This document shows positions 1 to 64,000 of a DNA stretch of 64,000 nt, one piece after another. Under the pieces are notes generated by a model, which saw nothing but the letters and a program-made list of their open reading frames with translations, ran no database searches and was not told the origin of the DNA. Within the stretch, counting starts at the first letter, position 1, and each line of letters opens with the position of its first letter. A program made the translations under genes and the position numbers. Origin of the DNA: Histomonas meleagridis 2922-C6/04-290x (Eukaryota; Protista; Parabasalia); the NCBI GenBank assembly GCA_020184695.1, contig JAANOX010000253.1, forward strand, positions 186,001 to 250,000, written 5' to 3'.

Positions 1-249
1 GGAAATTCAAAGTCCGAAAATACAATGGTGGAAATGATTATTGCACATAAGGATTACGTGTTGGCAGTGTCCGACTTAAATAACAAGTTGACATTGTTAT
101 GTTTGCCGTGTTTGAGGATTTTAAGGACTTTCGAGTTACAGGACGCAGTGGTAACGATGTACTTCGACTCAAGAACAAATGTTTTGTATTATGGGACTGA
201 AAATAATAAGGTGCTCAATAGACTTCCATTAAACTTTAAGAGTAAATAA
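1..249 (+). CDS. 3' end of a protein-coding gene entering from upstream, probably WD40/beta-propeller C-terminus (partial)
   Basis: Frame is open from base 1 to the stop at 249. It reads as short beta-strand blades (VLAVSDLNNKLTLL, VVTMYFDSRTNVLYYGTENNKV). Confidence 0.5.
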   Translation, partial: GNSKSENTMVEMIIAHKDYVLAVSDLNNKLTLLCLPCLRILRTFELQDAVVTMYFDSRTNVLYYGTENNKVLNRLPLNFKSK

Positions 250-451
250 TACTATGAATAATAATTAATTTTTTGTTGTTATGAATTTTTCATCATTTTT
301 TTCACAAAAATTTTCATCAAATTATATGAAAATCATACAATGAAATATGATATAAAATATTCTATTTATCAAATTTAATGCGTTAATAATAATATATGAA
401 AACAAAATGAATTTAGGAAATGTTTATTTCAATATTTAAATATTTCCTCTT

Positions 452-3179
452 TTATCCTTGTGAATCTTTTAATTTTATTATGTCGTCACATTTATGATGT
501 TGAATTTTGTCTGCAAATAATCGAATAATTTCTACATTTTTCTTTTCTGATGCTATCATAAGCGCTGTTTTATATGTTTATAAGTAATTCCAAATGTTTA
601 TATGAAATTTTATATTTTTTAAAAATATTTTAAATAAAACAAAAAAATATTTTTAGCATCGATATCAATATTCTCTTGTTCAAGAAGTAATTGAACTATT
701 TCTGTATGACCATTCCAAGATGCATCCATAAGTGCTGTATAAAATAATTTAAATAATTTCCAAATATTATTTTGAAATAAGAAATTATTAAAATAAATTT
801 TAAATAAAACAAATAAATATCTTTAGCATTTATATCAATTCCTTTTTGTTCAAGAAGTAATTTAACTATTTCTATATTACCTTTTTCAGATGCTTTCATA
901 AGTGCTGTTCTAAATAATTTAAATAATTTCCAAATATTATATTGATATCCAAAATTATTAAAATAAATATTAAATAAAAAAAAAAAATAAACTAAATAAA
1001 CAAATATCTTTACCATTGACATCAATTCCTTCATGTCCAAGAAGTAATTTAACGACATTAATTTTTTTTTTTTTTTAATTGCACAAATAAGTGATGTGTA
1101 AAATATTTTAGATAATTTCCAATTGTAATTTTGAAACCCAAAATTATTATAATAAATTTTAAATAAAACAAATAAATATCTTTTGCATTAATATCAATTC
1201 CTTCTTGTTCAAGAAGTAATTTAACTATTTCTGTATGACCATTTTCAGATGCTAATGTAAGTGCTGTATTAAATATTTTAGTTAATTTCCAAATTTTATA
1301 TTGAAATATCAAATTATCTAAATAAATACTAAATAAAACAAATAAATATTTTTAGCATTAATATCAATTCCTTTTTGTTCAAGAAGTAATTTAACTATTT
1401 CTGTGTGACCATTTTCAGATGCACAAATAAGAGCTGTTTTAAATATATCAAATAATTCCTAAATATTATTTTGAAATTTCAAAAAATTAGCATATATTTC
1501 AAACAAAAAAAATATAATTTGTCATTAGCGTTTTGACTAGCTTTTTTTTTCGAGAAAATCATATTGAAGATTCCACTGAAACCTTTGTCAAATGCATAAT
1601 CAAGTGCTATCCAAAATATGTTAGATAACTTGCAAATATTTCTTTGAAATACCAAATTAATAAAACAAAAATAAAACAATATTATTAAATATTTTGAGTA
1701 TTTGGATCATTTTCTTCTTGATCAAGAATCATTTTTACTATTTTTTCGTTACGGTTTTTGGTTGCAATTGTAATTGCTGTATCAAATCTTGAAAATAAAT
1801 TCCAAATATTATTTTGAAACATAAAATTATTACAACAAATTTTTAATAAAGCAAATGAATATCTTTAGGACTTATATCAATTCCATGTTCAAGAAGTAAC
1901 TTAATTAATGTTATATCATTATTTTTAGCGGCTGATATAAGTACTGTTTGAAATGTTTCAAACAATTTCCAAATATTATATTAAGATATTAAAAAATCAT
2001 TAAAAGAAAATCCAAATAAAACAAACAAATATTTTTAGCGTTAATGTCAATATCTTTTTGTTCCAAAATATATTTAACAAGTTCAATATTTTCCAAATAT
2101 GTATAGACTAATATATTCTTTGGGATTTGATTTAACTTCAATAAATCTTTAAGAATAAAAATATTTCCATACTTAACTGATTCTTTAAAAATATTTTCAT
2201 CAATTTTCATTCCTTCACTTAATAAGAATGAAAAAATCTCAAAGTTACAAGAACCAACACATTTTTTACCTAAATTGCTTAACTCATTTAAACTTGGTTT
2301 CTTATTTTGATATAAATAATGAAATATTTGGTTTTGATGATACTCAATTGCTATATAATAAAATCTTGGAAAAGGAACTTCATTCTTCTCACAATGATGA
2401 AATATTTCGATGTTTCCACCTGCAATTGCATATTTAATAGTTCTATCTGTTATAGAAGTATTTAACAACATAAATCTAAAACATTTAATCGATCCAAAAA
2501 ATGCTGCATAGTCAATAAGTGAAACATTCCAATTATCAAGAAATGAATATCTTTCATAAAGTGATGGTTCAAATTTTTGATCAAAATTAAATCCTCTTTT
2601 CATTGATATTTGTTGAAGTTTTTCAAGATCATCACTTCGTATAGCTTTTACAATTTCAGATGGATTTACTCCTTCATTAACTAATTGTTTATGTAATTTC
2701 CAATTGTTTTTGCTAAGTTTTTTTTCATTAGAAAGAAAATATTTAAATTTGTGACTCTCATCAATTTGTTCTGTCATATAATGTGCAAAATATGGTGTTA
2801 AAGTAAGTTTATATATAAAGTCAGGTTGAATCAATTTTCTTTCAACCATTTGATTGAGAATATAATTCGATTCACTTGAATCATAAATAATTAAAAATTG
2901 CTTAAATGTTTCGAAAATTTGAGGATTTGGTTTAAATTTTACTTCAATGTTTTCAACTTCTCTTAAAAATTCAAAATAAATATCAATATTTTTCTTCTTT
3001 GAAATAAAAGCAGAATAAATTAAATGAATAAGAATATTATTGAACGAATATGTTAAATCTTTATCATAATATTGTATAACTAATTGTGCATTATAACTAA
3101 CATTACTTTCATCTAAGTCAAAAACAATATGTTGAATGTTTTGAAGAATTTGTAAATATTGGAAGTTTTTGGAATCCAT
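452..3179 (-). CDS. Ankyrin-repeat protein (DUF3447-like N-terminal region plus about 10 C-terminal ankyrin repeats), interrupted by 37 17-nt elements; about 699 aa after their removal
   Basis: ORF 1989-3179 gives the N-terminal region (SLIDYAAFFGSIKCFRFM, IKYAIAGGNIEIFHHCE). Downstream 90-93 nt coding blocks read TALxxASENGHTEIVKLLLEQxGIDINAKD. Removing the 17-mers joins them to a TAA at 452-454. One residual frameshift remains at an A15 run (1062-1076). Confidence 0.8.
572..2030 (-). other. Nine clusters of 17-nt U-rich intervening elements separated by single-codon micro-exons (37 elements)
   Basis: Clusters at 1951-2030, 1784-1860, 1614-1690, 1441-1517, 1271-1347, 1101-1177, 912-1005, 742-818, 572-648. 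Example, sense strand: AAT|ATTTATTTGTTTTATTT|AGT|ATTTATTTAGATAATTT|GAT|ATTTCAATATAAAATTT|GGA|AATTAACTAAAATATTT|AAT ACA GCA CTT = N-S-D-G-N-T-A-L. Confidence 0.85.
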
Positions 3180-3294
3180 TTCTCTAAAAACAAAAAATAA
3201 TAATTCGATACTTTATACATGTATCAGCCGTTAATTGGAATACCCCCATAAAAGAGACAAAAAATGAGTTTTTTATATCACATTTCATGATTTT

Positions 3295-3300
3295 TCACTT
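3295..3300 (+). promoter_or_regulatory. Initiator (Inr) element TCACTT of the USP gene
   Basis: Matches the trichomonad Inr consensus TCA(Y)T, 10 nt before the ATG at 3310. Confidence 0.6.
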
Positions 3301-3309
3301 TTGCCACAA

Positions 3310-5361
3310 ATGGAAGTTGGAACTTTAACACCAGGAACTCATGTCGAAAACGAAGAGTGTTGCTATTGCTTTAACGACTACGATGGCCCAGATGGAGTCA
3401 ATATTTGCTTGCAATGCTTCACATGCTGCTGCAAGAAACATGCAATCCAACACATGAAAGAGAGACAACACACGACATTTCTCTCACGTAAGCGCATAAC
3501 AATCGAATCAGAAGCAGAGCCAACCAAACTCGCAATTGGTACAGATGGTGGATTTGGTAATGTGAAATATGAATATGAATTTCAAATTCGTATGTTTACT
3601 GAAGATGGTTACGAGGTATTACCAGAGGAAATGTTTGAGGGAGATGAAGAAGTTCAATCACTTATCAACAAACTTAAAGCTTCACCATCAATATCTACAC
3701 AAGACTTAGTCGAATCATGGGAACTTCAAATCGTTGAATGCCCTCACATCAAAAACCTTCAACAAGAGCCAAAAGAAAATCCGACAGTTCAAATGAAATG
3801 TGATGAATGTGAACTTTCCAATAATCTTTGGTTATGTCTTACTTGTGGTCATATCGGTTGTGGGCGACGTAACTTCGATGGTTCTGGTGGTAACAATCAT
3901 GCAGTTGATCATTTTGATCAAACACATCATCCAGTTTCAGTCAAACTTGGAACCATTTCGCCCGACGGTTCCGCCGATCTTTATTGTTATCAATGCGACG
4001 AGACCGTTACCGACTCCAAAATTTCGGAGCACCTCAAACCGTTTGGAATTGATGTTCAAACGTCACAGAAAACAGAGTCGACAACAACAGAACTTAACTT
4101 TGCGATCAATAAGGATTGGGATTTCTCTGCTGTCACAACAGACGGTAAAGAATTCGATAAACTTGAAGGGCCATTTTCAGTTGGGTTACGTAACTTAGGT
4201 AATACATGTTACATGAACTCAATTCTTCAACTTATTTCTCATATCCCATCATTTGTCGAAGAATTTTTGGTACCAAAAACAATGTCTAATTTACGATGGA
4301 CAGATCCAAAATGTCAATTCCGACGTCTATTTAAAGCAATGAGAAAAGGAAAATATAAATCAGTATCACCACGTATATTACGTTCTGTAATATGTCATGG
4401 TAATACACAATTCCTTAGTGCACGTCAACAAGATGCTGCCGAATTCTTCATGTATTTGTTTAATTATATTAAGGTACATTATCCACAAAGTTCATTAGTT
4501 AAATCAGAATTCGATGCAATACAAGTAATGAAATGTGATGAATGTGGTTGCGCTTCAACAATACCTATGAAGGATCAAGCATTTTTGGTATTAACTCCAT
4601 GTGTTGGAATTGTTACTAATAATGAAGAAGAAATTACTATCAAAATGGACGAACTTTTGGAAACAAGTTTCATACATATATATGAAGAACGTAAATGTGA
4701 TAAATGTAATCATGTCGGCGCAACTTCAATACAACAGATAAAGAATTTCCCAGAATATTTATTCGTATCTGTAATTCTCGATTCGACAAATGAAAAAGGA
4801 ATGGTACAAAAGATGAATATTAATATCGATATGGATCCAATGAATTTAGATTTAACAAAATATGAATGTACAGAACAAAAGGAAACTATTGATGAACAAA
4901 AAGTTAATGAATTAATGAATTTGGGATTTTCAAGAGCACAATGTGTTAGAGCTCTTCAAAATGTCGGAACCATCGAAGAGGCTGTTGATTGGATAGTATC
5001 AAATCCAATGGAACAAAGTCCAGCAGTACAACAAGTAATGGAAATGGGATTCACTGAAAGTGAAGCAAGAGAAGCATTAGAGGAATCATCTGGAAATATT
5101 GGATTAGCTATAGAATGGTTATTTGGACCAAGACAAAAGAAAGCTAAGGTTGAAAGATCAAATGGAAAAGGCATATATGAACTAATTGGTTTCGTACAAC
5201 ATAAAGGACCTTCTGCTTTATGTGGACATTATATTGCAAATGTTAAATTTGATGGAAAATGGATATTATATAATGATGAAAAAGTAGCTGTTTATCCAGA
5301 TGATTATCCACCACAATTTGGAAAGGGTTATCTGTACATGTACAGAAGAAAACAAGAGTAA
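3310..5361 (+). CDS. USP5: Ubiquitin carboxyl-terminal hydrolase, USP5/USP13/Ubp14 type
   Basis: ZnF-UBP (CDECELSNNLWLCLTCGHIGCGRRNFDGSGGNNHA), Cys box GLRNLGNTCYMNS, QQDAAEF, two UBA domains, His box HKGPSALCGHY. Confidence 0.92.
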   Translation: MEVGTLTPGTHVENEECCYCFNDYDGPDGVNICLQCFTCCCKKHAIQHMKERQHTTFLSRKRITIESEAEPTKLAIGTDGGFGNVKYEYEFQIRMFTEDGYEVLPEEMFEGDEEVQSLINKLKASPSISTQDLVESWELQIVECPHIKNLQQEPKENPTVQMKCDECELSNNLWLCLTCGHIGCGRRNFDGSGGNNHAVDHFDQTHHPVSVKLGTISPDGSADLYCYQCDETVTDSKISEHLKPFGIDVQTSQKTESTTTELNFAINKDWDFSAVTTDGKEFDKLEGPFSVGLRNLGNTCYMNSILQLISHIPSFVEEFLVPKTMSNLRWTDPKCQFRRLFKAMRKGKYKSVSPRILRSVICHGNTQFLSARQQDAAEFFMYLFNYIKVHYPQSSLVKSEFDAIQVMKCDECGCASTIPMKDQAFLVLTPCVGIVTNNEEEITIKMDELLETSFIHIYEERKCDKCNHVGATSIQQIKNFPEYLFVSVILDSTNEKGMVQKMNINIDMDPMNLDLTKYECTEQKETIDEQKVNELMNLGFSRAQCVRALQNVGTIEEAVDWIVSNPMEQSPAVQQVMEMGFTESEAREALEESSGNIGLAIEWLFGPRQKKAKVERSNGKGIYELIGFVQHKGPSALCGHYIANVKFDGKWILYNDEKVAVYPDDYPPQFGKGYLYMYRRKQE

Positions 5362-5486
5362 AAATTGATTGAAACATCAAATTTGATGTGATTTACTTGA
5401 AACGATCATGTTGAATTCAATTTCCTTTGGGGGTGCCCCTTCATAAAAAGTTTGTAAAAACTGCCAACAAAAATACGTTAATTCGA

Positions 5487-6470
5487 ATGGAAGAACAGGA
5501 AAACAAAGATTCGTCTGAAGAAAACGAAATAGATTTTTCAAATAAAATTGCATTGCCACAAGCTGCTTTTTCTGGAGAAGAAGCAATAGCTATACTAATT
5601 TTAAAATGGTGTCCTGAATTTGAAAATTTTTCAATTCTTAGAACAGATAATGAAAATGAAATAGAAAAATGTGCAATAAAAATAAGTATCCAAGGGGAGT
5701 ATAACCATGAAAATAAAACTTATGTGAAAATTACAAATGCAAACTTTCCAGATATGCCATCTACACTCAGTGTTGCAGGGGTTGTGTATGGACATTATGG
5801 AACAATTGCAATCAGAAACAAGTTAAAAAATTATAAATTTGATAATGAAGAATCTGATATCAAGTTCATTTTCAAAAAACTTTATAATTCCATAATTGAA
5901 CCTCTAGATAAAGGCGAATACAGTGATATAAGAAATCTTGCACAAATTTTAGATCCCATTGAAGATCCTGATCCATATGTTAAACAAGAACTTTTTGAAC
6001 ATTTAATCCATATCATTGAAGAACAATTTGATCAACGTCTCCAGTATTTTACAAAAAAGTTCATTCCATCTCGTAATATTCTTCGAAGATACGTTCAAGA
6101 TCCCAAAAATTTGTCAAAAGATATTTTGGTACTTCCAACATATATTCCTCTTGAACAAAATATTGATATAATTCAAGCAAAAAGTAATCCAAAAAATCCG
6201 ATCAGATTTGTTTCAATGCCACGTAGCACTGGTGATGCAGGTGTTTACGCATTGAAGCTAAGGCCAAATAATAGACTAAGATATTGCGGAGCACGAAATG
6301 AGTCGTTGACAAGCTGTTTACAAAATTTCCCTAACATCGATTGTTGGATACATCCAAATGGAACAATCGGAGGATTCCCAACCCTTAATTATGCAAGTGA
6401 ATACCTAAGACAAATAACTAAGGTGGATAAGGGAAGTTTACAATCAAGTAGTACTAAAGATGTTTTTTAA
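5487..6470 (+). CDS. MYG1-family protein with degenerate catalytic motifs
   Basis: Aligns by eye with MYG1 (EEAIAILILKWCPEFENFSILRT, LSVAGVVYGHYG, CWIHPNGTIGG). The usual THxGxFHxDE and DHHQ motifs are replaced. Confidence 0.65.
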   Translation: MEEQENKDSSEENEIDFSNKIALPQAAFSGEEAIAILILKWCPEFENFSILRTDNENEIEKCAIKISIQGEYNHENKTYVKITNANFPDMPSTLSVAGVVYGHYGTIAIRNKLKNYKFDNEESDIKFIFKKLYNSIIEPLDKGEYSDIRNLAQILDPIEDPDPYVKQELFEHLIHIIEEQFDQRLQYFTKKFIPSRNILRRYVQDPKNLSKDILVLPTYIPLEQNIDIIQAKSNPKNPIRFVSMPRSTGDAGVYALKLRPNNRLRYCGARNESLTSCLQNFPNIDCWIHPNGTIGGFPTLNYASEYLRQITKVDKGSLQSSSTKDVF

Positions 6471-6492
6471 TAAAAATATAAATATATATTTA

Positions 6493-7950
6493 TAGGACGA
6501 GAAATGGTTCCCTGATTTTGTTGTAAAAATACGATATAAATATTATATTATACTGATACCAAAAACCTTAGTTAATTCATTGAAGAATTCACAAGAAATT
6601 CAAAATTACCATATAATCATTTATAACATGAGACAAGAGGGATTCAGCATTTTAAATGTGCATTATCTAATAGATGTAATTGCAACTCTTACATCAAAAT
6701 TAAGGATACACAAGGATTTCGCATTATTGAAGCTGATTGGAAACATAATCACAACCTAGATAAATTCTTTATTCAATTTCATATTAATTGTTGTAATAAA
6801 GAAACAATAAATCAAATTCACAAAATGCAAATGCTTGATATGTCACCAGGCCAAATTAGAAAAAATTTAGGCTTAACTATTCCATCAAAGCAATTTTATG
6901 AAATTAGATGTTATCAAATCAAATAAAAAAGAAAGTCTTGATAATGTTATAAAGATACTTAATGATGATTTATTTGCATGCATTATACCCAAAACACAGG
7001 ATGGAAATTTAATTGGAATAACAGCAATTAATCAACGAATTTCTTGTGCTTCTTATGCAAGAAATATCGTATTTGTTGATGATACAACATCATCTAATGA
7101 TTATGAATGGCCATTAGAAGTAATTATTGTTATCAAGATATTTTTCAAATGATTCCGAATTCTTAAATTAATATTACAAAATGATAAAAGATATTTCATA
7201 TTATGAACAATTCATTAATCAACTAGATCAGGTTCTTATCGAATTTCAATATGATTCACCTGGATATAGAACATTGAAATGGATGAAAGATAATGTAAAT
7301 CAATGGTTATAAATTAAATTGATTGAACGAGTAGTAATTGCAGACGGATAACGAACAGGGCAGAGGGGTTTTTTGGTTTTTTTAAAAATACTTTTGGCTT
7401 TATAAAGGTTTCTTTCATCATCTTATGTCAAAATCTAATTATTTTCTCAAAAACATCATCACAAAATTCATTATATAGTAGATCATCAACAGACAAATTT
7501 CATCAAAATCCAGAATGTGTAAATAGAAATATAATATCCAAAATTGGAAGATATGCACTTGAAGTTTTGGATAAAATACCAATTATTTATCAAAGAGAAG
7601 ATCAAGAACTTGTTCCAACAATTCCAAATTTACACGAAAATATTGTTAATTTAAAACAGTCCTTAAATAATTGAGAAATTATGGCACAAATTAGTTTTTA
7701 TGCTTCGGTCGCGAGGTATAACCCCAAAATTGCAGAAGAACTCTATTAAAAGACTTGATAATATAATCCCATTACCAAATGATGGTATGCCGAAAATACA
7801 CACTCATTCTGGATGCCATCCTGTTCATCCATCCCATAATGTTATACTTGGTGGGAGAAGAAAAGAAAAAGGAATTCGATGCTGCTCAATATGCGGACAC
7901 AATAAAGCTACATGCAAATTTAATAGAAGACAAATAAATTATTTTTTTAT
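6493..7950 (+). mobile_element. Decayed Mutator-like (MULE) transposase
   Basis: Fragments include an N-terminal CTHKDFR..ADWKHNH WRKY/FAR1-like domain, VFVDDTTSSNDYEWPL (DDE region) and a C-terminal zinc knuckle CCSICGHNKATC. Multiple stops and frameshifts. Confidence 0.7.
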
Positions 7951-7952
7951 TA

Positions 7953-7985
7953 CAGTAATGTATAAAAAGTGGTAACGGTATAAAA
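7953..7985 (+). repeat. Left terminal inverted repeat (33 bp)
   Basis: Exact reverse complement of 9664-9696. Confidence 0.92.
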
Positions 7986-9663
7986 TATGGTAACGACGGT
8001 TATTCCGTTAAATGTGAAAATTAAATGAAAAAACAAAAATTTCTCAAAATATATGTAATAATTTCTTTGTTAACCAACTTAAAAATATATTATAGAATAT
8101 TTTTTATATTAATTTAGATTTTTAAATCATTTTTTTTTATTACATTATTTGTTAAATTAAAAATAAAAAAATTAATTAATTGATGATTAATTTTTCACCA
8201 TCAATTGTTTTCTGAAATTTTTCAGAAAAAAATTGTTTGTTTATCCATCCCCATCTTTATGCTTTTTTTCTAGGAGACATGGATTCTTCTGAGTAGTTAT
8301 AATCCCAAATTTCTTTAAATTCATCATAATTTTCAACTTTTCGACGATTTAATTTTGAATAATCCACACCATTTTTCTTATAATATTCAAATTCAGTATG
8401 CTTAAATGAAGCATGGATATTTGTTTAACATGTGCTTAATTCATAAGCTCTAAAAATCTTATATAAATGCTGAAGTTTTGGATGAATATCATCATTATTT
8501 GGAATATATTTTTTGTGATTTTTTGAAATACCAAAAAGCGAACGATCTATTAACTTGAAATGAATGAGAAGTATGAGGGGGATAAGTAATAATAACTAAA
8601 ATCATAAGTTTTGCTGATTTTTTTAATAGTTTTTCATCAAGATAACAAGAACAATTATCAAAAAAGAGAATCGCCGGTTTTTCTGAACAATCAGGTCCAT
8701 TTCGATCAGATTTAATATGCGGAACAAATTTCTGTAGAATAAATTCAGTAAATATTTCTTTTGTAACATAAGATGATGCTTCAACCCTTATACTTAGATC
8801 AACATCCCTTCTTATTGGTGTATTAAATATTTCTTCTGAATTTGGATCAGATGTAATTATTAGAGGGAAATAAGCATCGCCACCACCATATATTGTGACA
8901 ACAAGGGTTAAATATCTTATTCTCCTATTTACTGGATAATGAAGACTTCTATTTTCAAGTTCCTTTGGGACTACAACCATTTTCGGTTTTCTATCTTCCC
9001 AATCTGATAAACCCACCTCATCGATATTATAGATTAATTCTGCAGGGGGTATTTTCTATAACTTTTTCGATGAGGTCAAGGTACTCTATCAAGTACTTAC
9101 GCGGAACTTTTAACCTTGTGTCTTCTTGTGATTAATTAATGGTTTTGATAATTTAAGTAGAATGACGATCAAAAAAACTATCTAATCAGCCCCTCGTTAG
9201 ACGTACGTTAGATTTTTCTTCTACAAATCGAAGTACCTCCGAAAGGGTCATGTATTCATATATATTTCTTCTTGATAAAATTTCTCGAATAACAATTTTC
9301 TCCTCTTCTTCGGATATACTTAACGGTCCCCCAATTTCTTTTTTTTTTTGTTCGCTTTGCATAAAATTATCCGAACATCACCTTCGGTAATATTAAAGAT
9401 CTTTGCTATTAGTTTAGCATTTGCTGTAATAAAACAATTTGTTTTTAAGAATTGACGAATGAAAGATAATTGTTCATTTCGGAAAGAACTAGTTATAAAA
9501 CCATCATTTCTTGTATGTGCCCGAACATCAATAGGGCGAATGATTGTCCCAATGCATCTCTCACAAAATTCTTCTTTTGATAAAGGAGGAGCTTTCGGCG
9601 GCATGTAAAAAATTAAAAATAAATGAAAAAAATTTTAAACGTACATTTATCGGCGTTATGATG

Positions 9664-9696
9664 TTTTATACCGTTACCACTTTTTATACATTACTG
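9664..9696 (-). repeat. Right terminal inverted repeat (33 bp)
   Basis: Exact reverse complement of 7953-7985. Confidence 0.92.
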
Positions 9697-9973
9697 TATT
9701 TTATAAATAATTTGTGTGTTTGAAATTATTCAAAATTTGAATTATTTCATATGAAATTTTCACATCATGTCGGCCATTTTCCGTTTCATTACGTCCAATC
9801 GTTGAATATCGTGAATTTTTGTATTCGAGATTTGAAAAACCGATTTTTTTGTGTAAAGATGCATCTTTTAAAAATTGTGCTGTAAAATGCTGTATTAATA
9901 TCATATTTTAATATGTGTTTATTATAATTGAATAGATACTCTTCTACATTATTTATAATACTTTATATTATTT

Positions 9974-11024
9974 TATAGGGTGTCCCACATTACCGTAGAA
10001 TCTCAAAGAATAAACAATAATAAAATAATTTTTAATTATCATTTTATTTAGCGTGAAAATATTCACCATTGTGCTCAATTATCCAGTTGCATCTTATCTC
10101 CCATTCTTTAATAACTTGAATGGGTGTTTCGTGTTAAATTTGAGCTGAAATTTCGGTTACTGCTTCGAATAGATCTTTTGGGGTATCGAACGAACGCCCT
10201 TTGAGCTTTTCTTTTACATACCCAAATATATAGAAGTCGGATGGAACAATATCTGAGGAATAAGGTGAATGAGGGGTTATTTATATAAAGATTTGTTGAG
10301 TAAATTTTTTGTACGTCGAGAATTGTGAACTTTACAATTATCGAGATGGAGCCATATTATATGTTTTCTACTCCCTGGCCAGATCGTATTACTTTTTTCA
10401 TTTAATGGCACCATAATATTATCGATGAAATATTGGCTATTATATGAAGTATTATTTTGAGCCATGTATACGATGTGAAATCCCCAAACACCCCAAATTA
10501 TCGTGAATATAATTTTTGAAATGTTAATATGAGAACCGTCTCCAATCGAGTTCTCATTTTCTTCTAGAACCCATTTTCCAGAAATACTTGATGAAAAAGG
10601 CTTATCTTCTAAAATTTGCTGAATTCTTAATAAAAGTTGTTCGTCTATAATATTTTTAGCTTCTTTCTCATCGAGACGACGGTTTGCAAGTGGGAGATTG
10701 AACTTTACTTATTTCATCCATATATATATTGTGGATGACTTGTAGGCACTCTAATCGAACTTCATTTTGAATGCGTCTGAAATTTGTTGATGATTGCACC
10801 CTTGTTTGTATAGATTAATGATGATATCCTTTTGACTCATATTTTTTTTGACCCCTAACGGTCGTCGTACGAAATTTAAAAACACATTTCCTCAATATAT
10901 AATAAAAATCATTAAATAATATTTATAAAATTTTTAACATAATTTATTGCAGAATTATCTGATATGACGCGATTTTACTGATTTCTTTTATGCGTCGAGA
11001 TTCTACGGAAAGATAGGTACTATA
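9974..11024 (-). mobile_element. Decayed, internally deleted mariner-like element
   Basis: Minus-strand fragments: HTH-like MSQKDIIINLYKQGCNHQQISDAF, and IWLHLDNCKVHNS plus YSPDIVPSDFYIFGY-like mariner motifs. End begins TATAGGGTGTCCC. The 12-mer CCGTAGAATCTC (9993-10004) is inverted at 10997-11008. Confidence 0.65.
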
Positions 11025-11289
11025 TATAATAAAATATTAGAATGCGTTAATTTAAAAATATAGATATTTTCCAAAATACAACACAATTTGGTATTTTACA
11101 ACAATATGATGAATTTTATTAAAAATTGGTCTTATTTCAAATAACTTCGTTTCCATAGATATGTCAAATATCCACTTCCATAATATATAGTTTATAATAA
11201 ATTTTAAGAAAATATCAGAAAAGTTAGATAATCTAATTAATAATATTTTCAAATACATTTTAATTAATATTTTTTTTTGTGTTATATCA

Positions 11290-11957
11290 AATAAAGATCG
11301 ATAAATTTACCTTAAACATACCGGGTATATGCACAATTTCTCCACCGTCCATTATGCAATTATTGACATTTTTTAGTAGTGAGGCATAAAATGCTGCTCC
11401 TCTCCGAAAACTGATCTGTTTTGAAAGTCTGAATGTTGAGTTTTATTGAATTATCACCTCTAATTACAATGTCGCTTTTTTTGATAATTTAGAGCTTCAC
11501 TTATTCTGAAAAATGCTGCAAGCAATAAAGATATAAAGAAAATAAACTTTAAATTATCAAAATTAATTAATGAAAATTTATTGATTATTTTTGTAAACCA
11601 TTGTGATTCAAATGGTAACTTTGCATTTGGACAGAAACCTGTTTATAATGACCTTCTTATTCCACTCTTAAATAGCTAAAATTTTATTTAATGTGTGAAT
11701 ATTTTCAAATTATTTAGTCTAAGCTAATGTATAAAACTATAAATGTAAGCTAATGACGTACAGCATTTTATTTTCTGATTCTTTTTAGATATAATAAATG
11801 CAACCATTTTGTCATGAGACATAGGAAATGGTTCTTCATATATTGAATTCATCATTACTTTGACATAAGCATGGATTAGTCTATCATATGTATTTTTTGT
11901 TCCGGCTGCAACATTTGCTGATGATATTGCATCAGCTTCAGCAAGTAATTATTCCAT
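11290..11957 (-). pseudogene. Truncated tyrosine-recombinase pseudogene (DIRS/Crypton-like)
   Basis: Manual translation across frameshifts gives an N-terminal helical region (AAGTKNTYDRLIHAY..FPMSHDKMVAFIIYLK), the box-I motif LLLAAFFRISEALN, and LNIQTFKTDQF. Confidence 0.65.
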
Positions 11958-12259
11958 CAATGACATTCAAATTCTGATGCATAAAAAAGCCAAAAAACAA
12001 TATTGAAAATCATAAGCGAAATTATTTTTCTTTTCGAATTTTTTATTATCAACACAATACAAATGGAAGGATTTGAAAGCTTAGCTAAATAATTATACAG
12101 CTGTTTGCTTATTGTTTGAATTTCATTAAAAAAGTAATTGGCAAAAAATGACGCTTGTAAAAAAAAAGTGTCTTGCTTTACAAAAGTAGATAAATATCTT
12201 ATAATTGAATTCATTTGACACAACACTTTATTTGAATTATTTGTGCCTCATTTTTTTTT

Positions 12260-13560
12260 GCCCTATAGGGAAAAGGGTACAGGTGTGATGGGCACCGAAT
12301 TAAATTTACTTTTTCTGTCCATATATATTAGCAAAAACATTTTAAACTTATAAAACATATTTATGAGGATATAGAGATTATTTTGAGTATTGATTTTTGC
12401 AAAAAATTAATAATCGAAAAATTATTATTAATTTATTTGTAAAATTTGGTTATTCTATATTTTCTGATGAACATATATTAAGAGTGAAATAATTTGAAAA
12501 CAATTTAATTTTTTTTTCTTGAGTATTTATAATGAGAATGCACTATTTGAGATCATAAGGAAAAATTAACTATTATAAAAATGCAGACTATATTATTAAG
12601 CGAGACACTTACTTTAATATAGCAAGACATTTATTTCAGGGTGGTAGACAATTTAAACGTTTCGCAAAAGATTAATTTTGTAAAGCATTTGGAAACTTCT
12701 CAATCTCATACATTTACTTTTGTAAAGCGTGCCAAACAAAAAGCAAACAGCTGTACGTTAATATTGACATTTTTATTAATAAAGATATAATTTCTAAATA
12801 TGATGAAATATATAAAATAAACATAAGAATCTTTAACCAATTTCTTTTGTACATGTGTTGCGAAATCATTTTTCATTGATAACCAATTTTTGTTACTAAA
12901 TCATGAAATCTCGAGCATAGTTCCTTATTTTAAAATTATCTTTTATAAATTTTTCGCTAAAAGTCAAGGTTTTACAGAGGTTCTGTGAGAATTTGTGTAT
13001 CAACAAACAAATGCACATTAACCTTGGACATTATTACACCTGATGAAATTGATAGGAAATAAAAAACTATGAAAATAATAATTATTTCTTTACTTTCGAA
13101 GAATTTGCTCAAATCGATATTTATCATTATGTTCTTAAAAAATTCAAAAATGTTATGGTTGAACTGAAAGATAATACGTACAATATAATTTTTACGGCCT
13201 TACATAACATTGCAACAATTTATATAAATATTTGCAACAATTTGATAAGTAATGGTTTTGATGAAGCTGCATCATGTATTATAAACGTTATTATAAGAAG
13301 ATTTGTAAGTTATAGAAATTACAATTATTTGAACATCTTAATGGTTGCATCATTATCAAATCCTTTTTTGAATTGGGAAGTTGTAGTTATTCCAGAAAAA
13401 GATTTACCTCCAGATATTCAAAATTCAAAAGAAAAAATGTTTATTTACTTAAGAGCTATTGTTCCTGATGCATTCATATCATTGCTTACATTTTTATCTA
13501 TTCAAGTTAAGAGCAATATTTATTTATTCAAAATTTGTAAAAGATGGAAAGCTTGATATT
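12260..13560 (+). mobile_element. Heavily decayed transposase-like sequence, possibly hAT
   Basis: ORF 13155-13556 contains LMVASLSNPF, which resembles the hAT A..LDPRF motif. Upstream fragments are broken and I found no TIR pair. Confidence 0.3.
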
Positions 13561-13859
13561 CCCAAAATTTCATAAAAAAAATATAAAAAATCTCTAATAA
13601 TGAGATTTAAAATTGCTTGTAGAACAATAGTTTCATGATGTTCTATTCCACATTTTTGTTGTTATGATTCTTGTCTTAAATATTACATTTAATTATGATT
13701 TCATTATAAAATATTACGAAGAAAATATGAGTTTTTAATTAGAAATCCCCAAAATTGGAATTTTATTTAGTGCATATAAACTCCTAGTAATGTTTTCATT
13801 GACTCATATTATAATGTTTTGTTATATTAAAATAGGCAAATAAATTTTTTATTTGAATC

Positions 13860-15100
13860 TAAAATTCTTAGCTATTAAATAATTATCACTTGGCCAGCCG
13901 AATAATGATTCCCTAATATTTTTTGGTTTAAGAAGAAATATTTTGTTTTTTTTGGTAACATATTCCATGATTTTTGTATTGTTTCGGGGTCAATTGCTTC
14001 CCAAATATCATTGAGAATCAGAGGGGCATCCATCATATCTACTTCACAAGATTTTTTATTGCCATCAATTCATCTAATCTGGCCTGTAGTTGTCTTTTGA
14101 TGTTCCCAAAAATTTGATTGTCCAAAGGCTGCCAATCTCCTATTTGGCCAGCCGGAACAAATCAAAGTCCTATTTTGAAATCACTTGCTTTTTGTTTTAC
14201 ATTTGGTGTTTTGTGAGCGGAAAATACGTCCCAAAATAGGCATTTCTGCCTTTAATGAAATTAGACAGCCATTTTAAGTACTTTAGCGCTACATCTTTTG
14301 TTAAACATTTACATTATGAATATTATATATAGATTTTTTTATTGCAATTAAGTGCTTTATTTGCATATCTTCAAAAAACATTTTTTTACATTTTTTAGTA
14401 GTTCCAACAGCTAAAACCCACAAAGGTAATTTTTCTCCAGTTTTGTTTATTGTGGCCAGGTCTGTGATACCTTCTTATAAATCAGTTGCAGAGTTGATCA
14501 CAACTTCATTAAAAATGAATCGGTTACTGTTGCTCTTACTATTGGTATAACTGAGAATCGAAATTTATATGAGTCCACTTATCAGGCGATAGAATAGTAT
14601 TTATCAATGGGAAATTTGAACTCATTACCAGCATTATCTGATATGGTACAAACAGGTTTGATTTCATTTCGCAAGCATCAGGGAATTCGAATCTACTAGA
14701 ACATCCGACATAAAAAAATTTCCATCATTCAAGTGCAATTGAATGAGCATCTCTCAATATACTATTTATTTCTTCTTTAATTAAAATCGATAATTTTTGG
14801 ACGTCACGGACTAAATTGATCAGATATTATTCGAATTATCATTTCCATTATTGAAAATGGATGTTCAATTAGAATTACATAGGCTTTTAAGTGATATATT
14901 ATCGTTGTCAGAATAATATCTTCATTCTTAAATTTATTATCTTCATCTTCATTTGAATCATAAATACAATGTACTATCTTACAATGTCCAGAAATATTTG
15001 AAACTGTGTTTGAAATTTTTAGCCATTTTCTACATTTTGTGCAATAGAGAATAAGAAAATATAATCATTTTTGTCGTCTATAATCTCTGGCATCTATATT
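13860..15100 (-). mobile_element. Second decayed pogo/DDE_1-like transposase
   Basis: Minus-strand fragment EGITDLATINKTGEKLPLWVLAVGTTKKC, typical of DDE_1 transposases, with many stops. Confidence 0.55.
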
Positions 15101-15119
15101 CGAGTGTCTTTAAAAATAA

Positions 15120-16165
15120 TATTATATTATAATTTTTTGGTTTTTGTCAAATGTTGGGCTGTGTGAATGAGTAAATTCATAAGGAAGAGAATGAAGATAC
15201 CCTTTTAATTGTTTTTTTTTGTTTCGAGATTTGCTCATTAATTCAAGTGAAGTCAGATAAACTTTTAACTTCCCAAATATTTTCGCATTCAAATTTCCCA
15301 CCAAATTCATACCGCTTAAAATACATTTTAGTCAAATGGAATGCAGTTACGAGCAACATCAAATCAGCAAAAACAAATAAAAAAAAATAGAAATGTTCCC
15401 AGAAGAACCTGAAATTATTCAAGAAGACCATCACAAGACAAAAATGGAAAAAAATATTATTATTTTATATTTACAGAATGTATGTTCTGATTCGACTTAT
15501 TGGAAAGAAGCACCAACAAATTCGCCTCCTTTATCAATAACCATCCTGGCAGGAACATGAGATTTTGAAGAAGCAATGACCAATTCTTGTGCAATGGTTA
15601 TGCTTTCTTTATTAGTAACAATGTTAGCATGAATAACATATCGAGATCGATCATCAAAAAATACAACTATATATTGTTTAGGATCTTTTTTTTCTTCATT
15701 TATATTATTATGTTCTTTTATTTCATGAAGATCTGTGTGCCATATCTGCCCGACCATCTTTGCTACATATCGGATTCTTTCTTCCTCTTTTTCATTATGT
15801 AAATGCTCAAATTTGAAAAGTCCTTCAATTTCATATATTTTTGAACACTGTTTTGCTGAAATTGAAATTATATTTTTTTTGTTAAGTGCGAAGGCACATC
15901 TTTGATCACCAACATCAAATTTATATTTATAATTAATTACAGCATCAATTTTATCTTGAGTTGGTATTTTTGATTTTCGTCCTTTGGGGACTTTTGGATA
16001 TTCCAAACCTGCCTCTTTAAATTATTCTTTCGAAGATTTGAAACTAATTATATCATCTTTTAGTATACTTCTTCCTATAGGAACGCCATCATTTAATTGC
16101 TGTATAATTATTTGAAGTTTCTCCTTGCTCATACGAAAAGTAATAATTGATATTCTTTTCATATT
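15120..16165 (-). mobile_element. Decayed integrase-core (rve) transposase, IS481-like
   Basis: IWHTDLHE..YIVVFFDDRSRYVI..MVIDKGGEF in ORF 15497-16006. In-frame upstream coding sequence is separated by a stop. Confidence 0.7.
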
Positions 16166-16499
16166 AAATTGATGAATTTGAGAATATTACACAAAATTGT
16201 CAAACGATAGCCTTTATACTATCATAACGGTTGACTTACATATTTTGACATTTGAAACTTTTTGACTGCTTTTCAATCACCTTCGCATCAACTTTTTCTG
16301 AGTGTAAAGTATTCAATTTGAAGACCGTTCATTTTTGGGAAACATTTCGGGTTACAACACTTAATTTTAATTAGCAACATTTGTGATTTTTTTAAAAGTT
16401 TTTGAAGAAATTGATATTTTATGAATGAGATATTTTATTACTTCTATTCAAATTAATATTGATTTAGATTGTATAAAAGTTATAATAATGAATGAAATT

Positions 16500-18105
16500 A
16501 TATATCACCCTATTATTTTTAATTTATATGAATGGAATGAAATAAGAGTCTAATTTTTACAATATAATCAACTTTCGATTAAATATATGTTAGATAGTCT
16601 CAGATATAGTATAAATGATTTGGTTCGCAAATATAACCATGATGGATATGGATATGTCTGATTATTTATAAAGTCTGCTTAATAATGTAAAATAAAATTA
16701 AAAGAAGCAATAAATCACATTAAAGAAATTGCAGACAACAATGATATTAAAACAATATTAAGACCTCCAGATAAAGACATTATATGCTATGAATATTAAT
16801 GATGATTCTGTTAAGAACTTTAATGAATTCAGTTAAAAAATTATTTCAACTTTAAATCAAGAACATAAGAAAATATTCGATGGAATCAAAGAAAGATTTA
16901 ATGGTAATCAGCAAATAAAAGGGTTTATAATGGGTAAAGCAAGTACAAAAAAAAGTTATTTAATTAATGTATTAAAAAATTACTTTATTGCGAATAAGAT
17001 ATCATTTGTTTTATGTGTTTCTACAGGAATTGCTGCAAGTTTGAAAGGAGGAAAAACAGTACATCTATCTTCTTAGATTTTTTCTGAAGATGATAATATA
17101 TTTTGTTAATTAGATGTTTCTGAACCTAATGGCTATTCAATGTCTTATGCTTCATTTTTATTATCATTAATGAAATTACTATGATTTCAGCCGAAGTTTT
17201 AAATTCAATTGATTATGGATTAAGAAAATTAATGAAACAAAGAAATGATATTAATTCATCAAAATTTTATGGAGGTAAAAGCATTTAATTGTTCGGTGAT
17301 ATTACACAAGTTTCTGCAATGACAAAGTCAAATGATGATTATTTGGAAGCTATTGCACAATTTAATCAAAGTGATGAATTTGTTGGTCATAACAATAATT
17401 ATGAAATGGTCATTGCTTTTATTAATAAAATTGCAAATTATTACAATTCATTAATATTAAAAATAAAGAAACCCAGAAAATATTCTTAATCTCAATACTG
17501 AATTTTATATTGAATCTATGAATTCTTATTTTGCCAATAATAATGAGAATTACAACATATCTATATCAAAACAGCAGAATTTATTGGAATTATATTATGC
17601 TTCTGATGAAGAAAAAATACAATTGAATGGAGCCATGAAAAAAGGTTATGTTAATTGCATTGTACCTTCTGTAATTAATATAGCCTCAGAAGTTATGCTT
17701 TCGAAAAACATTGATATTTCTATAGGACTAATAAATGGAGCTAGAGGTACTTTTATTAGGTACATTCAGAATATCGATATAATTAAAATAAAATTTGACT
17801 ATCAAAAAGAAAGTGCAAATCCCATTCTCATCCCAAGAAAAGTATGTGTAACATATGACTTGTCTGATGGGGAAGTAATAATCATGTATCAATTTCCTAT
17901 CGAGTTGTCATGGGCAATCACAGCCCACAAGGGTCAAGGACAAACTCTTGAAAAAGTTGCCATTAATATTGAAGAACATGCATTCGCAGATAAGTCATTA
18001 TATGTGGCATTATCTAGAGTAGAATCATTAGATAATGTAGTTCTATTATGTCTTGAAAAGTGGCCGGAACATAAAAATTTATATCGTATGGATTCTCATA
18101 TTTAA
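16500..18105 (+). pseudogene. Decayed PIF1-family helicase (Helitron-type)
   Basis: Degenerate Walker A GKASTKKS, VSTGIAASLKGGKTVH, FYGGKSI..FGDITQV, and QFPIELSWAITAHKGQGQTL..LYVALSRV. Multiple stops and frameshifts. Confidence 0.8.
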
Positions 18106-18357
18106 TTTGATAAAGTACAAAATGGTGAAAACGTACTTGATTCATGAAAAATCAATAAACTAACCAATTTTTGATTTTATATTGATTTTTTTCCTTTATT
18201 TAAATATTATTATCATTATATTTGATTGAATTTTTATAATTGTGTTGTGCATTATAGGATTTATAAATTTTATATTCATAATATATATTTCATAATATTT
18301 TAATTTAAAATTGGTATTGGCTCAATAATATAATAAAAATTTTGATCGTTTATTTAT

Positions 18358-18400
18358 GTTTGCCGAGCACAGCGAAGCAAACCACGCGAAGCGTTTTTTT
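18358..18400 (+). other. GC-rich double hairpin with two GCGAAGC mini-hairpins followed by T7; candidate Helitron 3' terminal structure
   Basis: Stem GTTTGC (18358-63) pairs with GCAAAC (18377-82). ACGC-GAA-GCGT at 18384-18394. About 250 nt after the helicase stop, in otherwise very AT-rich DNA. Confidence 0.45.
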
Positions 18401-18449
18401 GTTATTATGAATGAATATTTTATGCATCCCTATCGAATAATAATACTTC

Positions 18450-20630
18450 ATCATTTATGAGGTTTTTGTATTTTTGAACTCAATTTACAATTAAAAACGA
18501 TCAAATTGGAGTAACCTAATATGAAGGATTTTAGCAAGAATTTTTTTTTTGCCATATTTTTATTTATTCATTGCTCCTGAGTAGTCAAAAATGTATCTTC
18601 CCTTGTAGGACATTCTTTCTACGGAGCATGATGTGGCTCTGGGTATGAATAATTTATGCATATAACCATATAAATTAGAAAAAGTGCTTTTTTGCGATTC
18701 CCACCATAATGAAATTATTTCACTTCCTTGGAGTCTAAAATCATTTAAGAATCGTCAGAATTCATATATTTCTTCTTGAATAACTACACCTCTTCTTCTT
18801 ATTCCATTTACTGAGTTGACTGGTGTCATTATAAGAGCATTCGGGATATTAATAATCAAGAAATTGAAAAATTTATCATTAATCTATTTAAATTATCTGG
18901 AAGTTGTTTGTCTGGAATAATTAAAGCAGACCAATTAAGAAATGGATTAAAAAATGCACCAGCTAATAAAATATTCATATAATTATATATTTCATACTTA
19001 GCAAATCTTGATATAATTCCATATTTTAATTTTCTGCAGCTTTAACATAATCCCTACTTGTCATATTATTCGATATATCTAAATAAACAGTAATAATGCA
19101 TGAGAGAGCTCTGCCCAGATAATTACTTCAGGATTATCAGATTATGAATCTTTCATAATATTCATAAACTGAGAACAAATTTCCTCACAATCAGTAATTA
19201 AACAAATATCAGTAGAAGCAAAATATGGTATTTTTTCAAGATCATGTTTACCATTATTTTTTCTATAATCTTGATACATCATGAAATATGGAATAATAAT
19301 TTTTAAAGTGGCTAAGAAGTCTACTAGCGTAAACCATTCTGTTTTCGTATATTTACTTTTTGAGCTAATAGCTTCATTAATAAACATGGACATGGAAGAC
19401 CTGTGTCTTCTAATATACCACAACTGTATCTATAATTATTTAATTTATAATGATAACATGGACAATATTCATCATTTGTCCCATGTAGTATAAAACTATC
19501 AACTAATTCTTAAGGCCTTAAATCTAACGATTTGATTTGCATCATGTTTTAATGAAAGTCCTACATTGAATAATGAAGTTGAAACAGTGAATGCTTGCTG
19601 AGGCATTTACACTGCATCATTATTATTTTGTTTGAGTACCGCATTAAACATTTCGATTCTCTGTGATGAAATTACACCTCTTCTATGACATGTATGTTCT
19701 TTTAGTGGCGCTAAATGAATAGCATTCTTCATCAAATATAATAATCCTTTGCATTCACTATTAACTTCTGGTTCTTCATCAATCCAAAATATTTGAAAAT
19801 CGTCATATGGAATTTCAGATCTACAAAAATCTTCAAAAGTATGCCATAATTCGGCTGAAGGTTAAAAAAGTCATTTTCTAGATAATTTTATTTAATATAA
19901 TAAAAACGATACATTTATACATAACTATGTCCAAAAACTCTAATACATGCTTTTTTAATACATTGTATCATATCAGCTATAATAGTAATTCTTACATCAC
20001 CTATTTTTCACATATTCGAATAAAAATTTATAACCTTTAGAATCTTCCGTGGATCGAATTACAATCAACTAATTGTGTGTATTGTTCACCGACAATAATG
20101 ACACCAGGAATCATAGATAATCCTTCAGATGTAAATGTTGAATCAACAATAAGTAATAACGAATGATATAAACACATCGATGTACTTAATGGGTAAAGAA
20201 TAATTGATGCCAAAACTCTTTGGTCAAAAATTAATCACATTTTCCATTGATGAACACTGCTAAAAGATTGAGCAAGATCAACAATTTGTGTATATGAAAA
20301 TTTCCCCTTAAAATATTTTCTTTTTGCAAAAGCTCTTATGTATCTAATCTGATTTTTAGTTATATTAATTGATTGATCTATACTACTTAATAATGTTCCT
20401 ACATCTTTAATAGAATGGTTTATTGTTTAAAAAATATAAAAGATCGTATCGGAAAGTAAATTAGGGTTATATATCATTTTTCCTATCATATTTGGACAAT
20501 AATTTATGTGATATAAATGTATCGACTGTTTTACTAAATAATAGCCTCTTGTACTATTTGAACTTTGTCTGTAATTATAGATTATTTGGAAAGAACAATC
20601 TTTATAGCACCTAATTTGAAAATGCATTTT
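18450..20630 (-). mobile_element. Second decayed MULE-like transposase
   Basis: Fragments: FQIRCYKDCSFQIIY..YLVKQSIHLYHINYC (N-terminal domain), LLIVDSTFTSEGLSMIPGVIIVG (DDE region), and ICLITDCEE. Confidence 0.55.
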
Positions 20631-20922
20631 TTTTTTTTTTTGCTCTTGTACACTATCGGCAAAAGTGCAGGTACATTAAATCCCTATAGTTAAGACATTG
20701 TCGAACTTTAAAGGATAATAATTGAAGAGAATTGTTGTAATAAATTTACACGCTAAAAAAAATGTTAAGTTCAAAAACAATTTCATTTCTTATTATTTTT
20801 TTTTACTATATAATATTATATAGTATATAATATTATATAATAGTATATGATTATAATATATACTTTTTGGCGGGTTTTTTCCAATACAATCACAGACGTT
20901 TATAAATATTATTTCATATCAC

Positions 20923-21516
20923 ATGATTATTTCTTCTGGTTCCTCAACTCCAACTCCAGCGCGAACACCAACACCATTTAGAAAGAAAGTTTATAAAATA
21001 TGGGGTAATGCAAGTTTCCTTGAAAAAACATTTGTATATAGGATACTTGTAATCATCACAATTTTGTTTACAATTGTACTTATTAGCAACTTAATCCCTC
21101 ACTTTCCAGCTCAAATACAATTGATGGTGATGGGAGACGAACCAAAGAAGTGCAAAGATGCAATGTTGAATTTTGATGGAAAAGATTGTATCAGTCTTGA
21201 TATCGATCCTTTCACTGTAGGCAAAGAAGAAAGAAAAGAAATTGTAGCGCTTTACAAGAAAAATAAGGAAATTGATAACTATATCGATTTTTTAAAGATC
21301 CTTAATGAAAACCAAACTAAAATTGCAAAAGATATTCTTTTCCTTCATTGTGGTGTATATGTTGATCAAAATAATGGAAAATTTGTATCATCATACATAC
21401 CAATATCCACAAAATCTTTTTCAATTATTGTATTGATAATACTTATCATTTCAGCAAGTCTTTTAGTCTTGTCATATTTCATTCGCAAGGATGCCTGCGA
21501 AGCAAAAACAAAATAA
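20923..21516 (+). CDS. Hypothetical membrane protein with two transmembrane segments
   Basis: Intact 197-aa ORF with two hydrophobic helices flanking a Cys-containing loop. TCACA Inr-like motif directly upstream. Confidence 0.75.
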   Translation: MIISSGSSTPTPARTPTPFRKKVYKIWGNASFLEKTFVYRILVIITILFTIVLISNLIPHFPAQIQLMVMGDEPKKCKDAMLNFDGKDCISLDIDPFTVGKEERKEIVALYKKNKEIDNYIDFLKILNENQTKIAKDILFLHCGVYVDQNNGKFVSSYIPISTKSFSIIVLIILIISASLLVLSYFIRKDACEAKTK

Positions 21517-21737
21517 ACGTGGAATTTTTTGTAATTTTATAGGTCATGTGAAAGGTAAGGTCAAGTTCTAATATATCACGTTTCCTCATTTAATATTAAA
21601 TGAGTTAAAAATTAGATATTAATAGACTAACAACGAACATTTCATTGATTTTTATTTTATAACTTAAAAATTTTACTTTATATATAAAATTTTATTTCTA
21701 TTAGAATAACGTAATAATCATTTTTTTACTTACTAAA

Positions 21738-22844
21738 TTAGTAATAATTCGGGTAATATGGCATTTGCATAGGCATTGGAGGTGGTGGCGGGGGCATTTG
21801 TGGCTGATAGTACTGTGGATATCTTGGGTAATACGCGTAAACATAAGGGTTATAATATTGCATATATTGTTGCTGCGTATTTGCGATTATATTTACTGCT
21901 TCGCTTGATCCGAGTGTTCCTTCTGATGGATAAATTTGCAGCATTCTGTTTCGGTACTCTTCATATTTAGCGCGATCAGTTCCCTCAAGAAGATACTCGG
22001 GTTCTTCGAGCTTCGTTAAGATGTCGCAGAACTTTGGACGATTCTTTGGATCGCGCGCGCAACATTCTTTAATAAGGTTTCGGAATGGAAGTGGTACATA
22101 GTCATAATACTCGGGCGGAACTTCGATTGTAAGACCATCACGAACTTGCGCGGCATAGTCAATGTCATTTTGTATCTCTGGATGCGGTAATGAGCCAACG
22201 AAAAATTGATATAAGATGAGACCATATGCATATACATCAATAGCTGTGGTGTAATGAATGTCATAATGCATCATCTCTGGAGCCATAAAACGTAATGTGC
22301 CAGTAAAATTGGTTTGTGTGTCAGTAACAACAAATTTGGATAATCCAAAATCTGATATGCATGGTTCATAATTAGAATCTAGAAGAACATTTCCCGGTTT
22401 TAAATCACGATGAATTATTGGAGGTTCATGTTGATGAAGAAGATTCATGCCATATGCAATGCCATATATAATTTTGTTTTGTTTGGTTTTAAAATCAGGT
22501 GGTAATATTTCAGGGGTAGCATACTTTGAAATTAGTTGATCAAGAGATCTCATAGGTTTGTATTCAGTGATGATTTCGGGATCTTTGAATCTTGATGGAT
22601 CTGCTGGAGAATATCCTAGTATTCTATGAATTGTCGGATGACGTATAGAATCCATTGTTTCGATTTCGCGAACAATATCTTGAAATTGTCGGGGATTTCG
22701 TGGATCTATGGATATATTTTTTACAACAACATATTGATTTGTTACAGGATCTTGACACAAAAATGCAGATCCAAAACCACCCCTGCCTATCATTTCTATC
22801 TTGTTATATTTGGATGTATCAATAACACGTGATGAAAAGCTCAT
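21738..22844 (-). CDS. Protein kinase (TKL-like) with Q/Y/P-rich tail
   Basis: GRGGFG, VVVK, HRDLKPGN, DFG, GTLRFMAPE, DVYAYG. Confidence 0.92.
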   Translation of the reverse strand: MSFSSRVIDTSKYNKIEMIGRGGFGSAFLCQDPVTNQYVVVKNISIDPRNPRQFQDIVREIETMDSIRHPTIHRILGYSPADPSRFKDPEIITEYKPMRSLDQLISKYATPEILPPDFKTKQNKIIYGIAYGMNLLHQHEPPIIHRDLKPGNVLLDSNYEPCISDFGLSKFVVTDTQTNFTGTLRFMAPEMMHYDIHYTTAIDVYAYGLILYQFFVGSLPHPEIQNDIDYAAQVRDGLTIEVPPEYYDYVPLPFRNLIKECCARDPKNRPKFCDILTKLEEPEYLLEGTDRAKYEEYRNRMLQIYPSEGTLGSSEAVNIIANTQQQYMQYYNPYVYAYYPRYPQYYQPQMPPPPPPMPMQMPYYPNYY

Positions 22845-23487
22845 GAAAATTTTTTGTCGCAATCAAAATAGATTTTGAATTGTTTGCGTAAGTAAACTCA
22901 TGAAATTTAAAACTTTTTCTATACTATTTTTGAATATATAAGTGGTCAATTTTGCTTTGTCAGGTTTGAGTTCTATTTAACTTCAAATTTGAAATGTTGA
23001 TGTTAGCAAACACTAATTGAACACCCTATTAAACCATTTGTGACATGTCACTCACAAGGGCTCATTTCAATTTATGATCTGATATTTTTTTTAAATTTCA
23101 AATTTGAAATTCAACTTTATAATGAAATCAATCATCAAGAATATCGACTCTACAAAATTTGTTGTATTTTTGTAATTTGGTTGCATTGATATATTTTAAT
23201 CCTTCTTGTTTGTGCAAATATTTTGAAAATGGATTATATGTAAAACGAAAATAATTTTGTATGTGTTTTATAAATTACGAATGTAATGTTAATATACAAG
23301 GAAAAGATAGTGCTAAATCACTTTGGCGGGAACTGTAAATGTATTCGATTTAGTGCATGAAGCTTAATTTGTGAATTTATTCGTTTTACTAAGTTTATTT
23401 GATTGTGTCAACGTATTTGAAAAAGGAAAAAACATTTTAAATTCATTTTTAAACAAAAAATAATGATAGATATTATTCTAATTTTTA

Positions 23488-24792
23488 CTAGCCATATTTA
23501 GGAGCAAATAATGTAATTGGTGGACATTGTCCATAAACATCTCCTTTGAATACAGTTAATCCTGCAAATGTATTTCCTTGATATGACTTCAAAACATATA
23601 TTTTCAAGAAAATTGTTTTAGAAAATATGTTTCTTTCTACACGTGGTTCTCTTTCTCCATAATATAGAACACATCTGAGAGAAATACATTCATCAAATGC
23701 ATATTCTCCTATTTTAATGATGTTCCTTCCTATAATAATCATTTTAAAATTTGTACATCTGAGGAAAGCACATCTTTCAATTCTTAATATTGAATTAGGT
23801 AAAAATAATATTGTTAAACCATTACAACTTTGAAAAGAAAAACTCGAAATTGTTTTTAATTTTTCATTCATGTGAAAGAATTTAATGTTATTACATTGGA
23901 AAAATGCACAGTCCCCAATAGTTTCAATATTTTCAGGGAAAAAATAATCTTCTATAACTTTTCCTTCTGGACAAGATATTATTGTTGTAAAATTTTTATC
24001 ATATAGAATCCCATCATTATTGAAATTTGAAAAATGAATATTATTTGAACTTACATTGATATTTTCTAAAGATGTACAATATTGTAATGAATCTGCACTG
24101 ATCTCTAAAAGAGAATCTCCAATATCAATTTTTTTTAATTTAATACAATTGAACAAAGCATATCTGGCAACTCTTTGTATAAATTTAAGATTAATTTCTA
24201 ATAAGCTTTCGCAATAACCAAATGCATATTCAGGAATTGCTTGAAAATTATTTTTAAATTCAATTGAAATTAAGTTTTTGCAGCTCAAAAAGGCTCCATC
24301 ACCAATATGAATTAAAGAGCGTGGGAAAATAATTTCCATGACTGATTTACAGAAACCAAAACCTAAATCTTCAATTCTTTCTATTCCTTTACCTAAATCA
24401 ATAACTTTTGCATTCGCACATTGATAAAATGCATAATTTCCAATAACTTTTAAAGAATTAGGAAGATGAATACTTTCCAGAGATATGCAATACGAAAATG
24501 CGTTATTTCCAATTTTTGTGATATTGTTTCCAAAAAATACTTTTTTTAGACTCTGACAATCATTAAAGGCATAATCTTCAATAATTGATGTTGTATGCCA
24601 AATTACTACTTCATTTAAGTATTTCCATGATTTAAATGCGTGCCATCCTATTGTATGAACACCATTCCAAAATATAACTTTGTCGACTTGATCATCTTGA
24701 GGAACATATTTTACTACAAATATATTTGAAAAATTAAGTACGCTTGAATGAGATTGTAAATGGAAAACAGCAAATATAACAAAATTAAACAT
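23488..24792 (-). CDS. BspA-like (TpLRR) leucine-rich repeat surface protein
   Basis: Repeats of I.IP.S...IG..AF..C..L, with an N-terminal hydrophobic stretch. Confidence 0.9.
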   Translation of the reverse strand: MFNFVIFAVFHLQSHSSVLNFSNIFVVKYVPQDDQVDKVIFWNGVHTIGWHAFKSWKYLNEVVIWHTTSIIEDYAFNDCQSLKKVFFGNNITKIGNNAFSYCISLESIHLPNSLKVIGNYAFYQCANAKVIDLGKGIERIEDLGFGFCKSVMEIIFPRSLIHIGDGAFLSCKNLISIEFKNNFQAIPEYAFGYCESLLEINLKFIQRVARYALFNCIKLKKIDIGDSLLEISADSLQYCTSLENINVSSNNIHFSNFNNDGILYDKNFTTIISCPEGKVIEDYFFPENIETIGDCAFFQCNNIKFFHMNEKLKTISSFSFQSCNGLTILFLPNSILRIERCAFLRCTNFKMIIIGRNIIKIGEYAFDECISLRCVLYYGEREPRVERNIFSKTIFLKIYVLKSYQGNTFAGLTVFKGDVYGQCPPITLFAPKYG

Positions 24793-25808
24793 TTCTTCTA
24801 GGTTGATTAAAAAAATGAAAAGCTAATTTTTAGATATATTCAAAATTTTATTCATTTTAAAACTTAAACAAAAATAATTAAAGATTTTTTCATCTCCAAA
24901 ATTTTACTTATACTGAAAGGTAAATATTGAAAATTGTTTTCTAAATATCACAAAATATCTTTTCTACAATTTAAATTTTAAAACTAATAAATTACAAGTA
25001 AAGTGACAACAAATAAAAGGCTAATTTAGACTCATTTTAATACATGATAATGGGATAAATAAATTATCACCGCCATTAAATCTCTCCTTTTTGAAATATG
25101 TTAAAAAAGTGTGATGCTCTTGGATTTTATAAATTGTATAATTTGAGATAAAAAATTTATATTAATATTTAATTAATATTTGATTATTCTAAATATTTGT
25201 TGGTTCTTATTTAAGTTAAATATGAAAATTTCATAATTATAACATGAGGCACATACTTTTCCCAACTCTTCTATATTTTTTACTTCTTTAATTATATGAA
25301 CATTAAAAGATATAATTTCTGTTTTTTTTTTTTTTTTGAATCTACTGAATGAAGAAATTAATTTCTGGTATTTTTTGCTATTAATAGCTATATTTAAAAT
25401 ATAACAACTTGTTGCAACACTACAGTGATAAAAATGAAATTTGATTTAAAATACTTATTAAAAGTTAAAAATGATTATTATAATAAAGCATAACAAAAGC
25501 ATTCTGTATATTAAGCAGAAAGGAAAAATAAGTTATGAATAAGTTTTTCTTGCTTTAAAATAAAGTTTGGAAAAAAGTGTTCCAAATATTTTCATTAGAT
25601 TCATCCTTCTTCATGGAACCTGCAATTTTTTGTTGCATATATTTCTATCTAATTTTGATTTTTAAGAGCACATAAAATCCGCTCCAAAAAGTAAACATTT
25701 CCAAAACTTCTCTTACTTGAAAAATAATTTCTTGACTTTTTTTGCACAAAATAAAATTTAAAGAGGAAGATTTGATTAAAAATAGCAAACCGATTTTATT
25801 TCATGATT

Positions 25809-26258
25809 CTATGAATCCAAAATGAGCTCGATTGCTCTCTCCAAGTTGTTGTTTGTGCGTTCCAATGCAGCTCTACCTTGTTCGATATCGAAGCCCATAT
25901 TGATAATTATTTGTAGTTCATCCGATATTTCGGATGATTCCTCTTTTTGAGGCTCTTCTTTAGGAATATTTACTTCAACTTCTTCGGCTTCATATTTAGG
26001 TCCATTTCCATCCAAAAAAGTTTGAATTGTTGAATTTTTTCTTATTTTAGCTGATTGAAAAGTATCACTTTCGGATATATCCTTATTCTTATATTTAAAA
26101 TCAATTTTATTTTCATCCATTTGATATCTTTTTGAAAAAATGGATTTGTAATCAAAAATTTTCTGATTAATTTCTGGTTCAAAATGATAATACCTTTCAT
26201 CTGGCGTTTGAAATATTACAAAGTAAAATTGATCAGGTTCAGGGTTTGTTGTGGACAT
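25809..26258 (-). CDS. Ubiquitin-like plus UBA domain protein
   Basis: N-terminal UBL-like region and C-terminal LQIIINMGFDIEQGRAALERTNNNLERAIELIL. Confidence 0.8.
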   Translation of the reverse strand: MSTTNPEPDQFYFVIFQTPDERYYHFEPEINQKIFDYKSIFSKRYQMDENKIDFKYKNKDISESDTFQSAKIRKNSTIQTFLDGNGPKYEAEEVEVNIPKEEPQKEESSEISDELQIIINMGFDIEQGRAALERTNNNLERAIELILDS

Positions 26259-26390
26259 TGCAAATTAATTTTCGTTTATCAAAAAGTGGCATTTAAATCA
26301 TAAATTAACGTTCTCCGTAGGACCACCCCAACGAAATCGATTAACAGAACAAAAAAAATTTGTGGGCTATAAGTTTTTTTTAAGCACGAC

Positions 26391-27071
26391 TTACTCTTCT
26401 TTCTTCTTACTGCAGTTGAAACCTTTGCATGCGATAAGAACAATAACCAATACAACAACAACCAAGAGAATGAAAGCAAGAAGATACCAACGGTACTTTT
26501 GGAAACACATCTTCCTTCTTACGTTTGTTGCTTCACGATGGAATGTGGCAGCAGAATTTTGGATATTTTCTGCTTTCTTTTCCATAACTTCAAGTTGTTC
26601 ACCACGAGCGAAGGCCATTGTCAAGTTTTGAGTCATTTGTTCTTGAGCTTGTGCAATGTTCTCCTTAATTGTTGTTAACTTTTGATTTCTTTCAGAATTA
26701 AAGTTTCTAATTAAAGCAGCCATTTCAGTCTTACCGAATTCATTATCCTTTGAGTTTGGTGGGAATGTTGAACCGCCATTTCCGTACTTGCTACGCCATT
26801 TGCGTTGTAAATCTTGAAGGAAAGAAATACGTGCTTGTGGACTAACATTTTTGTTTGTTAAGCAAAGGAAAGTTGTTCTATCAGGATCAGTTAATGTCAT
26901 GAAGACAAAGTTACCTTGTTCAACAATAGCACGAGGGGTCTTTGGATCGAGATTTTCAAGCATTTTAACAGCAATTTTACGATGATTACCATCAAGGATT
27001 GAGTATTCGGCAAGTGGTTTGGTTCCGTAAGCAACCATTGCATACTGGAAGTTGTTTCCTGCTGAGCTCAT
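26391..27071 (-). CDS. VAMP7: Longin-domain R-SNARE (VAMP7 family)
   Basis: Longin domain, SNARE motif NLTMAFARGEQLEVMEKKAENI, and a C-terminal transmembrane helix. Confidence 0.9.
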   Translation of the reverse strand: MSSAGNNFQYAMVAYGTKPLAEYSILDGNHRKIAVKMLENLDPKTPRAIVEQGNFVFMTLTDPDRTTFLCLTNKNVSPQARISFLQDLQRKWRSKYGNGGSTFPPNSKDNEFGKTEMAALIRNFNSERNQKLTTIKENIAQAQEQMTQNLTMAFARGEQLEVMEKKAENIQNSAATFHREATNVRRKMCFQKYRWYLLAFILLVVVVLVIVLIACKGFNCSKKKEE

Positions 27072-27622
27072 GGTTCAAATGGTTGGTGAACTTTTTGATA
27101 TAATTTGATATTTCAAAAAAATCGTTTAAGAAGTTTATTTAGTTAGGTGAACGATCGGTTTTCATCGTTGTTACTTTTTGTTTGGCTAATTCTATGAAAA
27201 TTTTGGGAATTTTTTCCACGAAAAAACTTTTCTGCTGCGTGACTTTTGTAATCTAATATGGCAACAAATGGAAATCTTGCTTATGCTAAAATGCTTGGTT
27301 CTTTTTTTAACAAATAACTAAAAGTATAATTTCATACACAAATCATTTACAAATCAAATATTTCGCTTAAAGCAATTTTGACATCTTAAAGGAAATAACT
27401 TATTCACCTAATTAAATGTTAAGTTAATCTCTTAAATATCTTTTCTTCCTCAACTTACTATACGCCAGCTATCGGCTATTGAAATACATAATATTCTGTG
27501 GTTTACAAATTATTTCTTCTTCAGAGCAAAGATTTGAACAAATTAATTCTTTTTTAAAAACAATTTTGAATATATTAATGAATTTTTTATATAAATTTTA
27601 CAAATAAATTTTTTTCTAACTA

Positions 27623-28816
27623 TTATTCACTTTTTGTCCTAGACTTCAATATTTGTCCGAATTCGCCTGTTGCCGCGATAAATTCTCCGTCATCAGCCTG
27701 TGTTATCCAATACAGTCTTTTGGTGTTTGTTTTAGAAAACAATTTCCAATTAATTCCCTGGTCATCGGACACCAAAATCGCGGAATTCGTGTTCACGTCA
27801 GGCTCATCAGCCCACAAACTCGAGCTCGCGTATGAACAGTCACAACATGCGTAAAGCCTTCCGTCTTTTCCCTTATAAAAACTTCGAACAATTTTAAGCG
27901 TTTCGTCAAATGTTGTTATGTCGACTCCGGGACTCCAATTCTTGCCGCCATCTGTTGTGTAGTACATCGATGGCATTCCGGGCTTAACTACACCTGCGCC
28001 AACAATAACATGCTGTTCATCATATGCAAAAACAGAAAAAATGACATAATCGGAAGAATTGATTTGTAATGTTAATACTTCGCTCCAATTCAACCCGCCA
28101 TCAATGGTCTTAAATACACGAGCTCGGCCATTCTCACTATCTTCTTCGCCTACGCCCATGAAAAATGTGTTGTTCCCCGCATATGTGATTGCGCGAAGAT
28201 TATCACATCCACTTGAACAATATTTAATGGTAGAATATGTGCGACCATTGTCGGTACTACGGTATATTTCGTTTGGATTCTTGGAAATAAGAAGAACACC
28301 TCCTCCATTTTGCATTGAAAATCCTGTATCAGGCATATCTTGAGTTGTCCAAGTAACACCAGCGTCAGTGGAATGAAGAAGCTTGCCTGGAACAATGCCA
28401 ATGAGTTCATTGTTCGGTAAACGTTGGAATGAATAAAGTGACCACATATCTGATGTACCTGTATAAACTAGATTCCAGTTTTCACCATTATCTGTTGAAC
28501 GGTACAATGCAGGGCGCGCAGTATTGGGATGAATATCTGAACCACCACCACAAAGAAGAACACCATCACCAGAATTGTAAAGTGTGGCAAGTTGCATGGC
28601 AGTATCATTAACGTACTTGCCTTTGCGACAGCGAAGAACTTCTCGCCATTCAATTGTCGAGGACTTTTTTGGGAGAGTGAAATAAATAATAACACCAATA
28701 ACTGCTAAACCAATTACAATTCCTACTATTATCAAAATGATCTTGTTCTTTTTTCGTTTTGTATTAAAGCCCTTTGAATATGATGGTTCTTCTGGAACAA
28801 GCAGGGAGTCAATCAT
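27623..28816 (-). CDS. Type II membrane-anchored BNR/Asp-box repeat beta-propeller protein
   Basis: N-terminal transmembrane segment, then six Asp-boxes (RSTDNGENW, HSTDAGVTW, RSTDNGRTY, KTIDGGLNW, YTTDGGKNW, VSDDQGINW). Confidence 0.85.
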   Translation of the reverse strand: MIDSLLVPEEPSYSKGFNTKRKKNKIILIIVGIVIGLAVIGVIIYFTLPKKSSTIEWREVLRCRKGKYVNDTAMQLATLYNSGDGVLLCGGGSDIHPNTARPALYRSTDNGENWNLVYTGTSDMWSLYSFQRLPNNELIGIVPGKLLHSTDAGVTWTTQDMPDTGFSMQNGGGVLLISKNPNEIYRSTDNGRTYSTIKYCSSGCDNLRAITYAGNNTFFMGVGEEDSENGRARVFKTIDGGLNWSEVLTLQINSSDYVIFSVFAYDEQHVIVGAGVVKPGMPSMYYTTDGGKNWSPGVDITTFDETLKIVRSFYKGKDGRLYACCDCSYASSSLWADEPDVNTNSAILVSDDQGINWKLFSKTNTKRLYWITQADDGEFIAATGEFGQILKSRTKSE

Positions 28817-29880
28817 TTTGTTGTAACAATTTCATATTCAATTTTTTTCTATGAGTTCGTTGAAAACTATTTGAGAGTGGAAGTAAATTAATAAAAAACA
28901 TGTACATCAATATTTTTATAACTTGACACTTCGCTTTGTACTTTATTATGTTCGGCCTAAAAAACATGAAAGTATGAATGAATTGTGATGTAGATACAAC
29001 AGACTTATCATATACTGAAGATTGATACTTAATCAATAGCTTCTGAATTTCTTTCAACCATACACAACGTGAAAAATTCGGAACTACGGAACATTTATTA
29101 ATTGCTTTTTAAATCTATCGATCTATTTTATTATGTGTATCAATTAATTTTAATGTACATTTAATCTATTCCATGACAAGAACATTAATTTACATTAATT
29201 CGACTTTACTTTTCGTTATCAAGCCTTTTTATTTTATTGAAAATAACCGAAAAATATCCGGTCATAATAAACAAAAAGTTATTTTACAACGCAATGTAAA
29301 CATACCCAGAATCACAGAAAGTATACAGAAAAAAGATATTTTGTGTGAAAGATTTACGAAAATACGAATGAGCTATAAGTTTTTACAAAACGGTATTGAT
29401 AATTTTTAAAATTCGAAAAACATACTATCTCTTCAAGAAGAAGAAAATTTTGTGAAAAATTTACAACAAATGAAGCAAAAATAAAACATTCAAATTTTGA
29501 ATTAAATATGATCGTGTGATAACCACATAAAAACCACAATAGACAAAATAGATTACGTAAATGATTATAAAACGGGAATAAATAGCGCACCTAGATCATG
29601 CTATCATAGGTCTTGGCATTAATCTCTATTGTAAATGGTCATATCTCTCTTCAAAAAAATAAAATTAAATTTCATTCTGAGACTATAATAACTAGTGAAT
29701 ATACTTCTGTGTTTTTAGTACATTATATGTATATACTATATAATTATTGGAATATTATTGTTTTTTTTCCCGCATATTTTCAATCAATATCTGGTCGAAC
29801 TGCGCCCTAGAAACGGTTAACGAAGATATTCTCTGAATCGATTCAAAAACTTCTGAACGATATAGAAAATAAAAGGGCAA

Positions 29881-31056
29881 ATGGACGAAAAAGATAAAAA
29901 TGTATATCCACCAAATACACAAATAAATCAATTTATAATATACAGACATATTGGGCATGGAGGATATGGAGAAATTTATTCTGTTTACACAACAAGAGGA
30001 AAAGGTCCATATGCAATGAAAGTTGAGAGAAAAGATGCAAAGAAGCATGGTCTTTTAGAAGAAATTAAGTTTGTTAAGAAGCTTAGTGAAACCCCTTTAT
30101 TTCCACGTTTTTATCTTTCTGGTGAAACGAATGAAATCAATTATTATATAATGGAACTCTTAGGTCCTTCACTATCAGCAATCAGACGTGTGCTTCCATC
30201 AAAAGTTATGTCCAAAGCAACTGCTACAATTTTAGCCAAAGAAATGTTAAGTTGTATTGAAGAATTACATTTTCGTGGCTTTATTCATCGTGATATCAAA
30301 CCAGGGAATTTTTTAATTCGTCCCAACAGAAAGAATCCGATTTGTCTTATTGATTTTGGTCTCTCCAAACGTTATCTTAATAAGAATGGCCAACAATTAA
30401 AACAAAAAGATCATCCAGGATTTGTTGGAACCTGTTCATTTGCTTCAGTATATGCCCATGATGGCGAAGATTTATCTCGTCGTGATGATCTCATCTCATG
30501 GATATATTGCATAGTCGAACTCGTCCAAAAACATCTTCCATGGCCCGGTAGCAAAGACAGAGAAGAAACGTACTCTTTAAAGAAGTCAATACATCCCGAA
30601 GATCTTTGTAAGAATCTTCCAGATCAGTTCATCAAAATCTACACAGACGTTGCGCAACTTGGTTTTTATGACAAACCAAACTACAGAAGATACTTCAAGC
30701 TGCTTAATACAGCCATTGAAGAGCTCGGAGGAGCTGAACAGAAATTCGATTGGGAAAGTTTGCCCAAAGAAACAATAAGTCGAATATCTCCGGTTTCTTT
30801 AGATATGACATCTTTTGATTATAGTTATTCTGGTTACGAAGAGGAAGAAGAGGAATATGAAACAGAGTATTCGAGCGCAAGCACAAAGAATGAAACTCCG
30901 GTAAAGAAAAAAGAAGAAACTCAACCAGTCAAAAGAGTTACAATTGTGGTAGGACAAGAGATGGAGAAGCCACGACAGAAAACACCAATAGAAATTAGTT
31001 CTCTGACAAGGGAAGTGGATGAAAAGGAAGTTGGGTGCAAATGTAATATATATTAA
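29881..31056 (+). CDS. Casein kinase 1 family (CK1/TTBK-like) protein kinase
   Basis: GHGGYG, MELLGPSL, HRDIKPGNF, IDFGLSK, SRRDDL, terminal CKC prenylation-like motif. Confidence 0.92.
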   Translation: MDEKDKNVYPPNTQINQFIIYRHIGHGGYGEIYSVYTTRGKGPYAMKVERKDAKKHGLLEEIKFVKKLSETPLFPRFYLSGETNEINYYIMELLGPSLSAIRRVLPSKVMSKATATILAKEMLSCIEELHFRGFIHRDIKPGNFLIRPNRKNPICLIDFGLSKRYLNKNGQQLKQKDHPGFVGTCSFASVYAHDGEDLSRRDDLISWIYCIVELVQKHLPWPGSKDREETYSLKKSIHPEDLCKNLPDQFIKIYTDVAQLGFYDKPNYRRYFKLLNTAIEELGGAEQKFDWESLPKETISRISPVSLDMTSFDYSYSGYEEEEEEYETEYSSASTKNETPVKKKEETQPVKRVTIVVGQEMEKPRQKTPIEISSLTREVDEKEVGCKCNIY

Positions 31057-31582
31057 ATATTGTAAACTGTCTATTTTATGGAATTAAAATTTCTTTATAG
31101 ATTTTTAATGAAAAGGTTTTGTGATTGTGGTTATAATTATGCCAACTCATACAAATATCGTTGCGCGTATTCAATTTCCGCCTCGATGCGAACGTTCTCG
31201 ATTATGTATCGTATAACGGTCGCTTCAATGAAATTTTATACATATTCTTCATATTATGATATAATAGTATCGTATTTAATATGTAGTATGATGAAAAATT
31301 CATATAAGAATGATATGCAATTAGTCTTATTATAATATAGAGAAAAAGATCATTCGAATTGTAATTCAAACTTATAATTATATGCTAATTAAATCATTTA
31401 TCAGCTTGAAATATGAAGAACTATTAATATACAACCATCATCATCACATTCTTTATGTTGTTTATTTAAAAAATTTAAAAAATTGTAAATATTTACTTCC
31501 TGACTATAGCCACTGTAATTTGTGAAGTTTACTAAATGTAAACTTAATAAAACTGGTTTGACGACCAAAATCATTTCGAACC

Positions 31583-32776
31583 ATGAGTTCTATCTACCGA
31601 AGAGAGTATAAACGAAAAGACAAAGATATTGCTCTTGAAGAAGCCTCAGCAGTAATCAATGATTTGGACAATTGGGAGTCAGAATGGCCAACATTTATCG
31701 AAAAGTTATATTCAGAAAGAAGTGAACTTAGATTGTCAGCAATGCAATCCATGAACAAAACTTTAACTGCTAGATTCATTGGAGAAGATATATTACCCTT
31801 TTTGAATGACACTGTTACTGCTCTTATTGGTCCCATCACAAATCCAGTTTCAAAAGCTGAACACGATGAAGCACTTGGCGTCATTTGCAATCTTGCACTC
31901 AATACCTTTGAGGAATTTGAAACTTTCACAAATACAATTCTCAATGAGTTAATGCCAAATCTTAAGAACATTGCTGAAGAACAATCTTTCCGCTTCTTTT
32001 CCATTGCCTTTATTACTTCTTTCACCATGTCACATCATGATGTCTGCATCAAAGTTTTCAATCGATTTACTGATTTCATTATCAAAAAGAAGTCACCCAA
32101 CTTCACTCCGGCCATGATAGCTGACTGTATCAATGCCATTGAGCTTCTTGTTTCGTCATTACCATCTGATGTTGTTGCCACCGAATTATTACCCAATCTT
32201 AAGTCCATTTTAGAAACAGCCTTCTCGGTACAAAAGCACAAGATTATATTAGCTGCCATTCCATTATTTGGAGTTGTATATGAAGCTCTTATTGATTACG
32301 AAAATGGAGTTGAATCCGAAGATGAAAGCGCTTCTTCTTCCAAAACATTTCTCTTTGATTTCCGTCCACGTCTTGCAAACTTAAGTAAGAATATCGCCAA
32401 GAAAGAACATAAGAAAACAATTGGAAACGAAGCAAACGCTGTTATTTCATCCATTGAAGACGAAATTGATGAAGAATTAGTTCTTGCGAACCAAACAGTG
32501 CATATTCTTGGAAGAAGAAATAATGTAAAACTTTCCGCAATTAGAAGAATAACAAAAGTACATTTCTTACAGCAGATGACACAAAACACAAAAATCCATG
32601 AAATGTTCGGATTCCAATTAATGAGTCATGCACAGGCATTAAGAATCAAAAAGAAGTACAAGGGAGATATCCAAAGAGAAAGAACAATGAACGCAAAGGA
32701 AAGAGAAAGAGAAATCGCAAAGAAGAGAAAGAAGAAGGACATGAAGGAAGGAATGTTCAATCACGAGGATTATTAA
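31583..32776 (+). CDS. Interferon-related developmental regulator (IFRD) family protein
   Basis: Helical IFRD-like N-terminus and a C-terminal region (HFLQQMTQNTKIHEMFGF..basic tail) matching the IFRD_C pattern from recall. Confidence 0.65.
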   Translation: MSSIYRREYKRKDKDIALEEASAVINDLDNWESEWPTFIEKLYSERSELRLSAMQSMNKTLTARFIGEDILPFLNDTVTALIGPITNPVSKAEHDEALGVICNLALNTFEEFETFTNTILNELMPNLKNIAEEQSFRFFSIAFITSFTMSHHDVCIKVFNRFTDFIIKKKSPNFTPAMIADCINAIELLVSSLPSDVVATELLPNLKSILETAFSVQKHKIILAAIPLFGVVYEALIDYENGVESEDESASSSKTFLFDFRPRLANLSKNIAKKEHKKTIGNEANAVISSIEDEIDEELVLANQTVHILGRRNNVKLSAIRRITKVHFLQQMTQNTKIHEMFGFQLMSHAQALRIKKKYKGDIQRERTMNAKEREREIAKKRKKKDMKEGMFNHEDY

Positions 32777-33071
32777 ATAATAAATAATAATAAATTATAA
32801 TTACTATTTTTTAAAGATAATAAATTTGTTTGATCTAATGTTGCAATATTTACATTGTTCTGAATATGATATGAAAGTAATGTCATTTTTGATATATAAA
32901 GTCTGAAAATGGTTAATGAGATACTTATGTGTGTACTGTTTACATATAATTGCTGTAATATTTTTGTGTAAATGTAACATAAATAATGAACATTATTGGT
33001 TCATCAACTCGTTTAATTCAATATGCCGTATCGTTCTTTCATATCACATCACAAATCAAAAATAGGGTAGA

Positions 33072-34037
33072 ATGACCAGGCCTTTCAAAAGGGAGGAAGA
33101 AGATATCCCATTTCCTGGTTACAGTTCTGGTAGATACGAAAAACATTTTGGAATTAATTTTCTTAAAATGGATAATTCAAATTTAGTATTATTGGGCTCA
33201 TGGATATTTCAACCCATGATTCCAAGTTGCTCATTTATCTTAGGAATCGGCTTTCTTCCAATTTTTTATTATTATTCGACTTTTTTTCAACATTCTTACA
33301 TTTTATTTTTTGTTGTTTTGATTCTTGATGTTTTTTTTCTTGCAGCGCTTTGTAGAACACTCCATGATGGACCAGGCTATTATCCTTTTTATTGGTCCTT
33401 AAATCAATCACAAGATTTATCCTTTGATAATGAATCCACAGACAATGAAGCCTTAATATCACAATTCGATCCTGGCCCTGAGGGGATAATTACAACACCA
33501 GAACAACTCCGATGGGCACGAAATCAGCCTCGACCACCACGATCAATTGTATCAAAATCTGCAGCACGCATTGTCATTCGACCCGACCATTTTTGTAATT
33601 GGACAATGACATGGATTGGAAAGCGCAACACTAAATTCTTTATTTTGTTCACATTTTATGCATCTCTCTTTTGCGCAATTCCATGTGTTTCTTTCCTCAT
33701 TCTTTGTTACAGAGATTATAAATCGGGAAATTATGGAATGTTCAACATTCCTTTCCTATTAAAATTGGGTTTTGCAATAGCAACATTTTATTTTGGATTT
33801 TTCGCATTTTCATTCGCATTCACAACATTTTGCTTAGTGCTAGTGGGAATTACGTCATGGGAGCACACAATGAATATTCCGAGAGAAAAATTTGCGAAAT
33901 CTTCAGTAATTGAAAATATCGAAGATGTATTCGGACCAAGAAATAAATGGTACCTTTATTTGTCGCCATTTTACTCCCCTTGGGAAAACATTCCGAATGA
34001 TAAGCTTGTTGAAGATTATGAAAATTATTATGAATAA
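33072..34037 (+). CDS. DHHC-family palmitoyltransferase-like protein (DHFC variant)
   Basis: Four transmembrane segments, RPDHFCNWTMTWIGKRNTKFF, ITSWE, and ENIEDVFG..LYLSP. Confidence 0.8.
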   Translation: MTRPFKREEEDIPFPGYSSGRYEKHFGINFLKMDNSNLVLLGSWIFQPMIPSCSFILGIGFLPIFYYYSTFFQHSYILFFVVLILDVFFLAALCRTLHDGPGYYPFYWSLNQSQDLSFDNESTDNEALISQFDPGPEGIITTPEQLRWARNQPRPPRSIVSKSAARIVIRPDHFCNWTMTWIGKRNTKFFILFTFYASLFCAIPCVSFLILCYRDYKSGNYGMFNIPFLLKLGFAIATFYFGFFAFSFAFTTFCLVLVGITSWEHTMNIPREKFAKSSVIENIEDVFGPRNKWYLYLSPFYSPWENIPNDKLVEDYENYYE

Positions 34038-34086
34038 ATAGATGTAATAATAATTTAAGAACAAAAGAATTTTAATAATAGAATAG

Positions 34087-34314
34087 CTATGCAACTACTT
34101 CACAATCAGATAAAACTTCGGATCCGCTTGAATCGGTTTTGCAAGTTTCGAAATCAGAGTCAACAAAATGAAATGGTGCGTGTGGTCTTGGAATCCATTC
34201 GCCTATAATTGAAGGATCTTGAAGAAATACGCCGTAAACTGGTGTCTGTGTTGGGCATGATCTGATCTGCATTGACATTGGTTCATAGTCGCATGAAAGC
34301 CACACGGAATTCAT
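34087..34314 (-). CDS. Small hypothetical protein (75 aa)
   Basis: ATG-initiated ORF that is more GC-rich than its flanks, with Inr-like TCAAAT upstream. Confidence 0.5.
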   Translation of the reverse strand: MNSVWLSCDYEPMSMQIRSCPTQTPVYGVFLQDPSIIGEWIPRPHAPFHFVDSDFETCKTDSSGSEVLSDCEVVA

Positions 34315-35043
34315 AGAGAACTAATTTGAACCGTTGAAATTGAATAGTTTATAATATTATGAAATACGTCGGTTAAGATATTGTTGGGCGGATGATGTCT
34401 CTTAAAATTGAATTCCCTAACATGTCAGTTTACAACATATCACTTAAGTTCTTTACAACACACACCGATAAAAATTATCCTGGATCACTCAACATTTTGT
34501 TAATATAAACGATTCTAAGATCTTTGTATTATAGAAATGTTTTATAATGTAAATTTTTTATTTTTCATGGAATAAATAGCTTTATATAATCACCAACATC
34601 GTGAATTATTATAATATTCGAAATATGTTTGTACATTATATATAATTATATATCTATGTTATAGTTTCTAATTGATCGAATGAGAAACAATAACAAAAAT
34701 GAGGAGCATTTATTATAATGTGGAATAAAGTTTCATAATTTTACATACCAGTTATATTAATTAAGCTCTCATTAAATATTAATTACATTGATAATGTATC
34801 TTCATTTAATGTCTTTCACTCAATAATGAAGCACTCAGGTCATTTTGTTTTATAATAAACGCAGAATGTTGATACTTAGGTTTTCATTTGTTTATATATT
34901 TCTCATTCAAGCTATAATATTGTAAAAATTATTAATATGTTTTCAAATAAAATTATTTGAATTTAAACTTTTATCAAAAATGACAAAAGAAAAACATTTC
35001 CATATAACAGAGCTCTTTAACAAGATCCGATATTTATTATTAT

Positions 35044-36474
35044 TCAAGCATAATTTTTCCTCACAAACTCCACCATTGCAGGGAAAGCCTCGAATTCAGA
35101 CTCGAATTTCTTACTTAGCCTTGTCAGCGCCATTTTATAGTCACTAAAATCTTCATCGTTATGCTTCAGGCCCAAATAAGGCTGATCGCTCTCTGCGAAG
35201 TCTTCTTGTTTCACGTTGTTCAACATATCATCTTCAGCGCCACTTACTGCTACAATGTACAACAAATACCAAATCTTTTCTAGTGAACCTCTTCCCAACT
35301 TTCCAGGGAAGTATTTCGTACATAAATCGACAACTTGGAAGATATCTCTTCTTAAGTCTACAGCTCTTCCTTTAGATGCTTGTACTTCCCCATAATAACC
35401 AACGAAGTATGATAAAGAATATTTAATAAAGTCCTTTATCAGTTCAATTGGTATTTCGGAATGTTGTTTTGCTTTATTAGAGAAATTAATTAAGAATAAT
35501 TTCCAGGACTCTAATGGCTCACTAATACATCCTTCAGTTTCTTCGCTATCCCATGAAATATGAACAAAACATCCAAAAATATATTTGAATAGGAAGTTGT
35601 GTAAATCATTCAATGCTAGATTGAAGAATTCGTTAACTTTCTCTTTTAGAATTGGGAGGTCATGGAATAAAGGAGAAGTGGATATTATTCGAAGCTTTTG
35701 GAGCTTATGAAGTGAACTATCAACAACTTTGCTGTTGGTGTATTCAGATATGGTATCAGAAAAAATTGAGGTATAATTGGGTGGATCAAGTGGATAATGT
35801 TCATGAATCGATTCAGAAAGCCATACAAAATGCTCAGCATCAAATTCAGAAAGACGAACAAATGTGGTTAAAATTCGTGATACAAATGTAATAAAATTGG
35901 TGTTAGTGATTTTGTAGTTGTTGGGGAGTTTGCAAATACGGATATATCCTGCAGCTGCATAAAAAATGTCTATGACATCATCTTCAGTTTGAACTTTAGA
36001 AAAATTACAAAGTTCACTATGAAGAAAAGAATCAATGCCATACTCAAAAAGCATTACTGGGGTAAAGAATTTGGTTGCAAGTTCATGCGATTGCTTTGAT
36101 GTGACTTTTAATGCAGTAGCTTGAACTTCAGTATGAAGAATGTTCCAAAGAATTCTTGAATCTTTTACAATTTTAGAGAGACGTTGAACACATAATTGAA
36201 ATTCTGAAAATGTTTGAGCACTCTCCAAATTTTTTAACATTGTATCAACAGAAGAAGCACGAAGATTATTCCATTCAGCAGTGAATTCGTCATCTTCTGG
36301 AAGCATTTTCCCTGATCCTCTTACTCGGATATCTTGAAATCTTTCTAGCTCTGGATAAAGATAAAAATATTGTTTCCATTTCTGAAGGGTCATATACTTA
36401 AAGCATTCATGGACACGCTTTATTGCGTTTCCTGGGTTGATATCCATTGACGGCATTTCATCTGTTTGATCCAT
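35044..36474 (-). CDS. Hypothetical alpha-helical protein (476 aa)
   Basis: Long intact ORF with no motif I recognise. Confidence 0.8.
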   Translation of the reverse strand: MDQTDEMPSMDINPGNAIKRVHECFKYMTLQKWKQYFYLYPELERFQDIRVRGSGKMLPEDDEFTAEWNNLRASSVDTMLKNLESAQTFSEFQLCVQRLSKIVKDSRILWNILHTEVQATALKVTSKQSHELATKFFTPVMLFEYGIDSFLHSELCNFSKVQTEDDVIDIFYAAAGYIRICKLPNNYKITNTNFITFVSRILTTFVRLSEFDAEHFVWLSESIHEHYPLDPPNYTSIFSDTISEYTNSKVVDSSLHKLQKLRIISTSPLFHDLPILKEKVNEFFNLALNDLHNFLFKYIFGCFVHISWDSEETEGCISEPLESWKLFLINFSNKAKQHSEIPIELIKDFIKYSLSYFVGYYGEVQASKGRAVDLRRDIFQVVDLCTKYFPGKLGRGSLEKIWYLLYIVAVSGAEDDMLNNVKQEDFAESDQPYLGLKHNDEDFSDYKMALTRLSKKFESEFEAFPAMVEFVRKNYA

Positions 36475-36606
36475 TAGATATTTTGTGTGTTTTATAACGT
36501 GTTTGAAGCCGATAATGTTTTAAATGTTTAAACGTGTTTTAATATTCAATTTTTTGAATTCATTTGATCAAATAATTTGGTGTGCCCTATTAAACGTCTT
36601 CTTTAC

Positions 36607-37314
36607 ATGGAAAAAGAAGACAGGGAACGTACCCTCCCACAAAATAAAACTAACCCACGCAAACGTAACTCCCGCAAAAAAGAAGTCAAAGCCTTGGATG
36701 GGCCAAAAATAATAATGGATATGAGCTGGGATTTTTATATGGATGAGCATCTTCAAAAAAAAGTTGTATCCCAAATATCTATGGCCTATAGTTTTAACAA
36801 AGCATCAAATTTTTCTCTTCCAATGATATTCACTTCTATGAATCCTACTTGGGACGCTTTATTCAATAGAGTTAGTGCATTTGGCTGGAACAAAAAGATT
36901 GTTACTTTCCATAATGAATCACTCCTTGACGTGTTCCAAACTAAAGATTTAATTTATTTAACGGCAGATACAGATAATGTTTGCATGAAATTAGATCCTT
37001 CTAAGTACTATATAATTGGTTGCTTACTTGACCACAACTCAAAAAAAGGCGTTACTCGTGATTTTGCTCTCAAAAACAATATTAGAATGGAAAGATTACC
37101 AATTTCAGAACATATCAAAATGGAGGGAAGACAAGTGCTTACAATAAACCACGTTGCAGAAATACTGGTGCGAGTTGGAAATGGGCTTTCTTGGGGTGAA
37201 GCTTTAGTTCAGACAATTCCACAAAGAAAAAATCCAATACTCATTACAAAACAGGAAAACACACAAAAAATTGAAGAGCAAAGCGGTGTTTTCAAGTTGT
37301 GTGAAATACAGTAA
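36607..37314 (+). CDS. TRM10: tRNA (guanine-N1)-methyltransferase, TRM10 family
   Basis: LIYLTADTDNV, YIIGCLLDHN, RLPI, VLTINHVAEIL, SWGEALVQTIPQRK. Confidence 0.9.
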   Translation: MEKEDRERTLPQNKTNPRKRNSRKKEVKALDGPKIIMDMSWDFYMDEHLQKKVVSQISMAYSFNKASNFSLPMIFTSMNPTWDALFNRVSAFGWNKKIVTFHNESLLDVFQTKDLIYLTADTDNVCMKLDPSKYYIIGCLLDHNSKKGVTRDFALKNNIRMERLPISEHIKMEGRQVLTINHVAEILVRVGNGLSWGEALVQTIPQRKNPILITKQENTQKIEEQSGVFKLCEIQ

Positions 37315-37773
37315 AATAAAAATGGAATAGAGATATTTCATCATCTTCTAATTTAATTACAAGACGGATAACCAACAGGGAAAATTTTTATATAAAATGT
37401 ATTTGCAGCAAAGTAGAAATTTAACAAAAATTTTCGAAATATATTTTTAGAAATTAATAATACTGTTACTTAAAATGTAATAACCAATACAGTAAAGATG
37501 GGCCCTCAGTTTTAGAGCTATTGATATGTATTTATTTCAATCAAAATTAATTAATTAATTAAATTACAAAAAAAAATCTTCATCGTGAACAAAATTCATC
37601 TAATTCATCATCCAATTTTTCGGTGAAAATTCTCTGGATATAATTATGGTTGAAAAATTAGCTTTTATTCTGTTTTGATAAATAACCTCATCGATCGTCC
37701 GATAGGCTTTGTGTGGCCTTTCGGTATTGAAAAATTTCTGAGATTTTCTGAAATTCGAATTAATTTAAAGTAG

Positions 37774-37784
37774 TCATATCACTT
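37774..37784 (+). promoter_or_regulatory. Tandem Inr elements (TCATATCACTT) of PEPCK
   Basis: Inr consensus 6 nt before the ATG at 37791. Confidence 0.6.
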
Positions 37785-37790
37785 TTAGAT

Positions 37791-39589
37791 ATGTCTGCTC
37801 CGACATCTTGCCAAAAGGTTCTCGATTTCGTCAAGCACTGGACTGATCTCTGCAAACCAAAGAATGTTCAATGGTGCGATGGAAGTGAAGAAGAAGCCAA
37901 GAAATTATTCGATGAAATGGTTGCCAAAGGCACAGCCATCAAACTCAACCAAGAAAAGCGCCCAGGCTGCTATCTTTTCCGCTCTGATCCACGTGATGTT
38001 GCTCGTGTAGAAAAGCGTACATTCATCTGCTCTGAAAAGCAAGAAGACGCTGGACCAACAAACAACTGGGAAGCACCAGCTGACATGCAAAAGAGACTTA
38101 CAGCTCTCTATGATGGATGCATGGAAGGCCGTACAATGTACATCATTCCATTCTCAATGGGTCCAATCGGTTCCAACATTGCCAAGAACGGTATCGAAAT
38201 CACCGACTCTGCTTATGTTGTTGTCAACATGCGTATCATGACCCGCGTTTCACCAAAGATTCTCGAATGCATTGAAAAGGATAATGAATTCATCCCATGC
38301 GTCCACTCCGTTGGTATGCCACTCAAGGAAGGCGTTAAGGATGTTGCTTGGCCATGCAACCCAGAAAACACATACATCACACACTTCCCAGAAACCCGTC
38401 AAATCTGGTCCTTCGGTTCAGGATATGGTGGTAATGCACTCCTTGGTAAGAAATGCTTCGCCCTCCGTATTGGTTCCAAACTTGGTAAAGATGAAGGTTG
38501 GCTCGCCGAACATATGCTTATCCTTGGTATCCAAACACCAGAAGGCAACAAGAAATACGTCACAGCAGCCTTCCCATCAGCTTGCGGTAAGACAAACTTA
38601 GCCATGCTTATCCCACCAGAAGCCCTCCGTAACAAGGGATGGAAGGTTACCACAGTTGGTGATGATATCGCATGGATCAAACCAGATGCAACTGGCCAAC
38701 TTCGTGCCATCAACCCAGAAAATGGTTTCTTCGGTGTTGCCCCAGGTACAGCCCGCGAAACAAATCCAAACGCACTTGACTCATGCGCTAACAACACAAT
38801 CTTCACAAACGTTGCCCTCACTGATGATGGCGATGTTTGGTGGGAAGGTATGACCAAAGAAAAGCCAGCACATCTTATCGACTGGCAAGGTAACGACTGG
38901 ACACCAGACTGCGGACGTCTTGCAGCACATCCAAACTCACGTTTCACAGCCCCAGCACACAACTGCCCATGCATTGACCCAGAATGGGAAAATCCAGAAG
39001 GTGTTCCAATCAGCATCTTCATCTATGGTGGCCGTCGTATGAACGATATCCCACTTGTCTTCCAAGCCACAAGCTGGGCACATGGTGTTTACCTCGGTGC
39101 TACAGTCGGTTCAGAACAAACAGCAGCTGCTGAAGGTCAAGTCGGCGCACTCCGTCGTGATCCATTCGCCATGCTTCCATTCTGCGGCTACCACATGGGT
39201 GACTACTTCAAGCACTACCTCGAAATGGAGAAGATCACAAGGGCAAAGTTCCAGCAGTCTTCCACGTTAACTGGTTCCGCAAGTCAGCAGACGGCAAGTT
39301 CCTCTGGCCAGGATATGGTGACAACGCACGCGTTCTCGCTTGGATGATCCGCCGCGTCGAAGGCACAGGACACGCTGTCGAATCACCACTCGGCTACATC
39401 CCAGCTTACGAAGATATCGACTGGGACGGACTCAACTACACTAAGGAACAATTCGAAGCTGTTATGAAGATCGACCCAGCACGCGTTAAGGTCCTCGCTC
39501 AAGATAACACTAAGTACCTCTCTGAAACAATCGGCCACGCTGCTCCAGAATTACTCGCTGTCTCAGAACAAATCATCGCCAAGTGCTAA
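37791..39589 (+). CDS. PEPCK: GTP-dependent phosphoenolpyruvate carboxykinase, with an apparent 1-nt deletion near 39240
   Basis: [39 protein letters not shown]. The conserved C-terminus ([27 protein letters not shown]) continues in another frame after ACAAGGGCAAAG. Confidence 0.9.
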
Positions 39590-40104
39590 ATGACTAAACA
39601 ATAACTGGCAAATACATTTGAAATTTGTGGATTATCTAATGATATGATTCATTTCGTTTGCATCAGTTATCTCCAAAACTTGAGATCAAATGTTTCTTTT
39701 GCATGTAAAAAGCATTTCGAATTGTTTTCTGTAATTTGTCAAAAGATTTTAAATTATGAGGTTTACACGATATTGAATGAAATTATTGTTGGTGTCGTAT
39801 TGGGGCATCATATATAAAAATTATTCCTTTTCTTGTCACAACAAGTACATGAGCTATAACATATACAAAATTTGGCGTGTTCTAATTTTATGTTTCTAAA
39901 AATTAGATTCACCTTGGAAGGTGTAAAAAGTTGGTTAGCATTTTGTTATAAATTTTCAATGAAAGGGACCAATTTTGTTTTCAATTTCATATTTCTGAAG
40001 GCCTCACAAAAAGTTAGATTGAATTCTACGTTATTAGATTTTTGTCCCCTCAGAAACATACTTTTTGAATTGAACCGCCCAAAAACGATGAACTCATGAA
40101 CTCA

Positions 40105-40110
40105 TCACTT
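40105..40110 (+). promoter_or_regulatory. Inr element TCACTT of threonine dehydratase
   Basis: Inr consensus 7 nt before the ATG at 40118. Confidence 0.55.
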
Positions 40111-40117
40111 CAAAAAA

Positions 40118-41365
40118 ATGTCAGAGCATTCTTGCATAACATTAGATGATGTTAAAGAAGCAAGAGAAAGGATCAAAGATGAAGCTGTTGTTACTCCACT
40201 AAGTCAACCAAGCAATCTCGCAAAAATGTGCGGATGTAATCTTTATCTCAAAGTTGAAGCACTTCAAAGATGCAAAGCTTTCAAATTTAGGGGAGCATTA
40301 AATAAAATGAGAACACTCAAAGAAGGTACCACTGTTGTTTGTGTCAGCGCTGGAAATCATTCACAAGGTGTTGCTCTTGCTGCTTCTCTTTGTAAGTGCA
40401 AGTCCATCATCTACATGCCAGAAAATGCATCCATTGCCAAAGTTAATGCTACTAAACATTATGGAGGAAACGTCGTTCAAATTGGTGAAACTTTTGATGA
40501 TGCCAAAAGAGAAATGGAAAAGGCTTTAGCTGAGCATACTGATTGGGTATTTGTTCCACCATACAATGATAAGTATATCATTGCTGGAACAGGAACCATT
40601 GGTTTAGAAATATTTGAACAAAATCCAAATATTGACACCGTTGTTGTTCCAATTGGAGGCGGTGGTCTTATCAGTGGTGTTGCGTTTACACTTAAGAAAC
40701 TTAAGCCCAATATCAGAATTGTTGGTGTACAAATGGCATCATGTCCTGAAACTTACAAACTTTTCAACAAACAAAAGAAGCGGATTGTCGATCCATTACC
40801 AAAAGAAACCAAAACACCACTTGCTGATGGCATTGCCGTTAAAAGTCCAGGTGATCTCAATCTTGATATCATCTATCATTATGTTGACGATGTTGTTGTT
40901 GTATCTGAAGATGATGTTGCTATTGCTGTTGCTCTTCTTGCCGAACGTGCAAAGCTTGTTTGCGAAGGCGCTGGCGCGTCATCATTTGCGGCCGTTTATT
41001 CCAAGAAATTTTACTTCGAAGAAAACGAAAACATTTGCTGCGTAATAAGTGGTGGTAACATTGAACTTAAGATGTTATCAAGATGTATCGATCGCGCATT
41101 ATTCCTTCGTGGCACAAGATTGATGATCGAAGTTGTTCTCCCATATGGCACAAGTAACTACTCGAATTTCTTAAGCATCTTGGTGCAAAATCATATCGAT
41201 GTGTTATCCGCTGTGTCATTACCTCACGTAGATGTCTACGCAAACAAGGAACACTACAATTTGACCGTAGATATTCCAAACACAACCGCGTTCGAAAACG
41301 TTAAATCAAGCTGCGCCGAAAGAGGATGGGTGGTAACTCAACTTAGCTCAACTGCAGTTGATTAA
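40118..41365 (+). CDS. ilvA: Threonine/serine dehydratase (PLP-dependent) with C-terminal ACT-like domain
   Basis: KVEALQRCKAFKFRGA, SAGNHSQG, VPIGGGGLISG, ADGIAV, ISGGNI. Confidence 0.88.
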   Translation: MSEHSCITLDDVKEARERIKDEAVVTPLSQPSNLAKMCGCNLYLKVEALQRCKAFKFRGALNKMRTLKEGTTVVCVSAGNHSQGVALAASLCKCKSIIYMPENASIAKVNATKHYGGNVVQIGETFDDAKREMEKALAEHTDWVFVPPYNDKYIIAGTGTIGLEIFEQNPNIDTVVVPIGGGGLISGVAFTLKKLKPNIRIVGVQMASCPETYKLFNKQKKRIVDPLPKETKTPLADGIAVKSPGDLNLDIIYHYVDDVVVVSEDDVAIAVALLAERAKLVCEGAGASSFAAVYSKKFYFEENENICCVISGGNIELKMLSRCIDRALFLRGTRLMIEVVLPYGTSNYSNFLSILVQNHIDVLSAVSLPHVDVYANKEHYNLTVDIPNTTAFENVKSSCAERGWVVTQLSSTAVD

Positions 41366-41719
41366 ACAGCTGCAAATTAGTAATAAAGAAAAAATGAAAT
41401 CAAATTTTTAATTTATGCTTTAGATTATTCGCTCTTAATCATTGCAAACTCAGCGAAGAAGTTAGGCAATACAGTTTCACAAGAGAGCGGAATTTGTATA
41501 ATGTTTAAAAGGCTATTTAATAGTTATTGCAAATTGCACTTTATTATTCGAAAAGGATATCTTAAAGAATATTGATGTTGATGAAAGTATAAGAATGAAA
41601 ATTCTTTTCAAATGGATATTTTTTGCTATGAAGGAAAAAGTTAAATAGAGAAAAGTTTTCAATACTTTATATAAAAATAAACGGCTTTGAGAATATATTA
41701 ACGTCTTCAAAGAATCAAA

Positions 41720-42139
41720 ATGACGAAGCCAGCTCCAAAAAACAATCTCAAATATAATGTTCCCAATGACGAAAACAGGGAAATACGCATGGAGTTAATC
41801 AAAAAGACATCATTATTACAAAAAACAGTTTATTTTGAATCAATTTCAGGACCTAAAATCGAAAAACTTGAAAGTGAAAACAATGAGCTGGTGAAAATAT
41901 GCAATGAAAAAGAAAATAGAATTGCAGAAATTGAGAAAAAAATAAATGATGAAAAAGAATTAAAAATGAAACTTGAATCAGCAAATGAATATAACCCTGA
42001 TAAAATTAATCAAATGATTAAGAAAATAACAAAACTTGAAGAAAAATTGCAATCACTTTTGAAAACAAAAGAAGAATATTTAACAAAGGCCAATTCACCT
42101 TATGATGAAGAGGAAGAGGAGTATGAAGATACACCGTGA
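41720..42139 (+). CDS. Hypothetical coiled-coil protein
   Basis: E/K-rich heptad pattern and acidic tail. Confidence 0.7.
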   Translation: MTKPAPKNNLKYNVPNDENREIRMELIKKTSLLQKTVYFESISGPKIEKLESENNELVKICNEKENRIAEIEKKINDEKELKMKLESANEYNPDKINQMIKKITKLEEKLQSLLKTKEEYLTKANSPYDEEEEEYEDTP

Positions 42140-42253
42140 AATTGTTTTTTATGATAAGTAAACAGATATCAAATATATGATTTGAAAATTTAAATTGATT
42201 TCAGTTGAAAAAAATAGTCATCTAACTTTTCTTTTTATTTATACTATCATCAA

Positions 42254-42442
42254 TCATTTTTTTAATCCTTGGAAATATTCTCTTGCAAATTCTAAAGGTT
42301 TTTCTGGTTTTGCTTCAATAATTGCTTGCATTAATTTCTGTATAATTTCTCTTATTTCTGGATGAGCTTGAATGTATTGCTTCACTTCTTCCCTTTGCTT
42401 TTGTGAGTATTCTGGAGGAACAGATTGGAATGAAGCATCCAT
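42254..42442 (-). CDS. Small RIIa/Dpy-30-like dimerisation-docking domain protein
   Basis: VKQYIQAHPEIREIIQKLMQAIIEAKPEKPLEFAREYF. Confidence 0.75.
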   Translation of the reverse strand: MDASFQSVPPEYSQKQREEVKQYIQAHPEIREIIQKLMQAIIEAKPEKPLEFAREYFQGLKK

Positions 42443-42481
42443 CTTAAAAATGTACGTTATCAATTTCACAAAGTTTGTTTC

Positions 42482-43180
42482 ATGAGTATGCCTCAATCCC
42501 CACGCCCAAGCTCAAGACAAAAGAAGACGGGGATAACAATTTTAGCTAACCAAAATCCAATAAAAAAACCTACAATTTCAGATCTTAGAAATGAGAAACA
42601 GATTCCTCGATCACCAAGAACATTTCAAAATGATAAACCAACAAGTGCCAGACAACAAACTCCAACTTTTGGCTCATCAGAGCAATTTAAAAAACCAACA
42701 ATATCAGATTTGAATAATATTAAATTTGATTTTAATGTAAACAAAAAAGAAGAACCAGGTTATAAACCATATACAATTGAAGAGTATAGAGAAATCCAAC
42801 AAATGGAAGATTTTAGTAGTAGAGGTGGACTTGGACCATCACTTGATGAAGAATGGGAAAGGAAGAAAGAAATGAGAACTCGACTTATGCAATTTGGGCA
42901 GCGAATAAAACAAGACAATAAAGCTAATGTTGTCAAGAGAGCCAAGCCAAGGAAGCCACCTCCAAAGCAACAAAGCAAAACTGATAAAATGAAGGAATAC
43001 GCAAACAGCATTCCAAAGCCAAAAATACATTCACGAGCAGGCGCTTCTAGGCCAAAGTCAAAACCGAAGGCGGATCCTGTTGTTGCAACATATGATATAG
43101 ATGCTGAGCTCCAGAGGCATCACCATTTCTCCGAAAGAATTAACTCATTTCGGAAATCACTTGCAAAATATTTAGATTAG
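42482..43180 (+). CDS. JHY-like flagellar/ciliary protein
   Basis: YKPYTIEEY..GGLGP..KMKEYANSIPKP..LQRHH pattern resembles the JHY C-terminal domain, from recall. Confidence 0.55.
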   Translation: MSMPQSPRPSSRQKKTGITILANQNPIKKPTISDLRNEKQIPRSPRTFQNDKPTSARQQTPTFGSSEQFKKPTISDLNNIKFDFNVNKKEEPGYKPYTIEEYREIQQMEDFSSRGGLGPSLDEEWERKKEMRTRLMQFGQRIKQDNKANVVKRAKPRKPPPKQQSKTDKMKEYANSIPKPKIHSRAGASRPKSKPKADPVVATYDIDAELQRHHHFSERINSFRKSLAKYLD

Positions 43181-43280
43181 ACTTTGTTTGTAGTTTTTTT
43201 AAATAAAAAAGGAATGCAATAGTTATCAACAAGCCTTGATTCAAACATTAAAAATTGGAATTTTGTTGACCGTTAATATA

Positions 43281-43994
43281 ATGACGAACGCTATAAAATC
43301 TTTCAAGAATAAAACACCTAAAAATACTGTTTACAGGGTCGGTGGAGATATTGTTAATGAGAAAATGCGCGCGGTTGCAATTTCAGATTGTCACTTTGGA
43401 AAAAATATAGCAATTACATCTTCGGTTCCAATATTCATAAAAAATATTCAGAAAATCATCCTTAAAGAAAAAGCAACTGTTTTATTTATACTTGGCGATA
43501 TTACACATATTAATTGTGGTGATGCACAAACCTATGCATATCTATTTGAAAACTTGAACCAATTTGGAATTCCAATTTTCGCAATCTCAGGAAATCATGA
43601 TAGAAGCATTAGTACCAAGTACGCCAAAATTATGCCAAAATATTCTAATGTACACATGGTCACAAGTGATTTATTAATAAAACTTACACATCCAAATCCA
43701 AAACCTGGAGAAATATCAAACCTATACATGACTCACGACCTTGGTGAACCTCTTCGACTTACTCGAACACAATGCAAATCTTACATGTTAGCACTTAAGC
43801 AAGTTAATTCGAATGTCATTGGTGCAGAAGATTATCTTCTTACAGGACATACACATGAATGCGTTGAAGTTCCTGATGAACGATGCTCATGTTTGAAACC
43901 GATGTCAGTTGATTTAAATTTCTTCGGATATGCATTGATCACTGCTGAGAACGGATTTGTTGTACAACATTTTGATGATGCCCGATTACATTAA
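43281..43994 (+). CDS. Calcineurin-like metallophosphoesterase
   Basis: ISDCHFG, LGDI, SGNHD, THD, TGHTH motifs in canonical order. Confidence 0.85.
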   Translation: MTNAIKSFKNKTPKNTVYRVGGDIVNEKMRAVAISDCHFGKNIAITSSVPIFIKNIQKIILKEKATVLFILGDITHINCGDAQTYAYLFENLNQFGIPIFAISGNHDRSISTKYAKIMPKYSNVHMVTSDLLIKLTHPNPKPGEISNLYMTHDLGEPLRLTRTQCKSYMLALKQVNSNVIGAEDYLLTGHTHECVEVPDERCSCLKPMSVDLNFFGYALITAENGFVVQHFDDARLH

Positions 43995-44550
43995 TAAAAA
44001 AATTATTAAAATTATTAAAATGTGCATGTTTAAATTGAGCATTTTATTATTATAGATTCTAAATTTTTGATATTTGGATTATCACAAGTCTCAAAATCAA
44101 TTCAATTTCATGAAATGGTGTTAATGAAAATTGTTTGTCTGGTTTTTCAAAAAAATATTATTAATTAGCACATAAAATCATGTAAAATTATTAAATATTT
44201 TGGTACTTAACTAAATTATGATATAACTCTAATATTTTCGAAATTTATATCTATTGTAGATTCAGAAAGTTTAAGTTTTAACTTCAAAAATAATTTATCA
44301 ACTATCATAAAAATGATATTTTCTGTAATAATCAAACACGATGTCATTATGATGAAGATTGATATAATCAAAATCTAAAAATATTGATTATTCGTTTAGA
44401 AAAATGGGTGCTACAGTATTCTATATATTTTATGAGGGTTCATTTTTCAGATAAGTTTGTCACAGATACTCGGGAAATTATATATTTATTTTTATTAGAA
44501 AATGTGTGTCTATTAAAATAAATTTTTTTTGTAGATTTTTATTCATTAAA

Positions 44551-47090
44551 TTATTTTGTTCCTTTTGCCTTGAATTGATTAAGCAAGTTTATGGTTTCCT
44601 TATTTTTACTTTGATTTGCTATTTCAAATACAGTCCAAATTAATTTTAATGAACACCAAATAATATGAGTAAACTCTCCAAAATGGTATTAATGAACATC
44701 CCTTAAAGTTAAATCAATTCCATCTTGTTCAAGAAGTATTTTGATAATATCATTTCGATTAAAGAAGGTAGCCCACATTAAAGAAGACCAAAATAATCAT
44801 AAAAAACTCCAAATTCATTAAATAAACATGAAAAATTCTCAATAAACTTGAAACTCATTAAAAAGACATTTGTCATATTAATTTGAATATCTTTAATTTT
44901 CAGGAGGCACTTAACGATATCTAAAAATCCGCGTGAGCAAGCAAGCATTAGAGCTGTCAAGAATATAATAAATAAACGTCAAAAAGTATGAATAATAAAC
45001 ATGAAAAATTTCCATTAAACATGAAAAAATATAAAAAAATGTCTTTTGCATTTATATCAAAATCATCGTTTTCTATTATAAATTTAATAGTTTCAACATT
45101 TCCTGATCCAGCAGCATAAGGTAATATGTCACGAGGCATTTTTCTTTTTGCATTAAGATATTTTAATAAAATTGTATTTCCCATTCTTGCTGCTTGCTTA
45201 TGCATACCTTCATCTATTGGTGAACCAGATTCTAAAGATGTATATAAATCAAAGTTAAAATACAATATTGATTTGATCAATAAATTTGTTACACCTATAA
45301 AATTGCCTAAATTGTTTTGTGTTATATAAATTAATAAATCTCTTTGATTATATTCAACTGCAGTTTCATAAGCTAAATCAAAAGTTGAATTATTTTGTTC
45401 ACATAAATGAAAGATTTGAACATTTCCACCTGCTATTGCAAATCTAGCAGTATCTTTTACATCACCACCATTTTGTAATAAAAATCTAAAACATTTAATT
45501 GCACCATAGAAAGCAGCATAATTAATAAGTGAAATTTTATCGCCATCAACTATTGTACATCTTTCATATACTGAAGGTGGAATCATTTGATTAAAATCAA
45601 ACCCAATATTTGATGATATATTCTGAAGTTTTTCAACTTCATCATTTCGAATTATTGTAGCAATTTCATTTGGATTAACACCTTCAGAAACATATTTCTT
45701 ATGAAGAGCCCAATTATCTTTTGAAAGTTTCTCATAATCATTGAAAAATGCTTTAGATTTTGCATTAGAATAAGATTTCAGCTTTTGTATTTCTTCTGGT
45801 GTTTTATAGTGTATAAAATATAAGTTTGAAATATCATTTGTGAATTCTTTTTGAAGCAAGTTTTGGTCTATCAATTTTTGGATCAGATAATTAGATTCAC
45901 AACTATAAGAAGAGTTTCTTAAAATATTTGCAAACATATTAAAAATGTCAATTTCACTATCAAATTCTTTCTGGATCGCATCAATTTGCTTTAGGAAATT
46001 GAAATAAATATTAAAATCATTTCTTCTTACTACAAAAGATTGAAGAACTAAATTACATATGACCCAATGATATGAATATTTCATAGGTGGATAATAGAAA
46101 CCCATAGTATATTTTGCTGTTTCTATAATGTTTTCTTCATTTAATGAGAAAATGTATTTATGTAATGGGACTAAAATTTCATTAACATCATTAGAATATC
46201 TCATAATACCAGTTACAGGTTTACTTTGTTCTGGCTGATTTGGAATTGATTCGCCAAATAATAAAAATAAACTCTTGCATTGATATCAACGCCTTTTAGA
46301 GAAGCAAGTAATTCTGCGATATCGTCATTTCCATTTTTGATTGCTTCTATAAGAGAAGTATTAAATATTCCAAAAATACTCCAAATATTTAAATAAAACA
46401 TTAAATAATTAAACTAAATATTGAAATTAGAAAATTAATATTTTTAACATTAAAATCAATTCCTTTGCATTTAACAAGAAATTCAACAACTTCTAAATAA
46501 CCTTCTCTTGATGCCATTAGAAGAACAGTTTCATATAAACTAAATAAACTCCATAAATAAGAAATGAAACTTGTTTACATTAAAATAAATATTAAAAAAA
46601 TGAAAAAAATATTTCTGATATTGATATTAATCCCTTCTTTGTTAGCAAGAACCTTTAATATTTCAATGTGGCCGCATTCATATGAATATATAAGAGCTGA
46701 ATTAATAAAAATATAATAACACCAAATAATCATAAAAAACATCAATTGCCAAAAAGATACATTAAAAACTATATTAAAACATCTTTTGCATTCAAGTCAA
46801 TTCCAGCTTTGTCGATAAGTAGTTTAACAATTGGCAAGTGACCTTTTTGTGATGCCACGATTAAGGCTGTTTTAAGCATTCTTAAATAACTCCAAAAACA
46901 TGAAATAGACTCTCTATAACGAAAACAAACATCAAAACCTTTAAATATATGTTCTTATTGTTGATGTCGATCCCTTTTTGCTTGAGGAAAAACTTGACAA
47001 AATCAACTTGACCATTAAGAGATGCTTTAATTAGAGCATCAAATGGTAGAAAAAATTTGCACTGACTTGCATATTAACTTTGGATTGCAT
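44551..47090 (-). CDS. Single ankyrin-repeat gene (5 ankyrins, linker, DUF3447-like region, C-terminal ankyrins) interrupted by 29 elements; 681 aa after their removal
   Basis: 2540 nt minus 28x17 minus 1x18 = 2046 nt = 682 codons with no internal stop, from ATG 47090 to TAA 44553-44551. This joins ORF-track fragments 46213-46401, 44957-46204 and 44778-44960. Confidence 0.85.
44638..47057 (-). other. 29 17-nt (one 18-nt) U-rich intervening elements: seven clusters and two singletons
   Basis: Singletons at 47041-47057 and 46256-46272. Clusters at 46874-46950, 46704-46780, 46533-46610, 46363-46439, 44961-45040, 44791-44867, 44638-44697. Example: GAT|GTTTTAATATAGTTTTT|AAT|GTATCTTTTTGGCAATT|GAT|GTTTTTTATGATTATTT|GGT|GTTATTATATTTTTATT|AAT TCA GCT CTT = D-N-D-G-N-S-A-L. 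Confidence 0.85.
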
Positions 47091-47662
47091 CTAAAAATTA
47101 TAATTTCTTAACGTAGGTTTTGCCAAAATATTTGGGGGATGTTCTCTTTTTGAAATGTCAAAAATTTATCGATTGAATAGTGAATATTCACAAAATTTGA
47201 GTAAGTTGGCAAAAGAAGATAAACGGTTATCATGGTTTGTTTTTTGGCAAAAATTGATTCAAGGCATGAAATTAGGTCTAATCCTTATCACTGAGCAACA
47301 ATAAGAAGATACGAAAAAAGGGCTAATCAAGCGTGTTACTCATTGGTTTATTTTATAATAGAAAAAGTTTTCAAACTAATTCTAGAATTTTATATGAATA
47401 ATCATTTTGCAAATATTGTAACCGCAATGCAAGGTATAAATTTATACCTTATTTCTCTGGCACAAGATAAAAATCAAATGAAAGATAATTTGATTCCACA
47501 AAATAACAAAAAGCCAAATAATAAAAAAGCCTATCGTTAACTTATAATGTGAGTTAATATTGCTAATCGTTGATTTATTTAGGATTGTTTCCTTTGCAAG
47601 GGAAAACTAAAATTTTGGCGCCAATTTTTCACTTGACATTTCATTGTAATTCGGGCACTGTA

Positions 47663-48970
47663 ATGTCGCAATCTGGCGCTATCTTATGCCCAATTTGCTA
47701 CAACCCAATTGCAAATGAAGGAGAGCATAGGATTTGCGCACTTAAACCATGTGGACATTTGTTTTGCCATTCATGTATTTGTCAATCAATTAAAGTCAAA
47801 AAAGAATGTCCTCTTTGTAGACGAAAAGTTACACAAAAAGATATACTTCCATTAGTTTGGGATTCCACCCTTCCAGTGAGTCAAGAATCACTTTCTAAAT
47901 TGTATTCAGATTCTGAAGATTTTATATTATTGAGGGAACAGTTAGCAAAAAAAGAATTCGAATGCAAAAGATTAAAGGAAGCAATAAATTCAATTTTAGT
48001 TAATAATTCTCTTAGGAAAAATCCTTCTATTATTTTTGAAAAAGAAATGCATGATTCATTTCGAATGTGTTTAGCAGACTCTTGTATAGTTACAACAAGC
48101 CATGAAAACAAATCATATGGCGTCAATTTCACAAAACTAACAGATTTTACATCTTCGAGATTTACATCTCTACACAAGTTTGATATAAAAGATGTTCAGC
48201 CATGTGATGGCTTTACTCATGTTGCTTCGGTTTCACTTGACAAATCGTTGTGTATTACAAATGTTAAATCTCAAAGTATTTCTAGTCAATACAATTTTGA
48301 TGAACCTCTCTTCAGTTGTAAGCCCATTCGGGATTCCATAATTGCTATTGGTGGAAATCATGGAAAATTATATATTTATGATTCACGTGAAAATAATCAT
48401 AACATTTTTCAAACAGATCCTGGTCCTCCCATAACTTCTATATCGTCGCTTGGTGTCTATAAGCTTCTTGTAATGACTCCTCAAAAAACAAAATATTTTG
48501 ATATTCGTAATACAGAATTTGAAGAAACTTCATTACCAGGTGGTCATTTTATATGTAATAGCGAAACTGATCATAAGTTTGTTATGCTCTCTAGGACGCC
48601 TCCTAATACATCGAAGTCCTCTTTTTTCAGGTACGACGATAATGGAAATCTGACACTTGTAGGGGAAAAAATTAGCCCTTACTTTCAAAAGATGGGGCGC
48701 CCCTATTTGGTATCATACAATCAGAATAGTTTTTATGCTTTGCCTAATGAAAAAACAAATAATTTTGAGCTTTATTGCTTTAATAATCTTAACAAAGATT
48801 TATGGGGTAAATATAAAAGTTTTTTTCTTCACTCTGAACATCCATCGCCAATTCTCGACCTTATAATGACTAAAACAGAAAATGATATGAACATATTTAC
48901 ACTGTCATCTAAACTTTTGCGGGTATTCTCAGTCCCTTGGATTAACACTCAGTTTGTTGATTTATATTAA
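47663..48970 (+). CDS. RFWD3: RING finger plus WD40 E3 ubiquitin ligase, RFWD3-like
   Basis: CPICYNPIANEGEHRICALKPCGHLFCHSCI..CPLC, short coiled coil, WD40-like region including LHKFDIKDV. Confidence 0.7.
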   Translation: MSQSGAILCPICYNPIANEGEHRICALKPCGHLFCHSCICQSIKVKKECPLCRRKVTQKDILPLVWDSTLPVSQESLSKLYSDSEDFILLREQLAKKEFECKRLKEAINSILVNNSLRKNPSIIFEKEMHDSFRMCLADSCIVTTSHENKSYGVNFTKLTDFTSSRFTSLHKFDIKDVQPCDGFTHVASVSLDKSLCITNVKSQSISSQYNFDEPLFSCKPIRDSIIAIGGNHGKLYIYDSRENNHNIFQTDPGPPITSISSLGVYKLLVMTPQKTKYFDIRNTEFEETSLPGGHFICNSETDHKFVMLSRTPPNTSKSSFFRYDDNGNLTLVGEKISPYFQKMGRPYLVSYNQNSFYALPNEKTNNFELYCFNNLNKDLWGKYKSFFLHSEHPSPILDLIMTKTENDMNIFTLSSKLLRVFSVPWINTQFVDLY

Positions 48971-49311
48971 TTTTGTTTGTAATAAATTTTCGATTTTAAA
49001 TTTTTTGTTTTTATATTTTTTTAAATCAATTTGTCGTTTTTCAAAATCATATTATGAATTATTCATCCAAAATTGATTGCATCATAATTATTTTTTGTTG
49101 TAATCTAAATATCTTCATTTGTATATAAAATAATAAATGCACATTAGAAATTGTAAATATGTTAAATTGATTTTAAATAATGACAAATTGAGTATTTTTT
49201 CACTGTGAAGAAAAATTGTTATCAATTTTTATTAAAACAAATAGTGTTAAACATTTCAAAATTTTGATCTTTAAATCACAAAAATTTGTATTTGAATCAT
49301 TTTACTTATAA

Positions 49312-50082
49312 TCAAGAGTTTAATAAATCTTCGGTTTCTTCCTCGTTGCAGTCGCATGATATGAATATCTGCAATATAGCTTCTGGGTCGCCAAACCTCA
49401 ATAGTCTTCCGACTGCATCTTTCTCAGCCTGCGTCAGCCTGTTGTATGCCTCTTGGAACTCGCCGAAATTAGGCGGAGGAGGTCCGTTGTTAGCTGATGG
49501 TGGTGGTGGCGGGGGCGGTGGAGGTGGAGGAGGTGCATTGTTATTTGGTTCCTGTGCTTGTGGTGGCTGAGGAGGCTGTGGTGGTTGTGGAGGTGGTGGA
49601 ATATCTCCATTAAGAAGTGCAGTAACGGCAACTTCTATGTTGTAATTACGAACCCTAAGAACACGCTCGCATTGACCACGCTCAAATCCCATATCACAAA
49701 GTGTATTAACAAGATCAGCAAAATTAGGTGGGTCTTGATTAGCTGGATCATTTGGATTAGTAGGGTTGTTTTGTCCTGCGGGCGCAGGAGGTGTAGGAGG
49801 CCTTGCTGGAAGTGGAGCTGGTTCTGGATTTTCTTCTTCGATTTCTGGAATTTTTGGTCTGGATTTTAATGAGTAGAGGATAATTGGTGACTCGACATCA
49901 ATGTTAAGGGCAGATATTTTGTCATCATCATTTAACACTTTGGCTTTGTATATTAATTTTATGGAATCAGATGGAATATTATATTGGCCTTGTATTTGCT
50001 TCTTCAAATCTGAAACATGGAGGTTTGGTGTTGCCTCGATCTCATATTTATCTCCTTTCGCTGTTACGAATTTTAAAAGCAT
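49312..50082 (-). CDS. RAD23: RAD23-like ubiquitin shuttle (UBL, UBA, polyproline, C-terminal XPC-binding/UBA2-like helix)
   Basis: UBL with KLIYKAKVLNDD, UBA LCDMGFERGQCERVL, and LTQAEKDAVGRLLRFGDPEAILQIFISCDCNEE. Confidence 0.7.
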   Translation of the reverse strand: MLLKFVTAKGDKYEIEATPNLHVSDLKKQIQGQYNIPSDSIKLIYKAKVLNDDDKISALNIDVESPIILYSLKSRPKIPEIEEENPEPAPLPARPPTPPAPAGQNNPTNPNDPANQDPPNFADLVNTLCDMGFERGQCERVLRVRNYNIEVAVTALLNGDIPPPPQPPQPPQPPQAQEPNNNAPPPPPPPPPPPPSANNGPPPPNFGEFQEAYNRLTQAEKDAVGRLLRFGDPEAILQIFISCDCNEEETEDLLNS

Positions 50083-50644
50083 TTTTCCACAATGGAATTG
50101 AAACAAAATCGCGTCACTTTTAATAAATTTTCCGCAAAAAATGACACATACATTTGTTGCTCGATTTCCTCTGATGTTGTATCAAAATAAGTTATGATAC
50201 AATAATTTCCTATAAGTGTATAACATTTTGATAAAATATTTTGTTTTTAATAGTAATTCATTATTCAGAAAAAGACAAAAAAATCAAATTGTTTTTGGAA
50301 AAAAATTCCACTTAAAAACATTATTTTAAAATATAATTTTGATACTCAGGTAAATTTCTCCTTTTGTTTTCTTTCGTCATTTATTTATATGAAACAATTA
50401 TATTTGAACTTCCTTGACAAATTTGTCATCTACAAGACATACCCGACTTCCATTTCTGATGGTGTCTACTTAAATTTGATAAAATATGATAAAGGACATA
50501 AAATTTTTATTAATTGTATCGCGTCTTCTGGCAGTAATACCGCATTTTATTTTAGCAATATTAATAAACTTCTTCTGGTGCCAATATCGATTACCAAAAA
50601 AACATTACATTTCCTAAATAAATTTCATTTTACTAATTAATTAC

Positions 50645-52738
50645 TTAATGACTTCTAATCCTTTCAACAATTTTTTGTAAACTAAACTGTTCCGCCAGCA
50701 CCGATTCTATCTCATAATTATCTATAGCCGGTACCTGCGCAGGGAAATAAGTCCAATCTTCGCTATCTGATGTATCCGAATCCTCTATGTCATCATTATC
50801 CATCGCATGATAAGATGCAGTTATAGGTGTTGTTGGCATACTGATTGATTCCTTTGGCACTTGTATTGAAGGATTTCCTTTTTCTATTTTCTCCGCAAGA
50901 GTTTTTAATTCATTAACTGTTGTTTTATCAATTGTATTATTCTTTTCCATTTCGTATATATCTGATGTTGGAAATGGAAACTTTAATGGTGTACCTCTTT
51001 GTAATAACGAAGTAAAGAACTTCTTAAAAATATTTGGATCAGTAATTTTTGAGTTTGTAAAATCGATATATTCGATAGCTCTGTTTGACATTAATACATT
51101 AGCTAATGTATCAAATACATTTGAATTCATTTGATTATGACTAATGTCTAATTTTCGAATCATACGGTTATCATTAGAAAATGAGTTAAGGATAGTTATA
51201 AGCGCTTCAGTCGATATGCTCTTGTTCTCTGTGCCTGAGATTCGTAAATCTGTGACGGTTAGGGTGGACGATATAAACTCTGTCAAGTTCTGAATTATGG
51301 CGGTTTCACTCCCATCAATGCAGCCGCTGATGGACAAAACCGTCAGCGGCTTGCACTTTTCTAAAAAGCCAAAAAACTCGGGACTGAGATTGTTGCCATC
51401 CCAAAACAATTCTTGGATGTTGAGCTGTGCATTGCCAATCTCAACATATTGGGCAATGGTTTTTTGAAAATTAAGCCATTGCGTTTTGTCGATTTTGAAT
51501 CGCTTAACACTTAAAGAGATTGGTTCAGGACTCTTGAAAATCATCTTGGAAAACAAGTTCTGAAAGGCTGTTCCATTAAAGTCAACATCATCAAGGATTA
51601 ATTTGCAAATATTCGGTGGAAGATTGATTGGCTTCTTAAAGGAATCTTTGAAACTATTGCCAGAGAAGTTAAGTGTGCTAAGTGAGATGTCTGTAACGGT
51701 AGAAAGATTTTGGAAAATTGAACAAAGTTCACAATCTGAATGAGGACAACCGAAGTAATCAAGTTTAGGTAATGTACAAATGACTTTGATTGGGTCAATA
51801 AGTTCTGCATGATCGATTGTGAGACGTTTAAGAGATGGTGCTTTGGTCAGATGTTTACATAGAACATCTATTGTATTTCTGTTAAGGCAATGGACAATTG
51901 TAAGATCTTCAATTTCACATTGTTGAACAATTCCAACAATTGTTGACATATCTGATTCAGTAATTTTCGGGCATGAAAAAGTGACACTTTTCAATACTTT
52001 ATTTTTGCTTTGAGAAAGTTCTTCTAAAAATTCTGAAAAATGGGAATCAATGCGCTCTGATGTTTTGAAACTGGTGACGTTCAATGTCTTCGCAAGGAAA
52101 GATCCGATTTCTTTCCAATGTGAAGTTTCTGTGGTTGGGACTTCAACGGATGTAACATGTGGAACAACTAAAAGGGAATCAAGTAATGGTGCGTAATAAT
52201 GGTGAACTGCAATTTGACTGAAATCTAAACATGTGTTACCAGATTTCAAAAATTCTTGATATGTTTTGATTAAATCTTCTGGAACAGTTGGGCGTTCTGC
52301 AAAAAGTCTTGCTCTTAGACGTGAAATTGCACGTTTGAATGGTGGTATTTGAACATCAGAATTTGGAAAAGGAATATTTAATTGTGGCATTTCGGCTTTT
52401 GAAAATATATCACTGAAATGAGCAGTTAGTTTTGGTAAAATTATATCCATTTCTGTTGAAATAATAATTTCATCAGAATTAAAAGTAAAACTTAATGTTT
52501 TGTTTGGCGTTATTTCTAACTTTTTTAATTCAAACCACGTAAAATGCTTAATTGTTTTCGGAATTCTCGAAAATGTTTTTGTTTGATAAAGAGAAAATGA
52601 AGATTCTGTTAATGCAAGAATTCTTTTTTCTGCGCGATGTCGAGAGTTAATTCTTTCAACCCACCTTGCGTCAATTACCGTTTCTGTTCTTCCCCTCATG
52701 ATTTCTTTCATGGGGCCCGCGACATCAGGTTCTGTCAT
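50645..52738 (-). CDS. CARMIL-like PH plus RNI-type leucine-rich repeat protein
   Basis: N-terminal KRILALTESSFSLY, followed by LRRs (LSTLNFSGN, LTVLSISGC, IRKLDISHN). Confidence 0.7.
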   Translation of the reverse strand: MTEPDVAGPMKEIMRGRTETVIDARWVERINSRHRAEKRILALTESSFSLYQTKTFSRIPKTIKHFTWFELKKLEITPNKTLSFTFNSDEIIISTEMDIILPKLTAHFSDIFSKAEMPQLNIPFPNSDVQIPPFKRAISRLRARLFAERPTVPEDLIKTYQEFLKSGNTCLDFSQIAVHHYYAPLLDSLLVVPHVTSVEVPTTETSHWKEIGSFLAKTLNVTSFKTSERIDSHFSEFLEELSQSKNKVLKSVTFSCPKITESDMSTIVGIVQQCEIEDLTIVHCLNRNTIDVLCKHLTKAPSLKRLTIDHAELIDPIKVICTLPKLDYFGCPHSDCELCSIFQNLSTVTDISLSTLNFSGNSFKDSFKKPINLPPNICKLILDDVDFNGTAFQNLFSKMIFKSPEPISLSVKRFKIDKTQWLNFQKTIAQYVEIGNAQLNIQELFWDGNNLSPEFFGFLEKCKPLTVLSISGCIDGSETAIIQNLTEFISSTLTVTDLRISGTENKSISTEALITILNSFSNDNRMIRKLDISHNQMNSNVFDTLANVLMSNRAIEYIDFTNSKITDPNIFKKFFTSLLQRGTPLKFPFPTSDIYEMEKNNTIDKTTVNELKTLAEKIEKGNPSIQVPKESISMPTTPITASYHAMDNDDIEDSDTSDSEDWTYFPAQVPAIDNYEIESVLAEQFSLQKIVERIRSH

Positions 52739-53098
52739 TCAAGTATTAAAAAGTGCATCTTCTTGCCAAAAAACGACGGTTTTCTATCGCAAATTTGATG
52801 TAATTTGAGGCACTTTTCCAAATTGTCGAAATGAAGTTTTTTGAATAGACTTTGAACAAAAAGTTTTATAAAGTTATGAGGGTCATTCAATCAATTCAAA
52901 ACTTTACATTTTCTTGTGTAAACTTTAGTTATAAAAAATTTTATTTTATAAAAAGACTGAAACTAAATAAAAAACAAATTTATTTTTATTTATTTATTTT
53001 GTGTAGTAACACTGGAAAATTGAATGCAAATTGAATCAAATTCTTTTTAAATTTTACATATTTCATAAGCAACACTACTTTATTTAGAAAATATGAAT

Positions 53099-53986
53099 TT
53101 AGCCCATTTTATCAAAGTCAGTATAATCAATATAAACTTCTTGTGACATCTGATTATTTGTTGCTGTGCATGGGGCCAACCGCATGAACGCAATAAACGA
53201 CAGCGGAAGAACTTCGCTGAAGAATTGCTCAATGATGAACAACGTGTGATACTGCTTCGAAAAACGAGTTGAATCAAAATAAAATGTATACAAAGTGATG
53301 GAAACTGCACGAAAAATCAGAACAAAAAGCAAAAGACCGCATTTGATCAAAACCCAAGCATCAGGAAATTTGCATTCAAGTAATTTCAAAATAGTCTTCA
53401 GGTATATAATGAAACATATTGCGATGAAAACATCTCGGACACAGGCACAAATTGCTTCAATATGGTGTGCAACATCCCGAGTTTTACAATCACCATTTGA
53501 AACAATTACGATGGAAGATCCAATAAAAACTATACCAATTGCAATGGCTATGATATAACAAATCCGTTCAACCCATTTAAAATAAGCATTGGAGTCATAA
53601 TCAAAAATCTCATTGCATATCTTGTTCCAAGACAAGAAAATTGTAATATAAGCTAAAGCAATTACATAGCCCGGAAGCCCACTTGTTAAAACAGAGTATC
53701 GGTCGTAATATTCGTAGTATTTTGCAGTGTCATCAAAATTTTTTAAATTTACATAAAAACACCCTTGAAAGATATTTCCGAGTCCTTTAACTGATACTGC
53801 GCATAAGAATATGATTTGAGGGAACAACTCTATTTTTCTTCTATCTTCTTTATGACATAAATCTTTGTATGATAAAAAGAAGTATGCAATTGCCAACAGA
53901 ATGAATATAGCTCCGAAGACAAAAAAGGCACTCATCCATAAGACCTTGTTTTCGTAAAATTCAAGCAGGTCTTCAGCAGGCACCAT
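53099..53986 (-). CDS. Seven-transmembrane protein (THH1/TOM1/DUF1084-like)
   Basis: About seven hydrophobic helices, SGLPGYVIALAY, and FIIEQFFSEVLPL. Confidence 0.65.
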   Translation of the reverse strand: MVPAEDLLEFYENKVLWMSAFFVFGAIFILLAIAYFFLSYKDLCHKEDRRKIELFPQIIFLCAVSVKGLGNIFQGCFYVNLKNFDDTAKYYEYYDRYSVLTSGLPGYVIALAYITIFLSWNKICNEIFDYDSNAYFKWVERICYIIAIAIGIVFIGSSIVIVSNGDCKTRDVAHHIEAICACVRDVFIAICFIIYLKTILKLLECKFPDAWVLIKCGLLLFVLIFRAVSITLYTFYFDSTRFSKQYHTLFIIEQFFSEVLPLSFIAFMRLAPCTATNNQMSQEVYIDYTDFDKMG

Positions 53987-54132
53987 TTTAAACAACCCTT
54001 AAGTATTCAAAATTCAATGCAAAGATTGTTGAAGTATTCAATTTCGCCACATAAAACAAATAATTCCTCAATTTTTGTTGTAATTTTTCTCATATTGTTT
54101 TCCATAAAATATGTTTTTTTTTTTATTCTATC

Positions 54133-56835
54133 TTACATAGGAACAGGGCAAAGGATTTGTTGACCTTTACCTTGAGGAACAAACATCATAGTTTTTTTAA
54201 TTTCGATCACATCCTCCAATAGTCCGACGAATTTTTCTTGTACAATTCTTGTACATGAAGGTGAAAACCAAGCACCATCCATAAATGGTATATCTTTTGT
54301 TGTTCCCATTGTTAATACACAACCGATTAATTCCCTACAACAACATTTTAACAATTGGTAACCACATAAATCTTCTTCACACCAAATAATATCATCGATT
54401 ATTATTGTATTATTCAATAATTTTCGATCATTTTTTGGTATAAATAACAATGGTTCTTTTGAATTCTTTTTTAATATTTTATAAAGTCCCAAATTCTTTT
54501 CATAAGATTTTAATGTATAACCATTCAATGATTCCAATTTTATTATATTATTACCACAAACTTTACAAGAAATGAAAGAAGGAATATGTTTGTTAAATGT
54601 TATTTTCTTAGGAAATCTTTTTTTCATTTCGTTAAAAAATGCATTGAGATCAGAAATAACTTCTTTCATATCGACATTGATCTTAAAGTTATTACGTATC
54701 CAACGTGGGAACTTATCAATGTTTTTCGAAAATCTTGAATCGAGTAAAATTATTGCACCATAATCACCTTTATGTCTAATGCAACGACCAGTTGCTTGAA
54801 ATAATGCTCTATAAGCTTGTGAATCATACCATTCATCTCCATTCATTCCATGTTCATTACCTTCTTCATTATTTACTTTTTCGTCATTATATTGACGTTT
54901 TAATCGAATTTCTAATTCTTGAAATGGTGGATAAGGAATACCAAATATTATAACTGCACGACTTTGATCATCATAAAAATCAATTCCTTCACTCATTTTA
55001 CCTCTACATACACCTATAAGTAATGCTCCTTCATTTTCTTCAATTGATAATTTATAATCATTATATAAATTATCAGATAAAACATCGGAATTTTCATAAA
55101 AAACTTTTTTTGTTTCATTGATTTTATCATATATTCCTTCGTTTATCCAAACATGTAACATATCTTTTAAGATATGATGTGAAGGAAGGAAAAATAAAAC
55201 GCCGCCGGGAATTGAATTAATTAAATCATAAATTGTTTTCCCAAGTGCTAAATAAACTTTATATCCATTATCTGTTAAATATGAATATGTCGATAAAAAT
55301 TGTGTTCCATCTTCAGCTTCTTGAATTGTAAATGAAAGTATTTGTGAAGGATCAATAACATGAGGAGTTGAAATTCGTATAGGAAAATCAGTACTAAATT
55401 CATATGGAAGTTGATGAATAGGTGTAAGTGTACCTGATGAAAGTACAATAGAATTAACTTCATCAGCAATTGTAGTAAAATAACATCCGGGATCCATACA
55501 AAGTGCCATTAATTGATCTTTTTCTTCAGTTGCACCTAATTTAACAACAAATTTAAACGAATTAATAAATTTAAGATTAAGTTTAAAGCATACAGCTAAT
55601 ACACAATAAAGTTGTTCAAGGACATCTGCTAATGCCATTGATATTTTTTCAATTTCTTTGGTATCAGGAATAATAGAACCATTAGAAACAACAAAAAAAT
55701 AATCAAGTGCAAGTCGAATTCTAGGCCATGTTCTTTTAGTCATTCCAAGTGACTCAAAGAATTTTAAGTTATCATTTTCGATATATTCTTGAATACGTTT
55801 CTCTCTCATATAATAAGTTTTAGAAGAAAAATATTGTAAATATCCAGAAAGTACTTTTCTAATTACCATTAAATGTTCATAAAAATCACTGTTTTTATGT
55901 TTCTCCATAAGTCGAGTACAATAAACAACAGAGAAAAGTAAATCATCTCTATAATGATAAAAAGAAATACATTCACGAATAGTATTTTCAATATTATGTG
56001 CTTCATCGATTATTAAAATTACTCCTAAAATTGATAACATCATTTGTCCTTTAACTTTAGGATTAAGTATATAGTTATAAGGGCAAAAAACTAAATCAGC
56101 AACTTTCATAATGGTTCGTGAAAGAGAATATGGACAAATCATTTTTTGTCGACAATAATTAACAAGATCTTCAATGTCAAATTTGCCAAGTGAACCATGT
56201 GGAAGAAATTCTTTTGGTATTTTCTTGGCAGTAGAATAAGGACAACTCTTTTTACGCATTGCTTCATAACATGCAGCATCAGCACTGGAAGCATTCGCAA
56301 CTGCTTTATTAAGACAAATGCGTTTACGTGATGCAAGAATTGTCATTTGAGGATGATATGGAAGCTTTTTAAGTTCACCAACAAGTTGTTTAAGTTGTTG
56401 ATGTGTTCGACTAGTATACCAAACAGGAACGTTATGTCGCTTTGCAACAACATTACATCGAATCATATCTTCGGGTGGATTTGGAATAGGCTGATTTGCT
56501 TGATGAATTTGAAGTGCCGTAGTAAATCCTCCTGGTGTTGGTTCAGTTGGAATGTCAGAATCTTCAATAATTAGTTCTTCATTATGATGTTGATAAGGAT
56601 CACGCTTTTGTGGAGCAATAATTGGATGATGACCAATATACTCTTGGTATCCAAGACATGATGCTAATAATGCTAGTGATTTTCCTGTTCCTGTTGGTGA
56701 TTCAAGGAGAGCATTTGTAAATTTTAAATAAGCTGAAATTGCACCTGACATCATTGCTTTCTGTGATGGGTATGGGTCTTCATATGGGAAGTTAACTTCA
56801 ATTCCACCCATCATAAATGTGTGTTTCCCTTCCAT
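54133..56835 (-). CDS. Fe-S cluster SF2 DNA helicase of the XPD/FANCJ/RTEL1 family (FANCJ/RTEL1-like)
   Basis: PYEDPYPSQ, ESPTGTGKSLALL, SRTHQQL, LASRKRIC, CPYNYIL, IDEAHN, SGTL, RGKMSEGIDF, QATGRCIRH. Confidence 0.9.
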   Translation of the reverse strand: MEGKHTFMMGGIEVNFPYEDPYPSQKAMMSGAISAYLKFTNALLESPTGTGKSLALLASCLGYQEYIGHHPIIAPQKRDPYQHHNEELIIEDSDIPTEPTPGGFTTALQIHQANQPIPNPPEDMIRCNVVAKRHNVPVWYTSRTHQQLKQLVGELKKLPYHPQMTILASRKRICLNKAVANASSADAACYEAMRKKSCPYSTAKKIPKEFLPHGSLGKFDIEDLVNYCRQKMICPYSLSRTIMKVADLVFCPYNYILNPKVKGQMMLSILGVILIIDEAHNIENTIRECISFYHYRDDLLFSVVYCTRLMEKHKNSDFYEHLMVIRKVLSGYLQYFSSKTYYMREKRIQEYIENDNLKFFESLGMTKRTWPRIRLALDYFFVVSNGSIIPDTKEIEKISMALADVLEQLYCVLAVCFKLNLKFINSFKFVVKLGATEEKDQLMALCMDPGCYFTTIADEVNSIVLSSGTLTPIHQLPYEFSTDFPIRISTPHVIDPSQILSFTIQEAEDGTQFLSTYSYLTDNGYKVYLALGKTIYDLINSIPGGVLFFLPSHHILKDMLHVWINEGIYDKINETKKVFYENSDVLSDNLYNDYKLSIEENEGALLIGVCRGKMSEGIDFYDDQSRAVIIFGIPYPPFQELEIRLKRQYNDEKVNNEEGNEHGMNGDEWYDSQAYRALFQATGRCIRHKGDYGAIILLDSRFSKNIDKFPRWIRNNFKINVDMKEVISDLNAFFNEMKKRFPKKITFNKHIPSFISCKVCGNNIIKLESLNGYTLKSYEKNLGLYKILKKNSKEPLLFIPKNDRKLLNNTIIIDDIIWCEEDLCGYQLLKCCCRELIGCVLTMGTTKDIPFMDGAWFSPSCTRIVQEKFVGLLEDVIEIKKTMMFVPQGKGQQILCPVPM

Positions 56836-56933
56836 ATGAAATTTGGAGAGATTCCTTTCATAAACGTACACTAAATTAGCGGTTTTTCACAAAAAGTTTC
56901 TCATACAAAAAGTGGTATGGCTCCAGATTTAAA

Positions 56934-57344
56934 ATGGGAAAAAAGAAGAAGGGAAAGAAGGTAACTGTGCAGAAAAGGGTTTACAAAATTCCCAAGTTCT
57001 TTTGGTGCCCTTTCTGCGAAGCAAAGGATGCAGTAAAGATTACTGTTAAAAAGAAATTAGGAACGGCATCCTTAATTTGTCAAAAATGTGGCAAAGGCGA
57101 ACAAGACATTAAAATTGGACCATTAGATGAGCCAATAGACATATATGATCAGTACATTGATAGCGCCCGTGAAGTTAACCAACAATATAACCCAATAATT
57201 ATAAAGCCTATGGATTCTAGAATCATTGACGAGTCTGACGATGATATTATAAATGATGACACAGTTCTCAGTCGCAAAAAAGATTTCCATGATTCCGATT
57301 CTGATGATTCTGCATACTCTGATCTTGAATCTGAATCTGATTAA
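56934..57344 (+). CDS. ELF1: Transcription elongation factor Elf1/ELOF1
   Basis: MGKKKK..FWCPFC..CQKC zinc ribbon, EPIDIYDQYID, and acidic tail. Confidence 0.88.
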   Translation: MGKKKKGKKVTVQKRVYKIPKFFWCPFCEAKDAVKITVKKKLGTASLICQKCGKGEQDIKIGPLDEPIDIYDQYIDSAREVNQQYNPIIIKPMDSRIIDESDDDIINDDTVLSRKKDFHDSDSDDSAYSDLESESD

Positions 57345-57561
57345 TAAACACAAGTTAAAAGAAAACCTGATATTGAAGAAACATGATATTTTTACATATG
57401 TCAAAATCGATGCCAAAGTATCTGTATTTTAAAGTATGTTTTATAAGAAAGAATTTAATTGGAAAAATTTTTTGTGATTTTAACGGATTGGAGCACCCCA
57501 AATATAGTTGGCCGAATGATTTGGAAAAGTGTCAAAAGAGCAGTTTTTTTCCCATAAAAAA

Positions 57562-58191
57562 ATGCAAAGACTTTCAAATGGAACAACTATCATGGGTTTT
57601 CAGTGCAGTGATGGGGTAATTCTTGGTGCTGATTCACGAGCTACAATTGGAGCTTTTGTTGCAATTCGTGATACAAATAAAATTACACAAATTACACCGA
57701 ACATATATGTATGTCACTCTGGTAGTGCATCTCATACTCAAGCTTTAGCTGATTATGCAAAATATTATCAAAATGTATTAAATGTTTATGAACAAAAAAC
57801 ACCATCAGTTCATACAGCTGCTCTAGTTTTACGAAAACTAGTTCAAGCAAACAAAGAAATGTTACAGGCTCAGATGATAGTAGGAGGTGTTGATGATGAC
57901 GGACCCGCAGTTTATATGGTTATGCAAAGTGGAATGGCCATACGACGTGAATTCGCTATTGGCGGTTCAGGAAGTACTTACATAACATCATATTGCGACC
58001 ATAGATTCCATTCAAATATGTCTGTTGACGAAGGCGAACAATTTGCAGTTCTAGCAATTAATTTTGCTACAATTCGAGACGGCTATTCTGGCGGCCCGAT
58101 CAACATCGTAAAGATAACAAAGGATGGTGTATCTCGTAAGTGGTACAAACCTGAGCAACAACCCTTAAACGCATCAATTGTCAGAACCTGA
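57562..58191 (+). CDS. PSMB6: 20S proteasome beta-1 subunit
   Basis: G/TTIMG catalytic Thr, GADSRAT, SGSASHTQ, IGGSGSTY, RDGYSGG. Confidence 0.88.
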   Translation: MQRLSNGTTIMGFQCSDGVILGADSRATIGAFVAIRDTNKITQITPNIYVCHSGSASHTQALADYAKYYQNVLNVYEQKTPSVHTAALVLRKLVQANKEMLQAQMIVGGVDDDGPAVYMVMQSGMAIRREFAIGGSGSTYITSYCDHRFHSNMSVDEGEQFAVLAINFATIRDGYSGGPINIVKITKDGVSRKWYKPEQQPLNASIVRT

Positions 58192-58829
58192 ATTCATAAA
58201 ACAAAGTTTATATTTCTTTGCATATGTTCTAATTGAATATTTTTTCTTACATACACTTTGAAAATGAATTTTAGCAAAATAATCATCGATCATAATAAAG
58301 AATATTTCGAATTGTTTTTCATTTTGCGCAATTTTTATCAAAGGAAAATAAGTCAATTGACCATAACTAAATGATCATTATATAATTTTTAAGTTTGTAA
58401 ACTATTTACTATCATTATATCATTTTAATGCTTATTCAAACAATTGATTCCCAACGATAGAACCGAATGAATGAAAAATCATCGCATTTATATTCAAAAA
58501 CTGAAGTGTTTGGGAAACCTTTCTGCAACCACTTTATAATATGCTTTACTTAAAACAAAATAAGAATCAAATTGTAATATATAACAAACAAACATTTGTC
58601 ATCCAAAATAACATTTGAATCACGTAAATATTTTCATGGCCATCGTATTCTATGTCAGTCGATTTCCGCAAAACAAAATGTTCAACACCTCCAAAAAGAG
58701 GCCTGGCGAAGCATCGCGCGCTCTGATTTTGCTGCTGACCGATGTTTCCGACAGCACAAATGTCCGCGTGCGACTGCAACAACGTCTAATTCTTATATAT
58801 TATTTCCTTACAAAATCGAGTTCACAGCT

Positions 58830-61800
58830 TTAGCTGAGTAATCGCGTGAAATGTCCGATTGCGTCGTTAGTGTACACCGGCGTGATGTTGGACACTATTG
58901 ACACGTATTCGCTTCCCAATTTCCCGTCGTCGTATAGCTCGAACGCTGCGTCTATTCCCGTCAAAGCGCGTCTGAGGACATCTTCGAAATGTTTCCATTC
59001 GCCTTCGTTGAAGGGGAATATCAAATCTGCCTTTCTTTTCTTCAATTTCTCAATGGTACTTCTTTCATCGTAAATTAGTTCGCAATGAAACATCGCGGCT
59101 CTAAGTATTGTTTGGATATTCGTTTCGTCGATCATATAACGATTTTTAATATTCAATCGAATGTTATGAAGTTCAGTTCCGTCATTTTCGAAGTATTTTT
59201 CGAAGAAATTTATTATAATATTCGATTGTTCATTACTTATCATAGTACCAATAGTTGAAAAGAATTGATCAATAGTTAAAGGAGTAATATGTATGAAACG
59301 TTTTCCGATCCCATCAGTGATTGGAATTATAATATTTAAACCAATATCAAATTCTTCTCGACTTTCGATGTATTTCTTCATCCAATTATTAGTAACAAAT
59401 GGAGAATCGAATATTATTACTGATTTACCATTTTCATTATATAAGAAATTAATGGAATCAAAGTCATTAATTGATGCAATTATCGAATTATTTGTTATAA
59501 ATGAAATTTCATTATTGATATTATTAATATTAATATAATGTTCATTTGAATTATTATTAATACCTTTAATCATTTGTTGAATTCGATTAATAAATAATTC
59601 AAATGACATAACTTCGCGAAGTTTCATTATCGAATTCCATTCTTTAATTATATTATGTTTTGGCGTTTTAGAAATTGTTGTTGTATCAAATGCAGTAAAA
59701 TGTGCAACGCCTTGTGACATATCAATGTTTTGGAATTTAACATTTTGTAAATGTACTAAAAAGGTTTCGAAAAGTTTTAACTTTTCTTGATTTATATTGT
59801 TTCTAAATTCGATTGATATAATAATATATGTGCCATCAGACATATAAATAATATTATTATCGACATATAAAACAAATCCAATAAAATCAAATTCGGTACC
59901 TGTCGGAAGTTTCATTTCATTATAATATATATATGAATCACTAAACTTCTCAAGTAATTTACGTGGTCGATATATCATTGTTAAGTATTGAGGTTGTGAT
60001 TCTATTTTAATAATTTTTGTTTGATTCTTTGAGATTAATAAATCATTTCGATTCTCTGAAGTTTCGACTTGAAAGATTCGATATGCATTACCTTCTTTAA
60101 TCTCATCATATAATTCTAATGGTAATCTCCAAAATGTAATTTCGGCATCTTTATGAATTCCTGGACATAAATCAGTTATAGATAACGTGAAAAATGTCGA
60201 AAACTCATTAGTGTTTTCTGTTATAAATTCTTCTGATTTAGATCGAAGAAATTCTTCTTCTTGAAATTGATGTTTTTCAATTAATGAAATTAATTCTTGT
60301 TTCTTCTCTAATGAATTAATTGATGATAAAAATAATCCTTGATCATTACTATCCAAATATTGTTGTAAGAATTTGTTTGAGTTTTGAACATCTGTACCTT
60401 CTTCTTTAAGTTCTTTTAACCATTCTTGTCGAAGTTTTAATAATTCTTCCGAAAAGTTTTGTTCCATTTTTTGCATATATTCTAATTGTTGTGCTTGTGT
60501 TCGTATTATTGATGGAACATTTTCATCTTTAAATGATTCACGATAAAAATATGGATATTTCTTTTGTACTACTACTTCAATAAATGGTAATAATCCTCCG
60601 TTAGCATATAACGAATTAATATTCACGGGAAATAATGCATAACGTTGGAACCCTAATTGTGAATCCCATCTCGCATGTCGTACACTATTAATTCGTAATA
60701 TTAATTTGGTCGATCGATCTTCATCAAGTGGCCCTGTAGCTTCTTCACCATCAAATTGTGCATTACATATTCGTAACTTCATTCCAATTGTAATTTTGTT
60801 TTCTTTAACTAAATCTAATAATAATATATCAATGATAGTTGGTATAGAATACCATCCATCTGTTAATTCAAGATTACCATCATTTAATATATTCGATACC
60901 ATTAATATCATATAAACATTTGGCGATGCATCACGTTCATATAATAATCGAACACAACTACGTTTAGCTTCAAGTATTTCAAGTTGCGCTCGATATTCTA
61001 ATTCTTTAACTACATTATCAAATGTTAATAATGGTATAGTAATTTGTGGATATGATATGTCTAAGTTCTTTAACTTCCATACAATCCATTTATAATGATT
61101 TTGAACCCACTTCGGCTTTAAGAGAAGGGGATCAAACCCTTTCTCAATTAATGATACATATGCATCTGCATAACCATTACCATTCGGAAATCGATAACTT
61201 TCGGCATCAGAAGGTAAGAAACTGATCTCTTCATCATGGTTAGGCCGCCCATGAAAGATAGAAAACTCTGATAATGTCATTCGTTGGATATCATTTAATT
61301 TGGAGATATCGAAAAATGGTTTCGTTAGATTTGACTTTTGCGGCTTTGGTAATACTTTAACTTGTGGTTGTCCATTATTATTATTATTTGGCGATACAAT
61401 TTGTTTCGGTGGTTTAAACGCATTTCGCTTTGGTGGAGGTGATGATAATAATTTGTTGCGTATTATCGTTTGCTCTTGTGTCGGTGATTTAAGTGATAAT
61501 GGAATACCCGTGGCATGTGATAACGCTACAGAACTTGGAGATAACTTCTTAAGACTATGTTTGGGTGACATCGGTGGTGATAATGGTGCAGAGTCTATAT
61601 GCGGTCGAATTGGTGAGCGCGAAATGTCATTTTCAAATAGTGAACGAGCACGATTCATGGCTGAATCAGACACTTTGGGCATAGACTTCCCATTGGCAAA
61701 CGAAAAGCCAACGCTTTCGTCGGAATTTGAACTGTCCACTTGTAAAAGGTTTTGCGCACGCCGAAGAGATTCTTCAGAAAGTTTTGGCATTGGTCTTCCA

Positions 61801-62987
61801 TTGGCAAATGAAAAGCCAACGCTTTCGTCATTGTTCGAATAATTGCTGTCTATTTGAAGTAGATTTTGCGCTCGCTGAAGTGATTCTTTTGACACATTGA
61901 CTGGCTTTCCACTCGCAAATGAAAAGCCAACGCTTTCTTCAGTATTCATATTTGGTTTATCTTCAATTTGCAGTAGGTTTTGCGCCCTCTGAAGTGACTC
62001 TCTGGATACATTAACAGGTTTTCCATTAGCAAATGAAAATCCTATGTTTTCTTCAGTATTTTCAGTATTAAAATTAGCATCGATTTGCAGTAGGTTTTGC
62101 GCCCTTTGAAGTGATTCTTTTGACACATTAACAGGTTTTCCACTCGCAAATGAAAAGCCAACGTTTTCTTCAGTATTCACGTTGGAATTCCCATCGATTT
62201 GCAGTAGACTTTGTGCCCTCTGAAGTGATTCATTTAACACATTAACTGGCTTTCCATTAGCAAATAAAAATCCAACGTTTTCCTCAGTATTGATATTTGG
62301 ATTACATTCAATTTGCAATAAATTTTGTGCCCTTTGAAGTGACTCTCTGGATACATTAACAGGTTTTCCATTGGCAAATGAAAAGCCAACGTTTTCTTCA
62401 GTATTCACGTTGGAATTCCCATCAATTTGAAGCAGATTTTGTGCCCTCTGAAGTGATTCTTTTGACACGTTCACTGGTCTTCCGCTCGCAAGTGAAAATC
62501 CAACGATTTTTTCAGTATTCATATTTGGATTACTTTCAATTTGAAGAAGATTTTGTGCCCTTTGAAGTGATTCTTTTGACACGTTCACTGGCTTTCCACT
62601 CGCAAGTGAAAAGCCAACACTTTCTTCAGTATTCATGTTGGAATTTCCATCGATTTGAAGCAGATTTTGTGCACGTCGCAGAGATTCTTTTGATACTTCC
62701 ACTGGCTTGCCAGTAGCGAGTGAAAATCCTATGTTTTCTCCAGTGTTTTTATTTGAATTGTCTTCTATTTGCAAAAATTTTTGTGCTCTTTTTAGTGATT
62801 CCTTTGACACATTTACTGGCTTACCACTAGCTAGCGAAAATCCTCCACTTGTGTCATTTTTAATTTCTAACGAGTTTTCTTTATCCTTTTGATCGTTAAT
62901 ATTGATCTCCAATTTTTTTTTATTCTGAAGATCTCCGCTATTCCTTTTGCTTCTGTCCTCTATTTGCAGACTTCTTTTCCTTTGCAT
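58830..62987 (-). CDS. BRCA2: BRCA2 homologue with 11 BRC repeats, helical domain and OB folds
   Basis: BRC-like F-S-L/F-A-S/N-G-K repeats, KWVQNHYKWIVWKL, ELTDGWYSI, LRINSVRHARWDSQLGF. Confidence 0.93.
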   Translation of the reverse strand: MQRKRSLQIEDRSKRNSGDLQNKKKLEININDQKDKENSLEIKNDTSGGFSLASGKPVNVSKESLKRAQKFLQIEDNSNKNTGENIGFSLATGKPVEVSKESLRRAQNLLQIDGNSNMNTEESVGFSLASGKPVNVSKESLQRAQNLLQIESNPNMNTEKIVGFSLASGRPVNVSKESLQRAQNLLQIDGNSNVNTEENVGFSFANGKPVNVSRESLQRAQNLLQIECNPNINTEENVGFLFANGKPVNVLNESLQRAQSLLQIDGNSNVNTEENVGFSFASGKPVNVSKESLQRAQNLLQIDANFNTENTEENIGFSFANGKPVNVSRESLQRAQNLLQIEDKPNMNTEESVGFSFASGKPVNVSKESLQRAQNLLQIDSNYSNNDESVGFSFANGRPMPKLSEESLRRAQNLLQVDSSNSDESVGFSFANGKSMPKVSDSAMNRARSLFENDISRSPIRPHIDSAPLSPPMSPKHSLKKLSPSSVALSHATGIPLSLKSPTQEQTIIRNKLLSSPPPKRNAFKPPKQIVSPNNNNNGQPQVKVLPKPQKSNLTKPFFDISKLNDIQRMTLSEFSIFHGRPNHDEEISFLPSDAESYRFPNGNGYADAYVSLIEKGFDPLLLKPKWVQNHYKWIVWKLKNLDISYPQITIPLLTFDNVVKELEYRAQLEILEAKRSCVRLLYERDASPNVYMILMVSNILNDGNLELTDGWYSIPTIIDILLLDLVKENKITIGMKLRICNAQFDGEEATGPLDEDRSTKLILRINSVRHARWDSQLGFQRYALFPVNINSLYANGGLLPFIEVVVQKKYPYFYRESFKDENVPSIIRTQAQQLEYMQKMEQNFSEELLKLRQEWLKELKEEGTDVQNSNKFLQQYLDSNDQGLFLSSINSLEKKQELISLIEKHQFQEEEFLRSKSEEFITENTNEFSTFFTLSITDLCPGIHKDAEITFWRLPLELYDEIKEGNAYRIFQVETSENRNDLLISKNQTKIIKIESQPQYLTMIYRPRKLLEKFSDSYIYYNEMKLPTGTEFDFIGFVLYVDNNIIYMSDGTYIIISIEFRNNINQEKLKLFETFLVHLQNVKFQNIDMSQGVAHFTAFDTTTISKTPKHNIIKEWNSIMKLREVMSFELFINRIQQMIKGINNNSNEHYININNINNEISFITNNSIIASINDFDSINFLYNENGKSVIIFDSPFVTNNWMKKYIESREEFDIGLNIIIPITDGIGKRFIHITPLTIDQFFSTIGTMISNEQSNIIINFFEKYFENDGTELHNIRLNIKNRYMIDETNIQTILRAAMFHCELIYDERSTIEKLKKRKADLIFPFNEGEWKHFEDVLRRALTGIDAAFELYDDGKLGSEYVSIVSNITPVYTNDAIGHFTRLLS
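61632..62846 (-). repeat. Tandem array of 11 BRC repeats (about 105-nt period for the first nine)
   Basis: GFS(L/F)A(S/N/T)G(K/R)PVNVS(K/R)ESL(Q/R)RAQNLLQI repeated. The last two copies are more diverged. Confidence 0.9.
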
Positions 62988-63146
62988 CAATTATTTATCT
63001 GCAGGAGGAACAGTGAAGTCACTCGAAATTCACTTGTGATTTCAATTGTTATCTGGTCGAATACTGATTTGAAATTCAGACAAAACGAAAACTTTCTCCA
63101 AAATTCACAAGCAAAAATAAAAAAGAATTTGTATCATTTGGTTTGT

Positions 63147-64000
63147 TTAAGCCTTTTCAAGCTTTTCAGCCTCCTTAACGAAAGGAATGAATGTAAGGTC
63201 TTCGGTATGAGATTTAATATTTTCTGCTTCAGCTTGTAAGTCGACATCCGGCATATTGTAGTCAGTCCTTGGCTGCTCTTCTTCGATAATCTGCTTCAAG
63301 TAAGGTTGGAGAACCTTTGGTACTTTGATACCTTCAGGTGTTTGATAGTTTTCGAGGATAGCGCAAAGAGTTCTTTCTGTAGCGCATAATGTGCAGTTAA
63401 GCATATGAACGTATTCCTTTTCGCCGCCTTTTGTCTTTCCATGGCCAAACCTAATTCCTAATTTACGGGATTGGAAGTCAAGACAATTAGAACCGGAGAC
63501 AAGTTCGCGATATGTTCCATAGCTTGGGAACCATCCTTCGATATCATATTTCTTGGATGTGGAATAGTTAAGTTCGCCTGAGACAACACAGACAACACGG
63601 AATGGAATACCAAGTGTACGAAGGAATTCACATGCATTGTTGATCATTTCATGATGAACTTTGTCGGATTCGCCATCATGTGGTGATGTAATGCAGAATT
63701 GTTCGACTTTCTCGAACTGATGGACACGGAAAATTCCCCAGTTATCTTTGCCTGATGCACCAGCTTCTTTACGGAAGCATGTAGAGAAGCCTGCATACTT
63801 CTTCGGAAGTTCGGTGGCATCAAGAGACTCACCAAGATGGAAGCCGCAAAGTGTTTGCTCGGATGTGGCAATAAGGAACATGTCATCATTTGGATCATTG
63901 GTGGCTGAATCTACATGGTAAAGTGTTTCTTGGAAATCTTCGAGTTGGCAAACACGTCCCATAATGTCACGACGCATAAAGAATGGTGTATGGATAGATG
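63147..64000 (-). CDS. SerRS: Seryl-tRNA synthetase, C-terminal part (gene extends beyond the window)
   Basis: LIATSEQ, CFRKEAG, GIFRVHQFEKVEQF, ELVSGSNCLDFQSR, HMLNCTLCATERT. Frame stays open to the window edge. Confidence 0.93.
   Translation of the reverse strand, partial: SIHTPFFMRRDIMGRVCQLEDFQETLYHVDSATNDPNDDMFLIATSEQTLCGFHLGESLDATELPKKYAGFSTCFRKEAGASGKDNWGIFRVHQFEKVEQFCITSPHDGESDKVHHEMINNACEFLRTLGIPFRVVCVVSGELNYSTSKKYDIEGWFPSYGTYRELVSGSNCLDFQSRKLGIRFGHGKTKGGEKEYVHMLNCTLCATERTLCAILENYQTPEGIKVPKVLQPYLKQIIEEEQPRTDYNMPDVDLQAEAENIKSHTEDLTFIPFVKEAEKLEKA

Follow-up and report, generated by a model that had tools for sequence, protein, structure and literature searches.

An ankyrin-repeat gene of the AT-rich parabasalid parasite Histomonas meleagridis has each loop between repeats written one codon at a time between 17-nt T-rich elements, and public RNA data have revealed that 28 of the 29 proposed elements are cut out of the transcript, although the elements fit no described intron class by the features that could be tested. 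The gene is located on the minus strand, at positions 47090-44551 of a 64,000-nt stretch (the window) of contig JAANOX010000253.1 (positions 186,001 to 250,000, assembly GCA_020184695.1). No description of this layout was found in the literature searched.

Gene reconstruction and RNA evidence

Nine stretches that translate as ankyrin helices or as a central DUF3447-like domain were found in different reading frames, separated by spacers of 80, 80, 81, 80, 17, 83, 80 and 63 nt. When printed in steps of 20 nt, the spacers resolved into 17-nt T-rich pieces alternating with single codons, with one piece of 18 nt and two micro-exons of 6 nt. Masking of the 29 elements (28 of 17 nt and one of 18 nt) removed 494 of the 2540 nt, and the remaining 2046 nt were read as 681 codons followed by the only stop, in agreement with the earlier note, which had claimed this arithmetic and seven rebuilt hairpins that were all confirmed. 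A profile search with Pfam aligned each exon of about 31 codons to Ank profile positions 3-32, and therefore the three isolated codons supply positions 33, 1 and 2, with Gly at the conserved position 2. A Gly codon precedes the last element in 6 of 7 hairpins of this gene and in 7 of 9 hairpins of a second ankyrin locus of the window (452-2030, locus 2), which gives the 13 of 16 counted in the earlier note. The families Ank, Ank_2, Ank_3, Ank_4 and Ank_5 matched the exons above cut-off, whereas DUF3447 scored 23.4 bits in the central exon, below its cut-off of 26.9.

Table of the features of the ankyrin gene (positions of the window, minus strand)
Position	Feature	Micro-exon codons (residues)	Evidence
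44551-47090	Whole ankyrin/DUF3447-family gene as proposed: 9 larger exons, 19 micro-exons (3 or 6 nt) and 29 elements		ORF arithmetic; Pfam Ank, Ank_2-5, weak DUF3447; paralogues, best named hit Tritrichomonas foetus TRFO_22173
47050-47066	Proposed 5'-most element e0 (GTCAGTGCAAATTTTTT), needed to link ATG 47090 to the first repeat		Not removed in RNA contigs: X8-27 and X5-21 are colinear over 46951-47174 and 46951-47123; matrix score 2.5 (median 10.8)
46874-46950	Cluster h1, four 17-nt elements (46950-34, 46930-14, 46910-894, 46890-74)	GAT, AGA, GGA	X8-27 has 102 nt for 46781-46950 (68 nt missing); kept letters not listed
46704-46780	Cluster h2, four 17-nt elements	AAT, GAT, GGT (N-D-G)	Joint 46704>46781 in X8, letters CCATCATT (reverse complement AATGATGG)
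46533-46610	Cluster h3, elements of 17, 17, 18 and 17 nt	AAT, CAA, GGA ((N)-Q-G)	Joint 46532>46610 in X8, letters TCCTTGAT (reverse complement ATCAAGGA)
46363-46439	Cluster h4, four 17-nt elements	AAT, AAT, GGA	Joint 46362>46434 in X4 and X8, letters TCC (GGA); the two AAT codons absorbed into the flank with 1 mismatch
46256-46272	Lone 17-nt element GTTTATTTTTATTATTT, joining the last N-terminal repeat (...DINAR) to the central domain		17 letters left out at 46255 in X4 (9.85 of 9.85) and X8 (20.9 of 20.9), 0 of 532 in DNA run X1
45041-46255	Central uninterrupted exon (DUF3447-like region with degenerate, uninterrupted ankyrin repeats)		38% identical to the central ORF of locus 2
44961-45040	Cluster h6, four 17-nt elements	CAT, CAT, TTTGAC (H-H-F-D)	Joint 44961>45041 in X4 and X8, letters TCAAAATGATG (reverse complement CATCATTTTGA)
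44791-44867	Cluster h7, four 17-nt elements	CAA, CAT, GGA (Q-H-G)	Joint 44790>44868 in X4 and X8, letters TCCATGTTG (reverse complement CAACATGGA)
44638-44697	Cluster h8, three 17-nt elements	TGGAGA (two-codon micro-exon), GGT (W-R-G)	Joint 44638>44698 in X4, letters CCTCTCCA (reverse complement TGGAGAGG)

Contigs from one public DNA run (X1) and three RNA runs (X4, X5 and X8) of the same organism were compared with positions 43100-49000. The DNA contigs (X1-1, X1-7 and X1-8) were colinear with the window through every cluster, and no DNA contig showed a joined form. In contrast, contigs from two independent RNA samples (X4 and X8) skipped 28 of the 29 elements and kept the predicted micro-exon letters, although for cluster h1 only the arithmetic is available. 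The RNA contig X4-11 (1192 nt) covers 44275-45653 and lacks 187 nt (11 x 17) between 44639 and 45040, whereas X8-27 (1246 nt) lacks 273 nt (68+69+68+68) between 46363 and 46950. The lone 17-mer was also missing in X8-27 and in X4-12. The RNA pieces match the window without mismatches, which indicates that they come from this locus and not from a paralogue. In addition, RNA depth over the intergenic stretch 44085-44281 was 0-1.8 against about 560 in DNA, so that the RNA runs are not DNA-contaminated. Run X5 contained only unspliced, low-depth contigs of this gene and unprocessed transcripts therefore exist, although they cannot be quantified from contigs.

The inference of the earlier note that these elements reflect a functional processing rule rather than decay is supported by these data, except at the first element. 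The 5'-most element was retained in the only contigs that cover it, its matrix score is at the bottom of the range, and its position is not fixed by ORF logic, because any 17-nt removal in a short interval near the start, for example that of GTTAATATGCAAGTCAG a few bases upstream, would also restore the frame. Without some such removal the first repeat has no in-frame ATG. Considering that the contigs have no direction and may merge an overlapping transcript, this element is unconfirmed rather than refuted, and the single perfect 681-aa ORF claimed in the earlier note is not shown at its 5' end.

Sequence features and relatives of the elements

A 17-nt weight matrix built from the elements found 23 hit pairs spaced exactly 20 nt apart on the minus strand, all of them inside the two ankyrin loci, with 1 pair on the plus strand and none in three Markov shuffles. 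A scan for 17-nt pieces whose removal would join long ORFs elsewhere in the window revealed no excess over control lengths of 14, 20 and 23 nt, the candidates being GC-rich and unlike the elements. The neighboring genes, which include BRCA2-like, PEPCK, an XPD-type helicase and a RING-WD40 protein, are plain uninterrupted ORFs.

Sixty elements of 17 nt were pooled, 28 from this locus, 20 from five clean clusters of locus 2 and 12 from the gut-metagenome scaffold L003. The consensus is R-TTT-N9-A-TTT, with a purine at +1 in 59 of 60 elements, T at +2 to +4, T in the last three bases and A at -4 in 43 of 60. Position +1 is G in 22 of 28 elements of this locus, but A in 18 of 20 in locus 2 and in 9 of 12 in L003, whereas the last base is almost always T, whichever purine comes first. 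A GT start was found in 22/28, 1/20 and 3/12 elements, respectively. Counting the single 18-nt element, 1 of 61 ends in AG, and none contains the trichomonad branch motif ACTAA(C). The 12-nt trichomonad 3' motif was not enriched in the window (2 hits against 2.9 expected). The cut boundaries can slide by at most 1 nt and only the register R-T...TT is allowed at all sites, so there is no hidden GT-AG register and no microhomology for template switching. A canonical single intron per spacer is impossible, because the RNA keeps 8-12 dispersed letters per cluster and the clusters hold almost no AG. Seven clusters folded no better than shuffled sequences (z from -1.6 to +1.6), with no helix recurring at the boundaries, and nothing was found by Rfam in the window. 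The model holds only about 8.7 bits, and look-alikes occur in sense orientation inside intact ORFs (37 at the low threshold and 1 above the median in 36 kb), so that sequence alone may not explain the specificity. No element is 14, 20 or 23 nt long, although these lengths would shift the frame equally, which points to a physical ruler rather than to frame selection.

The best named homologue of the central domain was T. foetus TRFO_22173, and homologues carry PF11929 (DUF3447). Two gut-metagenome scaffolds carry paralogue-level relatives. L003 shows three clusters with the same 17/3/17/3/17/3/17 layout, which is independent DNA evidence, and L001 breaks off right after a DAKD codon at its contig end, where an AT-starting T-rich piece begins. 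The claim of the earlier note that spacer sequence drifts while length and position are conserved also holds for this locus, since its elements show 51-54% identity (0.54 between the two window loci) against 44% expected from composition, only the ends R-TTT and (A)TTT being kept. However, drift is not universal, because between locus 2 and L003 the elements are 76% identical, which equals codon positions 1+2 (76%) and exceeds position 3 (61%), and the third element, ATTTCAAAATAATATTT, is often identical although the central domains are only 46% identical. In T. foetus the annotated protein stops exactly at a hairpin, and ankyrin helices continue downstream in other frames after T-rich spacers of 28, 66 and about 80 nt. 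When a transcript-derived longer protein was looked for, only the annotated 502-aa model was obtained, and the T. foetus case therefore remains a lead.

Possible excision mechanisms

The data are best explained by considering the elements as true intervening sequences, present in the DNA and cut out of the transcript, with the single codons between them kept and joined, so that the mature mRNA encodes normal ankyrin beta-hairpins. It is inferred that each element is an autonomous unit defined by a purine-TTT start, an (A)TTT end and a strict 17-nt length, and the clusters probably spread by duplication of ankyrin repeats together with their elements. Although no lariat, snRNA or inhibitor evidence is available, a spliceosome working at its lower size limit with relaxed end recognition is slightly favored, with no more than even confidence. 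Nuclear mRNA excision is overwhelmingly spliceosomal, the GT-T-T start in this locus fits the GT-[A/T]-[C/T] start of the 23-25 nt, otherwise poly-T, type B introns of Trichomonas vaginalis (PMC12316389), and narrow length classes at 15-21 nt appear to be typical of minimal spliceosomal introns in Stentor and in chlorarachniophyte nucleomorphs. Against this reading, 60 of 61 elements do not end in AG, the branch motif is missing, and the A that predominates at +1 in locus 2 and L003 has no matching change of the last base, which differs from the G..G/A..C pairing of the first and last bases in U2 and U12 introns. Excision by a dedicated non-spliceosomal endonuclease-ligase, either a ruler enzyme or a guide-dependent complex that recognizes R-UUU...A-UUU in single-stranded RNA and rejoins the flanks, is tentative but nearly as likely. 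This alternative is favored by these same missing signals, by the exact length, by the restriction to one gene family in this window and by the tandem 3-nt exons, which no described spliceosomal system handles in series. Nevertheless, no known enzyme cuts unstructured mRNA in this way, and tRNA-type and IRE1-type splicing need helices or stem-loops. It is possible that the elements are a new non-spliceosomal intron class removed by a length-measuring system that tolerates single-codon exons, and because the codons set apart are the tip residues of the ankyrin binding loop, such a system might also allow codon-by-codon alternative inclusion and so vary binding surfaces.

Other explanations are very unlikely. 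A decayed pseudogene with spliced-looking RNA coming from an uninterrupted retro-copy or paralogue could be considered because the ankyrin family is very large, with depth bins reaching 10^4-10^5 from paralogous contigs, but the RNA contigs match this locus with 0 other letters over pieces of 364-724 nt, the whole DNA run X1 shows 0 contigs with any of the joined forms, and all 28 removals restore the frame. Artefacts of reverse-transcriptase template switching or of assembly might be suspected in a repeat-rich gene, and non-canonical junctions with lengths of 93/186/279 nt, multiples of about one ankyrin repeat and rarely spliced, are listed in Giardia ankyrin genes (PMC10711314) and are probably artefacts of this kind. 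However, the skipped pieces described here are 17 nt and not repeat-length, the boundaries lack the microhomology required, and the same joints with the same kept letters occur in two samples and are the dominant assembled form. Translational bypassing, as in T4 gene 60 or the mitochondrial byp elements of Magnusiomyces, might be suggested by short inserts without splice signals sitting between codons and by the unspliced contigs of run X5, but it is contradicted by the absence of the elements from X4-11, X4-12 and X8-27, there are no matching take-off and landing codons, and four hops within 80 nt are implausible. Germline-limited DNA elements of the ciliate type do not fit either, because every element is kept in the DNA contigs of X1.

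Comparison with known systems and significance

Type B introns of T. vaginalis and T. stableri (23-28 nt; PMC12316389) share with these elements the phylum, a very short and near-fixed length and a poly-T body, but they always have GT/AG ends and a (T/A)CTAA branch site fused to the 3' end, number one (rarely two) per gene in 63-81 intron-containing genes per genome, and are flanked by ordinary-sized exons, whereas up to 29 elements per gene with 3-nt exons between them are found here. All 63 T. vaginalis introns are GT/AG, at least 23 nt long and single per gene. The minimal introns of Stentor (15-16 nt) and of chlorarachniophyte nucleomorphs (18-21 nt) are also AT-rich and many per gene, but they seem to keep GT...AG ends and a branch A, to occur in all kinds of genes and not to form tandem arrays split by single codons. 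With respect to U12-type introns (/ATATCC 5' motif, TCCTTAAC branch site, AC or AG end), the AT-starting elements read ATTT..., end in TTT and have no branch motif. Group I and group II introns require a conserved catalytic structure of hundreds of nt. Euglenid non-conventional introns and Fritillaria non-GT-AG introns are likewise removed efficiently from nuclear mRNA, but they are apparently larger and variable in length, without a 17-nt ruler or single-codon exons, and those of euglenids probably rely on pairing of the intron ends, which is not predicted here. Bulge-helix-bulge tRNA introns and HAC1/XBP1 introns (26 nt in XBP1) are short and non-GT-AG, but probably occur once per RNA and need defined structures at both cuts. 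Micro-exons of animals and plants, down to 3 nt and below, are spliced precisely (PMC7821500, PMC8831610), but they are isolated, flanked by long canonical introns and dependent on enhancer factors.

In the published Histomonas genome (43 Mb, 28% GC, two strains sequenced in 2021; PMC8529796) introns are reported as scarce, at most one per gene, and neither ankyrin genes nor such elements are mentioned, whereas in recent T. foetus and T. musculus genome papers predicted introns are treated as unvalidated or only counted. If confirmed at the bench, the elements would be the shortest non-GT-AG nuclear intron class known and the only known case, to the best of present knowledge, in which exons one codon long stand in series. 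It would show that accurate mRNA splicing can work with about 9 bits of sequence signal plus a fixed length, which bears on how splice sites are defined at the physical lower limit of the spliceosome or reveals a separate excision machinery. As a practical consequence, ankyrin genes of Histomonas, and probably of Tritrichomonas, are mis-annotated as fragments or truncated proteins, and gene counts, proteomic databases and family analyses for these parasites therefore need correcting.

Ankyrin loci in the window, in Tritrichomonas foetus and in gut metagenomes

A second ankyrin/DUF3447 gene was found in the window, with a central ORF followed by nine clusters of elements. Most of the elements of this gene start with AT or AA instead of GT, and the third element is nearly constant (ATTTCAAAATAATATTT). 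The central domain of this second gene is 38% identical to that of the ankyrin gene under study. In T. foetus, the annotated protein encoded by TRFO_22173 ends exactly at an ankyrin hairpin, and further ankyrin helices follow in other frames after T-rich spacers of 28, 66 and about 80 nt. T. foetus probably shares the design and the gene model is truncated. Independent metagenomic DNA (scaffolds L003 and L001) carries the same 17/3/17/3/17/3/17 clusters after ...K-D codons, with elements that are 76% identical to those of the second ankyrin gene of the window, although the central domains are only 46% identical. This suggests constraint on, or gene conversion of, the element sequences.

Features of the window and of other DNA sequences, with their coordinates
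Sequence	Coordinates	Strand	Feature
Window	452-3179	minus	Second ankyrin/DUF3447 gene
Window	1989-3179	minus	Central ORF of the second gene
Window	20857-21513	+	Intact ORF with a sense-strand 17-mer
Window	35000-63000		Neighbouring genes, single uninterrupted ORFs
Window	44698-47123		Unspliced contigs of RNA run X5
Window	47050-47066		Stretch through which contigs run unspliced
Window	47105-47570		Region between the two divergent genes
Window	from 47105		RNA contig X5-22
Window	47276-47540		RNA contig X8-28
Window	47312-47540		RNA contig X4-13
T. foetus MLAK01000650.1 (L002)	3961-4400		End of the annotated protein of gene TRFO_22173 and further ankyrin helices
ENA gut-metagenome scaffolds ERZ28614869, ERZ28615139	L003 1556-2098 and the end of L001		Clusters of elements

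RNA contigs in and next to the ankyrin gene

Only unspliced, low-depth contigs of the ankyrin gene were found in RNA run X5, while runs X4 and X8 contain the processed form. This could mean sample-dependent processing or simply pre-mRNA at low expression, and no ratio can be given because contig depths are inflated by paralogous words. The region between the two divergent genes is also covered by RNA contigs from the three runs (X5-22, X8-28 and X4-13), and there is therefore an unannotated or long 5' transcript here, which may explain why the contigs run unspliced through the stretch listed in the table.

Element-like sequence and neighbouring genes

One intact ORF of the window contains a sense-strand 17-mer (GTTTATAAATATTATTT) that scores above the median of true elements, which constitutes a natural test of whether sequence and length alone trigger excision. 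The neighbouring genes, which include those encoding PEPCK-GTP, a PALP enzyme, a metallophosphatase, RING-WD40, a ubiquitin-UBA protein, a DEAD_2 helicase and a BRCA2-like protein with BRC repeats, are uninterrupted. In this window, the interruption is specific to ankyrin genes.
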